Assembly (NCBI GenBank): GCA_002269645.1 | Contig: NIVC01003836.1 | Span: forward strand, 10,536-74,535 | Direction of reading: 5' to 3' | From: Macrostomum lignano | Lineage: Eukaryota | DNA length: 64,000 nucleotides | Shown here: positions 1 through 64,000 of the stretch, one piece after another | How the letters are laid out: each line of letters opens with the position of its first letter | Position numbering within the stretch: the first letter of the stretch is position 1 | Made by a program: the position numbers and the translations under genes | The notes under the pieces: generated by a model | Database searches by the model: none | What the model saw: the letters and a program-made list of their open reading frames with translations, nothing else | What the model was told of the DNA's origin: nothing

Positions 1-2004
1 GCAGTTGTCTCAGAGGCTCGGCAATTGCTGAGTAATGCGGTATGAACTTGTGCAAAAAGTTCACTGCCCGAGAAACGATTGAATTTGCGCGACCGTTGAT
101 GGCTCAGGAATTCTTAGAATTGCGTCGACGTTGCACTTGGTCGGTTTGATGCCGTCTGCAGAGATGACCAATCCGAAGAAATCCACGCTCGCCTGCCGGA
201 ATTTGCACTTCTCTCGATTGAGTGTGAAGCCTTCGCGATGAATCCGCCCTAGGACTTCTCGGAGGTTCTTGTCGTGCTCAGTCTCGTCCTTGCCGTGCAC
301 CAGGATGTCGTCCACGATGTTGATGGCGCCAGGAGCTCCTCGAAGCACCGTCTGCAGGGCTCGCTGGAAGGCAGCTCCGGAGCTAGATAGCCCGAATGGC
401 ACCACGGTGAACTGGTACAGGCCGGCATCGGTGATGAAGCACGTCAGTCCTCGAGAGTCTGGATGCAGCGGAATCTGCTGGTAGCCTTGACGCAGGTCCA
501 GCTTGCTGAAGCACTTCGAGCCGTTGATGCTGGCCGATAGGTCCTCGATTGACGGTACCGGATAGCGGTCCGCGATCACCGCCTTGTTGACCTGCCGCAG
601 ATCCACGCAGAGACGAACCTTGTTGGACTCCTTCTTGCGCGTCACGACAACGTTGCTAACCCACTCGGACGCGTCGACCTTCTCAATGATGCCCTGTTGC
701 TCCATCCGGCTGATCTCTGACGTCACTTCGTCCTTCAGGCCGATCGGCAGCTTCCGCATTGGCTGAGACACTGGCTTGACCGAGGCGTCGATCTTTGTCC
801 GGTGAATGAAGCTCTTGGACCGGCCCAGACCGTCGAAGATTCCGGGGAAGTCGCGCTCGATCGTAGTCTCGCTGATGCTCATCACTCTGTTGTCACCTTG
901 GAAGATTTTGAATCCGAGGGCCTGAAACAGGTCGCGGCCCAGGATGTTCGCTCCTTTGTCGGCGACGTAGAATGTGGCTTCTGTCCTGATGCCGTTGAAC
1001 GTCACTGGAAGCTCGACCTTGCCGATGGTCTTGATCGCAGATCCGCCGTATGCCTCCAGTTTTGTGCTCGTCGGAAGCAGCGGGTGCCTAGCGAAGGACT
1101 TCTTGAACGTCTCCATGTTGAGCAACGAAACGGCAGCACCGCAGTCGATTTGCAGTCGAATCAGCTGTCCGCCCAGACGGCATTCGCAGAATAAGCTGTC
1201 TGTGCTCTTGTTGTTCACGGCCAGGACCGTCAGACTGGACTCTGCAGGCTCTTTGGTGTCGATCGCAGAGACCGCTTTCATGCGGCACATTTTCGCGAAA
1301 TGGTTCGTCTTGCCGCATCGTCTGCATTTCTGGCCCATCGCCTTGCATTCGCCCCTGTGTCCGTGGTTGCCTCCGCATCGAGTGCACTTTGGACCTGCTG
1401 CTGCGGTCTTCTCATGGCGAGCAGCTGGCTTCGGCTTCTTGCTCAGCGCCTTCACGTGGAGCTCTGGGCCGCTGACCTGCTTGGCATCTTTGATGGCTGC
1501 TTCGATTCGCTCAGCCTTCTTGATGGCGTCATCTAGCGTCAGATCGTCCTCCTCCATCAGGAGTCTTTCCCTAATGCGAGGTACGCAGGTTTTCTCCACA
1601 AGTTGGTCTCGAATCATTTCGTCGTGAAAGGTGTCAAATTTGCAGTTTGTTGCCAGTTCTCTCAGGGCCATCACGTAGTCTCCGATGCTCTCGCCGTCGT
1701 GCTGGGCTCGCTGCCGAAAGGCGAAGCGCTCTGCTATGACGCTTCTCGACGAGCTGAAAATCGCCTTCAGTGCCTTTTTGGTCTCCTGAAGCGACTTGCT
1801 TGCATCGACGTTTGCAGCTCGGCGGCGTCCTTCCTCACCAAGCAGATGCAGGAGGATCGCCTTTTTCCGACTCTCTGATGCCTCTTCGAGAGCTCCAGCT
1901 ACCAGGAAGTTCTCAAATGACTTGATCCACCTTGCCCATGGCACAGGAGGTTCGCCTGGTACTGGTTGAAACTCCGCTGGGTACGGGAGTCCGCTCGTCG
2001 CCAT
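1..2004 (-). CDS. Gag-Pol polyprotein (gag, 2 CCHC knuckles, aspartic protease, RT); frameshifted near 61-66
   Basis: Knuckles CTRCGGNHGHRGEC and CRRCGKTNHFAKMC; protease IDCGAAVS; RT motifs RLCVDLRQVN, FSKLDLRQGYQQ, PFGLSS, NIVDDILV and QSFLG. After the TGA at 61-63 the RT thumb continues in another frame (VNFLHKFIPHYSAIAEPLRQL). Confidence 0.93.
1994..2003 (-). promoter_or_regulatory. Primer-binding site TGGCGACGAG (tRNA-Ser GCU type), overlapping the gag ATG
   Basis: Complementary to a tRNA 3' end CUCGUCGCCA and located directly after the LTR end. Confidence 0.8.
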
Positions 2005-2005
2005 T

Positions 2006-2192
2006 TGTTGTGTTCTAGTTGATTGATTAAATTCAATTCAGTTGGAGACACTTGAGTCTCGCTCAATATATTTATACTCATGTGCACGTTGAAAACAGTG
2101 TTACGCAATCGAAACAACGATACCATGATTGAACGCACGATGCATATAAGGTAATTGAACAATTCTAGCCTCAAAGTTAGTTAGTTACAACA
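2006..2192 (-). repeat. 5' LTR (187 bp)
   Basis: On the minus strand it starts TGTTGT (2192) and ends ACAACA (2006), contains TATAAA, and is followed within 2 nt by the PBS. Confidence 0.85.
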
Positions 2193-2217
2193 CCTAGGCC
2201 TGATGCACAGTCACTAC

Positions 2218-2280
2218 ACCGTACTTGCGTACTCCCGTACTTGTGTACTCCCGTACTTGCGTACTCCCGTACTTGCCCGT
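2218..2280. repeat. Short tandem repeat, about 16-bp unit (gtactcccgtacttg[c/t])
   Basis: About 4 visible units just outside the LTR. Confidence 0.75.
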
Positions 2281-2381
2281 CTCCGACTGCTCGTTGGCCA
2301 CATTTTCGCTTCTTTTCATTGGCTGACACCGACATTCTGTCTGTCATTGCACTTTTTGAATGTGTTCGACAAATTAATTAC

Positions 2382-5300
2382 CCTGGCCTTGGCGCCTGGT
2401 TCGAAATTGTTGCGAACGAAGAGCGCCGACAGAGCCTGGTTCATGCCCCACCGCACGGTCTCCAGGCAGTCAGTCGCTGCGTCGTCACCACCACTGCCGC
2501 CGTCGACGCCAATTGTGAGCCCGTTGCTGGGCCAAACTATTCGTCGGTAGGCGGCAAATCTGAGCCGGTACTCGCCGCTCAGATCCCATTGGAAGAAGGC
2601 GATCAGGGTCCAGGTGAGGTAGTTGTTCATCTTTCTGCTCGGGGTGCGGCCAATGAAAAAAATTAGTCTCTTCCAAAAGCTCGAAACACCTCGAAACTTC
2701 CTAACCTGGAAACTTCCCAACCATGGAAACTTCCCAATCTGGAAACTTCCCAACTTTAAAACTTCTCAACCTTGAAGCTTCCCAACCTGGAAACTTCCCA
2801 ACCTTGAATCTCCCAACCTTGAATCTCTCAACCTTGAATCTCTCAACCTTGAATCTCCTAACCTTGAATCTCCCAACCGTGAATCTCCTAACCTTGAATC
2901 TCCCAACCTTGAATCTCCTAACCTTGAATCTCCTAACCTTGAATCTCCCAACCTTGAATCTCCTAACCTTGAATCTCCCAACCGTGAATCTCCTAACCTT
3001 GAATCCCCCAACCGTGAATCTCCTAACCTTGAATCTCCCAACCTTGAATCTCCTAACCTTGAATCTCCCAACCGTGAATCTCCTAACCTTGAATCTCCCT
3101 ACCTGGAAACTTCCCAACCTTAAAACTTCCCAACCTTAAAACTTCCCACCCCGAAACTTCCCAACCTTGAATCTCCCAACCTCGAAACTTAATTTTAGTC
3201 TAAAACGACGTGAATGGCGTCTAATCAGACTCAATCTGCAGTCTGGTAAATTAAAACTCGAAAACTGCGTTTTCTCAATATCTCTGAGTGCAGACTCAGC
3301 GTTTCATTAAACTTTTTAATCGGCCTTTTCTCAATAGACCAACTTTACCGATTGAAGTCAGTGGGGCTGCCTCTGCGCATGGAGTCCAACAGGTCCCGCA
3401 GCTGGTCAACATAATACCAGTCAGTCACCAGCACCTGGGTGTCGTTTCTTATCACCAGACCTGGCTGGTAGATTTCAGCCAGGTAGGCTCGGAAGTCAAA
3501 GTAAGACGAAATTCTATCAGTGAGATCGCTGATTTTCGCTAAGTTGGCCGGATGGTCGGCGGGTTGCTCGGGAAGGCTGGCGTGCTGCAGGACGGCCTCG
3601 TGAGTCTGCGGAGTTCGAGGGATGCAAGTTTGAGCTGAAATTCTTACTGAAGTGACAATAAAACGGAGGAATTCCCTGTTGTAAGAAAATTCCCCGATAG
3701 TGGAATGGCAAGAGGGAATTCCCATCTTACTGAACCTTAATGGTATGATAGCAAGGGGAATCCCCATCTGAACCCATCTTAAATAGTGTGATAGCAAGGG
3801 GAATCCCCATCTGAACCCATCTTAACAGTATGATAGCAAAAGGGAATCCCCATCTGAACCTATATCTTAACAGTATGATAGGAAAGGGGAATTCCCATCT
3901 AAACCCATTTTAACAGTATAATAGCAAAGAGGAATTTCCAATCGGAACCCATCTTAACGGTATGATAGCAAGGGGGAATTCCCAACTGGGCCCATCTTAA
4001 CGGTATGATAGCAAGGGACAGTAGAATGCCCATAGAATTCCCATCTGGACAGTAGAATGGCAAGGCGGAATTCCCATTAATTTCGTTTTAAAATCAAGTT
4101 TCTTCCTATTAAGCTGAGATGCATTTAATTTTCTTAGGTTTATTCTCTACTTCTTAAACTACTGCCAGTAGCAAGCAGCGCTTTCTGAGCTTCCATTTCA
4201 AAATCCCTCACCAGCAGCAGCTGCTCCTCAACGTAGAGCACATCGTTGGCAAATGTCTCAACTCGAGCTGTCTGATTGGTCATCGCCGCGTCTCTCAACA
4301 GCATGCCGGCCACGTCCTTGATCAGGCTGCGGTACAGCTCCTTCTCCTAAATTATTTGAAAAAAATTTTTTCGTATTTTCATAGAAAATGTGGTCTACTT
4401 TGCGACTACTTTGTACTAAAATATCAACAATGAGACTTACATGACGGACGTACATCGCGTCGCTTCGAGAGTTCATGCCAACCTAAATTATAGAGTGAGT
4501 TTTGTCTCTGTTTTCTGGGAACTTATTGAGAATCTCTGATTGAGAATCACTCACCCGAGAATCCCTCACCTGCGAATCTCTTACCTGAGAATATCTCACC
4601 TTAGAATCTCTCACCTGAGAATCCTTCTCCCGAGAATCTTTCACCTGAGAATCTCTCACCTGGGAATCTCTCACTTGAGAATCTCACACAAAGAACCTCC
4701 CACTTGGGAATCTCTCACCTGAGAATCTCTCACCTGAGAATCTCTCACTTGAGGATCTCTCACCTGAGAATCTCTTTGCACTTGAGAATCTCTCACCTGA
4801 GAATCTCTCACTTGAGAATCTCTAACCTGAGTATCTCTCACCTGAGAATCGCTCACCTGATAATCTCTCACCTGAGAATCTCTCACCTGAGAATCTCTCA
4901 CTTGAGAATCTCTAACCTGAGTATCTCTCACCTGAGAATCGCTCACCTGATAATCTCTCACCTGAGAATCTCTCACCTGAGAATCGCTCACCTGAGAATC
5001 GCTCACCTGATAGTCTCTCACCTGAGAATCTCCCACCTGAGAATTAATCTCTCACCTGAGAATCTCTCACCTGAGAATCTCTCACTTGAGAATCTCTCAC
5101 CTCAGAATCTTTCACTTGAGAATCTCTCACCTGAGAGTCTCATTTAAAGTCGCTCTAATACTCAACGGAAATTAACATAAAGAAAAATGGTTCTCTACAA
5201 TACAAAACCTCTCTGGGTTTTCTCCTATGAGACGAAATGCTATTGTCTCAATCAAAGAGCAAAAGCTCCTCACCCAGATAGCGTAGCGCCTGTCGCTGCC

Positions 5301-6334
5301 CCTCCGGTGCAGGAAGTCGCTGTAGACGGCTCTCGTGGCGAACAGCGAGTGCGCGAAGAACCTGCCGCTGACCGCCTGGAAAGTGCGGCTGAAACCGCCG
5401 AGGCCGCCAGCCGCTGAGCTGGACTGGTTGAGCAGGAACTCGCCGACACCTGCCGCTCGCATCGCGGCCAACAGCGGGTTGTCGCCGATGTAACTCGGCG
5501 TGTCGAAATTCTCCTCGCACCTGGAGAAGCAATCATGGACGGCAATTCTGCCCATTCCTCTGACTCCTGAGCGCATGCACTCGTACACACGCTCACACAG
5601 GGTGTACACACGCTCACACAGGGTGTACACACGCTCACACAGGGTGTACACACGCTCACACAGGGTGTACACACGCTCACACAGGGTGTACACACGATCA
5701 CACAGGGTGTACACACGATCACACAGGGTGTACACACGCTCACACGCTCACACAGGGTGTACACACGCTCACACAGGGTGTACAGCGGCCATTTGACTTT
5801 CTAATCGTCAGGCATGTACACTGTCTGTTGGTTGGCCCTCATGGCTGTGATCTGCTCTTCTCCCTACCTGGCGTAGAACCGTCTCAGCTTCCGTTCCCAA
5901 GCAGGATTTCCGCCCCCACCGCCGCCGCCGCTTCTCAAGCTACTCGCCAGTTTCCGCCGAGCTCCGAGCTCCATCTCCGCAGGGACATTGCCCGCTGTTC
6001 CGTCTCCGCCGCACGCGAAGCTGTAGAAATCTGAGCACGGCTCCGAGCTGGTGTTCATCCGTCGGGCTGCCGCGGCCGCCACGGAGAGGCAGTCTGGCTC
6101 GGTCAAGCAGATGTCGGTCAGCTCCAAGCTGCCGTTGTCAGCGCCTCGGCGAATGGCTACGGCGAACAGGCAGATGAAGACAATGGCGAGCAGGCTGACC
6201 AGACCGGTGGCGACGGCGAGGCAGCGGGCCGGAGGCAGCGGAAGGCGCCGGAAGAATCGGCTGAAGACGCCGCTGCTGCCGCCGCTGGCACTGTCGTCAG
6301 AGTGGAAGATGTGCGCTTTGCCGGGGTGCCTCAT
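2382..6334 (-). CDS. M13 family zinc metallopeptidase (neprilysin/ECE-like), N-terminal exons; the HEXXH catalytic part lies outside the window
   Basis: Exons 5868-6334, 5274-5520, 4441-4482, 4212-4346, 3349-3605 and 2382-2634, all GT-AG and phase-consistent. Type II TM segment, CLTEPDC..PCSDFYSFACGG, FYARC..G.NPL, NNYLTW, and DCLE..GMNQALSALFVRNNF. Confidence 0.85.
2695..3190. repeat. 15-bp minisatellite (gaatctcccaacctt), intronic
   Basis: Direct tandem units; source of the spurious LNLPT and GRFKV ORFs. Confidence 0.95.
3745..4080. repeat. Degenerate ~42-bp tandem repeat (aaggggaatccccatctgaacccatcttaacagtatgatagc)
   Basis: About 6 diverged tandem units. Confidence 0.85.
4535..5140. repeat. 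15-bp minisatellite (gagaatctctcacct), intronic
   Basis: Direct tandem units; shares the gaatctc core with the 2695-3190 array. Confidence 0.95.
5540..5790 (-). mobile_element. 3' fragment of the tRNA-derived SINE, with an internal 21-bp segment expanded in tandem
   Basis: The reverse complement reads ggccgctgtacaccctgtgtgagcgtgtg...gctcaggagtcagaggaatgggcag, matching the SINE 3' half at 32210-32275 and 47165-47255. About 9 copies of gtgtacacacgctcacacagg. Confidence 0.8.
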
Positions 6335-6679
6335 GGCTGTTGCATTCCCTGAAAGCAGCTCCGCCACCCACCTTGGCCAGCGGCCTATATCTGCTGTCTA
6401 CCTAGGCAGCAATTTGCATTCAGTTGTCATGGTTACGCGCTGTGTTTAACACTCAGTTTGAATATGTTTATATTCTTATGCATGAGAATATTTATTCAAA
6501 TGCAAATCGCTATATTAATAATCAGATCAGAGCTGCTTATTTTAAAAGGTATTTTTTTCGAGCGAATCCAGGGTACAAAGTCTGCATAGCTTAGAAGTTC
6601 GCTAAACTCATGGGTGAAGATTTACACTGGCTGCTTTTGGCTAAGTTATTTATTCAAAATTCTTTAAGCCAATAGACTT

Positions 6680-7350
6680 CAGGTGATCTATACCCAATCA
6701 GTTCCATAATCTTCAGGTGATCTATACCCAATCAGTTCCATATCCTTCAGGTGATCTATACCCAATCAGTTCCATAATCTTCAGGTGATCTATACCCAAT
6801 CAGTTCCATATCCTTCAGGTGATCTATACCCAATCAGTTCCATATCCTTCAGGTGAGCAATACGAATCAGTTCCATATCCTTCAGATGAGCAATACCAAT
6901 CTGTTCCATATCCTTCAGGTGAGCAATACCAATCTGTTCCATTTCCTTCAGGTGAGCAATACCAATCTGTTCCATATCCTTCAGGTGAGCAATACCAATC
7001 TGTTCCATTTCCTTCAGGTGAGCAATACCAATCTGTTCCATATCCTTCAGGTGAGCAATACGAATCTGTTCCATATCCTTCAGGTGATCTATACCCAATC
7101 AGTTCCATATCCTTCAGGTGAGCAATACGAATCAGTTCCATATCCTTCAGGTGAGCAATACCAATCTGTTCCATATCCTTCAGGTGAGCAATACGAATCA
7201 GTTCCATATCCTTCAGGTGAGCAATACGAATCAGTTCCATATCCTTCAGGTGAGCAATACCAATCTGTTCCATATCCTTCAGGTGAGCAATACCAATCTG
7301 TTCCATATCCTTCAGGTGAGCAATACGAATCTGTTCCATATCCTTCAGGT
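6680..7350. repeat. 33-34-bp minisatellite (ttcaggtgagcaataccaatctgttccatatcc)
   Basis: About 20 tandem units of two variants. Confidence 0.95.
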
Positions 7351-8839
7351 GAGCATTTAGGCTGTCAGCAGAGCGGCACATGACACAGGGCAAGGAGTCT
7401 GATTGCGGGTGTTAAGTCACCCACCCGCAGAATTTCTTGCAGACACTGGCTAATTTATTTATATCTGTTCCGCATCAGTGAGTACAGCCCCCCCCCCGTC
7501 AGACAAGTCATGTTCCTACAAGCTTAAGAGCTTTAACAAGCAACAAGCAAGGAAAAATATAAAAAAAATGCGGGTCGCACTGGATGACCTCGGCCGACAC
7601 TGTTCATTGTGTTTGAAAGCTTTATGCGCTCGTATGCGAGGAGATCTTAAACTTGAGTCTGGAGTTGCCGGCTCCTTTGGGTAGCAACAGTTTCCTTCAA
7701 CAGTTTTCATTTTACAAACATGAAGAGATATCCTCCCCTCTCCCTCCCCTCTCCTCTCCCTCCCCTGTCCTCTCCCTCCCCTCTCCTCTCCCTCTCCTCT
7801 CTGCACTCCCTCCCGACCTGTTCTCCTCTCTACCCCATTTCCATCCACTATCCAAGCTTCATATCAGTTAGCAAACTCTCTGCCTCTTCGAAAACGCTAG
7901 TTACCTATCAGTCCAAGCCCTCGCATACACGTAGAAAGGGGACTCCGGCATTCATGGCTCATCTCAAATTGAAGTTCTGTCTAAAAAAACGCACTTACAG
8001 AATTCGCTCAATCTTAGGTCAATCGGTGCATAATGCCGTCCCGTCATTTTACTCAAAGTTGGATCTCTATGCAGGCAGTCTGACTAGCTAACCTTACCAA
8101 ATTCCCCTGCATAGTTCCACACCCTCATGCGGATGCAGATGCGCCCCCATCACATGCTTTTGCTCCGCAGTAACCCTCTCTGATCAGCCACCGCCATCCT
8201 CGCTTGTTGGACGGGGCCCGGTTGGGAGGGGGCGCAGTCTGTCTGGCACGGCCCACGCACCGGCCAAGGACTCTTCCCGTAGGAATTATTAACAGCATTC
8301 CGGACTAGAAACCTTAGAGATCTACCTGTCCCGCTAGTCCAGTTGTCACTAATAGGGGGTCTTTGCCGCCGGACAACAGGTGCCGCATATTATATAATTA
8401 AAATGAAAGCGGCCCTGCCGCAGCGGCGGAGGCTGGGGAGCGGCTCCCCGTTTCCCTCATCAGCCACTTGCTCCAACCACCCCCCGGATTTAAGGGAACT
8501 CTACATGCAGTTTGAGCAATATGACGGGCTTCAGAGCAACTTTAAACCTGTATATGCGGGTCCAGACAATGCGCAGCATGCTGACGGGAGAAGGGGACGA
8601 GAGGATCAGCCGGAGACTCCGGCAACAAGAAGATCCGTGAATTGAAGTCTGGAGTGCCAGTTCATCTTGCTCATGACCTGGTTTCTCAAAAAAATCCCAG
8701 GAAAGTTGCGATACAGAAAGTTCCATAACCCTTGCTCGATCTTCAATTATGCGGTGAAATTCAAAGAATTTATTTAGCTTTAAATAGGAACCAAGCATGT
8801 CGCTTTGTGAAGAGTCGCTTACATTTCAGACCGAATTCG

Positions 8840-9516
8840 AAATTTCACAAGACCGAAACTTCACAAGACCGAAACTTCACAAGACCGAAACTTCACAAGA
8901 CCGAAACTTCACAAGACCGAAACTTCACAAGACCGAAACTTCACAAGACCGAAACTTCACCAGATGGAAATTTCACAAGACCGAAACTTCACCAGACCGA
9001 AACTTCACAAGATCGAAACTTCACAAGACCGAAACTTCACAAGACCGAAACTTCACAAGACCGAAACTTCACAAGACCGAAACTTCAAAAGACCAAAACT
9101 TCACAAGACCGAAACTTCACAAGACCGAAACTTCACAAGACCGAAACTTCACAAGACCGAAACTTCACAAGACCGAAACTTCACAAGACCGAAACTTCAC
9201 AAGATCGAAACTTCACAATACCGAAACTTCACAAGACCGAAATTTCACAAGACCGAAACTTCACAAGACCGAAACTTCACAAGACCGAAACTTCACACGA
9301 CCGAAATTTCACAAGACCGAAACTTCACAAGACCGAAACTTCACAAGACCGAAACTTCACAAGACCGAAACTTCACAAGACCGAAACTTCACCAGACCGA
9401 AACTTCATAAGACAGAAATTTCACAACGCCGAAAACTACTAGCTCGTACATGGTCTTTGTTATATTGATTTCTACTATGTGAAGTTTCAGCTTTGTGAAG
9501 TTTCGGTCTTGTGAAA
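8840..9516. repeat. 16-bp minisatellite (cacaagaccgaaactt) with an inverted copy of the unit at 9480-9516; possible MITE-like frame
   Basis: Array at 8845-9420. The reverse complement of 9480-9516 reads tttcacaagaccgaaacttcacaaagctgaaacttcac. Confidence 0.8.
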
Positions 9517-10319
9517 AGAAAATGTTTAGGCGTTGAAAAAATTCTGCGTTACGAAGCCCCGTTTGTGAATATTGAAAAACCACTCCAGATTATGCTCTCA
9601 GCTCTCCATGACTCAGGAATGGGGAAGCGGGACAACCCCCACCCCCAGCCTAACCTTAACAAGAAAGTAGCGTAATTAAGCTGGCCCGCAGTCTCACTGA
9701 CCAGTGAGGGAAACGCGGGAGCGCAGTCTGATGATAGCCAGTTTTTTGGACAGTTTTTTTGCCGGGCAGTTTTATTGTTGAGCCCCCTTGCTGAGAAGGG
9801 TTTACGGCTGGTGATTCTGACCCGATCATGCGAGGCTGCAGGTAGGGCAGTAAACTCATGTTCATTTTCCCTCATCTCAGGCGCCGCAGCCTCCCACAGT
9901 CCTCCCCCCCCCAGTTCCACCCCCGCCGCCCGCTGCTTGACAACTGTTGCAGCAAATTTTTCCCCAAAAGTTTCTGCTATCTTGGCAGAAAGTACGAGCC
10001 AGAAACGGATTAGTTGCGGATTAAATCGCGTGGGTTCAGCTGCCAGGGCGGCCAGGGCCCGTGTTGGGCCAGCCAACAAAGACCTTTGATTGTCTGCTCT
10101 ATGCGGCGGCGTCTGCTAGCAATTTACTGTCTCTCAAAGCCAGTTAGATTGATTGAGTATCCAGCTGTATGGCTGATGCATGCTAACTGATGGAATGCAC
10201 CACATTCGCTAGTGTTCTGAGGTTTGAAGGCCGCGGAGCCAAAGTGGACACTTTTATCGACGTAAGAAGCAGCCTCTCAAAGAGCAACAAGAAAACCTGT
10301 GTTCCACAATCAGCACTGA

Positions 10320-10672
10320 TGAACAGCACCCCATGAACCAGCACCTCACAAACAGCACCTCACAAACAGCACCCCACAAACAGCACCTCACAAACAGAAC
10401 CCCACAAACAGCACCCCACAAGCAGCACCCCACAAACAGCACCCCACAAACAGCCCACCACAAACAGCACCCCACAAACAGCCCACCACAAACAGCACCC
10501 CACAAACAGCACCCCACAAGCAGCACCCCACAAACAGCACCTCACAAACAGCACCCCACAAACAGCACCCCACAAACAGCACCCCACAAACAGCACCCCA
10601 CAAACAGCACCCCACAAACAGCACCCCACAAACAGCACCTCACAAACAGCACCCCACAAACAGCACCCCACA
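10320..10672. repeat. 14-bp minisatellite (caaacagcacccca)
   Basis: Direct tandem units. Confidence 0.95.
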
Positions 10673-11138
10673 AGCCAACAGCTGCCGCAGCAGCAACATG
10701 GCTAAGAATTCTTGCTGAGCAGGACTCACCCGCATGGGGAACCCACCCGTTGGAGAGGCCAGATGAGTAGGGGGTCGGTCCACAGGGGTGTGGGTGGACA
10801 AACTCTACCTGTTAGCAGTTCCTGTTGAGCTGAGTTGATCATGGTCCGATTAGGGCTCAACAGTGGTTAGCGAAAACCTGTGTTCCCCCATGGTAGTAAT
10901 AAAGTGGGATTTCACTTCCGTTCTCTTCCCGTTTCCCCTGCAGCGGCAGCCAATGAGGATGACCGGCTTTCAGAGAGTTTTGGGAGGCAACGGATGGGGT
11001 GGGAAGTCGGCGGCATATATTAAAGTCTCTGCACTTCGCGACAACCCGCTGTCCTCCCCGGACTGGGAAACCCGCACTGAAGCTAGCCAGACTCACTTCG
11101 TTGAAACCAATATTCAAGTCATCTTTTGGGCCTTCATC

Positions 11139-13553
11139 ATGAGCTTCAAAGACAGTTTGGAAGATTCTAAAGTGGAGCAGCAAGCTGACAGCGAAATTGG
11201 GCAGGTGAGAGAGGCTTGTATTTGCTGGAATTGACCTGTTGCTTCACCGGCTTCCTGTGAGATTTCTGACAATCTGTATCTTTTGGCGTCATGTACTGAT
11301 CTACTGACATCATGTACTGATCTTCTGACACCCTGTACTGATCTTCTGACACCCTGTACTGCTCTTCCGACACCCTGTACTGCTCTTCTGACACCCTGTA
11401 CTGCTCTTCTGACACCCTGTACTGCTCTTCTGACACCCTGTACTGCTCTTCTGACACCCTGTACTGCTCTTCTGACACCCTGTACTGCTCTTCTGACACC
11501 CTATACTGCTCTTCTGACACCCTATACTGCTCTTCTGACACCCTGTACTGCTCTTCTGACACCCTGTACTGCTCTTCTGACACCCTGTACTGCCGTCGAA
11601 CCCCCCGAAGGTGCTGCTGCACGGCGTGTCGCTGGCGTCGCTGCGCCTTAACGGTGAGGAGCGGCTCTGCCTGGCCCAGATCTCCGCCCAGCTGCTCTCC
11701 GGCCACACATACAACGACATTCACAACCGACGCGTCGCTCTGGGCATCACCTGCGTCCAGTGCACCCCGCGCCAGTTGGACAGCCTGCGCCAGGCCAGCG
11801 CCATGCCAGCCAGCGCCAAGCGCTGCGGCACGATCACGCGGCGCGAGGCCGAACGCCTGGTCCGCTCCTTCCTAGGCGAGCCGGAGCGGCCGCGCCTGCC
11901 GCCTGGTTACAAATTCAATGTCGGCCACGCCTGCGGCTGGGGCTGCCGGGGCAGCTTCTGGCCGGAGCGGTACACCAGCTCCAGGGCCAGGTGGGTGCCA
12001 TTAAATTTTATTTAAGGGGGCGCCATTTTATTTGAGGGGGCGCCATTTTATTTGATGGGGTGCCATTTTATTTGAGGGGGCGCCATTTTATTTGATGGGG
12101 TGCCATTTTATTTGAGGGGGCGCCATTTTATTTGAGGGGGCGCCATTTTATATGAGGGGCGCCATTCTATTTGACGGGGCGCCATTCTATACGAAGGCGC
12201 CATGCTATACGACGGGCGCCATTCTATACGAAGGGTGCCATTTTATCTATGGGGCCCTATTTCATTTGAGGGGGCGCCATTTCATTTGGGCGCGCATTTA
12301 AGTTTAGGGACGCCATTTTATATGAGGTGCGCCATTCTATCTGAGGGGGCGCCATTCTATCCAAGGGGCGCTATTCTATACGAGGGGCGCCATTCTATCC
12401 AAGGGTCGCCATTCTATACGAGGGGCGCCCTTCTATTTGAGAAAGCGCCATTTTATTTGAGGGGCGCCATTCTATACGAGTATGAGGGGCGCCATTTCAT
12501 TTGAGGGGCGCCAGAGCTACAGTGTAATTGGTTACCAAATACCAACTGACTGGGGGTGGCTGGCCCCCATGGCAACATAAAAGCCAATACTTTAGTAACC
12601 AATCACTGCCCTCAGGTGCGTGATGTGCAGCCAGTGCCGGCAGTTCTTCTCCCCGAACAAGTTCATCTTCCACTGCCACCGCCCGGAGGACTCCGAGTCG
12701 GCCAGAGTGGCCGAGTTCCGCCAGCCGGATGCGGCGAACTTCAACGCCTGGCGAAGGCACCTGGCGCTGACGGACCCGGAGCCGAGCAGCGAACTGCTGC
12801 ACAACTGGGAGGACGTCAAGGCGCTGTTCAACGGCGGCTCGCGGCAGAGCACCGCCTCTGGCAAGGTTGGTCGCATGCCCCACGATTCACAAACACGAGG
12901 GGCAACTTCCAAGGCGCAGCAGAGAGTGTTCACGCCTGATGATTAGAAAGTCAGGGCTGCTGTACACCCTGTGTGAGCGTGTGTGCCTGCATGCGCATCA
13001 GTGCTCAGGGAGCAGCGGAACTTCATTCACAAGCTCTCCATTGCAAACGATTGCTTCATTTCAGCCCGGCAGTCCAACAGCGGAGCAGCGGCAGGGATCG
13101 ACCGCCGCCGCCGCCACCGGCGCCCCAGACAGCAACGACAGCAGCAGCAGCAGCAGCAGCCAGGGCGGCAGCATCTGCGGTGAGATGGCCGGCAACGGCG
13201 CAGCAGTTATCGGCGAAGAGCCGCCGCCGAAGATCTCGCCAGCTGCGGTGGCGTCGCCGCTGATGTGGGCCCAGCTTCTCATGCGGGCGGGCGCTACTCA
13301 GGGGCTGCTGCAGCCGCCCTGGCCGCTTGGACCGACTCCGCCTCCGCCGCCGATGCCGATGCTGATGCCGATGTCGATGCCGCTGCCAATGCCGCTGCCC
13401 GTCCCGCTGTCGCCGCCCCACCCGGCCATGTACTTTGGCTGCCCGCTGGTCGGCCGGGACAGTCCGGCCGGACAATCCGGTAATCTCCGTGGTCTGAAGA
13501 GGCGCCTTAGCGACCACTCCATCGAGGCCATTATGGGCGGCTCCGGCGTTTGA
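11139..13553 (+). CDS. SKOR: SKI family transcriptional corepressor (SKOR1/2, CORL/fussel-like), about 394 aa
   Basis: Exons 11139-11204, 11611-11990, 12616-12865 and 13065-13553, phase-consistent. Ski/Sno/Dac domain GQVLLHG..GEERLCLAQIS..YNDIHNRRVALGITCVQCTP; SAND domain CGWGCRGSF..FSPNKFIFH..QPDAANFNAWRRHL..WEDVKALFNGGSR. Confidence 0.95.
11290..11592. repeat. 21-bp minisatellite (ctgtactgctcttctgacacc), SKOR intron 1
   Basis: About 14 tandem units. Confidence 0.95.
11995..12512. repeat. ~21-bp minisatellite (gagggggcgccattttattt), SKOR intron 2
   Basis: Tandem units start at the splice donor. Confidence 0.92.
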
Positions 13554-14440
13554 AATTTCTATTACAGTTTTTACGAGTAGTGTCGAACAAAACCAATTTG
13601 GTGACTATTTTTATTGATAAAAAATTTTTTTCAATGTCATCGAGTTTCATATCGGCTTCGTAAATAAGTACAGGACGCAAAGATTTGCTGTTCTGCACAG
13701 CGCCGAATGGGGTTTGGCCATAGACAAAGTTGTTCGAAAAACATACTATGAATACAGTAAATATCTCGATAAACTTGTTAGCTAGTGCACCTTAGATGAA
13801 GCACGCTGCGCTTTCTTCTTTTGCAACTCGAACAGCAACTGAGCAGCCTCAGTTAGTGCAGGAGCTTGTACCCGGTGCAGCAATTCTCAGGAACCAAGCA
13901 GACCGCAAGTACTGCCAAACTGGGACTCGAGCAGACTCATAACAGAACATCATGTGCCAATTGTCATGTCCTGCAGCAAGCCTATAGCCTAAATTGATGC
14001 TTTATTTGATTACTATTATTGGCCATGTAGGCTTTGCCAAAATATTTGGTTATCTTTAGTTTCCCTGTGCTTTTTCCTCTTGCATTACTACTTTTATTAG
14101 TTCAGTAGCCAATTAGAGATGTTATTTACTAGCTAAATGAGACGAGGAGTGCTGCACTGCTTCGGTCTGTTCTGCTTTTTTTCCTATTCAAACTTTTAGA
14201 TTCAAATAAACTCGTGTGAGGCGCCAAGTTGTACCCACTTTACCTTTGGCAACAATTTTCATCAGGTTGTTCTATATTTTTCTGTCTACCAGTAGTAAGT
14301 AGTAAGTAGTATAAGTAACTAGTGCAAAAGACTGCTCATATGAGTGAGCGGCTGTTATAAAAAATGACCGTGTAAATAGAATATAATGCACACATAAAAA
14401 CGCACAGTGCAGGCCAAAGCAATTATTAAAATATACGAAA

Positions 14441-16401
14441 CAAGGACTACTTAAGTATCGTTTATAGAAGGACGCTGCACTCGCGGTTCGTGTAATTTTT
14501 TTTGAAGGCCAATTTTCGCCGAAAAATACATTAACGAGATACAAAAAATTCACGATTTTCATCTTCAATGGCTTGCTCAGACTGACTACAACCCTGCTGA
14601 AAAGAAAAAACTGCTGAAACTTATCAAAAAGACCTAGTGTATTCGCTCCTCTATTGTATTTCGCCAAGTTAGTGTCCTTGACACGTTTACTTTTAAATAC
14701 TTCGTATTTTTTCGAGGGTTTTCAATTCTGTAATGTTAAATGTTAAAGGTTGGATTAAAGTGTTAGTTTCTCTCAATAATCAGTAGTTTCTTTAGCATTC
14801 TATGATGACTGCTTTCTATGTCTTTATTTTTTTGGTAAATTTAAATTAGCTATAGACATTCTATATTAAATGTTAGTCTATACCCTGGCTATGCCTGATA
14901 TATAATAATATCTAGGGCCTACTATGCTTTTTTAGCATGTTCTACAAAAATGTTGTGTAGAAAGGACCTACTGATTAGTTTATGAGTAGATCGTTATAAA
15001 GTATTATTCTTAATTTGAAGGTAGATAGATATTAGATACTTGCATATTGTATAGAAGGTACTAATTTTACTATTCTGTCAAATATCTGTAGATTAGGCTT
15101 CTTAAACGGTTCTACTGGATACAAAAGTTCTATTTTCAGACTTGTCTTGAAACTTTATATTTTATTTAAATGATAGGCCTAACAACATATTGAATTTATT
15201 TCTGCTGTTTGGAGAGCAGTTTTTTAACCTAGTCTAGTTTAATGGAACCAAGATATATTCAATACTCAGGCCTTGCATTGAATTTAAAATATAAATATTT
15301 ATATATAGAAAGTGATTCTAAAGGAAAATGCGTATAATAGACTTTAGAAGACAAATTTTCAACTTTAGTAATACTATTGAAGTGATTTAGTATAGAATTG
15401 ATTATATTGGATTTTTGAGAAATCCGTGACATTCTATCAACACACCGAGTTCGTATAAAACTTGAACACCCATTGTACACTTAGACACCTCTAATTTAAA
15501 CAAACGAAGTGGACACTGGAAAATATCGAAATATCCAACCAAAAATGCAATAAGCCAAAATCGGAGGCAACATAGCTCGTAGAATTGAAGCGAACATTGT
15601 TAATTGATTGAGCATGTAATTTGACCCATAGTCCATGGTTGTCCATGTTTTATACAGACCCAATTCACATTCACGTCATTGAATATGCTTATGCTTTCAT
15701 AAGTTGGTTTATGCATCTGTTGCTGCTTTCATACGTTGGTTTAAACATTTGTTGCTGCTTTCATAAGTTGGTTTCTGCATTTTACTGCTGTTGCCTACCC
15801 AATAGTTGCCACAGTTTCTATACACTATACACTATACACAGTCTTATATTTGCAGCCTTACATACATATTTGCCTTACTGTAGCTATCAATTGAGATTAA
15901 AGTACAATGAGCTGCTGTGCAACAAGCAACCAGTTCAGTTCAACATTTTTTGTTTCCAGTCCAACAACGATACATCGATTGTTATCAGCACTGGCATTGT
16001 GCCAGTTTCTCTGCTTTTGCTCTTTGTTATTTTATTGTTGAAAAGATCAGGGATGGCTTTTGAAAAGTACAGACTGACGGGCTTCGTTCTTTGTTAATCT
16101 CATCTCATTTTAATTGGATTACATTAGCTCAATTGTCGGAATTATCCTTTAAATATCCTAGCTTTATTGTTCTATAATAAAGAAGGGGGTAACAGTACCT
16201 TGCTGTACATTTCTCGCGAATACATGTAGTTGCAGCCGAAACTGTTCACTCATCTAAAAGAGGAATAAATTCTGAGCAACCCCGTGAAAAAACTAGACCT
16301 CTACATGCAACCATTTAAAAATAACAGCATTTTGAAAAATGGCCTTCAAAAAAATCTACACCATTCGGGAGTGCAGCGTCCTTCTACTTAAGTAGTCCTT
16401 G
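14441..16401. mobile_element. Non-autonomous hAT-type DNA transposon (1961 bp)
   Basis: Perfect 17-bp terminal inverted repeat (TIR) CAAGGACTACTTAAGTA, with imperfect similarity extending to about 75 bp. 8-bp TSD ATACGAAA at 14433-14440 and 16402-16409. No transposase ORF was recognised. Confidence 0.88.
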
Positions 16402-17789
16402 ATACGAAATTAATAATCAAGTTTGTTTAAATGAAGTTATCTGAGAGTTACAGGGTCGACGTGTCTGCTGATTTGTAGTTCAAAGAAGACAACAGAAAGG
16501 CAATTTTCTAGTGGTATTTGTTGCAGGATTACGAGTACTATATGATAACTTGATGGGGGCCACTCAGCACATTTGCGTGCAAGCTACTGCCAGTTCAGTA
16601 GTAAGTTAAATAGAAGCATTTTAATGTATTTTACTTCCGACCGCGTCTTACCCCACCAAACCCCCGCCCCAGCCCCCAATTTTTATTGCCCTTCCTCGCC
16701 TGGTTTTCCAGTCTATGGCTGCTTGCCATGTACATTTTGGTGACGCAGGGCTAATGTACATTAGCAATAGCAAGAAGCTGCAGTTTACGCCTGCAAGTCA
16801 CTCCAACTGCCTCATTTTATAAAATAGCTGATAAAATTCTTTCTTACTACTGAACTGAAAGTAGAGGAACTGTTTTATCAAGCAAATATGCCTAATTGGG
16901 CCGAAGTCATCTAGTTGTTTGCCCGAGTAGTTACCTATAAATAGCTATCAAAGTACCTAATAACAATTAAACTTGAATATTACACACACTACACAGAATG
17001 TGTAACGAGGCGAAAATTAACACGCGAGTTTCGGTTAGCAATTTACAATTGATTGTACGCACAGCAATCGGCATGAAAGTACAGTCACTGGTTCGAAGAA
17101 TATCGCAATGTATACATGCACGCTCTTAAAATATTTTCAAGCCAGAGGCGGAGATGTGTACGTTTACGGGGTTAAAACAATCACGTGACGTGGCTATCGC
17201 AACTGACCCTGCCTCAAACGGGTCAGTCGTGTAGCGATTGTACATTTATCTTTACACTGGAGTATATTACAAAGCTAGGCACGCTGGTACTACTGTAAGT
17301 AAGTAGCGGTTTAATAAATGTTTGCCAACAATTAATATAAATAAAAAAATGGAACTGGAACTTCGAGTATATAAAAATGTAATACAAAATATTTGCTGTA
17401 AATGTGCGATGTTGTAAAACAACAACAACAAATGTGCGATAGTGATCTGGTTGAATTACCGTGAATATCGCAGAGATTAAGGTTTATTCCAGTTTCTATT
17501 CCAATTAACAACTCTATTCTATTATTGGTAAATAAAATAGATGAATAATAATTATATCTGTGCAAACTTGGAACAGTCACTTTCGTTGTGAGTGCCATAA
17601 ATTATCCCAAAAACAGCTTTTGTCACTGCACAAAATAGCTTCGAACTTTGAAATTATTTGACTTGATTATTCGAAAACACAGGTACCACAAGTACCATTC
17701 TGAGTACTTGTGGTAATGAAAACGATTGAATTGTCTTTCAGAGGCGTAACCACGATTTTTTTCATGGGGAAGTCGGGTCGCTAGCACCG

Positions 17790-18812
17790 GGGGGGGGCGG
17801 TAGCACCGGGGGGCGCTAGCACCGGGGGGCGCTAGCACCGGGGGGCGCTAGCACCGGGGGCGCTAGCACCGGGGGGCGCTAGCACCGGGGGCGCTAGCAC
17901 CGGGGGGCGCTAGCACCGGGGGGCGCTAGCACCGGGGGCGCTAGCACCGGGGGCGCTAGCACCGGGGGGCGCTAGCACCGGGGGGCGCTAGCACCAGGGG
18001 GCGCTAGCACCGGGGGGCGCTAGCACCGGGGGGCGCTAGCACCGGGGGGCGCTAGCACCGGGGGCGCTAGCACCGGGGGCGCTAGCACTGGGGGGCGCTA
18101 GCACCGGGGGCGCTAGCACTGGAGGCGCTAGCACTGGGGGGGCGCTAGCACCGGGGGGCGCTAGCACCGGGGGGCGCTAGCACCGGGGGGCGCTAGCACC
18201 GGGGGGCGCTAGCACCGGGGGGCGCTAGCACCGGGGGGCGCTAGCACCGGGGGGCGCTAGCACCGGGGGGCGCTAGCACTGGGGGGCGCTAGCACCGGGG
18301 GCGCTAGCACTGGAGGCGCTAGCACTGGGGGGGCGCTAGCACCGGGGGGCGCTAGCACTGGAGGCGCTAGCACTGGGGGGCGCTAGCACTGGGGGGCGCT
18401 AGCACTGGGGGGCGCTAGCACCGGGGGCGCTAGCAACGGAGGCGCTAGCACTGGGGGGCGCTAGCACCGGGGGGGGGGCGCTAGCACCGGGGGCGCTAGC
18501 ACCGGGGCGCTAGCACCGGAGGCGCTAGCACTGGGGGGCGCTAGCACCGGGGGCGCTAGCACTGGAGGCGCTAGCACTGGGGGGCGCTAGCACCGGGGGC
18601 GCTAGCACTGGAGGCGCTAGCACTGGGGGGCGCTAGCACTGGGGGGCGCTAGCACTGGGGGGCGCTAGCACCGGGGGCGCTAGCAACGGAGGCGCTAGCA
18701 CTGGGGGCGCTAGCACCGGGGGGGGGCGCTAGCACCGGGGGCGCTAGCACCGGGGCGCTAGCACCGGAGGCGCTAGCACTGGGGGCGCTAGCACCGGGGG
18801 CGCTAGCACCGC
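17790..18812. repeat. G-rich 15-16-bp minisatellite (gctagcaccggggggc)
   Basis: About 60+ units, each with a GCTAGC palindrome and a run of 4-9 G. Confidence 0.95.
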
Positions 18813-18931
18813 CGGCTTCGCCCAATAGTTCCCTTTGGTATTAAAAAATCGCTTTCAAAACCCTAATATTAACAGAACCATTTAGAAAACCCATCAGTAA
18901 TTGTGCCGGCCTGTATCAACCAGCTGGGACC

Positions 18932-21900
18932 TCAGCCCACAATGTACTGCTTGTAATTGGACAGCTTCTTCAGCTGCGCCTTGACTGCTCGCACCAGATC
19001 GGTGGGCTGCATCACCAGGCTGATCTCCGGCCCGTGCGCGGACAGCCGGTGCGCCACCTCCTTGGGCTCCGGCCACAGCCTCAGCGGACGGCCGTTGACC
19101 TCTGTCAGCGTCCAGGTGGTGAAATTGGCGTCGTCAAGGACGCCCGCGGTTCGATACGCGAGGCCGTGGGCCGCCGCCAGACCATCCTGGAAGATGCAGT
19201 TTTGTTTGATTGGGATTTGAGAAGATTTGTGGATGAGGCTCGCTTCAGGTGTTTTTGACCATTTGATAATGGGGGTAGAAGTTTAGGTAAGTGGAAGGAG
19301 ACTCAGGTAGGTGGAATGAGACTCAGGTAGGTGGAATGAGACTCAGGTAGTGGAATGAGACTCAGGTAGGTGGAATGAGACTCAGTTAGGTGGAATGAGA
19401 CTCAGGTAGGTGGAATGAGACTCAGGTAGTGGAATGAGACTCAGGTAGGTGGAATGAGACTCAGGTAGTGGAATGAGACTCAGTTAGGTGGAATGAGACT
19501 CAGGTAGGTGGAATGAGACTCAGGTAGGTGGAATGAGACTCAGGTAGTGGAATGAGACTCAGGTAGGTGGAATGAGACTCAGTTAGGTGGAATGAGACTC
19601 AGGTAGGTGGAATGAGACTCAGGTAGGTGGAATGAGACTCAGGTAGGTGGAATGAGACTCAGGTAGGTGGAATGAGACTCAGGTAGGTGGAATGAGACTC
19701 AGTTAGGTGGAATGAGACTCAGGTAGGTGGAATGAGACTCAGGTAGGTGGAATGAGACTCAGGTAGGTGGAATGAGACTCAGTTAGGTGGAATGAGACTC
19801 AGGTAGGTGGAATGAGACTCAGGTAGGTGGAATGAGACTCAGATAGGTGGAATGAGACTCAGGTAGGTGGAATGAGACTCAGGTAGGTGGAATGAGACTC
19901 AGGTAGGTGGAATGAGACTCAGGTAGGTGGAATGAGACTCAGGTAGTGGAATGAGACTCAGGTAGGTGGAATGAGACTCAGGTAGTGGAATGAGACTCAG
20001 GTAGTGGAATGAGACTCAGGTAGTGGAATGAGACTCAGATAGGTGGAATGAGACTCAGGTAGTGGAATGAGACTCAGGTAGGTGGAATGAGACTCAGGTA
20101 GTGGAATGAGACTCAGGTAGTGGAATGAGACTCAGGTAGGTGGAATGAGACTCAGGTAGTGGAATGAGACTCAGGTAGTGGAATGAGACTCAGGTAGTGG
20201 AATGAGACTCAGATAGGTAGAATGAGACTCAGTTAGGTGGAATGAGGCTCAGGTAGTGGAATGAGACTCAGGTAGGTAGAATGAAGCTCAGGTAGGTGGA
20301 ATGAGACTCAGGTAGTGGAATGAGACTCAGGTAGGTGGAATGAGACTCAGGTAGGTGGAATGAGACTCAGGTAGGTGGAATGAGACTCAGGTAGTGGAAT
20401 GAGACTCAGGTAGGTAGAATGAAGCTCAGGTAGTGGAATGAGACTCAGGTAGTGGAATGAGACTCAGGTAGGTGGAATGAGACTCAGGTAGGTGGAATGA
20501 GACTCAGGTAGGTGGAATGAGACTCAGGTAGGTAGAATGAGACTCAAGTAGGTGGAAGGGATTCAAATCCGCCTCACCTGCTGCACGTGGGCCACCTCGG
20601 CCGATTGTCCGGTGGTCACCAGGCCGAGAGAGCGGCCGTCTGGCCGGCTCACGCAGAAGGCCTTGCCATGCGGCAAGCGCCGCAGGCGGAGGGCCACCCG
20701 GCCAACGGAGCCCTGCAGGATTCGGCGGCACTGCTCCAGCGACTCCAGCCGGAAGCCGTCCACGCTCATCACCTGTTGACGGAAGGTGAGCTGGTATTAA
20801 CCGACCAACCAAGTGAGGAGGAAGGAACCGCCAAGGACCGCTGATATTAAGCGGGTCTACGCTAGCTGTGCATTCCGCCGCCGGCTCACCTGGTCGCCAA
20901 CGCGAAGGCAGCCGTGCAGTCGAGTCGCTCGCCGATTCCAGCCAGCGATCCACAGCCTACCAGCGCAGTGGACGATGGCCACATTGTCGAGTAGGTCGGC
21001 AGCGTTGCAGTACACCTGCACGCCACCTGGGTGCAGAATCTGGCGCTTCAACCGTTCGACCGAGGCGCAGAGCGGACTGAGACGCGGCCCGCCGGGACCC
21101 AGGGTGTTCACCACGAACTGGCCGCCCTGGGTCTCCTCGATGCTGATGTCCGCCTGGAGGAAAGGATGGCGGGATGAAAACATTTACTAAGAATCATCCA
21201 GAGTTCTGTGGTGGACCACAAAATAGCTTGGCAAGTTAAGCACTGAAACGTAGCTATCAACACAAATTCTAATTTGAGCAACCCCTAAATTTCACAACCC
21301 CTAAAAACGATTTTGTCGACAAACTGATTAATAGTATTTTTACCGAACTACCCTTTTTCCAGCTTTTCTTATTAAACCAAGTGCTAGAGTCAAGGATTCG
21401 AACCGGGCAAATCCAATTCGAATTTGCGCCAAAAAGTGACGTCGTTAAAAAGTCGTTAAACTCAGAATAGATTTTTTAAATACTACGAGTACACGATGTA
21501 ATTGTAATTTTTGAAGGTACCAGAAATATGCTTAATGATACATGCTTAATACTAATATGAATCCAAGAATTTCTCTTTTTGGCGCCAATTCGAATTGGAT
21601 TAATTTCAGCAAAAACAAAGCCAGATCATGTGCACGCAATCTGTTACCTTTCTATCAAAGAAGCCGGACACCAGCACCGGCTTAGTCAGGTGCTGATAGG
21701 GCGGCGGGTCCGGATTGGGCCGGAACACCCCGACGGCTGACCGAAACCGCCTGGTACGCAGTCGAGTCAGGGCGTCCCAGTCCTCCAGCTCGCGGTATTT
21801 GCTTTCAAGCACGGCGTACGCCTCCGGCTCCATGGCGTCCAGCTCGGCGAACTGAGGATAGGTGTACTCGATGTGAATAATACAATTGCATCGCGCTATT

Positions 21901-23482
21901 CCATCACGTGACTGCCATCCCACCATTATTAGCCATCCACTCCTTATCTATTCTTATCTTACGTAGACATTACTTCAACATACAGCTACAACCCAAAATC
22001 TACGAAACATTGCCCCCTCGTCACCTCGTCGCCTTTGTCTTTGTCAACCTCCTCGCTGTCCTCGCCGCCCTCGTAGACGCTGTACACTGTCTGCAGCTGG
22101 TCGCGCAGATCCTTGACCCCGGCTTCGCCACGCTCTCGACGCATTCGATCTTCCAGGCGGTGCAATTCGCGCAGCACTTCGCCTCCGCGCTGACGTCTTT
22201 GCTTTTTGGACTGGCTGAGCAGCCTGCTCCGGTCTGCCGTGTCCTCATCCTCAGCATCAGACTCGGCCTCCTCCTCTTGAGCCTCAGCCTCCGCCTCCGC
22301 CTCCATCCGCTTCAATCCGTCGATATCATCGGAGTCGAAGTCGAACGAATCGCTAGAAATGTTCTCTTCCGCTGCTGCAGCCTGAGCTCCTTGTCGCTGC
22401 ACTGCCGCTAGCTTTTCATTGTTGGGGCTGCAATGATTTTTTCACTTTTTTGCTCGGTTGCCTTAGCTGATTGAAATAAAAAAGTGTAAGACAGTTAAGA
22501 ATTTCAAAGATTTGATTGCAGTCAGTCAGCTATCTGTAGGTCTCGCAAGGGCGTATTCAGCATGCCAGTGAAGTGTGAGACAGGACCAGGACCATGGGCT
22601 AAGGTCTGCGATGCTCCATGCCTGCCCTCATCTTCAGCAGGTAAAGGCCGGAGGGAGGTCTGCCCCCTCTATTTGCCTCTGGCAGCCGCAGACCCCCCAC
22701 GCTGTCTCGCAAGCCGACCCAGGGTCCCCGCGAGTGTTCAAGACAGACCCTAGGGCGCTGGTGACCCATCCAAGTGGCTTTTGCCGAACTTGGGTATGCT
22801 GGTCTGGCTCGCCAGTCCGCAGGCCGTGGTACTCTCAACGTACCCTTTAATACCTAAGGTGTTCGACCGTGCCGATGGGCTGGAAGGCCGGGGAGTAGTC
22901 CGGTCGCAAGCGGTCCCCCTCCTGGTGTCGGGCCAGCCTTGGGGGTTCTTTTGGCCTTTTGGCCTACTGCCCGGTCAGGTGGAGTGGCCCGGTGAGTACC
23001 GCGCTCCTTCGAGGGTAGCCCACCAACCTTCATCTCTAGGGCACTACCCACCTGATGTCCCCGTTGTCGTACACCTCGCCTTCATCGTCCTCATCATTAT
23101 CCCCCAAGGTGCCGTAGATGTTCTCCGGCTTGCTCCTGTCGGCCAGCTGGGCCAGATTCCTGGACAGACAAGCCACCCAGTCGGCGGCCTCCTGCTGCGA
23201 TTCGGCGGTGAGGGTCAGCATGCGGTCGGACAGTGCCATCAGGAAGCTGCAGGGATCGTCTACTAGCGCGGCGACCCGGCTGCAGCCGCGCAGGTCGAAC
23301 GAGTTGATTGGTGGGTCCGTTCTGGCCGCGGCGGCGTCCTCGTAGTACTCGAGCGAGGGCAGACCGCCGAACAGCAGGAAGACGAACCAGCGGCGGGTTG
23401 GGCGGCGGAGCAGGCTGATGGGGCCGCTGGCCAGGGTCTGCTTCTTCAGGTAGCCAGCTTTGATTACTACCTGCTGGTTCAT
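18932..23482 (-). CDS. PH-domain plus tandem PDZ (syntenin-like) adaptor protein, about 583 aa
   Basis: Exons 23052-23482, 22025-22427, 21648-21851, 20890-21153, 20578-20772 and 18932-19186; all GT-AG, total 1752 nt in frame. PH: IKAGYLKK..RRWFVF..LEYYED..AESQQEAADWV. Acidic/coiled linker. PDZ1: GCLRVGDQVMSVDG. PDZ2: SLGLV..DGLAAAHGL..LTEVNGRPL. Confidence 0.85.
19290..20555. repeat. 19-20-bp minisatellite (gaatgagactcaggtaggtg), intronic
   Basis: About 60+ tandem units. Confidence 0.97.
21411..21600. mobile_element. MITE-like element (190 bp), intronic
   Basis: TIR of about 29 bp: atccaattcgaatttgcgccaaaaagtga versus the reverse complement of tctctttttggcgccaattcgaattggat. No TSD seen. Confidence 0.7.
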
Positions 23483-23589
23483 CTAGGCCGCAGTGCTTGG
23501 TAATGACGGGGTGGTTGTGAGTTGTTAGGCCATGTTGTAGTCAACGCTTTTCTGCTTTTCTTAATAATTTCTGCCTTCAAGGTCCGACC

Positions 23590-24000
23590 ACAGACTACAG
23601 AAACGTATTTCTTTGGCCCCGGCCATAGACTACAGAAACGTATTTCTTTGGCCCCGGCCATAGACTACAGAAACGTATTTCTTTGGCCCCGGCCATAGAC
23701 TACAGAAACACATTTCTTTGGCCCCAGCCATAGACTACAGAAACGTATTTCTTTGATCCGACCATAGACTACAGAAACGTATTTCTTTGGCCCCAGCCAT
23801 AGACTACAGAAACGTATTTCTTTGGCCCCAGCCATAGACTACAGAAACGTATTTCTTTGGCCCCGGCCATAGACTACAGAAATGTATTTCTTTGGCCCCG
23901 GCCATAGACTACAGAAATGTATTTATTTGGCCCCGGCCATAGACTACAGAAATGTATTTATTTGGCCCTGGCCATAAACTACAGAAACGTATTTATTTGA
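23590..24000. repeat. 35-bp minisatellite (ccatagactacagaaacgtatttctttggccccgg)
   Basis: About 11 contiguous units with no spacers. Confidence 0.95.
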
Positions 24001-24408
24001 CCTGGGACAATAAAATTCCAAATTTGGATTCTAACAAAGGTTCAGCACTACCGGTCGAATACTAACCGTTACCATCGCAACCAGCGGTTGCTATCGAATC
24101 ACAGTATTCGGGGCCAAAGGCGGTCTTAGGCCTTTATGATACACACGCTTTGACAGAGAGCTTATCTGTAGTGCGAATTGTCTCAGCATCTCTGATGCTG
24201 TTTTATACTCAACAATGAGAGACAGTGGGTACAGAGATGGTCCATACTATTATTCTCATCTTTTCTCAGACACGGAGTGAGTGTAGGTTCAGTATGGGTT
24301 GAGTCACCGTTGACACACTTCAAGCAAAAAAAAATTGAGTTCATTTTAGAAATGATTTCTCTCATAGACGTGCTTTTGCGTATGCAAAATGGGATTAAGC
24401 CAAACAAG

Positions 24409-24656
24409 GGATTGCCATCATAAACTCGAAAAATCACATCGTCGAAAACAAGGCTCCATCACAAGCTCGAAAAGGCACAAGCTCTAACCCTAACCCTAAC
24501 CCCAAGGCACAAACCCTAACCGTAACCCCAACCCTAACCTAACCCTAAACTAACCCTAAAGGCACAAGCTCTGACCCTAACCCTATTCGAGCTTGTGATG
24601 GTGGTTGCTAAATCAGTTTTCGACGATGTGATTTTTCGAGCTTATGATGGCCCCCC
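24409..24656. mobile_element. MITE with 36-bp TIRs and an internal telomere-like (TAACCC)n tract
   Basis: gccatcataaactcgaaaaatcacatcgtcgaaaac (24414-24449) is inverted at 24616-24651 with 1 mismatch. A second inverted pair, ccatcacaagctcgaa, lies inside. Flanking direct repeat caaacaag (8 bp) or ccaaacaagg (10 bp). Confidence 0.85.
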
Positions 24657-25649
24657 CAAACAAGGACAGAGTCGCAATCATGTAAACACTTACAGTTCGA
24701 GTTTGAAACCGATGTTTCTCAAGATCAATTAAACCCCTCCGTCAGGAAATGAAATTGTTGTCTTTTGCGCGTTTATTGCCGTGCTGGCTAAGAGCGCGAA
24801 ACTTTTGGTTTGGGGTGGCGAGCAGATCGAATGAGGCCACAAAAAAAGAGAAGAAATGCTCAGCTGAGCAGAGTGCTGCTGCTGTAGCTCTTGTGTTTAT
24901 AAGCAGTAGGCGAAAATAAGAGAGAAGGTACTGAAAAATTGTGCACACACACTGTCGAAGCTTCTCTGCTCCAAGTGAAAGAGAATTCTGCTTGGTCTTC
25001 CAAAAGAGACTCTCCAAAAGGTGTATCATCGGTAAGAGACAGAGCTCAAATTCTCAGCCAATGAGTATACGGAATGCTTGCTATTTCCATGTTCCTACAC
25101 TGAGTAAGCTGTTATTTTAATACCATGACACGGCAGATGCGCTCTTAAAGTAGCCATGAACTCAAATCTGACAAATTTGTGTAATTATAGTGTTGTACAG
25201 ATTGCCTGCTGTTGTGATAGCACCATCGGCACATTGCAGCTCTGCTTTTGTGGGTGCATTGTGTCCACTATGTATGAAACCTCTATTGGTGGGAACATTA
25301 GAGCAAAAAGTGAATGATGAGCTGCAAAACGTATAATGATATCAACCTTAGACAATCGCTCGACTCAGTAGGTCACAATCCTGGAAAACCACCTGCCACA
25401 GGTCATGTTTCACAGATCACCTATCTATCACGGAAGAGCGATACTGGATAGTTACATGTACAGAATTTTGTTTACAAGGCAATTAATGTTATTTTATGAT
25501 GAAGTCAGTTCCTATTTGATTACACGTTTATTTCGTGCGATAATGACATGACTGAGTGATTAAAATGAAATTTAAAATCAAACCGTCACCCGTCAGTCAA
25601 GGATGTACCGCATCAGTCAGTTTAAAGACCCAATGACCACACCAGCCTC

Positions 25650-27111
25650 CTAATCAGTGCCGCTGGTGTTGCAGCTCACGTGGTACCAGGTGATGGCATC
25701 CATCAGGTTCGGGTCCGTGCCCTTCACGCACTGGCAGTCGGCGCCTCTCACCTTCATGGTGGCTCCCGGCTCGTAGAACACATTGCGACCCTCGGCCTCG
25801 TTCCACACCTCGCAGCCATTGAGGCGGCACACCCACTCGGTCTGGTCGCTGCGCCGGCGGCCAAGGATGTAGGCGAAGCCGCACCTGCACAGGTCGTTGC
25901 CGACCGTCTTCTCGGCGCCGTACGTGTCGCACGGCTCACCGCAGCTGGCCACGGCGAACAGGCTGCGGTTTGCGGGGTGGGGGTTAGTGTCTGGTACAGG
26001 ACTTCCATTGTCCCTGTTGGACAGGTGTCTGATACAGCTGACTATCATTGTCATCTGTTGGACAGGTGTCTGGTACAGCTGACTATCATTGTCACCTGTT
26101 GGACAGGTGTCTGATACAGCTGACTATCATTGTCCCCTGTTGGACAGGTGTCTGATACAGCTGACTATCATTGTCACCTGTTGGACAGGTGTCTGATACA
26201 GCTGACTATCATTGTCACCTGTTGGACAGGTGTCTGATACAGCTGACTATCATTGTCACCTGTTGGACAGGTGTCTGATACAGGACTTCCAGTGTCTCCT
26301 GTTCGACAGGTGTCTGATACAGGACTTCCAGTGTCACCTGTTGGACAGGTGTCTGATACAGCTGACTATCATTGTCACCTGTTGGACAGGTGTCTGGTAC
26401 AGCTGACTTCCAGTGTCACTTGTTGGACAGGTGTCTGGTACAGGACTCCAGTGTCACTTGTTGGACAGGTGTCTGGTACAGGACTTCCAGTGTCACCTGT
26501 TGGACAGATGTCTGGTACAGGACTTCCAGTGTCACCTGTTGGACAGGTGTCTGGTACAGCTGACTTCCAGTGTCACTTGTTGGACAGGTGTCTGGTACAG
26601 GACTTCCAGTGTCACCTGTTGGACAGGTGTCTGGTACAGGACTTCCAGTGTCACCTGTTGGACAGGTGTCTGGTACAGCTGACTTCCAGTGTCACTTGTT
26701 GGACAGGTGTCTGGTACAGGACTCCAGTGTCACCTGTTGGACAGGTGTCTGGTACAGGACTTCCAGTGTCACCTGTTGGACAGGTGTCTGGTACAGCTGA
26801 CTTCCAGTGTCACTTGTTGGACAGGTGTCTGGTACAGGACTCCAGTGTCACCTGTTGGACAGATGTCTGATACAGGACTCCCATTGTCACCTGTTGGACA
26901 GGTGTCTGATAAAGGACTCCCACTGTCACCTGTTGGACAGGTGTCTGATACAGCTGACCTCCATTGTCACCTGTTGGACAGGTGTCTGATACAGGTGTCA
27001 GTCCCAGAAGTCCTAGTCACGTCTCCTACTCATCTAAAATCCAACCAGTTAAACAAAAGAAGCTCACCATGTCACCAGGACAGCCGCAGCTCCGAAGGTC
27101 TTGGCAATCAT
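25650..27111 (-). CDS. Small secreted 8-cysteine protein (118 aa), intact copy; two Fn1/VWC-like 4-Cys modules
   Basis: Exons 27068-27111 and 25650-25962 (TG|C, phase 2) give the signal-peptide-like MIAKTFGAAAVLVTCLFAVASC plus a 96-aa mature part. TATAAAA lies about 100 nt upstream of the ATG. Confidence 0.8.
25990..27000. repeat. 39-41-bp hairpin-containing minisatellite, intron of the left copy
   Basis: Each unit contains CACCTGT-tgg-ACAGGTG; most also contain CAGCTG. Confidence 0.93.
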
Positions 27112-27800
27112 ATCGATGGCTGTGGAGTTTCTGCAGAATATTTCTCTGTAGAAGGCTTTACTTGTCTCGTTGCAGAGCAAAGTTTGTCTCAATGGGCAGC
27201 AGGACCTGCTTATTTTTATAGACTCTGGCACGTTGACAATGCACTGCGTTATTTGGGGAGCAGGTCGGTTCTTTAATTATTTAGTAATTGTTTTCATTGC
27301 ATAATCAGGTACCTCGATTTCTAAATATTCAGAATGTATTCAGAGAACACAATAAATTGCTAGTCATAGCCAACACAGATACATGTAAGAAAACATAATG
27401 GATTGCTAGACTAGCCAAACACAGATAGGAGAGAAGAATGGATTGCTAGACTCTGCACAAGATTACAAAAGAGATTATTAACAAATTCGTTTTTGCTTGT
27501 CCTTCAAAGAACTAAAACTTTATTTAAAGATTATTAAAATTCTTTAAACTGATAGATCTGCCCGATCCAGCACTTGCTGCACACTATTTAGAAATCGAGG
27601 TACCCTGATTATGCAATGAAAACAATTGATAAATAATTAAAGAAGCAACCTGCCCATCCATAACGCAGTGACGTGTCAACGTGCCAGAGTCTATAAAAAT
27701 AAGCAGGCCCTGCTGCCCATTGAGACAAAATTAGCTCTGCAACGAGACAAGTAAAGCCTTCTACAGAGAAATATTCTGCAGAAACTCCACAGCCATCGAT

Positions 27801-29469
27801 ATGATTGCCAAGACCTTCGGAGCTGCGGCTGTCCTGGTGACATGGTGAGCTTCTTTTGTTTAACTGGTTGGATTTTAGATGAGTAGGAGACGTGACTAGG
27901 ACTTCTGGGACTGACACCTGTCCAACAGGTGACAATGGAAGTCCTGTATCAGACACCTGTCCAACAGGTGACAATGAAAGTCAGCTGTATCAGACACCTG
28001 TCCAACAGGTGACAATGATAGTCAGCTGTATCAGACACCTGTCCAACAGATGACAATGATAGTCAGCTGTATCAGACACCTGTCCAACAGGTGACAATGA
28101 AAGTCAGCTGTATCAGACACCTGTCCAACAGGTGACAATGGAAGTCAGCTGTATCAGACACCTGTCCAACAGGTGACAATGATAGTCAGCTGTACCAGAC
28201 ACCTGTCCAACAGATGACAATGATAGTCAGCTGTATCAGACACCTGTCCAACAGGTGACAATGATAGTCAGCTGTATCAGACACCTGTCCAACAGGTGAC
28301 AATGATAGTCAGCTGTACCAGACACCTGTCCAACAGATGACAATGATAGTCAGCTGTATCAGACACCTGTCCAACAGATGACAATGATAGTCAGCTGTAC
28401 CAGACACCTGTCCAACAGATGACAATGATAGTCAGCTGTATCAGACACCTGTCCAACAGGTGACAATGATAGTCAGCTGTATCAGACACCTGTCCAACAG
28501 GTGACAATGAAAGTCAGCTGTATCAGACACCTGTCCAACAGGGGACAATGATAGTCAGCTGTATCAGACACCTGTCCAACAGGTGACAATGATAGTCAGC
28601 TGTATCAGACACCTGTCCAACAGGTGACAATGGAAGTCAGCTGTATCAGACACCTGTCCAACAGGTGACACTGGAAGTCCTGTACCAGACACCTGTCCAA
28701 CAGGTGACAATGATAGTCAGCTGTACCAGACACCTGTCCAACAGGTGACAATGAAAGTCAGCTGTATCAGACACCTGTCCAACAGGTGACAATGAAAGTC
28801 AGCTGTATCAGACACCTGTCCAACAGGTGACACTGGAAGTCCTGTATCAGACACCTGTCGAACAGGAGACACTGGAAGTCCTGTATCAGACACCTGTCCA
28901 ACAGGTGACAATGATAGTCAGCTGTATCAGACACCTGTCCAACAGGTGACAATGAAAGTCAGCTGTATCAGACACCTGTCCAACAGGGGACAATGATAGT
29001 CAGCTGTATCAGACACCTGTCCAACAGGTGACAATGATAGTCAGCTGTACCAGACACCTGTCCAACAGATGACAATGATAGTCAGCTGTATCAGACACCT
29101 GTCCAACAGGGGACAATGGAAGTCCTGTACCAGACACTAACCCCCACCCCGCAAACCCGCAGCCTGTTCGCCGTGGCCAGCTGCGGTGAGCCGTGCGACA
29201 CGTACGGCGCGAGAAGACGGTCGGCAACGACCTGTGCAGGTGCGGCTTCGCCTACATCCTTGGCCGCCGGCGCAGCGACCAGACCGAGTGGGTGTGCGCC
29301 TCAATGGCCTGCGAGGTGTCGAGGCCGAGGGTCGCAATGTGTTCTACGAGCCGGGAGCCACCATGAAGGTGAGAGGCGCCGACTGCCAGTGCGTGAAGGC
29401 ACGGACCCGAACCTGATGGATGCCATCACCTGGTACCACGTGAGCTGCAACACCAGCGGCACTGATTAG
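27801..29469 (+). pseudogene. Second copy of the secreted 8-Cys gene, with small deletions (pseudogene or consensus errors)
   Basis: Exons 27801-27844 and 29163-29469. Relative to the left copy it lacks a C in GCC-GAG, a C in TGC-CGC, GGAA in TGG-AAC and a G in AAG-GGC. Confidence 0.65.
27912..29135. repeat. 39-41-bp minisatellite (gacacctgtccaacaggtgacaatgatagtcagctgtatca), intron of the right copy
   Basis: Reverse complement of the 25990-27000 array. Confidence 0.93.
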
Positions 29470-30269
29470 GAGGCTGGTGTGGTCATTGGGTCTTTAAACT
29501 GACTGATGCGCGTACATCCTTGACTGACGGGTGACGGTTTGACTTTAAATTTCATTTTAATCACTCAGTCATGTTATTTTTTATTGTATATTGTGTAGGC
29601 TATATACTAGCAATCTACTGTTGTTTACTGTCCGTGAATTAGTCACTTCCTATCAGTGCTTAAATATAATGAGTATGATTAATTGATTTGATAATACCAT
29701 AGTAATAAATAGAATAATAATAAACAATACTATCCATTGCCAAGTATATAATTATAATAGTACGTATTTAAAGTAAATTTAAACGAAAGTCAAGGTCAAA
29801 ATGCTTAAATTTTAATCACAGCATCAGTAAAAGCAACGAATCCGTAGTTAGTGTAAACTTGCCTCTATATATTTTATTGCTCAATTTTGTTTAACTGCAG
29901 CAAAAAAAAATAACAAAGAAGCGATAAGGCAGCAGGTTACAAAAGTATAAAATTTGAGACTAGAAGCTTTGATTAGGATTTGATAATTGACTTCTTTAGT
30001 AAAAATCAAGTTTGACAGCACAAGCGGCTAAAAATAACAATATTGAAATTATTGAAAAAAATGGATTATTGCACGTTTAAGATACAGAAATTTCATTTTA
30101 GAGAAATTTTATCAACAAATATTCGTTCATTGCACAGAAAACACTTGGATAGCTGGACCGTTATGGCACATTCAGTGTCGGTTATTTCTTCTTTGCGAAC
30201 CGGTATCGAAGTCTTTTTGACTCTCCTGAATTTAAGTGCATGCCAGACATGTCAGAAAAATAAGATAAC

Positions 30270-30876
30270 ATCGGGATCAGGTGACATCGGGATCAGGTGA
30301 CATCGGGATCAGGTGACATCGGGATCAGGTGACATCGGATCAGGTGACATCGGATCAGGTGACATCGGGATCAGGTGACATCGGGATCAGGTGACATCGG
30401 GATCAGGTGACATCGGGATCAGGTGACATCGGGATCAGGTGACATCGGGATCAGGTGACATCGGGATCAGGTGACATCGGGATCAGGTGACATCGGATCA
30501 GGTGACATCGGGATCAGGTGACATCGGGATCAGGTGACATCGGATCAGGTGACATCGGGATCAGGTGACATCGGGATCAGGTGACATCGGGATCAGGTGA
30601 CATCGGGATCAGGTGACATCGGGATCAGGTGACATCGGATCAGGTGACATCGGGATCAGGTGACATCGGATCAGGTGACATCGGATCAGGTGACATCGGG
30701 ATCAGGTGACATCGGGATCAGGTGACATCGGGATCAGGTGACATCGGGATCAGGTGACATCGGGATCAGGTGACATCGGATCAGGTGACATCGGGATCAG
30801 GTGACATCGGATCAGGTGACATCGGATCAGGTGACATCGGGATCAGGTGACATCGGATCAGGTGACATCGGGATCA
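30270..30876. repeat. 15-16-bp minisatellite (gacatcgggatcaggt)
   Basis: About 38 tandem units. Confidence 0.96.
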
Positions 30877-30889
30877 AATGTTCTCTTGC

Positions 30890-33800
30890 CTCCGCTAGCT
30901 CGACCAGGCGTTGCAGAGCCTCCTCGCTGAGGTCAAAGTCCTCCACTACGGACCAGGTGCCCTTCGGCTGAAATCTGACTGGAAAGCTGAACACCACGCC
31001 CTCCGGGATGCCGTACCAGCCTGGGGTTTTTTGCATGGTTCAAAATCATTGTTGAAGCAAGCGAATAAAACTTAAGAAATAAATCATTAGTACAGGAGGG
31101 AGAACTCAGTCACATTGGTACAGGATCAGTGGGAGAACTCAGTCACATTGTACAGGATCAGTGGGAGAACTCAGTCACATTGGTACAGGAACAGGATCAG
31201 GGGAGAACTCAGTCACATTGGTACAGGATCAGTGGGAGAACTCAGTCACATTGGTACAGGATCAGTGGGAGAACTCAGTCACATTGGTACAGGATCAGTG
31301 GGAGAACTCAGTCACATTGGTACAGGATCAGTGGAGAACTCAGTCACATTGGTACAGGATCAGTGGGAGAACTCAGTCACATTGGTACAGGATAAGTGGG
31401 AGAACTCAGTCACATTGGTACAGAAGCCGGAGCAGTGCTCACCCTTGGATGCGATGCCCAGCGAGGTGACGCCGCCTCCGGCCGCCTGTCCGAGCCACCA
31501 ATCTCGTAGGGTGTCGGCCGTGGCCCGGGCGAGGCTGGCCGCAAAGTGTCCGGCCGCCTTGCCGTCGGTCGCCAGAGACTCTCGGCCTGCCGCTTGGCCA
31601 GCAGCCTGGGCAGATCGGTCTGGACCCATTCCTGGTCCCACAACGGCTCGGACAGTGGCCGCTTGTACCAATCTGGCCCGGTCACGGCGCCAGTCTCCTC
31701 GCCGCCCAGGTTGCGCGGTCCAGCTCCGGCCAGTGGCCGCCGGCCGGGTCACCCCAGATGACCAGGTCGCCCACGCATGCCGGATTCACCTCGTAGCGGC
31801 CCTGGCCGAGCCGGGCGGCTACGGCGCCCTTGGCCCAGCGCTCCATCAGGCGCGGAGTGGCGGCCACCCTGTCCGGGTGTGGGGCCGAGGGGCCACCGCC
31901 GCGGGCCCGGCCAGCGCGGACCATTCGAGAAGGACGCGAGCGCCGAAGTTCACCGGGGCGCGGCCGGAGACGAGGATTCTGGGATGGGGTGGTCGGGGTA
32001 TTTGAGCGATGGGAAACTGATCTCTAGTTAGCTGTTAGTGGGGGCCGTAGCCCAGTGATGAGTTAGCGGCCCAGGCTCGATTCCAAGTGCAGTCACCATT
32101 AATTTGAGGCTAAATTGGAATCTCGGCTTGGCTCTGTTCGTGCAATTAACGCCCTGAGGACCAACCCCCAAGGCACAGTGAAGTGTACATGCCTAACGAT
32201 AAATAAATAGGGCCGCTGTACACTCCTGTGTGAGTGTGTGCCTGCTCAGGGGAGTCGGCGGAATGGGCAGTAATGCTCTCCGGTTGTGTGACAATGTCGC
32301 TTAAAGTGCGCCAGGGTGCACATGGCCCTCTGCCTGTGATAACAAAGGAAGCATGCAGCATCATCAGCAGCAGCACCTCCAGCACCGGCTGCGGGCAGTG
32401 CGACTCGACGCGGATGATGCGGCCTGCCAGCTGGAGCCGCCGACGGCAGTTACTAATCCTACAGATTAAAATTACATGTACCTAATGGATTTCAGGTAAC
32501 GTAGTTTAGCAGTGCTCTCACGAATGCGGCGGGCCCGCCGCAGCCAGCCGCCTGGATGGCGGCCGCGTACTCCGCATACAGACTGGCGTAGCGCCTCAGC
32601 CAATGGAGCGAGCCTCGCCCTGATTGGCTGGCGAGTCACCCGACGCTGCTGACTGCGACGGCTCGAGTTCGTCAGCAACACCAGCAGTTCGGCGCCGGCC
32701 AGCGCGTCTGCGAGACTTCGCGTGCATCTGATGGAGCGGACAAGCGGCTGGGCCAGGTCTCGTGACTTCCATGCCAGACCCTTGGTAATTTGAGGAGTGA
32801 GTGTTGAGTTTTTTAAGTTATTTCGTTCACAAATATTTATTTAGGGGCGTAGCCAGGGAGGGGCAAGGGCTGTACTTCCATCTCCCTAACCGGATGGCAA
32901 AGTCTATGGCGCCCCTGGTGCTAAAGCCTCTGGTGCTGGCGCCCCTGGTGCTAAAGGCCTTCAAATTAAATGGCACTCCCTCCCTTAAAAATTCTGGCTA
33001 AGCCCCCATATCATATTAACAAACTAAACGCATTGCGGTATACAAATAGAAAAACAAAATTAATGTGAGTCCAACAAACAATTACGAGTATTTTTGACTT
33101 GCCTTGATTTGTGAATAAAAAATGGAGGTAGCGCAAAGCCAACTTGCATACCATGTTGATGTAATTGCCTCCCGTGTAACAATCAGTCTCAAAAACTGCA
33201 CAGGTTTTTATTGTTGCCATTTTAGCAGTTTCAAGATACTATTTAAAAAAGGTTCATAATTTTTATACCTGGCTTCTAATTAGTATCTCTTCATTCAATG
33301 GATATTGAGATAGACACTTGGGATGTCTTGACAGAAAACTAATTATACCTTATCTTCATATCTCCTGTCTCACCTATCTTTCCCCTAACTCTCCCCTACC
33401 TCTCCCCTATCTCTCCCCTACCTCTCCCCTACATCTCCCCTACCTCTCCCCTACATCTCCTCTACCTCTCCCCTACCTCTCCCCTAACTCTCCCCTACCT
33501 CTCCCCTACATCTCCCCTACCTCTCCCCTACCTCTCCCCTACATCTCCTCTACCTCTCCCCTACCTCTCCCCTAACTCTCCCCTACCTCTCCCCTACATC
33601 TCCCCTACCTCTCCTCTACCTCTCCCCTACCTCTCCCCTACCTCTCCCCTACCTCTCCTCTACCTCTCCCCTACCTCTCCTCTACCTCTCCCCTACCTCT
33701 CCCCTACCTCTCCCCTACATCTCCTCTACCTCTCCCCTACCTCTCCCCTACCTCTCCCCTACCTCTCCCCTACATCTCCCCTACCTCTCCTCTACCTCTC

Positions 33801-36800
33801 CCCTACCTCTCCCCTACCTCTCCCCTAACTCTCCCCTACCTCTCCCCTACCTCTCCCCTATCTCTCCCCTACCTCTCCCCTACATCTCCCCTACATCTCC
33901 CCTACCTCTCCCCTACATCTCCCCTACATCTCCCCTACATCTCCCCTACCTCTCCCCTACATCTCCCCTACATCTCCCCTACATCTCCTCTACCTCTCCC
34001 CTACCTCTCCCCTACCTCTCCCCTATCTCTCCCCTACCTCTCCCCTATCTCTCCCCTACCTCTCCCCTACATCTCCCCTACCTCTCCCCTACATCTCCTC
34101 TACCTCTCCCCTACCTCTCCCCTACCTCTCCCCTACCTCTCCCCTACATCTCCCCTACCTCTCCTCTACCTCTCCCCTACCTCTCCCCTACCTCTCCCCT
34201 AACTCTCCCCTACCTCTCCCCTACCTCTCCCCTATCTCTCCCCTACCTCTCCCCTACATCTCCCCTACATCTCCCCTACCTCTCCCCTACATCTCCCCTA
34301 CATCTCCCCTACATCTCCTCTACCTCTCCCCTACCTCTCCCCTACCTCTCCCCTACATCTCCCCTACCTCTCCCCTACATCTCCCCTACCTCTCCCCTAC
34401 CTCTCCCCTACCTCTCCCCTACATCTCCTCTACCTCTCCCCTACCTCTCCCCTACCTCTCCCCTAACTCTCCCCTACCTCTCCCCTATCTCTCCCCTACC
34501 TCTCCCCTATCTCTCCCCTACCTCTCCCCTACATCTCCCCTACATCTCCCCTACATCTCCTCTACCTCTCCCCTACCTCTCCCCTACCTCTCCCCTACAT
34601 CTCCCCTACCTCTCCCCTACATCTCCCCTACCTCTCCCCTACCTCTCCCCTACCTCTCCCCTACATCTCCTCTACCTCTCCCCTACCTCTCCCCTACCTC
34701 TCCCCTAACTCTCCCCTACCTCTCCCCTATCTCTCCCCTACCTCTCCCCTATCTCTCCCCTACCTCTCCCTTACATCTCCCCTACCTCTCCCCTACTCTC
34801 CCTACCTCTCCCCTACCTCTCCCCTACCTCTCCCCTACCTCTCCCCTACATCTCCCCTACCTCTCCTCTACCTCTCCCCTACCTCTCCCCTACCTCTCCC
34901 CTAACTCTCCCCTACCTCTCCCCTATCTCTCCCCTACCTCTCCCCTACATCTCCCCTACATCTCCCCTACCTCTCCCCTACATCTCCCCTACATCTCCCC
35001 TACCTCTCCCCTACATCTCCTCTACCTCTCCCCTACCTCTCCCCTACATCTCCCCTACCTCTCCCCTACATCTCCCCTACCTCTCCCCTACCTCTCCCCT
35101 ACCTCTCCCCTAACTCTCCCCTACATCTCCCCTATCTCTCCCCTACCTCTCCCCTACATCTCCCCTACATCTCCCCTACATCTCCTCTACCTCTCCCCTA
35201 CCTCTCCCCTACCTCTCCCCTACCTCTCCCCTACCTCTCCCCTACCTCTCCCCTACATCTCCTCTACCTCTCCCCTACCTCTCCCCTACCTCTCCCCTAC
35301 ATCTCCCCTACCTCTCCCCTACATCTCCTCTACCTCTCCCCTACATCTCCCCTACCTCTCCCCTACATCTCCCCTATCTGTCCCCTACCTCTCCCCTACC
35401 TCTCCCTATCTGTCCCTATCTGTCCCCTATATTTCCCTTATCTCTCCCCTATCTCTCCTCTACCTCTCCCCTACCTCTCCCCTACCTCTCCCCTAACTCT
35501 CCCCTACCTCTCCCCTATCTCTCCCCTACCTCTCCCCTATCTCTCCCCTACCTCTCCCCTACATCTCCCCTACCTCTCCCCTACATCTCCTCTACCTCTC
35601 CCCTACCTCTCCCCTACCTCTCCCCTACCTCTCCCCTACATCTCCCCTACCTCTCCTCTACCTCTCCCCTACCTCTCCCCTACCTCTCCCCTAACTCTCC
35701 CCTACCTCTCCCCTATCTCTCCCCTACCTCTCCCCTACATCTCCCCTACATCTCCCCTACCTCTCCCCTACATCTCCCCTACATCTCCCCTACATCTCCT
35801 CTACCTCTCCCCTACCTCTCCCCTACCTCTCCCCTACATCTCCCCTACCTCTCCCCTACATCTCCCCTACCTCTCCCCTACCTCTCCCCTAACTCTCCCC
35901 TACCTCTCCCCTACATCTCCTCTACCTCTCCCCTACCTCTCCCCTACCTCTCCCCTACCTCTCCCCTACATCTCCCCTACCTCTCCTCTACCTCTCCCCT
36001 ACCTCTCCCCTACCTCTCCCCTAACTCTCCCCTACCTCTCCCCTACCTCTCCCCTATCTCTCCCCTACCTCTCCCCTACATCTCCCCTACATCTCCCCTA
36101 CCTCTCCCCTACATCTCCCCTACATCTCCCCTACATCTCCTCTACCTCTCCCCTACCTCTCCCCTACCTCTCCCCTACATCTCCCCTACCTCTCCCCTAC
36201 ATCTCCCCTACCTCTCCCCTACCTCTCCCCTACCTCTCCCCTAACTCTCCCCTACCTCTCCCCTATCTCTCCCCTACCTCTCCCCTACATCTCCCCTACA
36301 TCTCCCCTACATCTCCTCTACCTCTCCCCTACCTCTCCCCTACCTCTCCCCTACCTCTCCCCTACCTCTCCCCTACCTCTCCCCTACATCTCCTCTACCT
36401 CTCCCCTACCTCTCCCCTACCTCTCCCCTACATCTCCCCTACCTCTCCCCTACATCTCCTCTACCTCTCCCCTACATCTCCCCTACCTCTCCCCTACATC
36501 TCCCCTATCTGTCCCCTACCTCTCCCCTACCTCTCCCTATCTGTCCCTATCTGTCCCCTATATTTCCCTTATCTCTCCCCTATCTCTCCCCTTTTTTTAC
36601 CTTATCTCCCCTATCTTTCCCTTATCTCCTCTATCCTTCCGGTTCCCTACCTCTCCCCTCTTTTCCCTCTCTCTCCTCTATCTACGATCTCTCCTCATCT
36701 CTACTCAATCCAATCCCCTCTCCTCCAACCCTCTCTCGCAGACTGCTCACCTCCATCTCATCCGATCCCCGCCTGTCGTACAGGGTGACGGCCAGCTCGG

Positions 36801-39012
36801 TGCCGCAGCCGAACACGGAGCCGTCCGCAAGCAGCGGCAGCAGGTGATAAGCGGCATCGCCGCAGGCGGCCGTCACGGTGACGCGAAGCGGACGAGATTT
36901 TGCTCGCAACGCGGACGTCTCCGCGTCCAGTTTGGCCTTGTAGCGAGTGTTGTCATTGGCAACCGCCCGCTGCTGGGGACTCGTCATGTCCGACTCGAAG
37001 TCGTAGTAAGCTGATTGAATGATGTAAAGAATAGTAAAAAGAGTGGCTGGATTGTTGTGTCGTGGCAAGGAGCCCGTAAAAGGGCCGTTTTTCTGACTAA
37101 CTAAAAAGGGGTATTTTTTCCTACTACTCTACTTAAAGTAGTGCAGTTCATAAATCATTCGTATAATGTATTTTGGAATCACGTGACATTTTGGGGTTTC
37201 TAATTTATTGATTGTGTAATAATTTATTGTTGGATGTCAAATATAAGCGCGGGTTGTCCTAAGGGAGCTCTTGTTCTTGTTTACCGGCAAAAGTCTTACC
37301 TGCCTAAGTACTCGTTTGTTTTTCCTGTGTTAGTCTATCGAGACACCACATGGATACTCGTAGTTAGCGAATCAGCAGGTGACTTTGGAAACTGTACATC
37401 TGCTCTGAATTTCTCATACACCTTTATTCCTTCTTTCCTTGGGAGGAAAGCGTTGACCCTTCATAGGCTCTGTAATAAGCTCTTTAAGTCTTGCGCCACT
37501 CAAGTCAAGAACTCGCTTTGAAATCATTGCTGCAAAAATTCTGTATGAAACTTTGCGGCATCTTTGTTTGGGTTTTCCAATTTGGAAGCTGCAGACATCT
37601 GACCCATTCTGACGCTTAAAAGACACCAGAAACGTCGCCACCGGGGGTGACAGGGGGACAGGGGCCAATGCTTTGCCCGCCACCCCACCTTTGTTGACCT
37701 GTTATGGAAATCAATAATTTTGCTTCAGGGCAACAAAAATGGTGCCTACGGCGCTAAAATGAGTGCCTGTGGCGCTAAAATGAGTGCCTGTGGCGCTAAA
37801 ATGAGTGCCTGTGGCGCTAAAATGAGTGCCTGTGGCGCTAAAATGAGTGCCTGTGGCGCTAAAATGCGTGCCTGCGGCGCTAAAATGAGTTCTTGTGGCG
37901 CTAAAATGAGTGCCTGTGGCGCTAAACTGCGTGCCTGCGGCGCTAAAATGAGTGCCTGCGGCGCTAAAATGAGTGCCTGTGGCGCTAAAATGATCGCTGA
38001 CAACACCGATTCTGAAAATAATGTACATTTAGGAATTTAGTCGCGTACATGAACATGCAGAATTCTTGGCTTTGTCCCCCCCACCATAAAATCCATGGCG
38101 AAGCCCCTGAAAGACACCCAGTTCAAAGTTCAACACACGAAGTTGGCTAGATCAAGGCACCTAAAAAATCTCGAAGACTTGATACGAGTTGAGTAGAGTT
38201 TTTCAATTTGAGTACTTCAATCTCACCTTTAGCATATTCCTGGAATTCGTTGGCGCCCCCAATCAGGACACCTTTGCCGCCTTGGTTCACCAGCTCTCGC
38301 CACACGATAGGGGATTTGTACTGATGCCAGCCGCGCTCCTCGCAGCACTGACGGGACCAGTCCTGGCGAAATAAAATGGCCAATGCAGACTTCTTTTGGC
38401 TTAAACAGAATTTTATATCAAAGTTTATAGAAGGACCCGCCAATTGTGTAAATTCACAGTATTTTACAACAAGGTGCGCCCACCTAGTTTATAAATCTAT
38501 GTAAATTTATTGAGCGTCGCTTCTTTCAATTTTTTTCTTGACAAACTTGTAAGTTCAACTCGAACAAAACGCATAGTCTTTTTTCGTTTTGTTTGAATTC
38601 GGAAGTCCAGAAGGTGACATGGCTATTGTGAGTTTTGACGATTTTCTCACCGGCCATTCCTCTGGAGTTTTCACGATCTTCGTCAATTTGAAGGCTGGCA
38701 AATTCTTGGCTAAATAATCGGCCAGTAGTTCTACTCTGGCATAGTACGGACAGTCTGATGAGCCTAAAATGTATTATTTTGTTTTTATGTTTGATGATGT
38801 GCGGCGTAAATATCCTTTATGCAAAATCAGTTAGTGACGAAAATTCAATGATTACTCGTATTAGCAAAGTATGATTGAATATTTTGAATACATTTATAAA
38901 AGGATACGAATCACTAAATTTTTACATAATTTACATCAATTTTTGGATATATATGGCATTACTGAGTATTCGCAACTGAGAAAAACTTACCAGCAATAAC
39001 AATTTTTGCCAT
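30890..39012 (-). CDS. MDH1B: Malate dehydrogenase 1B-like; several frameshifts in the middle exons; last exon uncertain
   Basis: Exons 38991-39012 (MAKIVIAG), 38651-38763 (SDCPYYARVELLADYL), 38227-38362 (KSPIVWRELVNQGGKGVLIGGANEF), 36751-37010, ~32522-32780, ~31443-31978 (ILVSGRAPVNFG, VGDLVIWGD, ATADTLRDWW) and 30890-31020 (WYGIPEGVVFSFPV). Confidence 0.88.
31098..31422. repeat. 33-bp minisatellite (gggagaactcagtcacattggtacaggatcagt)
   Basis: About 9-10 units in an MDH1B intron. Confidence 0.95.
32040..32323 (+). mobile_element. tRNA-derived SINE copy
   Basis: A-box-like TAGCCCAGTG and B-box-like GGCTCGATTCC, followed by a body shared with 46975-47311 and 55342-55690. Confidence 0.82.
32842..33008. 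mobile_element. Small hAT-like MITE (167 bp)
   Basis: TIR taggggcgtagccag versus the reverse complement of ctggctaagccccca. Contains 2-3 ggcgcccctggtgcta units. TSD unclear. Confidence 0.6.
33360..36600. repeat. ~3.2-kb polypyrimidine minisatellite, 11-bp unit (cctctccccta), MDH1B intron
   Basis: About 290 units with variants catctccccta, cctctcctcta and actctccccta. Confidence 0.97.
37627..38109. mobile_element. hAT-type MITE (483 bp) carrying a 21-bp tandem array
   Basis: 8-bp TSD AAAGACAC at 37619-37626 and 38110-38117. Imperfect TIR cagaaacgtcgcca / caggggcttcgcca. About 11 copies of gtggcgctaaaatgagtgcct at 37750-37990. Confidence 0.85.
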
Positions 39013-39409
39013 ATTTATCCCGCCTTTTAATTGCTTGCAAGTAGAAGCGAAAACAAAAACTAAGCCTAGGCCCCTAACCGTTTCTTGGAAGTTGCCATGA
39101 CTCCCTAAAAGTCAAAAAAATCAAAATGCAATGAGCAGAAAATCAAATTTTAATCTGCATATATAAATTGTTTTATTGCATTTTAATTAAAGCGAAATTT
39201 AGCACAGTTAACAACACTAAAAAATGGAATACTATCGAGGAAAGACATAATATACGAATGACTAATTCGCGCTATTCAAATCTGGACACATTGGCACTTC
39301 TTTTTCTTCCCCGAAATTGGCTGATTTAGCCTGATTAGCCTTGCCTTGCCTAGATTGCTCTTGTATCAACCCGGCATTTGTTCGTTAATGTTCGTTCGTT
39401 AACTGCTTT

Positions 39410-39840
39410 TGTAGGTCCATGGCTTGGCAGCGTGCAAAATCTTGTTGCCAAAGGGCAAGTACTCACGAAGCTTTGACGTACCTATGCAAAAAATTTTGGA
39501 CAGACTGCAGACAAACTTTCTGATCATCAGCTGCCATGTTGTTGAAAAGGTGTCTGGCTGACTCTCCAATACGCAGCTGGTAGGGTGATAGCTGAATTAT
39601 AATGTCTGTCTCATCTACCGTCCAAAACTTTTCGGCCTTCGGGCAGACTTTGCTGCTTGACGAAGCGCAGAAGCCATTGCTTCATGATATTGGTGAGCTC
39701 ATTGTATAGCTCCTGTATATGACATCCCTCCTGATAGAAGAGGAGCTCTAACTGCTGAAGCAGCTTTAAAAGCTTAGCTAGGATTAGGAAGCAGAGAAAG
39801 AACTCGATCTTAGAGTCCTCCAGAGTGCCTTTGATGCTTG
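39410..39840 (-). pseudogene. Degenerate hAT-like transposase fragment
   Basis: Broken frames read IEFFLCFL..LELLFYQEGCHIQELYNELTNIMKQWLLRFVK, QLRIGESARHLF and SKLREYLPFGNKILH, recalling the C-terminal helical region of hAT-like transposases. Resemblance judged by eye. Confidence 0.45.
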
Positions 39841-40375
39841 AATTTTTGGGGACATTATGCTTGGATGGCTTTACTTAAATGAAGTAAAGATATTCAATTC
39901 AATTCAATCAAGGAAAAATGCATAGCTTTCAAAACACAAAGGTCTCATTTCCTATCGTTTATAAATTGGTTTGTTAATTAGACATTACAATACCATTATT
40001 ATTCAATTTATTTGAAAAAGTAAAGTTTATTTGAGATAATTAGAAAGATATTTTGAATTGTAAGTTATTCAATGCCTTGCTTTAGATTCAAACTTTGGAT
40101 GAAAGTAAATACACATGCTGCAAATTGTTGTAAATAAAATTTTGCATTCATAGCAGTCTTATATAGAGATTTGGCACATGGAAAAGAAAAATGCATTTTA
40201 AATATTATAAAATAAATATGTTATAGAATGTATGTATGTTATAATATGTCAATTTAAGCATAGAAGATACACAAAACATTGAAGTATAGAATGCAAACAC
40301 TGAACACCAAACAATAAAATTTAAATACAAAAACTGAACATTGGAAAGTGTAGCATTCAATTCAGAATATACAGA

Positions 40376-40898
40376 CAGTGGTAGGAATGAGGAGTAGGGT
40401 CGCCTTTTTTGAGTCCCAGAAAAGTTTTTGAACCAAACTATTTTTAAAAGAGACTTGTAAATCATAGATACTAATTCTTTATTTTTCAGGAAATGTTTTT
40501 GTAGGCTCAAACTAAATAACATTTATAAATACAAAACAACTAGTAGCATAAATACTTACTAAACAATGTCTACAAAGGTTGAACTGTTGTACTGTTTCTC
40601 GTATCTTTTAACTAAAGTAATAACATTGAGTAAACCTGATACAAAAGAAATTTAAAAGACTAAGAGAGTGAGACATGCTTTCAGTAGTCGATGTCAACAC
40701 TAAAAATAAAAAAGTGTCATTCCAATCCCTCTCCCACTTTCTCTCTCCCTCACGCCAAGGCATCAAAGGCATCTGTGAAAGATTAGTCAATAAAGAATAA
40801 GACTTAGCAAAGGAAAAATCCGGGCCATTAGGTACAAAGAAATTTGGGGCACCCAGGCATTTGGGCCTGGCCCAAATTCGGGCCTTATTCCCCCACTG
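40376..40898. mobile_element. hAT-type MITE (523 bp)
   Basis: TIR cagtggtaggaatgagg versus cagtgggggaataagg. Flanks tatacaga and catacaga match at 7 of 8 positions. Confidence 0.7.
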
Positions 40899-41010
40899 CA
40901 TACAGAGGCTCAAGCCCAAAGAATTGGGAAAAATTGCTTCAGACAAATAGAGTCCACTAAAGTGACTCAGCATAAATAAGTTCGGCTTGCTAAATAAAAG
41001 ACAAAATTGC

Positions 41011-42480
41011 TTATTCAGTCTTTAAAAGAATTTTAGTCACCATTCTGTCTGAACTGTTTAAGCCTTTGTTTGGCTTCTGAAAGCTATAAATAATCTCTAG
41101 CACCTCAATCGCATTCTCAATCACTTTGTGCTTCAAGTTCAGGGCCAAGTAGTTGTAGGCGCTCAAAGTTTTCCATTGTACTAAACAGGCTAGAAAAGTA
41201 AAGTTTTGCTTAGATTGCATTTCTAGAGGTACATTAAGAATCTTATAATAAATTGCTAATAGCTTATGTTTAGTTTTTGCCTTTCCAATTAGGTTACATA
41301 ACTTCAAATTCATCAGTATAAAGTGACAGATAAATTGCTTTACTATATTGCTCAGAGACTAACAATGGAGCAATATAGTCTTTGAAATATAGAAATAAAT
41401 AAAAAAAATGATCCTTTCTCTTCAATCTTTGTGCCTAGAATAATCTGATAAAAATTTGGGTCTTGCAAGAGTGTAGTAAGAGTATTAGAAATTGGAACAT
41501 AATACATTGCTGATGACTTTGGAAAAGTAGGAATTTCAATAGGCTCTACATACCTAAAGTTTTGCTTGAGGTATTACAAGAGCTGCCTATCAATAACAAT
41601 AATATCATGGTAAGCATCAAAAAAACTATTCAAATTTATACTACGCATAATGTCCTGCATTTGCTCATTATCAATATTATGCTCCTTCAAAACTTGTTCA
41701 ACAAGAGAAGTAAATGAGTATAAAAAAGTTGATAGAATATCATAAAGCTCACTAGTTAGGCCCTTTGCAATACTATGAGGTAAGCTATGAAAATTGCAAG
41801 AGTTAATCAAAAAGAGAATTATCTTATGTGCTATATCATTCTTAAGCTGCCCCTTTAAGTCAGTTGAAGTACCATCTCTTCTGTTTTCCATTAAAACATT
41901 GGCTATAGCTAAACAATCATAGGCACTTATAGTATTAGTAGGCTGCTATCGAATAGTACGACTATGATGAGCATGATCTCTGACACTAGAACTTGAATTA
42001 GAACCAGAAGAACTACCCTGATCAAGAGGAAGCAATGGATCAAGCATTGGCAATGTGGTAAAGTTGCAAGAAGTTGCCTTTTTAAAAAGTCTAAAAAATG
42101 GCTTCATTGCAAATGCCAAATAACAAGTAATTTTGACTTTTTGACAACTTAAAGCTTCTATTCTTGACAAACTTGTTGGCACAAAAGTACTTGTAGTGAT
42201 AAAAAACAATTGTCTAGTCATTGTCCTTAAAGTTGCATTTACAACAATATAAAAACAAAAGTCCAAGCTGAACATCTTTAAGAGGAGAAAGCATGTTTTT
42301 AATCACAAAAATGTCTTAATTGGAGTAAAAAATGAAAATATGGTAGATAATTTGCACTTGGTTTGATTGAAGGTAAATTTCTGAATCAATTATTAGCTGA
42401 GTGCCAGCAATTTCAGAACAATAATGTCATGTAGAGAATGATCAAGATGGCTTATCACCTCAGACAAGTCACAAAATGAA
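41011..42480 (-). pseudogene. Degenerate EnSpm/CACTA-like (animal type) transposase relic
   Basis: Across stops and frameshifts: YYVPISNTLTTLL, LSLYTDEFEV/CNLIGKAKTKHKLLAIYYKILNVP..SK..FLACL. This matches the LY.DDFEV.NPLG...KHKL..YY..N.P motif of these transposases. Confidence 0.7.
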
Positions 42481-43956
42481 AATGCTATTTTTTTCATTTA
42501 AATAATGCAGACTAAAACAAAGCAAAGGCAAATGTTTGTTTGCTTAGTACATTTTCATAAATAAACTTTTGAGGCATATATTATTTATGCATTATGTTGA
42601 TTCCAAAATCTCCCTTAGCATTAAGTTGTAACTTTGAATCCATATGATAAAAGGCCAGAAGGCAGCATCCTTATCTGAAAAGTGGAATGCAGTGATATAC
42701 AGATTACATTAAATATGTCTCTTTATAGAAAAACTGGTTGCCACTTTTGGCCACTTTACAGCCACATCATTTTTTGGCCACTCTGTCTACTCTTTGGCCA
42801 CTTTATTTTTACAGTGTATCTCACTTCTCTTCCTATTGTCCTCTCCCTTCTCCCTATTTCTTTCTGAGTCTTCTTGTTCTTATTCAACAATAAATAAGAA
42901 TATTCAAAATGCTTTGCTTCTGCTGAGACTTTCATAAATTAGACTTTCTTAAATACATGAAACAAAAACGAGATGTACAAGCGTAAGATGAAGAAGGTAC
43001 TGCTTCCAACACAAATTTGAGGAAAACAATGGCACAAAAGTTCACAAGGCTGAAATTTGTGCCTGGCCTTAATATTTGCAGATTCACACTTCTTTCATGA
43101 ATTTTGCGCCATGGTAAGACCACTGTAATACCACTACATCTATTCTTGATGACTTGGACTAAGATTATACCATAAGACATTTTGTCTGTTCTATGACAAG
43201 ACAAGAATAATGGCATCTTATTGTGTCAAACTGCACCCAACTGACAATTATTTTAGTTTATATTTGTGTCACCTTTTTCATAGGATCACTATTGCAGATT
43301 GATATAAACTGTTTTTGTTTAATGGTTTTTGTTTGACAAACACTTTTTTAACTGCTATAGCAGAATATAATAGGAAATTATATAATATATTTGATAAAAG
43401 AACACATAAAATGATATGTAAACCAAGAGGGCCAGTAGACATGCATTAATAAACTGATATACTGGTATTGTAGCAGTATGACTATTCAAGAGCTAGGAGA
43501 ACTGCAATAAGGGGTGTGAAACAGAGCCATGAAATGATAACTATAATAAGAGAACTTAAGAACCATAATTTAAGTACCAAAAATGTTCAGGAAAAATGCA
43601 GTAAAATAAGCACACTTTTAAAACAAGTTCACTTTTAATTCTATTTGAATTCTAACAGTAAGCTTTTAGAATATTCAGAAAGCAATTTGACAAAAGTGTA
43701 AAAGTTGAACATGATTAAAAATAACAAGCTAACTTATAGACAAGTAGGTAAAACACAAACTAAAGTCATCCTATCCTGTAATTAGCATCATATCTGACTC
43801 CAGTTATATTTGAGGGCTTTACTTTACTATTTTGTACCATATTATTACATTAATTTATATCATAGAATTACTTTTTCATGTCAGCCTAATGAGTGCAAAC
43901 TGTGTATTTATTGCATGCTGCAATCAAATCCAATAAACCTAATCCTTTTGTTTTAA

Positions 43957-45536
<1,580 letters not shown>

Positions 45537-46420
45537 CAAAAGCAACAAAACAAAGCATTCTTTATTGAGCTGCTCTCTGCTGCCTCTGTCTAGTTGCTTT
45601 TCTGTTAAACTGTGGAAGAAAAGTTGAAATTATTAATCGCTTTATGGTTAGTTTGCCTGGTGAGCAGACATGATACACGTGCAGAAAATGTTACAATCCA
45701 TTCTATTAAATTCTGCTCCTAAGTCCTAGCTTGCAGCTCTACTCTGTGTAAAATTAAGTTTATTGACAATATTCAGAAGCTCTGTTTACTAGTTTGTTGA
45801 CCATTAATAGATTTTTTATGTATGCAGCAATAAATTTATTGTTATCTATCTAGTTATGAGTCATTGTGTTGCTTCTGTTAATTACTCAGAAAGTTCTGAA
45901 AAAACTGATGCAAAAACCACAAAGTTACTGCTGGTTCAATCTTTTCTTAGAAGTCTAATTGGAAAACAAAAGCTGGTTGGAAATGGCAGGTTTTCAATTA
46001 CAAAAATTGTGTTTTATTAATTCCATGTTGTACATGCGCATGTTGATTTAATTAACTACTCGTCATGTTTATTATTTAGCTTATAATAAATATACGATTT
46101 GTTTTGAATTCGTCGAGTTTTGGTTTTTTAAACTTCATAACCAATCATAGACGATTGCTTCTGTTTTTATAAAACTCAGATATTCATTTTCTTATTTACA
46201 AAATTCGATTCCAACTTCCCCGCATATTTCCAAAAAGTTTCTAGTCAATCTGTGGGTATTATGTACTCATGCAGCACACGCTCACATAGGGTGCACAGCG
46301 GCCTTGAATTTCTCATCATTAGGCCACAGATACTATATCTGTGCATTAGGCGTGTACACTCTGGAATCTGCCTGGTAAGAACGTGACAATAATCACTAGT
46401 CATTGCTAACAATTCTCGCT

Positions 46421-46824
46421 AGTGACTCTAGCGTCTTGTGAATTTTTAACGACTCAAACGACTAAATGCGACGGAGAGCCGAGAGGCAAATGTTGAGTCG
46501 TAAGAGTCGCGAAAAAGTCGCACAAGTGTCGTGTTAGCGCTTCACTTTCTACTACCTCTAGTAGATTAAATAGAGTTGTTATGAATGCGAAATGCGATTC
46601 TAATTCATTACTCGTAAAATAACCTAGAAGCGCTTTAGACGCAACTCCGTGATTCTATACAGCGACTCTAGCTCGCATCAGATACGACTCAACGGTCTTA
46701 GAGCCATAATAGAAGCACCCCACAGTCGCAGACAACAAAACGCCTCTAATCTAACCGACTCTGACGACTTTTTGGCGACTTGTACCACAACATCTCGTCG
46801 TTTTCAGAGTCGTCTAGAGTCACT
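46421..46824. mobile_element. Degenerate palindromic MITE-like element (404 bp)
   Basis: Perfect 11-bp TIR AGTGACTCTAG/CTAGAGTCACT. Inner inverted motifs gtcgcgaaaaagtcg / cgactttttggcgac. Confidence 0.55.
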
Positions 46825-46974
46825 TCTTTTCCATTTTATTTACCTGTGTTGCCCGCAACGACTGGGGCGACGCAAGTGACTCTGGGACGCTTCTTAACCT
46901 AGGTACCGTTTTTCATCGGGATGTGTCGGATGAAAGCCCTTTGAACTGTTTTCGTACAAACCGGGCCCGGGGGG

Positions 46975-47311
46975 GGGCGTAGCCCAGCGGTATAGCGGCT
47001 GCTCTGGTGTGCCAGCGACCCAGGCTCGATTCCAAGTGCAGTCACATTAATTTGGGGCTGAATTGGAATCTCGGTTTGGCTCTGCTCGTGCAATTAACGG
47101 CCTTGAGAGCCAACCCCCCAAGGCACAGTGAAGTGTACATGTCTAACGATATAAATAAAGTTAGGGCCGCTGTACACTCCTGTGTGAGTGTGTGCCTGCG
47201 TACGTATCCGCGCGCTTGTATGCCTGCTCAGGGGAGTCGGCGGAATGGGCAGTAATGCCTCTCGCCGGTTGTGTGCCTATGTCGCTTAAAGTGCGCCAGG
47301 GTGCACACAAC
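46975..47311 (+). mobile_element. tRNA-derived SINE, longest copy
   Basis: A-box TAGCCCAGCGG, B-box GGCTCGATTCC, and the shared body ending gtgcgccagggtgcacac. Confidence 0.85.
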
Positions 47312-47351
47312 CCCCCTGCCTCTAACAAAAAATCCCTGTGTTGCCCGCAAC

Positions 47352-48977
47352 GGGTCTACGACGTTTGCCTGCGGGACGTTTGCCAGCCGACGTTTGCCTG
47401 CGGGACGTTTGCCAGCCGACATTTGCCAGCCGACGTTTGCCAGCCGACGTTTGCCAGCGGGACGTTTGCCAGCCGACGTTTGCCTGCCGGACGTTTGCCT
47501 GCGGGACGTTTGCCAGCCGACGTTTGCCAGCCGACGGTTGCCAGCCGACATTTGCCCGCCGACGTTTGCCAGCGATACGTTTGCCAGTCGGACGTTTGCC
47601 TGCCGGACGTTTGCCAGCCGACGTTTGCCAGCCGACGTTTGCCTGCCGGAAGTTTGCCAGCCAAAATTTGCTAGCCAATATAAAGCCAGTCAGTGAAAAA
47701 TTTGATACTGAAATATTCGCAGTTTAGCGGTTTGACAAAAACCGTTTTTACTCCAACTTTCTGACGGTTATTCGCATATATACAAGTTTGAAAGCAAAAT
47801 ATATAAATTATGCAATTTATATAGATTTACATCTAATATCCAGTTTAACAACGATTTTCTTTGAATGTGAAAATATTGTTTACTTTTGACAATTTTGTAT
47901 CGTTTTTCCCAGTTTGAGATGTTTGATTTTTGATGTGCGAAAGAAGACGCGCAGATTACAACGGGAATCTCCAGCGATTAAGTTATGAGGCAAACAAAAA
48001 GAGCTGCTGAGCGGTAATTCTGGCTCATATATTTCTCAGTTCATTGGGAGATCCAAAAGTAAGCAAATTGATTCCAATTCTGTTGTATTACTACTCAAGT
48101 AAGCCAGGAAACCGCGATCTCAACGTACATGTGTAGACGAGTCGAATGCGGTACGTTTGTATAGTAAGCTATATAGCTGAATAGCCAGACAAGCCGCCAG
48201 TAACAAGCTAGTAGGATAGCAAGCGCTAGACACTACGTATGCAAAGCTTAGTCATGCCAAGGACTACTAAAGTAGTAGTACGCAGCACTCGAAATCTATG
48301 AAAAATGTTTTGAAGGCCATAGGGAGATAGGAAGTTTTCATCTTTTCAGCACAACAATTGTTATTGCTTTCATACGAGGCAAACCCAATGTTCATCTTTT
48401 GATATGTTGTGCCAAAATCGTTGTTAAACTAGATTTATATATAGTTAGATTTAGATTTTCTTAGATTTTGATTTTCTAGATTTATACTATATTTATATAT
48501 TTTGCTTTCAAACTTGTATACATGCGAATAACCGTCAAAAAGTTGGAGTAAAAACGGTTTTTGTCAAACCGCTAAACTGCGAATATTTCAGTATCAATTT
48601 TTTCACTGACTGGCTTTATATTGGCTAGCAAATTTTGGCTGGCAAACTTCCGGCAGGCAAACGTCGGCTGGCAAACGTCGGCTGGCAAACGTCCGGCAGG
48701 CAAACGTCCGGCAGGCAAACTTCGGCTGACAAACGTCCCGCTGGCAAACGTCGGCTGGCAAACGTCGGCTGGCAAATGTCGGCTGGCAAACGTCCCGCAG
48801 GCAAACGTCCGGCTGGCAAACGTCCGGCAGGCAAACGTCGGCTGGCAAACGTCCGGCAGGCAAACGTCGGCTGGCAAACGTCCCACTGGCAAACGTCGGC
48901 TGGCAAACGTCGGCTGGCAAACGTCCGGCAGGCAAACGTCGGCTGGCAAACGTCCCGCAGGCAAACGTCGCTATCCC
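47352..48977. mobile_element. Mutator-like foldback element (1626 bp) with ~500-bp TIRs built on 14-15-bp subterminal repeats
   Basis: 9-bp TSD GCCCGCAAC at 47343-47351 and 48978-48986. gacgtttgccagcc arrays on the left are inverted on the right. Unique TIR sequence 47650-47860 matches ~48410-48650 inverted. Confidence 0.92.
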
Positions 48978-49104
48978 GCCCGCAACGACTGGGGCGACGC
49001 AAGTGACTCTGGGACGCTTCTTAACCTAGGTACCGTTTTTCATCGGGATGTGTCGGATGAAAGCCCTTTGAACTGTTTTCGTACAAACGGGCGGGGCCCG
49101 AAGT

Positions 49105-49175
49105 CATGAGTGATCAAGCGCGGCGCTCGTATGTGCCAGCGGCCCGGGCTCGATTCCAAGCGCAGTCACAATAAT
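49105..49175 (+). mobile_element. SINE 5' fragment
   Basis: gcgcggcgctcgtatgtgccagcggcccgggctcgattccaagcgcagtcaca matches the SINE head. Confidence 0.7.
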
Positions 49176-50325
49176 TCTGCTCCCACGTCTCTCAATTACA
49201 AACCAATGTGATTTCTTAATTCTCTTCTCATCGATCCACATCCTGACTCGCTTTCGACACGTTTTATACACTTAGGAATAAAATCCAAGAGTTGTAGCTC
49301 GTAAGAAATTTGACAAATTCAAGAATTCCAGAACTAGAAATCTTTACCATGCAGTTTTCTTGAATCTGACTAAATTATAATGTTTAGGTGATTGCGTTTC
49401 TGTCTACTAAACCATCGTAGCATCTATTAGCCAACTGTTAGAAACTACGAGCTATTACAAGCACTTGGATTTTCCGAGAATTATTGAGCCAGCATCGAGA
49501 AGCGTACATTGTTCCCTATTTAAATACGTCTCTTACGTATGAGCTTAGAATAGCTCACGCACTCCCTTCTATAGGAGCGTGTGGATAGAGATTCCAATTT
49601 GTTGGGTGAATCAGAAGGTACTAAGTGAGCTCACCAGACTAAAAAAGGTATTTAAGCCCGCCAGTATCACCCCCGAAGTGCCCCACTTCCATTTATTTTC
49701 AAATTAACATTTGTTCCACATCTTCTTTCGCAATTGCGAGTATGTCGAATCAAGGTGAGTAGCCCAGAAAACTTGATTTAACTACGAGCGTAAATAGTTT
49801 TTCAATTCACTTTTCTATGGGTCAATAAGCTTGTCACCGAACTTTCCTATTGCAGGCTAGAGCGCAGTCGAATCCCTGAAGTGTCCGGCCTGACAGGTTT
49901 GAGTCTGCTGCCGCTGGACCAGATCGATCTGCGGCGCCCAATATGCAGCGGCCACTCAATCTCCAATGCTTGCAAAGCGCCCGACATCGGTTTGGGTTCC
50001 GCCCTGCCGGTCCTGGCACTCGAACCCCCCATCGAGGAAGCTCTGAGAGAGCAGCCGGGACCCCAGTGCGCGGCGCTTGGCCTCTGCACCGGGTTGCTGC
50101 GGGCGGAGTTGGCGGTTCGCGGCGAGCGGGTCACCGCGGATTGTCCCTGGATCCGGGGGCAGTCTGACTCGCCTCAGGCGAGCGGGCCCGTCAATTTTTT
50201 GTCGTCAAATTTTTTTCGGCAAGAATACTGGCGGCCCCACGCAGTCTCCGATTGTCACCATAGGAGTCTGTGACGCGGTAAAACGATGGAGATTTGACGA
50301 CTCTACAGAGCCTTAGCGCTTTGAA

Positions 50326-50850
50326 ATGGTTGATTGTGTGGTGTTGAGCAGCAGCAAGAGCTACATCAGGAGCCTGAGCAGTAGGTACAACTGCATCCAG
50401 GCTGGAACAGTAAGGAGGAGCTTCGGAGACCAGCTAGCGTGCTTCCGCTTCAACTTTGAAGGCGAAGATAGGGAGAGAGATAGAGAGCGAGATGGAATAT
50501 TTTTGTACCACGCTTGGAGCAGAGAGCTGGAGAAAACTGCAGCCAGCATTCGCGTGCGGCTACCGTCAAAAGTGCACAAGTACTGCAGCGTCTACGCTGT
50601 GGCGGTAAGATTCAAAGACCCAGTCCAAGACAATTGGATGGGTTTCCTGGCCGAGATGGAGGACGAGTCTGCGGCAGCGAGGAGCAGCGGCCGCTATCAC
50701 AGATGGGAGAAGCTCGAGGTGCCCGACTGCGGCACTAGCGACCCGATTGTGATCGTCAGCAGCCTATCAGATGCTGATGAGCTGGGCCGAACACGCCCAG
50801 TAATTTATAATTTTTTTAAGGAAAACCCTGTTGTATTTTCTACAGAGTAG
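50326..50850 (+). CDS. Orphan protein A (174 aa), paralogue of 52821-53378
   Basis: Intronless ORF that aligns over about 130 aa with the paralogue (YIR.L..Y.C, ACF.F, YHAW..EL, VHK.C.VYAVAV.FKDP, SSG.YH.WE.L). No family recognised. Confidence 0.8.
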   Translation: MVDCVVLSSSKSYIRSLSSRYNCIQAGTVRRSFGDQLACFRFNFEGEDRERDRERDGIFLYHAWSRELEKTAASIRVRLPSKVHKYCSVYAVAVRFKDPVQDNWMGFLAEMEDESAAARSSGRYHRWEKLEVPDCGTSDPIVIVSSLSDADELGRTRPVIYNFFKENPVVFSTE

Positions 50851-52125
50851 AAGTCAACGTTTTAGCCCTTTAGCATCTGTTATTATTGCGCTCATCGGAG
50901 TATGGGGGGCTCCGGTTTCAGTCCATGCCGTTTTCAAAGTAAGCAACGATTTCCTCGACGTTAATGTCGAGACGGTCTGTTGAATCTTTCTGAATCTGTT
51001 ATACCCTCTGTATTGAATTTACAGATGTGAGTTCACAGTAATTCAAAGTTACACACAATTGTTATAGACTTGTGACAAAGTGTCCCTGTTTGCAATTCAA
51101 AGTGTTCAACTGTGTCGATTCTCGATTTACGAGAAGTTTCACTCGACTTTAACGCAAAGAGCAGAATGTCCTTTATATCAAATCAAGGCACAAAAGCCTG
51201 ATTCTTGATTCTTTTTCAGCGCGTTAAGCGCCCAGACACCATGCTAGATTGCTGGTGTACTTTTTGCAGGTGAAAAAATGCCTGAAATGTATTACTGTCA
51301 CTGACCTGGATACCTATAAAAATGAATTCGCTCTGAGAGCGGCAGGTAATAATGCGCGCCTAATTCAATGCTATTGTGGCTGTGATTCAACAAAACTTGA
51401 CTACTACAAATACAAAAAAGATTCATACTAAGAGATATTTAAAGTTTAAACAAATAATTCTGTTCGACTTTTTAATTCCATGCAAAAAAAACCGGCATTA
51501 ACTTAAAAAATTATTTTGCAAGAAAGGATGACTTTTTAAGAAAACAAACTTGTGAGTGATAGCTAGGGCTAAATTTTTTCGAAGAAAAATCCAAGCTAAC
51601 TTGCATTTCTTGTTAAAGCAAAGGCAGCAATTTACTCGGATTTTCCGAGAAAAATCTTGCCTCCAAGACAGTGTACAAGCGGTCGATTTTCCAGTGTACA
51701 TTTCCGATGCACTCTCTCTCTCTCTCTGCCCCTACTCTTTTGGGTGAACAGTTCAGCTGTGTGGAAAGCATGGAAATGCGTGTGACGTTTCCTCTACGTT
51801 GCTAATCTGTCTCTTCTCTTTTGTGCAGGACCTAACCGTAGTTCACAGTGCGGCCCCGATGTACACGTAGCTTGTATAAAACAAGCAGCGAAAATCCCTG
51901 TTTACTTTTTGCCTTATTTTTCTCTCTGCAGGCGCAGCACAACATGGCTGCGTTTCCAACTCTTGGTAAGTATAGTGCGTTTTGGAATGAAACCTCTTAA
52001 GACACATATGCATATAAAAGCACTATAGCATCTAATATAAGTCAGTTCACTTAACCTACTCATCTTTCATTGACCCATTCCTACAGGCTGAATACAAACT
52101 AGGTCGCAGAGGTGACCGGTCTGAC

Positions 52126-52567
52126 AAGCGGTGACCAAATATGGCGCGCCTGACATCGCCCGCTTTCTCAGCTCCGATCTCTGCGCCGCCGCGCCTATAC
52201 TTCGCATTTGGTTTCTCCGACTGACCCGGAGTCGGCGGAGACGCCCAGAAAGTGCTCAGCTGCGAGCCGACCGCGGCGCGCACGCGCGCGCCCCACCCAC
52301 TACCGGCCAAGACATGGATTGGCAACGGTGGGTGGGGCGCGCGCGCACGCGCCGCAGTCAGCTCACAGCTGCCACTTTCTGGGCGTTTCCGACGACTCTG
52401 GGTTGCTTGTGACGCTTCGCACTCAGTGCGACGACTGATCCCCAGTCGGAGAGGCTGGCTACGGCTCGTCTGAAATCTGAATGGAATGCGCAGGTGAGGA
52501 TGCGGCCGCAGAGATCGGATCTGAGCAAGCGAGGCGCTGTCAGGCGCGCCATATTTGGTGGCCGCTT
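52126..52567. repeat. GC-rich ~440-bp inverted repeat (long imperfect hairpin)
   Basis: ccaaatatggcgcgcctgaca..ctcag.tccgatctctgcg pairs with cgcagagatcgga.ctgag..tgtcaggcgcgccatatttgg. The inner stem closes on an 8-nt loop at 52311-52318. Confidence 0.88.
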
Positions 52568-52820
52568 TCGGGCATGGCCGATCCAAGGTTGCCGCCTGCG
52601 GCGGGCTCGGCCGGGGGCTGTCAAAAAGTTCAGTAGTCAAACTCGAATTTTGGCCAGCTAGCTGGATACTTGATAGACTAGTTAAGGCAACCCCCCGGAT
52701 CGAAGCTCGCACGCCGGACTGGCAAATTCTTGGCGGCCGCCGTCTACAGCCAACAAGATCGGCTCTGAAGGCGGGGAATCCGATGGCGATCAGCTGTATT
52801 CGTGAAGCCAGTAACTCAGC

Positions 52821-53378
52821 ATGTTCCCAATCGTATTAAGCACTAATGAGACCTATATTAGACGACTCGGCGACAAGTACGAGTGCACCTCTGCTGTCCA
52901 AGTGCGCTACTCACTCGATCAGCAAGTTGCATGCTTCCTCTTCCATCTGGACGATGAGGCGAGCGGAGAGCTTAGAAAGGTTCGCATGTACCACGCCTGG
53001 TGCAGCGAGCTGGACAGGAAGACGAAGCCCAACTTTACTGTGCGAGTACCGGCACGAGTGCACAAGCACTGCAAGGTGTACGCCGTGGCTGTCAAGTTCA
53101 AGGACCCGCAGAGCTGGCTAAAGTTTCAGCCGGACATGGAGAGGGACCGTCAGCAGCTGGAAAGCAGCGGCGCCTACCACTGCTGGGAGCTGCTGCCAGA
53201 AGGCAAAGTCTGCAACACGGCATCCAAAGACGAGAAAGATTATCCGTGCCCGATGATAATTGCCGCCATGATTGCCGAGAACTATCAAAGCCTGCGGTTG
53301 GACTTGTACACTGACGCCACTTGTGTATTCGTCCCTTCGTCTGATTCGGTCGATAACAGTAGTATATGCGCGAGTTAG
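52821..53378 (+). CDS. Orphan protein B (185 aa), paralogue of 50326-50850
   Basis: Intronless ORF; in-frame stops upstream fix the ATG; AATAAA at about 53488. Confidence 0.8.
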   Translation: MFPIVLSTNETYIRRLGDKYECTSAVQVRYSLDQQVACFLFHLDDEASGELRKVRMYHAWCSELDRKTKPNFTVRVPARVHKHCKVYAVAVKFKDPQSWLKFQPDMERDRQQLESSGAYHCWELLPEGKVCNTASKDEKDYPCPMIIAAMIAENYQSLRLDLYTDATCVFVPSSDSVDNSSICAS

Positions 53379-53774
53379 CTTAGCCTACTTAGATTCCCCA
53401 ATTTGTTCTGTACTGATACTGTACTCGTAGTATAATTTCTGCAGTATACATATTATATATAATGTTGTTTAATGCAAAAGAAGCAAAAATAAAACAATAT
53501 TAGCTACAAGTGCTTCATTTTAATCAATGGTTTTTTCAGACGAACAGCTAAAAAATGAAGTTCGAATGGTTTCTTTATTAAAAAATGAACACAGGATAAA
53601 TAATAACACAACAAACTTGTATTCAAATTATTGGAACAAGCATTTGTTCATTATTAAACATAAAAGTATATAGCAGTACAATGCTACTCGTACTGAATTA
53701 GACGATTGGTTAAATTATGAATTGTAAAAAAGTCTATAACTACAGATTAAATTGGTTCACTCAAATTAACTTGT

Positions 53775-54545
53775 TCATTCAGACGGAGGGTTACTGACCC
53801 ATCCATTCAGACGGAGGGTTACTGACCCATCCATTCAAACGGAGGGTTACTGACCCATCCATTCAGACGGAGGGTTACTGACCCATCCATTCAAACGGAG
53901 GGTTACTGACCCATCCATTCAAACGGAGGGTTACTGACCCATCCATTCAGACGGAGGGTTACTGACCTATCCATTCAGACGGAGGGTTACTGACCCATCC
54001 ATTCAGACGGAGGGTTACTGACCCATCCATTCAGACGGAGGGTTACTGACCCATCCATTCAGACGGAGGGTTACTGACCCATCCATTCAGACGGAGGGTT
54101 ACTGACCCATCCATTCAGACGGAGGGTTACTGACCCATCCATTCAGACGGAAGGTTACTGACCCATCCATTCAGACGGAGGGTTACTGACCCATCCATTC
54201 ACATTGAGGGTTACTGACCCATCCATTCAGACTGAGGGTTACTGACCCATCTATTCACATTGAGGGTTACTGACCCATCCATTCACATTGAGGGTTACTG
54301 ACCCATCCATTCACATTGAGGGTTACTGACCCATCCATTCAGACGGAGGGTTACTGACCTATCCATTCAGACGGAGGGTTACTGACCCATCCATTCAGAC
54401 GGAGGGTTACTGACCTATCGATTCAGACTGAGGGTTACTGAACTATCCATTCAGACTGAGGGTTACTGACCCATCCATTCAGACTGAGGGTTACTGAACT
54501 ATCCATTCAGACGAAGGGTTACTGACCCATCCATTCAGACGGAGA
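53775..54545. repeat. 28-bp minisatellite (gacggagggttactgacccatccattca)
   Basis: About 27 contiguous units, each with a GGGT-tactg-ACCC mini-hairpin; no spacers. Confidence 0.95.
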
Positions 54546-54656
54546 GTTGCTGACCTAAAAATGATATATTGACCAGCGATAGACATAATGCAGTTGAAAT
54601 GAAAACAATGGAAAGCATGGATCACAGGGAAATCAATATCAGCTGACGCTCGCGCA

Positions 54657-55127
54657 TCACAGCTTGTCGTCCCGATGCCGCCAGGAGTCCTCAACAATGC
54701 GGCTCACCCGCTCAGTGTACTCCCGACAGTTATTGGTGAGCAGCTCCGCTGCGGCCATGTTGGCTGGCGAGTGTGGATTCGGATCGCCTAGCAACGACTG
54801 CAGGGAGGTCAGCACGGCGCGTACATCGTATGAGGTGCTCCATTGGTTCTGCAGGATGTCCAAGCAGATGGAGCCGTCAGCGTACACATTCGGATGGAAC
54901 ATGGAGGTGAGAAACTTCACGGCTGGCGGCTTGTTCGGATACTCCTCAGTGAAGGTCATGCTGAGCTTGAACACTCCGCCTTCGAATGCGGTGTCGTCTG
55001 GCCCGAGAATGACCGCCTTCCACACCATGATGTTCTCGTCGGTGGGGCAGGCACCAACGCCTGGCGGCGGGTCCTTCTGCATCATCTGTAGGTCTTTCAT
55101 TAGGCGACGCCGGGCGGCTGTTGACAT
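54657..55127 (-). CDS. UBE2A: Divergent Rad6/UBE2A-B-like ubiquitin-conjugating enzyme, intronless CDS (156 aa)
   Basis: [38 protein letters not shown] with the catalytic Cys intact, NPHSPAN. A splice-acceptor-like tract sits just upstream of the ATG. Orthology to the main Rad6 gene is not established. Confidence 0.9.
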
Positions 55128-55341
55128 GACTCTGGCTGGAGTTTGAGCAAGCCAAATAAAGTGAGTCTTTTGTAATGTCAGAAACTTCTGATTCACTGTC
55201 ATCATGGCTACAGCTGCAGATCATATAACTATTGTATCTGTGGAAAATAGTAATTGCTCTTTTGTTGGTTACCACCATAGAAAAATAAAACTAAATACTA
55301 GCTATAACAGAATCTATTTACATATGGTGAACTGATTAATA

Positions 55342-55690
55342 GGGGGTCATAGCCCAGTGGTCAAGTGTGGCGCTCTGATATGCCAGCAGCCCAGGCTCAA
55401 TTCCAAGTGCAGTCACATTAATTTGGGGCTAAATTGGAATCTTGACTTGGCTCTACTCGTGTAATTAATGCCCTTGAAGGCCAACTGCCAAAGCATAGTA
55501 AAGTGTAGATGCCTAATGATAAATAAAGTTGGGGCTGCTGTAGATTACTAAGTGAGTATTTGCCTGTGTATATGATTGTGTATGTATCTATTCACTTGTA
55601 TGCCTGCTTAGAGGAGTCAGTGGAATGAGCAATAATGCCTCTCACAACTCACTAGGTATTATAGACAATGTCATTTAATGGATAAATTAT
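55342..55690 (+). mobile_element. tRNA-derived SINE, older and more diverged copy
   Basis: TAGCCCAGTGG...GGCTCAATTCC plus the diverged body. Confidence 0.8.
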
Positions 55691-55855
55691 AATTAAAGTG
55701 TCAAATTATAATGAATTAGCCTGGCCATAGCATCTAAGTGCACTATATTTTTATTGCATTTAAAAAACAATTAATCTTGCAAAGGTAAGAAAACTCATAT
55801 TAGGAATATAATGTCAAAAAGTATCCTAGGTAGGTATATCTTGAAATGGTACAAT

Positions 55856-56160
55856 CATACATGCACAACAGGCGGCCAAGTCGGCCGATGCGGCCGACCG
55901 ATTTGGCGGCCAAACAAGGAAGTCGCAAAAAAAGCCCACCCAAAAAATACCCAAGTAGTAGTACTAAGTAGCTGACGAGGCATTTTGACTCAATAAGACA
56001 GTTATAGTTACTCCTGCCGTTTACCCAAAGTAGCGTTAATTTTTCTTTATGCTAGGGTTTTTTTACTTGTAAGTCACATTTTTGGCCAAAAACTATGTCG
56101 CATATTTTTGTTAAAAGGAAGTCGCATGGCCGACCAAATTTTAGAGGTTGCGCATGTATG
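55856..56160. mobile_element. hAT-type MITE (305 bp)
   Basis: TIR catacatgcacaac / catacatgcgcaac (13 of 14). 8-bp TSD GGTACAAT at 55848-55855 and 56161-56168. Confidence 0.9.
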
Positions 56161-57102
56161 GGTACAATAGAATATTATTATTAGTTATTAAGTAAATAAA
56201 ATTCATTATTCAATCAATATTTCTGGTTTTTTTATTGTTTCTTATAATAGACTATTAATGTATACATTTAGGCCATAAACAAAATGTTGCATTTGAATTT
56301 TATTACATTGATAATTAAGCAACATCTTGAATATCCTTCAATTTTTATAGCTTAGATAATTATAGTATGCATAATAGCCTAGCCTTGATAAATGTTTATA
56401 TTTCCTTTGTATAATTGATTTGGTAAGAAAAGATTAGCCAAAACTAATGTTCCACCATAGTTACGGCTACAGCTATAAGATCTTATGGCAAATATAGTAC
56501 AATAAGTGCTTACAATAACTATGGATATAACTATGGTAAATAGCTGCTCTTATGGCTACAACTATGGAAATATGATAGTTTTTGTCACATTCCATAGATT
56601 CTAATAGCCATACTTATTAATAAAAACATAAAAAATGAACATTAGAAACAAGTAAAGTAAAACAAAGATACTTTAGTAAACTCTATTATAGACTTAGAAA
56701 CTTATAGATTATACCTAATAAAATATAATAAAATGCTAGCAAACTCAAACTTTTATTAATGTAAAAAGTTTAACACTAGTACTTTCACTTCAATAGTGAT
56801 TAAGTATTGTTACTCTTTATAAAAAAGATGAAATATAATCTTACAAAGGCAATTGAGTGCTTGTTTTATTTTCTACCTTAATTTGCATTTGTTCACTAGG
56901 TTATCTTTTTAATTCAAAATATTTTGTTTCTTAGACTTTTTGTTAAAACTATAGTTATGGCTATGAGAACTATTATAGGAATATAATAATATTGGGGTCT
57001 TTATGGCTACAGAATACAGAGAATTGGAATAAACCATATTTTATAAGCCATATAAGCCACGGCTACAGCTATGGCACATGGACCCCCCTTATGGCAAAAC
57101 AT

Positions 57103-57507
57103 TAGAGGTCAGATGGGATTGAAATCTTTGGGCGGGATTGGGATCAAGAATAATTTTTTCTTGGGATTGGGATCAGAATCAAGATTCAGGAATTGGGATC
57201 AGGTCTTTTGGTGTATTGTAGTTCATAGGTCCATATAAAGTTAAACAAAATTGAGCAAAAAATGTCAAGATCAAAAGTAAAACAACAAATTGATGCAAAG
57301 TTTTGTAATAAACAAAGTAATAAGATAATGAATATAAGTTAAAACAAAATACATTTAATTTAATCACTAATTCTATAAACTTTTGATCAAAAGACCTATT
57401 CCCAATTCTTATGTTTTTTAGGATCAGGATCCTGGTCCTGCAGGAATACAATTTTCCTTGGGATCCTGGGATTTTGGGATTGGGATCGGGATCCTATCTG
57501 ACCTCTA
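57103..57507. mobile_element. hAT-type MITE (405 bp) with gggatc/gggatt subterminal motifs
   Basis: TIR tagaggtcagatgggat / tagaggtcagataggat (16 of 17). TSD degenerate (5 of 8). Confidence 0.75.
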
Positions 57508-58494
57508 TAGAACACTAACCAAACTATCTATTTTGGCTTTAAAAAGAGACTGCATTTTCCTAATGGCATATTAGCAAGATAGCAATATAGATACTTAACA
57601 AGGTTTGCATTGTATTCAAAGATCATATACTAGGTAATGCAAGTTTTTATTCACTAATGCCTTGCTGCTAATGGCTACCCTGAACTGATAATAGGGCCTA
57701 TCCTTTGTTTTGGTTTTATATTTTCTATGCATATAACTTTGTTTGATTGGTTTTTACCAACATTAAACTGACATTAAAATGTACATAGCTAGTGTACATA
57801 ACAAACTAAACAAATGGCATGATTCCACAATCCACATGCTAGTTGCCTAGTTGTAATGTAGATAAGATGAGATTGAATAGCCCTGGAAAACAATCTGTAC
57901 TTTTATCCTAGCAGATCCTGCCTTACATGATCTTATAGATAGAATAGGCTTATCTGAAGGAGCTTGCAATAATTTTTTCCTTCATGATCTGCTTGCTAGT
58001 AGGCCTATCTGGTTTGAACATGTACAACTCTAACAACTGGTTGAAATTGAAATTGAAATTGAAACAAAACAGTTTTTACTAGGTTTGTAGTTTTAATCTA
58101 ATTTACTAGTTGTTACAATAAAAACCTTATTCTTAAATCAATTATCAAAAATAAAAAAACAATTATCGAGATCACGGTTTAGTCTGGCATGTGGGAACTG
58201 TTATACATGTAATTAATGACTTTTTATTGACAGATACCGGGGATGGGATGGTATACATAGTACAATAGTGACATGGGAGGTTATTTCGGGGAATACTCAC
58301 ATTTAATTTTTAAGACTCATTTAAACTAAAATTCAGACTTTTTTGTTTTTTTCAGCATTTAAAGCTCCCAACACTCTGGCAGGCATAAAATTTTAAAGCA
58401 TATTACAGCACTAATATTAATTAGTGCATATTTAATTAATTAATGCATATTTAAGCTACATAATGTTAATTATGGAAGCATTAGAAAGGTAGCA

Positions 58495-59510
58495 CCGCGG
58501 ATCGCAGCGACTTGTTCTGCTGTCAACAAGCTTTTGACTCCGTCAGTCGAGCGGCCATTGCCTGGCTCCTCCAGCAGCATGGTCGCATGGAATTAGCTGC
58601 TGGTCCAGGGGATCTTGAACCTCTACAGCCAGTCCAAGGCTTTTGTCAAGACTCACTCTACTATGGGCCGGCCTACATTTGAATTGTTGAATTGTATACT
58701 ATGGGTCATCCCCATTTCTATTTGTCATCCTGATCCACTACGTCATGCTGCTGGGGCTGTGGCTATGATAGCCACTTCATAGAGATGGCTATGAAGTGGT
58801 GCCTCGCGGTAGCTAGCTCCCGCTTTCCAGCTTGTAAAAGCTGACCTCTGCCTCGCTTACATGTACGCCGACGACATTGCGCTTACCTGCTGCAACCCCG
58901 AAGCTGCGCAGAGCTGCAAAAAGCGTCGGAGAAAAGGCTGGCTGACGAGGGGAAGCGCGTGGGGCTCCACATCAGCTACGGCAAGACAGCTGGGAGGTAC
59001 ATGTACGCTGCCTTCATTGCCACCTTTCCTCCTGCTTCTGCTTCTACATGGACGGAAACACTATCGCCCCGTGTAATTAACTATGCAGGTTAAATATCTT
59101 GGGCATCCTGGTCACTGATCCGGGTGCCATATTGTCAACAACCGCAATCAGCTGGTTACCTCCCACCAGAAGGTGGCCTCCCATCTTCGCTCCATCTTTA
59201 ACTGCCGGCTCGCCACCGACAGCCTGAATGAAGGTCGCGGCCTATTCCGATTTGGCAGTTGAGACGGCCGGTGCTGACCTACGGGCTGGAGGCTGTATGA
59301 CTGCTCTGCACGATCGTGAGGCAAGCCTGGAGGCCCGGCATCGCCACCTCCTGCGCAATGCCCTGGGCATCCGGTTCCACTATTTTAATTACCCCCTCAG
59401 TCTGCAGCTAGGCTTAAGGCTGGACTCAGCTGGTTTCCACTAGCGGGTGCTCCGCTGACCACCCATGCCAGTGTCTATTTAATAATAATAATTGTAGTAA
59501 TAATAATAAT
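58495..59510 (+). pseudogene. 5'-truncated, degenerate non-LTR retrotransposon (RT relic, RTE-like) with a (TAA)n tail
   Basis: YADDIALTC at 58864 and VKYLG at about 59088, with broken frames. The tail aataataataattgtagtaataataataat lies at about 59480-59510. Confidence 0.75.
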
Positions 59511-60638
59511 GTCGCGACTTTCCTAGTCATTTCTTAGTTCACCTTCACTTGTCTCTGTTTACTGTTTTCTCTCTCTCTGTGTCTAGCTCAATCTTGTTAT
59601 TCTTATCTCTCTCTCCCTTGCTGCCTTCTGATTGGTTCTCCATTCTCGCCTCTCTATTTAGTCGTGCACTCCACCCCCTCTCTTTATTATCTGCAATTCA
59701 AACCCCCTAAGTTAATGTCTGGAAATATACTTGTTTGGGCCCTGCGCCCACTTACTGCTTATCTTAGGTTCAATTTAAATCCAAGTAACTCTCTAGTTGA
59801 GATTAGAGGGAAGAGAGCTGAGAAGAGACATAGACCATCAACGGGGCGGATTGCTATTGTGAAGTTTGAAAAGACCCGGGTGGGGGTCGGATAGAGAAGC
59901 TTCGCGGGTTGGAGTTTGCCGAATCCTGCCCCTTGATGAAAGCGAGATGACCTTCAAATCGACTGCAGACTGTTATGCATCGCAGTTCGACTGCATTAAT
60001 CTTAATCTGACGGTATATTTGGATACAGAGGCTGCCACAGATATGGGTAAATTCAATTTCCAACTGGCAGCTATGTCTCTTTAGTAAAATCAAGACGTGT
60101 GCTTTTTAGGCAAGTCTCTTGTGTACAATCGTACAACCCTGTCTCTCTCATGCCTGATTCTTTATCGCCACGTCTCTCTCCCTCCCGATTCACTTCACAA
60201 TTCGTTCCAAGCAAGCAGGCAGTCAGTATTTCATTGGCTCTGGCAGAATGCTGATTGCACTCGCGGCTTCCAGTAATTCGCAATTTTTGCCTCTCCGTGT
60301 ACTGTACGGAGTGTCCCCCCAGTGCATGCCAGATTGGGGTGGCAGGAGTGCAGAAGTGAACAAGTCATTGCCTGTTCAATCGATGACACTCGTCCCTGTG
60401 CGTCGTCTTCCCTCCACCTCAACGTGCAAAAAAACGTGTCCAGCATGGGTATCAAATCGACTTTACGGACTGTTGCTGTTACAACAGTTACCGATTGAGT
60501 GAAATAGCGCCAGTTTTAACGCCATTAAAGCACGCAATTCGTGAGGTTCGCTACACCTAAGTCTATAATAAACAGTTTTGGCTACAAACTTGGCCCACTG
60601 CTCTGCACACATCAACTAGCAAGACCTGTCCAGTCACC

Positions 60639-62334
60639 ATGGCCATGTCTCGAGCCGACCAGCCATTGAATGCTCAGGCAGAAGCCGGCCGACTTTACAA
60701 GGCTATGAAAGGCCTCGGCACGGATGAGAAAACAATCATTGACGTCATGGCTAGACGACCGTCGCATCAGCGGGCCGAGATCGCGCGCGCCTTCAAGACC
60801 GCCTACGGCAAGGAGCTGGTTGACGCATTCAAGTCTGAGCTCAGTGGCAGTTTCTACAAAACGTGCAAGTCTTTGTGCTACGTGCTCTGCGAGTTTGACG
60901 CAATCTGCCTGCGCGAGGCAATGGAGGTGGGAGTTTTATAGAGTTAAAATCTGTTTTCAGTTCAGATCATCATTCTACGAATACATGTAGTTGACATCAT
61001 TGCATTTGGATTGCTTCACAAGGGCAAGTAGTTATAGCAGTTTTTTTTCAGTAGCAGTCATTAGCAAATTCAATCCTAAATCGAACTAATACATGAGTTG
61101 TAGTTGTATTTATGAAACAGCATCACTTGTTATTCAGTAAAGTAGATTCCCATGAGTATTCTTGAGTAGCCATAATATCAAGTGAATAAAGGTGAAATCT
61201 GTTATTCATATTCGCCAAAATGAAATTGTCAAGACGTGCTTTTGGTTTAAAAAATCTTAAATCTGTACGAAAACATTACGTATTTCTGCGTCCGCAACAG
61301 GGAATTGGAACAGATGAAGAGGCGCTGATAGACATCCTGACGACCAGAAGTAACTATCAGATCAGAGCTATAAAGGAGGCATTTGAGAGACGTGAGTATT
61401 GATACGATGACTACCTGTTCGAATTTGCATAATTTCTAACTATAAATTATTTCCCTAACTTCCACGCTGCACTCGCAGTGTTTCATCGAAACCTGGAGTC
61501 GGACGTTCGATCAGAGACCAGCGGCGACTTCCGCAAGGTGCTGGTGTCACTGCTCACCGCCGGTCGCGAGGAGGGTCCGGTACGGCCGGAAGCGGTGGCT
61601 GCAGACGCTGAGACGCTCTACAGAGCAGGCGAGGGCCGTCTTGGCACAGACGAGGACACCCTGAACCGCCTGCTGTGCAGCCGATCGCCCGCTCACGTCG
61701 CCGCCGTCGCCGATGCTTACAAGAAGAAAAGACATCGCGGCCTACAGGATGCTATCGCAGCGGAGACCAGCGGCGACTATCGCAATGCGTTGTTAAGCGT
61801 CGTCTCATTCGCTGAAGATCCGACCAGGCAAGTTCAATTAAAAAATTCTACGTTGAAGTAGTCTAACTGCTGTCAAATTGCCCTGTGGTTTAGTGTCGGT
61901 TCTGAGGTGACGTGTTAGTCAAGTGGGAAGTGCATGCGGCAGTAGGTAGCGCCACGTGTCCATCTTCTGGCTTTATTTTTAACCCAGTGTTCGGTTTATG
62001 AAGTGACGAATGCTTCGATTTTTGAAATAACCCTTAACTACGAGCCTATTGGCCTTTTAGAAAGAGGTGAATCATCAAAAAAGTATGATTTTAGGTCTAC
62101 GCTGTCTCTTCACCTTGCAGACACGTGGCTGGCATGCTGTACCGCAGCATGAAGGGCGCGGGCACGAACGACAGGCGCCTGCAGCGAACCATAATCGGCT
62201 TCTGCGAGTCTGACATGCCAGCCGTGAAGGCCGCTTTTCAGCGACAGTACGGCGAAAGTCTCGCCGTGATGATCCGTGGCGACACGTCGGGCGACTACGA
62301 GAGAGTTCTGCTGACCCTCATTGGCGATGCTTGA
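60639..62334 (+). CDS. Annexin (4 repeats, about 313 aa)
   Basis: Exons 60639-60926, 61301-61391, 61479-61827 and 62121-62334 (942 nt in frame). Motifs MKGLGTDE, EGIGTDE, GRLGTDE, MKGAGT and three SGD(F/Y). The third intron is GC-AG. Confidence 0.96.
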
Positions 62335-63072
62335 GCTGTCATAAGCCAGTCAGTTTGTTGTGACAAAATATTTATTAGTAGTCACCCATTCCTTAATCAA
62401 ATGACAGTACTTTTCGCTTCTAACTCCAAACCCAGTATAAAATCCATCGCTTTATTCTCGCTTTGCCAGAAGATTTATTCGTTTTAAATTGCTGTCTTAG
62501 TTCTGTTTCTTTGCATCCCCTATCTGTACCAGAAGGCCGAATCGTGAAAATGGTCTGCTGAACAGCGAAAGCGATATAATTGCAACGTCTTTACAAACAT
62601 TATTAATTTGTGTCAAAGAAAATGAACACTACGAGTAAAAGCGCTTCTCAGACAAGCCTTCGATTTGTTTGAATACGGCGGCGAAATGAATAATCGCATC
62701 AAAATAAAGACACTCGCTGTTAACTGTTTTCTGCATGTATTTTGAACAGAGCCTGTAGTCCAGACAACACCGAAACACCCTGTCAGCTACCTAAGAGAAG
62801 TTGTTAAGACACGTCGAAGGCCATAAAACCGTAGCAAGAAAAACCATTTCTACGCGTAATTTATTCCGCAAAAAATCTCACTGATACTACTTAGTTAGTA
62901 CAGAAGTCGGTAGTATGGCCGGATTTGAAGACAGAGAAGCAAATGATACAAAAGAAAATGAAAAGAGGCGGGATTAAGCGAAGAAAACGTTGCGTCACTG
63001 TCAGAACGAAGCAAGTAGCCTTAGAAATAAAAGTACATCGTAAATAAACGACGAAGACCAATTAATTAAATT

Positions 63073-63788
63073 TCACTTCTTCTTTTTGCCTCCCCCGCCT
63101 TTCTTCTTTTTGCCGCGCATCGTTTTGCGAATCTTGTAGGAGCGCCAGAAGCTCTGGATGGTGGTTGCCGCGCTGATCATCATCTGCATCTCGTGCTCGG
63201 CCGCCCGACGGCGCTCCTCGGCGACGCGGCGCTCCTCCATGATCTGCAGGTACTCCTCTTCCAGGGTCTGCGGGTAGGGTGGGGCGTTGGAAGGGCGAAT
63301 CGCTTTACTATTTATTGAGTTCTCCTCCAGTGTCACGGGACTGTCTGCTTCAATGACGACTCAAGTAAAGCAGAAAGAAAGGAAAGTAATTTCTTAGAAA
63401 ATACGGTGCACCTATGGATAGTCTGTCCGAACAAACTAAATAGCTCGTAATCATTAAAGCATTGAAAACATTGCAACAAACATTAAAGATTTTGAAATTA
63501 ATGCACACCTTCGCTATTCTCTTACTGAAAACATGGTTTTTTTTACGTAAAAATCTTCTTATAGTAGCGAAGATTCCGCAAGTCCTTGTATTGTACGAGC
63601 GTACTACTTTTGGCCTTATGGTCATTTAACAGCATAATCCCAAAGAACTTCAAAATTCGTAATTTTTTGTCAAATCTGGCATATTTTATAAAAAATTTCC
63701 AACACATGCATTCAAGCACCATGCAATGGTGAGATTAGTCTTACCTTGAACCGCTCCTCCAGTTCAGACAGCTGCTTCTTCTCCTCCG
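63073..63788 (-). CDS. IQCD: IQCD / dynein regulatory complex subunit 10, last two exons
   Basis: Exons 63745-63788 and 63073-63267: EYLQIMEERRVAEERR..AATTIQSFWRSYKIR (IQ motif) and a Lys/Gly-rich tail. Confidence 0.85.
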
Positions 63789-63907
63789 CTGTAGGCGGCA
63801 TCAACGTCTTCGTATTCCCCTGTGCGTTGAGAAGGTGAGCACGTAAGAACTTTGTACAGTACCGCTTGAAAATAAGCCTAATTAGAGCACTCCTACTGGG
63901 TTGCTAA

Positions 63908-64000
63908 GCCGTAGCCAAGTGGTCGAGCGAGGCGCTCTCATGTGCCAGCGGCCCAGGCTCGATTCAAGTGCAGTCACATTAATTTGGGGATAAATTGGAA
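63908..64000 (+). mobile_element. tRNA-derived SINE, 5' part (cut by the window end)
   Basis: gtagccaagtggtcgagcgaggcgctctcatgtgccagcggcccaggctcgattcaagtgcagtcacattaatttgggg matches the SINE head. Confidence 0.8.

What the first reader, a model, noticed from the sequence alone, without database searches (positions are those of the whole stretch)
50326..53378. Tandem pair of orphan ~180-aa proteins with a strongly conserved His/Cys/Trp core: candidate undescribed family
Seen: two single-exon ORFs 2 kb apart align co-linearly. They share VLS..YIR.L..Y.C, Q.ACF.F, YHAW..EL, VR.P..VHK.C.VYAVAV.FKDP (14 of 17 identical in VHKYCSVYAVAVRFKDP / VHKHCKVYAVAVKFKDP), W..F...ME and SSG.YH.WE.L, while their flanking DNA is unalignable, so the protein is under constraint. 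There is no signal peptide or TM segment, and I recognise no domain. Inference: three invariant His plus three Cys could form a catalytic or metal-binding site. The pair sits tail-to-tail with an atypical intronless Rad6-like E2, which may be chance or a co-duplicated module.
Basis: partly seen in the sequence, partly recalled or inferred. Interest (0 to 1): 0.75.

Follow-up and report, generated by a model that had tools for sequence, protein, structure and literature searches.

The report
Flatworm-only orphan gene pair
Two neighbouring genes of the flatworm Macrostomum lignano encode related, selectively constrained ~20 kDa proteins with no detectable relative outside this lineage, which makes them a real but unremarkable orphan family in a genome where about a third of protein families are lineage-specific.

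Summary
ORFs 50326-50850 (174 aa, g1) and 52821-53378 (185 aa, g2) are co-linear paralogues: 41% identity, E=1e-36. DNA similarity is confined to the coding sequence.

The window is Macrostomum lignano. Both genes are already GenBank 'hypothetical proteins' from a transcript-derived annotation. The arrangement Arf - g1 - g2 - Rad6-type E2 - annexin recurs on two other ~95-97% identical contigs.

A full HMMER profile search of 1.84 billion cluster representatives found only the M. lignano copies and one more member. That member is P0004 (184 aa), from two sequencing-run assemblies of unknown organism. Pfam, PDB sequences, PHROGs, NCBIfam and Foldseek gave nothing, and the AlphaFold models are poor (pLDDT 43-49).

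dN/dS is 0.14-0.44, which indicates purifying selection.

New here:
- The ~125-aa core looks like an internal duplication of a ~60-aa unit (0 of 300 shuffles reach the observed score).
- Only two Cys and three His are invariant once P0004 is added.
- g2 and P0004 share a conserved, self-complementary ~270-nt 5' leader with an upstream ATG.

No link to the E2 was found. Function is unknown. A pseudo-symmetric Cys/His metal site is my best guess and is weakly supported. Interest is low to moderate.

The parts
50326..50850 (+). g1: intronless CDS, 174 aa, paralogue 1 of the orphan family (includes a low-complexity EGEDRERDRERDG insert)
   Evidence: ORF. 41% identical to g2, E=1e-36. The identical protein is annotated on contig NIVC01001858 and a 170-aa variant, PAA48141.1 / BOX15_Mlig014382g3, on NIVC01004224. 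dN/dS against the L002 copy is 0.44.
52821..53378 (+). g2: intronless CDS, 185 aa, paralogue 2. It shares a C-terminal tail (MI.A..IAE.Y...RLDLY....CVF) with P0004.
   Evidence: ORF. 99% identical to BOX15_Mlig021735g1. 46% identical to P0004. dN/dS is 0.17 against the L001 copy and 0.14 against P0004.
52878..53000 (+). N-terminal repeat unit of the g2 core (about residues 20-60: Y.C..A..V(R/K)...F.F..D.E...YH.W)
   Evidence: hhalign of the N-half profile against the C-half profile: 41 columns, score 17.8-17.9, P=0.005. 0 of 300 column shuffles reach that score (mean 9.3, sd 1.9, max 17.4).
53064..53189 (+). C-terminal repeat unit of the g2 core (about residues 82-123: KHC..AVAVKFKDP...F..DME...YHCWE)
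   Evidence: Same tests. This is the best-conserved stretch of the family.
52552..52820 (+). Conserved, self-complementary 5' leader or promoter region of g2, with an upstream ATG at 52784 (37 nt before the start codon)
   Evidence: The global alignment with the region upstream of the P0004 gene scores z=33 over shuffles, whereas the 3' flanks give z=0.5 (alignment). The two best-conserved blocks pair with each other. Independent MFE folds give the same Y-shaped structure. Alifold finds 4 compensatory pairs. No Rfam match.
50267..50294 (+). Short motif upstream of g1 (TCTGTGACGCGGTAAAACGATGGAGATT) resembling the 3' end of the g2/P0004 leader, with an upstream ATG at -40
   Evidence: Sensitive blastn alignment of L003 207-262 with window 50267-50325. 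This is a weak similarity seen by eye within an alignment dominated by the CDS.

Best explanation
g1 and g2 are two tandemly duplicated, intronless, transcribed protein-coding genes of a taxonomically restricted (orphan) family. The family is known so far only from Macrostomum lignano and one unidentified, presumably related organism.

Shown: they encode soluble, mildly acidic ~20-21 kDa proteins without signal peptide or membrane segment, kept by purifying selection.

Supported but not proven: the ~125-residue conserved core arose by internal duplication of a ~60-residue alpha/beta unit. Each unit carries a Cys-proximal strand (A..V(R/K)), an F..D.E segment and a YH.W strand.

Inferred (weak): the two units pack pseudo-symmetrically. 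The equivalent residues C22/C84, H58/H120 and W60/W122, plus H81, line a single interface site, most likely a structural or regulatory metal (Zn) site. On this reading the protein is an intracellular binding module rather than a secreted factor.

The duplication into g1 and g2 is old (synonymous sites are saturated) and predates the split between g2 and P0004. Expression of the g2 lineage is probably controlled through a conserved structured 5' region containing an upstream ATG. The neighbouring Rad6-type E2 is an unrelated gene.
For: - Real paralogues: E=1e-36, and similarity is confined to the CDS.
- Organism and prior annotation: P0001 is 99% identical and equals BOX15_Mlig021735g1. The GenBank annotation of this assembly was derived from a transcriptome assembly with expression filters (PMC5730564).
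- Restricted distribution: a profile HMM against 1.84e9 representatives gives 3 hits, all family members. The word-indexed search of 5.8e9 proteins gives 5 clusters only.
- No known domain: Pfam, PDB, PHROGs and NCBIfam gave no significant match (best Pfam E=0.01 in a single member, far below threshold).
- Purifying selection: omega is 0.33 (g1/g2), 0.14 (g2/P0004), and 0.44 and 0.17 between homeologous copies.
- Soluble: maximum hydropathy window below 1, pI 5.9-6.3.
- Internal repeat: hhalign P=0.005 and 0/300 shuffles.
- Invariant polar residues include C22, H58, H81, C84, H120.
- Low copy number and stable synteny on three contigs.
Against: - Function is not tested by anything here.
- The AlphaFold models are low confidence (pLDDT 43 and 49, pTM 0.40-0.49). 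Their secondary structure is not symmetric between the halves, so neither the pseudo-symmetric packing nor the proximity of the Cys/His residues is shown.
- The boundary between the halves was chosen after seeing the repeated YH.W motif. hhalign places the two Cys one column out of register.
- Only three independent sequences define 'invariant' positions.
- Amino-acid differences between homeologous copies do not significantly avoid invariant columns: 1 of 10 against 3 expected.
- Expression evidence is indirect. The gene identifiers were not found in the held supplementary tables of three expression papers; a fourth had no supplements held as text.
- The organism of P0004 is unknown.
Confidence: 0.55

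Rival explanations
1. The family is a highly diverged member of an already known fold or superfamily, for example a tandem pair of small ferredoxin-like beta-alpha-beta units or another duplicated alpha/beta barrel. Its relationship is simply invisible to sequence methods with only three sequences available.
For: The predicted order of elements is beta-alpha-beta-beta-(alpha)-beta, twice. The internal duplication has statistical support. Such duplicated small alpha/beta units are common in known superfamilies (my own knowledge, not tested).
Against: No Pfam or PDB sequence hit even at E<=10. Foldseek against PDB and BFVD gives a best E of about 1 with TM-scores of 0.1-0.2, although the query model is too poor for that to count as evidence of absence.
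Confidence: 0.3
2. The conserved Cys/His residues form a catalytic site, and the protein is a small intracellular thiol- or His-dependent enzyme such as a hydrolase or transferase.
For: Invariant C22, C84, H58, H81, H120 and acidic D95, E107, E123. The H81-x-x-C84 motif lies in the most conserved segment.
Against: No similarity to any Cys/His enzyme family. The His residues sit in aromatic YH.W strands that look structural. The equivalence of Cys and His between repeat halves fits a symmetric ligand set better than a single catalytic dyad. Nothing tests activity.
Confidence: 0.12
3. The genes are remnants or domesticated copies of a mobile-element or viral accessory gene.
For: Both genes are intronless in a genome averaging about 5 introns per gene. 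The locus is packed with tandem arrays. A 442-bp nested foldback lies immediately upstream of g2.
Against: Only five 90%-identity clusters exist among 5.8e9 proteins, whereas a mobile-element protein would be multi-copy. No transposase, integrase or viral domain is present. No viral structural match. No terminal repeats bracket the genes. Synteny is stable on three contigs. The deposited annotation excluded transcripts overlapping repeats.
Confidence: 0.05
4. The ORFs are not translated: chance or decaying ORFs in non-coding transcripts.
For: One homeologous copy of g2 (L002) carries a 1-nt deletion in a GGG run that truncates the protein to 144 aa. No direct expression or proteomic evidence was retrieved.
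Against: Protein-level similarity of E=1e-36 persists after synonymous saturation, with omega 0.14-0.33. Reading frames are intact in the window, in L001, and in the distant P0004 gene from two samples. The frameshift may be a long-read homopolymer error or the loss of one redundant homeolog.
Confidence: 0.03

Closest known systems
Macrostomum-specific / flatworm-specific orphan gene families (e.g. the Mlig-sperm1 family, PMC5816591)
   Same: Restricted to free-living flatworms or to Macrostomum, with no Pfam domain and annotated only as hypothetical proteins. It belongs to the ~35% of M. lignano protein clusters with no homologue in human, planarian or schistosome.
   Different: No sequence comparison with Mlig-sperm1 was made. 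No expression site or knock-down phenotype is known for g1/g2. This family is very small: two paralogues per haploid set plus one outside member.
Small proteins built by internal duplication of an alpha/beta half-domain (pseudo-dimeric barrels or sandwiches, e.g. duplicated ferredoxin-like or beta-beta-alpha-beta units)
   Same: Two co-linear ~60-residue units with equivalent hydrophobic and aromatic positions and equivalent Cys/His/Trp. Predicted mixed alpha/beta secondary structure.
   Different: Membership of any such superfamily is untested, because there is no sequence or structural match. The resemblance is a lead from my own knowledge, not a result.
Cys/His zinc-binding modules
   Same: Five invariant Cys/His residues, including an H-x-x-C pair (H81, C84).
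   Different: Ligand spacing (C22 ... H58 ... H81-x2-C84 ... H120) matches no zinc-finger signature in Pfam. The ligands are spread over 100 residues embedded in predicted strands, unlike compact zinc fingers. Metal binding is untested.
UBC/E2 (the adjacent Rad6-type gene, window 54657-55133, minus strand)
   Same: Genomic neighbour in convergent orientation, of similar size and also intronless.
   Different: No profile similarity (hhalign P=0.55). No HPN-Cys active-site motif in g1/g2. The E2 is a conventional UBE2A/B homologue.

Membership tests
Any Pfam-A family | HMM match at or above the family's gathering score | tested here: not met
   All five members were scanned at E<=10. The best hits were SutA-RBD at E=0.39 (10.6 bits against a cutoff of 29.3) and DUF6901 at E=0.01 in one member only.
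Taxonomically restricted (orphan) gene family | No detectable homologue outside a narrow lineage in an exhaustive search | tested here: met
   hmmsearch of 1.84e9 representatives gave 3 hits, all family members. The search of 5.8e9 proteins gave 5 clusters. The PDB profile search gave 0 hits. The organism of P0004 is unknown, so the breadth of the lineage is uncertain.
Taxonomically restricted (orphan) gene family | Evidence that the ORF is a protein-coding gene under selection | tested here: met
   Paralogue similarity E=1e-36 with saturated dS. Omega is 0.14-0.44 in four comparisons.
Taxonomically restricted (orphan) gene family | Transcription | tested here: inconclusive
   The deposited gene models come from a transcript-based annotation pipeline (PMC5730564; locus tags). 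No read-level or tissue data could be retrieved.
UBC / E2-like fold (neighbouring gene) | Sequence or profile similarity to the UBC core; HPN...C active site | tested here: not met
   hhalign of the family profile against the adjacent E2 gave P=0.55 over 12 columns. No UQ_con or RWD hit in Pfam.
Transposon- or virus-derived protein | Mobile-element or viral domain, high copy number, bracketing terminal repeats | tested here: not met
   No Pfam or PHROG hit. No BFVD structural match. The family is low-copy. No other copy exists in the 64-kb window. The foldback at 52126-52567 lies upstream of g2 only and does not bracket the gene.
Zinc-binding Cys/His domain | Four conserved ligands brought together in space; bound metal | not testable with these tools
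   Five invariant Cys/His exist. The models have pLDDT below 50 and coordinates cannot be inspected. Testing needs metal analysis or a structure.
Internally duplicated two-unit domain | Significant co-linear similarity between the two halves | tested here: met
   hhalign P=0.005. 0 of 300 column-shuffled controls reach the score, z about 4.4. Caveat: the split point was chosen after inspection.

The most novel reading that the evidence does not exclude
The core is a new protein domain that arose within macrostomid flatworms by internal duplication of a ~60-residue unit. It creates a previously undescribed pseudo-symmetric Cys2His2(+His) metal or catalytic site. The g2 lineage is additionally controlled by a conserved ~230-nt structured 5' leader with an embedded upstream ATG, which would be a new cis-regulatory RNA element.
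Probability: 0.12. Interest if true: 0.5.

Novelty: new member of a known kind. Interest (0 to 1): 0.25.

Why it matters
If the family proves to be a new fold, it would be a compact example of how a lineage-specific domain is built by internal duplication and then fixed by gene duplication. It sits in a flatworm model where RNAi and transgenesis are available to test function. The conserved, self-pairing 5' leader with an upstream ATG would be a tractable case of translational or transcriptional control in Macrostomum. On present evidence, though, it is one of roughly ten thousand lineage-specific protein clusters in this species (PMC5816591). It has no phenotype, no expression pattern and no link to the adjacent ubiquitin-conjugating enzyme, so its immediate significance is modest.

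Tried and rejected
- **Known domain:** Pfam on all members at E<=10, PHROGs and NCBIfam gave nothing usable.
- **Solved relatives:** phmmer and a profile hmmsearch against PDB sequences gave nothing.
- **Structure route:** two AlphaFold2 runs (2-sequence and 5-sequence alignments) gave pLDDT 43 and 49. Foldseek against PDB and BFVD gave a best E of about 1 and TM of 0.2 or less, which is uninformative. Scattered Rep/NS1 hits in BFVD at E=1-7 were considered (HUH endonuclease idea) and rejected. There is no HUH or conserved Y..K motif: the candidate Tyr is His in g2 and in P0004.
- **Relation to the neighbouring E2:** rejected.
- **Extra copies in the window:** none.
- **The conserved upstream blocks as a protein-coding extension:** rejected. 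An indel shifts the frame between g2 and P0004, and the upstream ATG runs into a stop or overlaps the main ORF out of frame (sequence).
- **The upstream region as a known RNA:** no Rfam hit at E<=1. The conserved blocks are unique in the window.
- **Do homeolog amino-acid differences avoid invariant columns?** Not significant: 1 of 10 against 3 expected.
- **Expression and phenotype look-ups:** no hits for the locus identifiers in full texts or in the held supplements of three Macrostomum papers; a fourth paper had no supplements held as text.
- **Identity of the runs SRR28338163 and SRR28338165:** not found in the paper library.
Full report
**1. Observation**

The two ORFs exist exactly as described: 50326-50850 (174 aa, here g1) and 52821-53378 (185 aa, here g2), both on the + strand.
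- BLASTP aligns them co-linearly over 155 residues: 41% identity, 59% positives, E=1e-36.
- tblastn finds no further copy in the 64-kb window.
- Sensitive blastn between the two loci with about 1 kb of flank on each side aligns only 122 nt inside the coding sequence.
- Global alignment of the 270-nt 5' and 3' flanks of g1 and g2 scores no better than shuffled sequence.
- Hydropathy shows no signal peptide or membrane segment. The proteins are about 20-21 kDa with pI about 6.

**2. Where this is and what is already on record**

- g2 is 99% identical to GenBank 'hypothetical protein BOX15_Mlig021735g1 [Macrostomum lignano]'.
- g1 matches a protein in the same assembly. A 170-aa variant is PAA48141.1 / BOX15_Mlig014382g3.
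- Two other contigs of assembly GCA_002269645.1 carry the same gene order: Arf GTPase - g1 - g2 - UQ_con E2 (opposite strand) - annexin. They are 95-97% identical to the window across coding and non-coding DNA. They are therefore homeologous or allelic copies of one locus, not independent evidence of linkage.
- The GenBank annotation of this assembly was produced from a genome-guided transcriptome assembly, filtered for expression and against repeats (PMC5730564). Both genes therefore have indirect transcript support.
- I could not retrieve tissue or read-level data. The identifiers do not occur in the searchable literature or in the held supplements I checked.

**3. Distribution**

- A profile of g1+g2 searched with HMMER against 1.84 billion cluster representatives returned three proteins at E<=0.001, all at E<1e-40:
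  - the homeologous g1 copy;
  - a frameshifted g2 copy;
  - P0004, a 184-aa protein found only on two ~1.1-kb contigs assembled from sequencing runs SRR28338163 and SRR28338165.
- A second, word-indexed search of 5.8 billion proteins with a four-sequence profile added nothing.
- P0004 is 46% identical to g2 and about 40% identical to g1. It shares g2's C-terminal tail, so it belongs to the g2 lineage, and the g1/g2 duplication is older than the g2/P0004 split.
- The organism of those runs could not be established. I presume another macrostomid.
- The family is thus tiny and lineage-restricted.

**4. Is it a known domain?**

No.
- Pfam on every member at E<=10, PHROGs and NCBIfam gave no meaningful hit.
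- PDB sequence searches with one protein and with the family profile gave no meaningful hit.
- AlphaFold2 with the shallow alignments available gave low-confidence models: pLDDT 42.8 and 49.4, pTM 0.40 and 0.49.
- Foldseek of the better model against PDB and BFVD returned only noise: best E about 1, TM 0.1-0.2. With such a model, this is absence of evidence only.

**5. Selection**

Nei-Gojobori estimates on codon alignments:

| Comparison | Result |
|---|---|
| g1 vs g2 | omega 0.33, dS 1.67 (saturated) |
| g2 vs P0004 | omega 0.14, pS 0.74 (saturated) |
| g1 window vs L002 | omega 0.44 (10 nonsynonymous, 6 synonymous differences) |
| g2 window vs L001 | omega 0.17 (2 nonsynonymous, 3 synonymous) |

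- One homeologous g2 copy (L002) has a 1-nt deletion in a GGG run that truncates the protein. This could be a long-read homopolymer error or the loss of a redundant copy.
- Amino-acid differences between homeologs do not significantly avoid invariant columns: 1 of 10 against 3 expected. That test is uninformative.

**6. Anatomy of the protein**

- With three independent sequences, 44 of 148 aligned columns are invariant. Most are hydrophobic or aromatic.
- The invariant polar ones include R14, C22, H58, R75, H81, K82, C84, K94, D95, E107, H120 and E123.
- The motif YH.W occurs twice (57-60 and 119-122), each preceded about 35 residues earlier by a Cys-proximal A..V(R/K) strand.
- I therefore split the core at residue 66/67 and compared profiles of the halves. 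hhalign aligns 41 columns co-linearly with P=0.005. None of 300 column-shuffled controls reaches the observed score: 17.8 against a mean of 9.3, sd 1.9, max 17.4.
- I read this as an internal duplication of a ~60-residue alpha/beta unit, with C22~C84 (one column out of register in the hhalign alignment), H58~H120 and W60~W122.
- Caveats: the split point was chosen after inspection, and the AlphaFold secondary structure is not symmetric between the halves.

**7. Mechanism**

- Shown: a soluble, non-secreted, constrained protein.
- Supported: a two-unit internally duplicated core.
- Inferred: the equivalent Cys/His pairs, plus H81 in an H-x-x-C motif, form one site at the interface of the two units. 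I consider a structural or regulatory metal (Zn) site most likely, and a catalytic Cys/His site second. Neither can be tested with the tools at hand.
- A transposon or viral origin is unlikely given the low copy number, the absence of any mobile-element domain, and stable synteny.

**8. The E2 neighbour**

- The ORF at 54657-55205 (minus strand, annotated from Met25 as 158 aa) is a conventional UBE2A/B (Rad6) homologue: UQ_con at E=3e-50, and E=7e-68 to human UBE2A.
- It is convergent with g2, separated from it by a 28-bp x 28 tandem array.
- It has no profile similarity to the family, and there is one E2 for two paralogues. Nothing supports a functional or co-duplicated module.

**9. Unexpected finding upstream of g2**

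- Synonymous sites between g2 and the P0004 gene are saturated and their 3' flanks are unalignable (z=0.5). Even so, the ~270 nt upstream of the two start codons align with z=33.
- The two most conserved blocks are complementary to each other: 52570-52595 and about 52718-52740.
- Independent MFE predictions for the two sequences give the same Y-shaped structure: an outer helix, a ~20-bp long-range helix and a second hairpin (z -2.9 and -2.0).
- The alignment fold shows four compensatory pairs. With only two independent sequences, that is suggestive and not proof.
- The 3' end of the element contains an upstream ATG in the conserved context CCGATGGCGA, at -37 in g2 and -38 in P0004. A related motif with an ATG at -40 lies upstream of g1.
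- The blocks are not protein-coding, because the frame shifts between the species. They are unique in the window and match no Rfam family.
- Whether this is a 5' UTR structure with a regulatory upstream ORF or a promoter element cannot be decided without transcript-end data.
- Directly 5' of it lies a 442-bp nested foldback at 52126-52567.

**10. Comparison with what is known, and verdict**

- The closest known category is the large class of Macrostomum- or flatworm-specific genes. According to PMC5816591, 35% of M. lignano protein clusters (10,499) have no homologue in human, planarian or schistosome, and the Mlig-sperm1 family is a characterised example.
- g1/g2 is a new, small member of that class. 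It is already deposited as hypothetical proteins and is undescribed as a family.
- It passes the tests for a genuine orphan gene family. It fails every test for membership of a known protein family, of the E2 fold, or of mobile-element proteins.
The implied significance (0.75) is too high: nothing here would surprise a flatworm genomicist, and no open question becomes testable.
- The internal duplication and the conserved structured leader are modest points of added interest. I score overall interest at 0.25.

Noticed in passing
window 52552-52820 (and L003 1-262, L004 132-393): The ~270-nt region upstream of g2 is strongly conserved with the region upstream of the P0004 gene (z=33), although synonymous sites are saturated and the 3' flanks are unalignable. 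The conserved blocks pair with each other in a shared Y-shaped fold that contains an upstream ATG at -37/-38. No Rfam match.
   Followed up: partly
window 52126-52567: A 442-bp nested foldback (inverted repeats of 35, 25, 31 and 44 nt, 89-92% complementary) lies immediately 5' of the conserved g2 leader. It may be a MITE-like or palindromic element. Its right arm shows weak similarity to L004 1-131 (z=3.5).
   Followed up: partly
window 54657-55205 (-): An intronless UBE2A/B (Rad6)-type E2 (E=7e-68 to human UBE2A). The longest ORF starts 24 codons upstream of the annotated Met (MSTAARRRL...). It is convergent with g2.
   Followed up: yes
window 53776-54555: A 28-bp unit repeated about 28 times (94% matches) fills most of the g2-E2 intergenic space. 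Copy number appears to differ between the homeologous contigs L001 and L002.
   Followed up: no
L002 3285-3719 (equivalent to window 53143-53145): One homeologous g2 copy has a 1-nt deletion in a GGG run, giving the truncated 144-aa annotated protein BOX15_Mlig031984g2. It is either a pseudogenised homeolog or a long-read homopolymer error.
   Followed up: partly
window 33368-36592: An 11-bp unit (TCTCCCCTACC) repeated about 294 times gives a GC skew near -1 over 3 kb.
   Followed up: no
window 47359-47676 and 48623-48970: Two arrays of the same 14-bp unit in opposite orientation (CGACGTTTGCCAGC / GGCTGGCAAACGTC), about 1 kb apart, form a large inverted pair of tandem arrays. They generate the spurious overlapping ORFs listed at 48572-49109.
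   Followed up: no
window 1-32000: At least 15 further tandem arrays of 14-43-bp units, each 0.3-1.3 kb long (for example 17792-18811, 19285-20557, 25987-26995, 27913-29137), so the window is very repeat-rich. Several long ORFs there are likely repeat artefacts.
   Followed up: no
window 50060-50330: The GC-rich region upstream of g1 is also predicted to be unusually structured (MFE -124.8 kcal/mol, z=-3.7). Its architecture differs from that of the g2 leader.
   Followed up: no
L002 760-1284: The annotated g1 protein on this contig (P0003, 170 aa) lacks 4 residues of the EDRERDRERD low-complexity run, although the genomic ORF there is uninterrupted (174 aa). This suggests transcript-level length variation or a micro-'intron' call in the annotation.
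   Followed up: no
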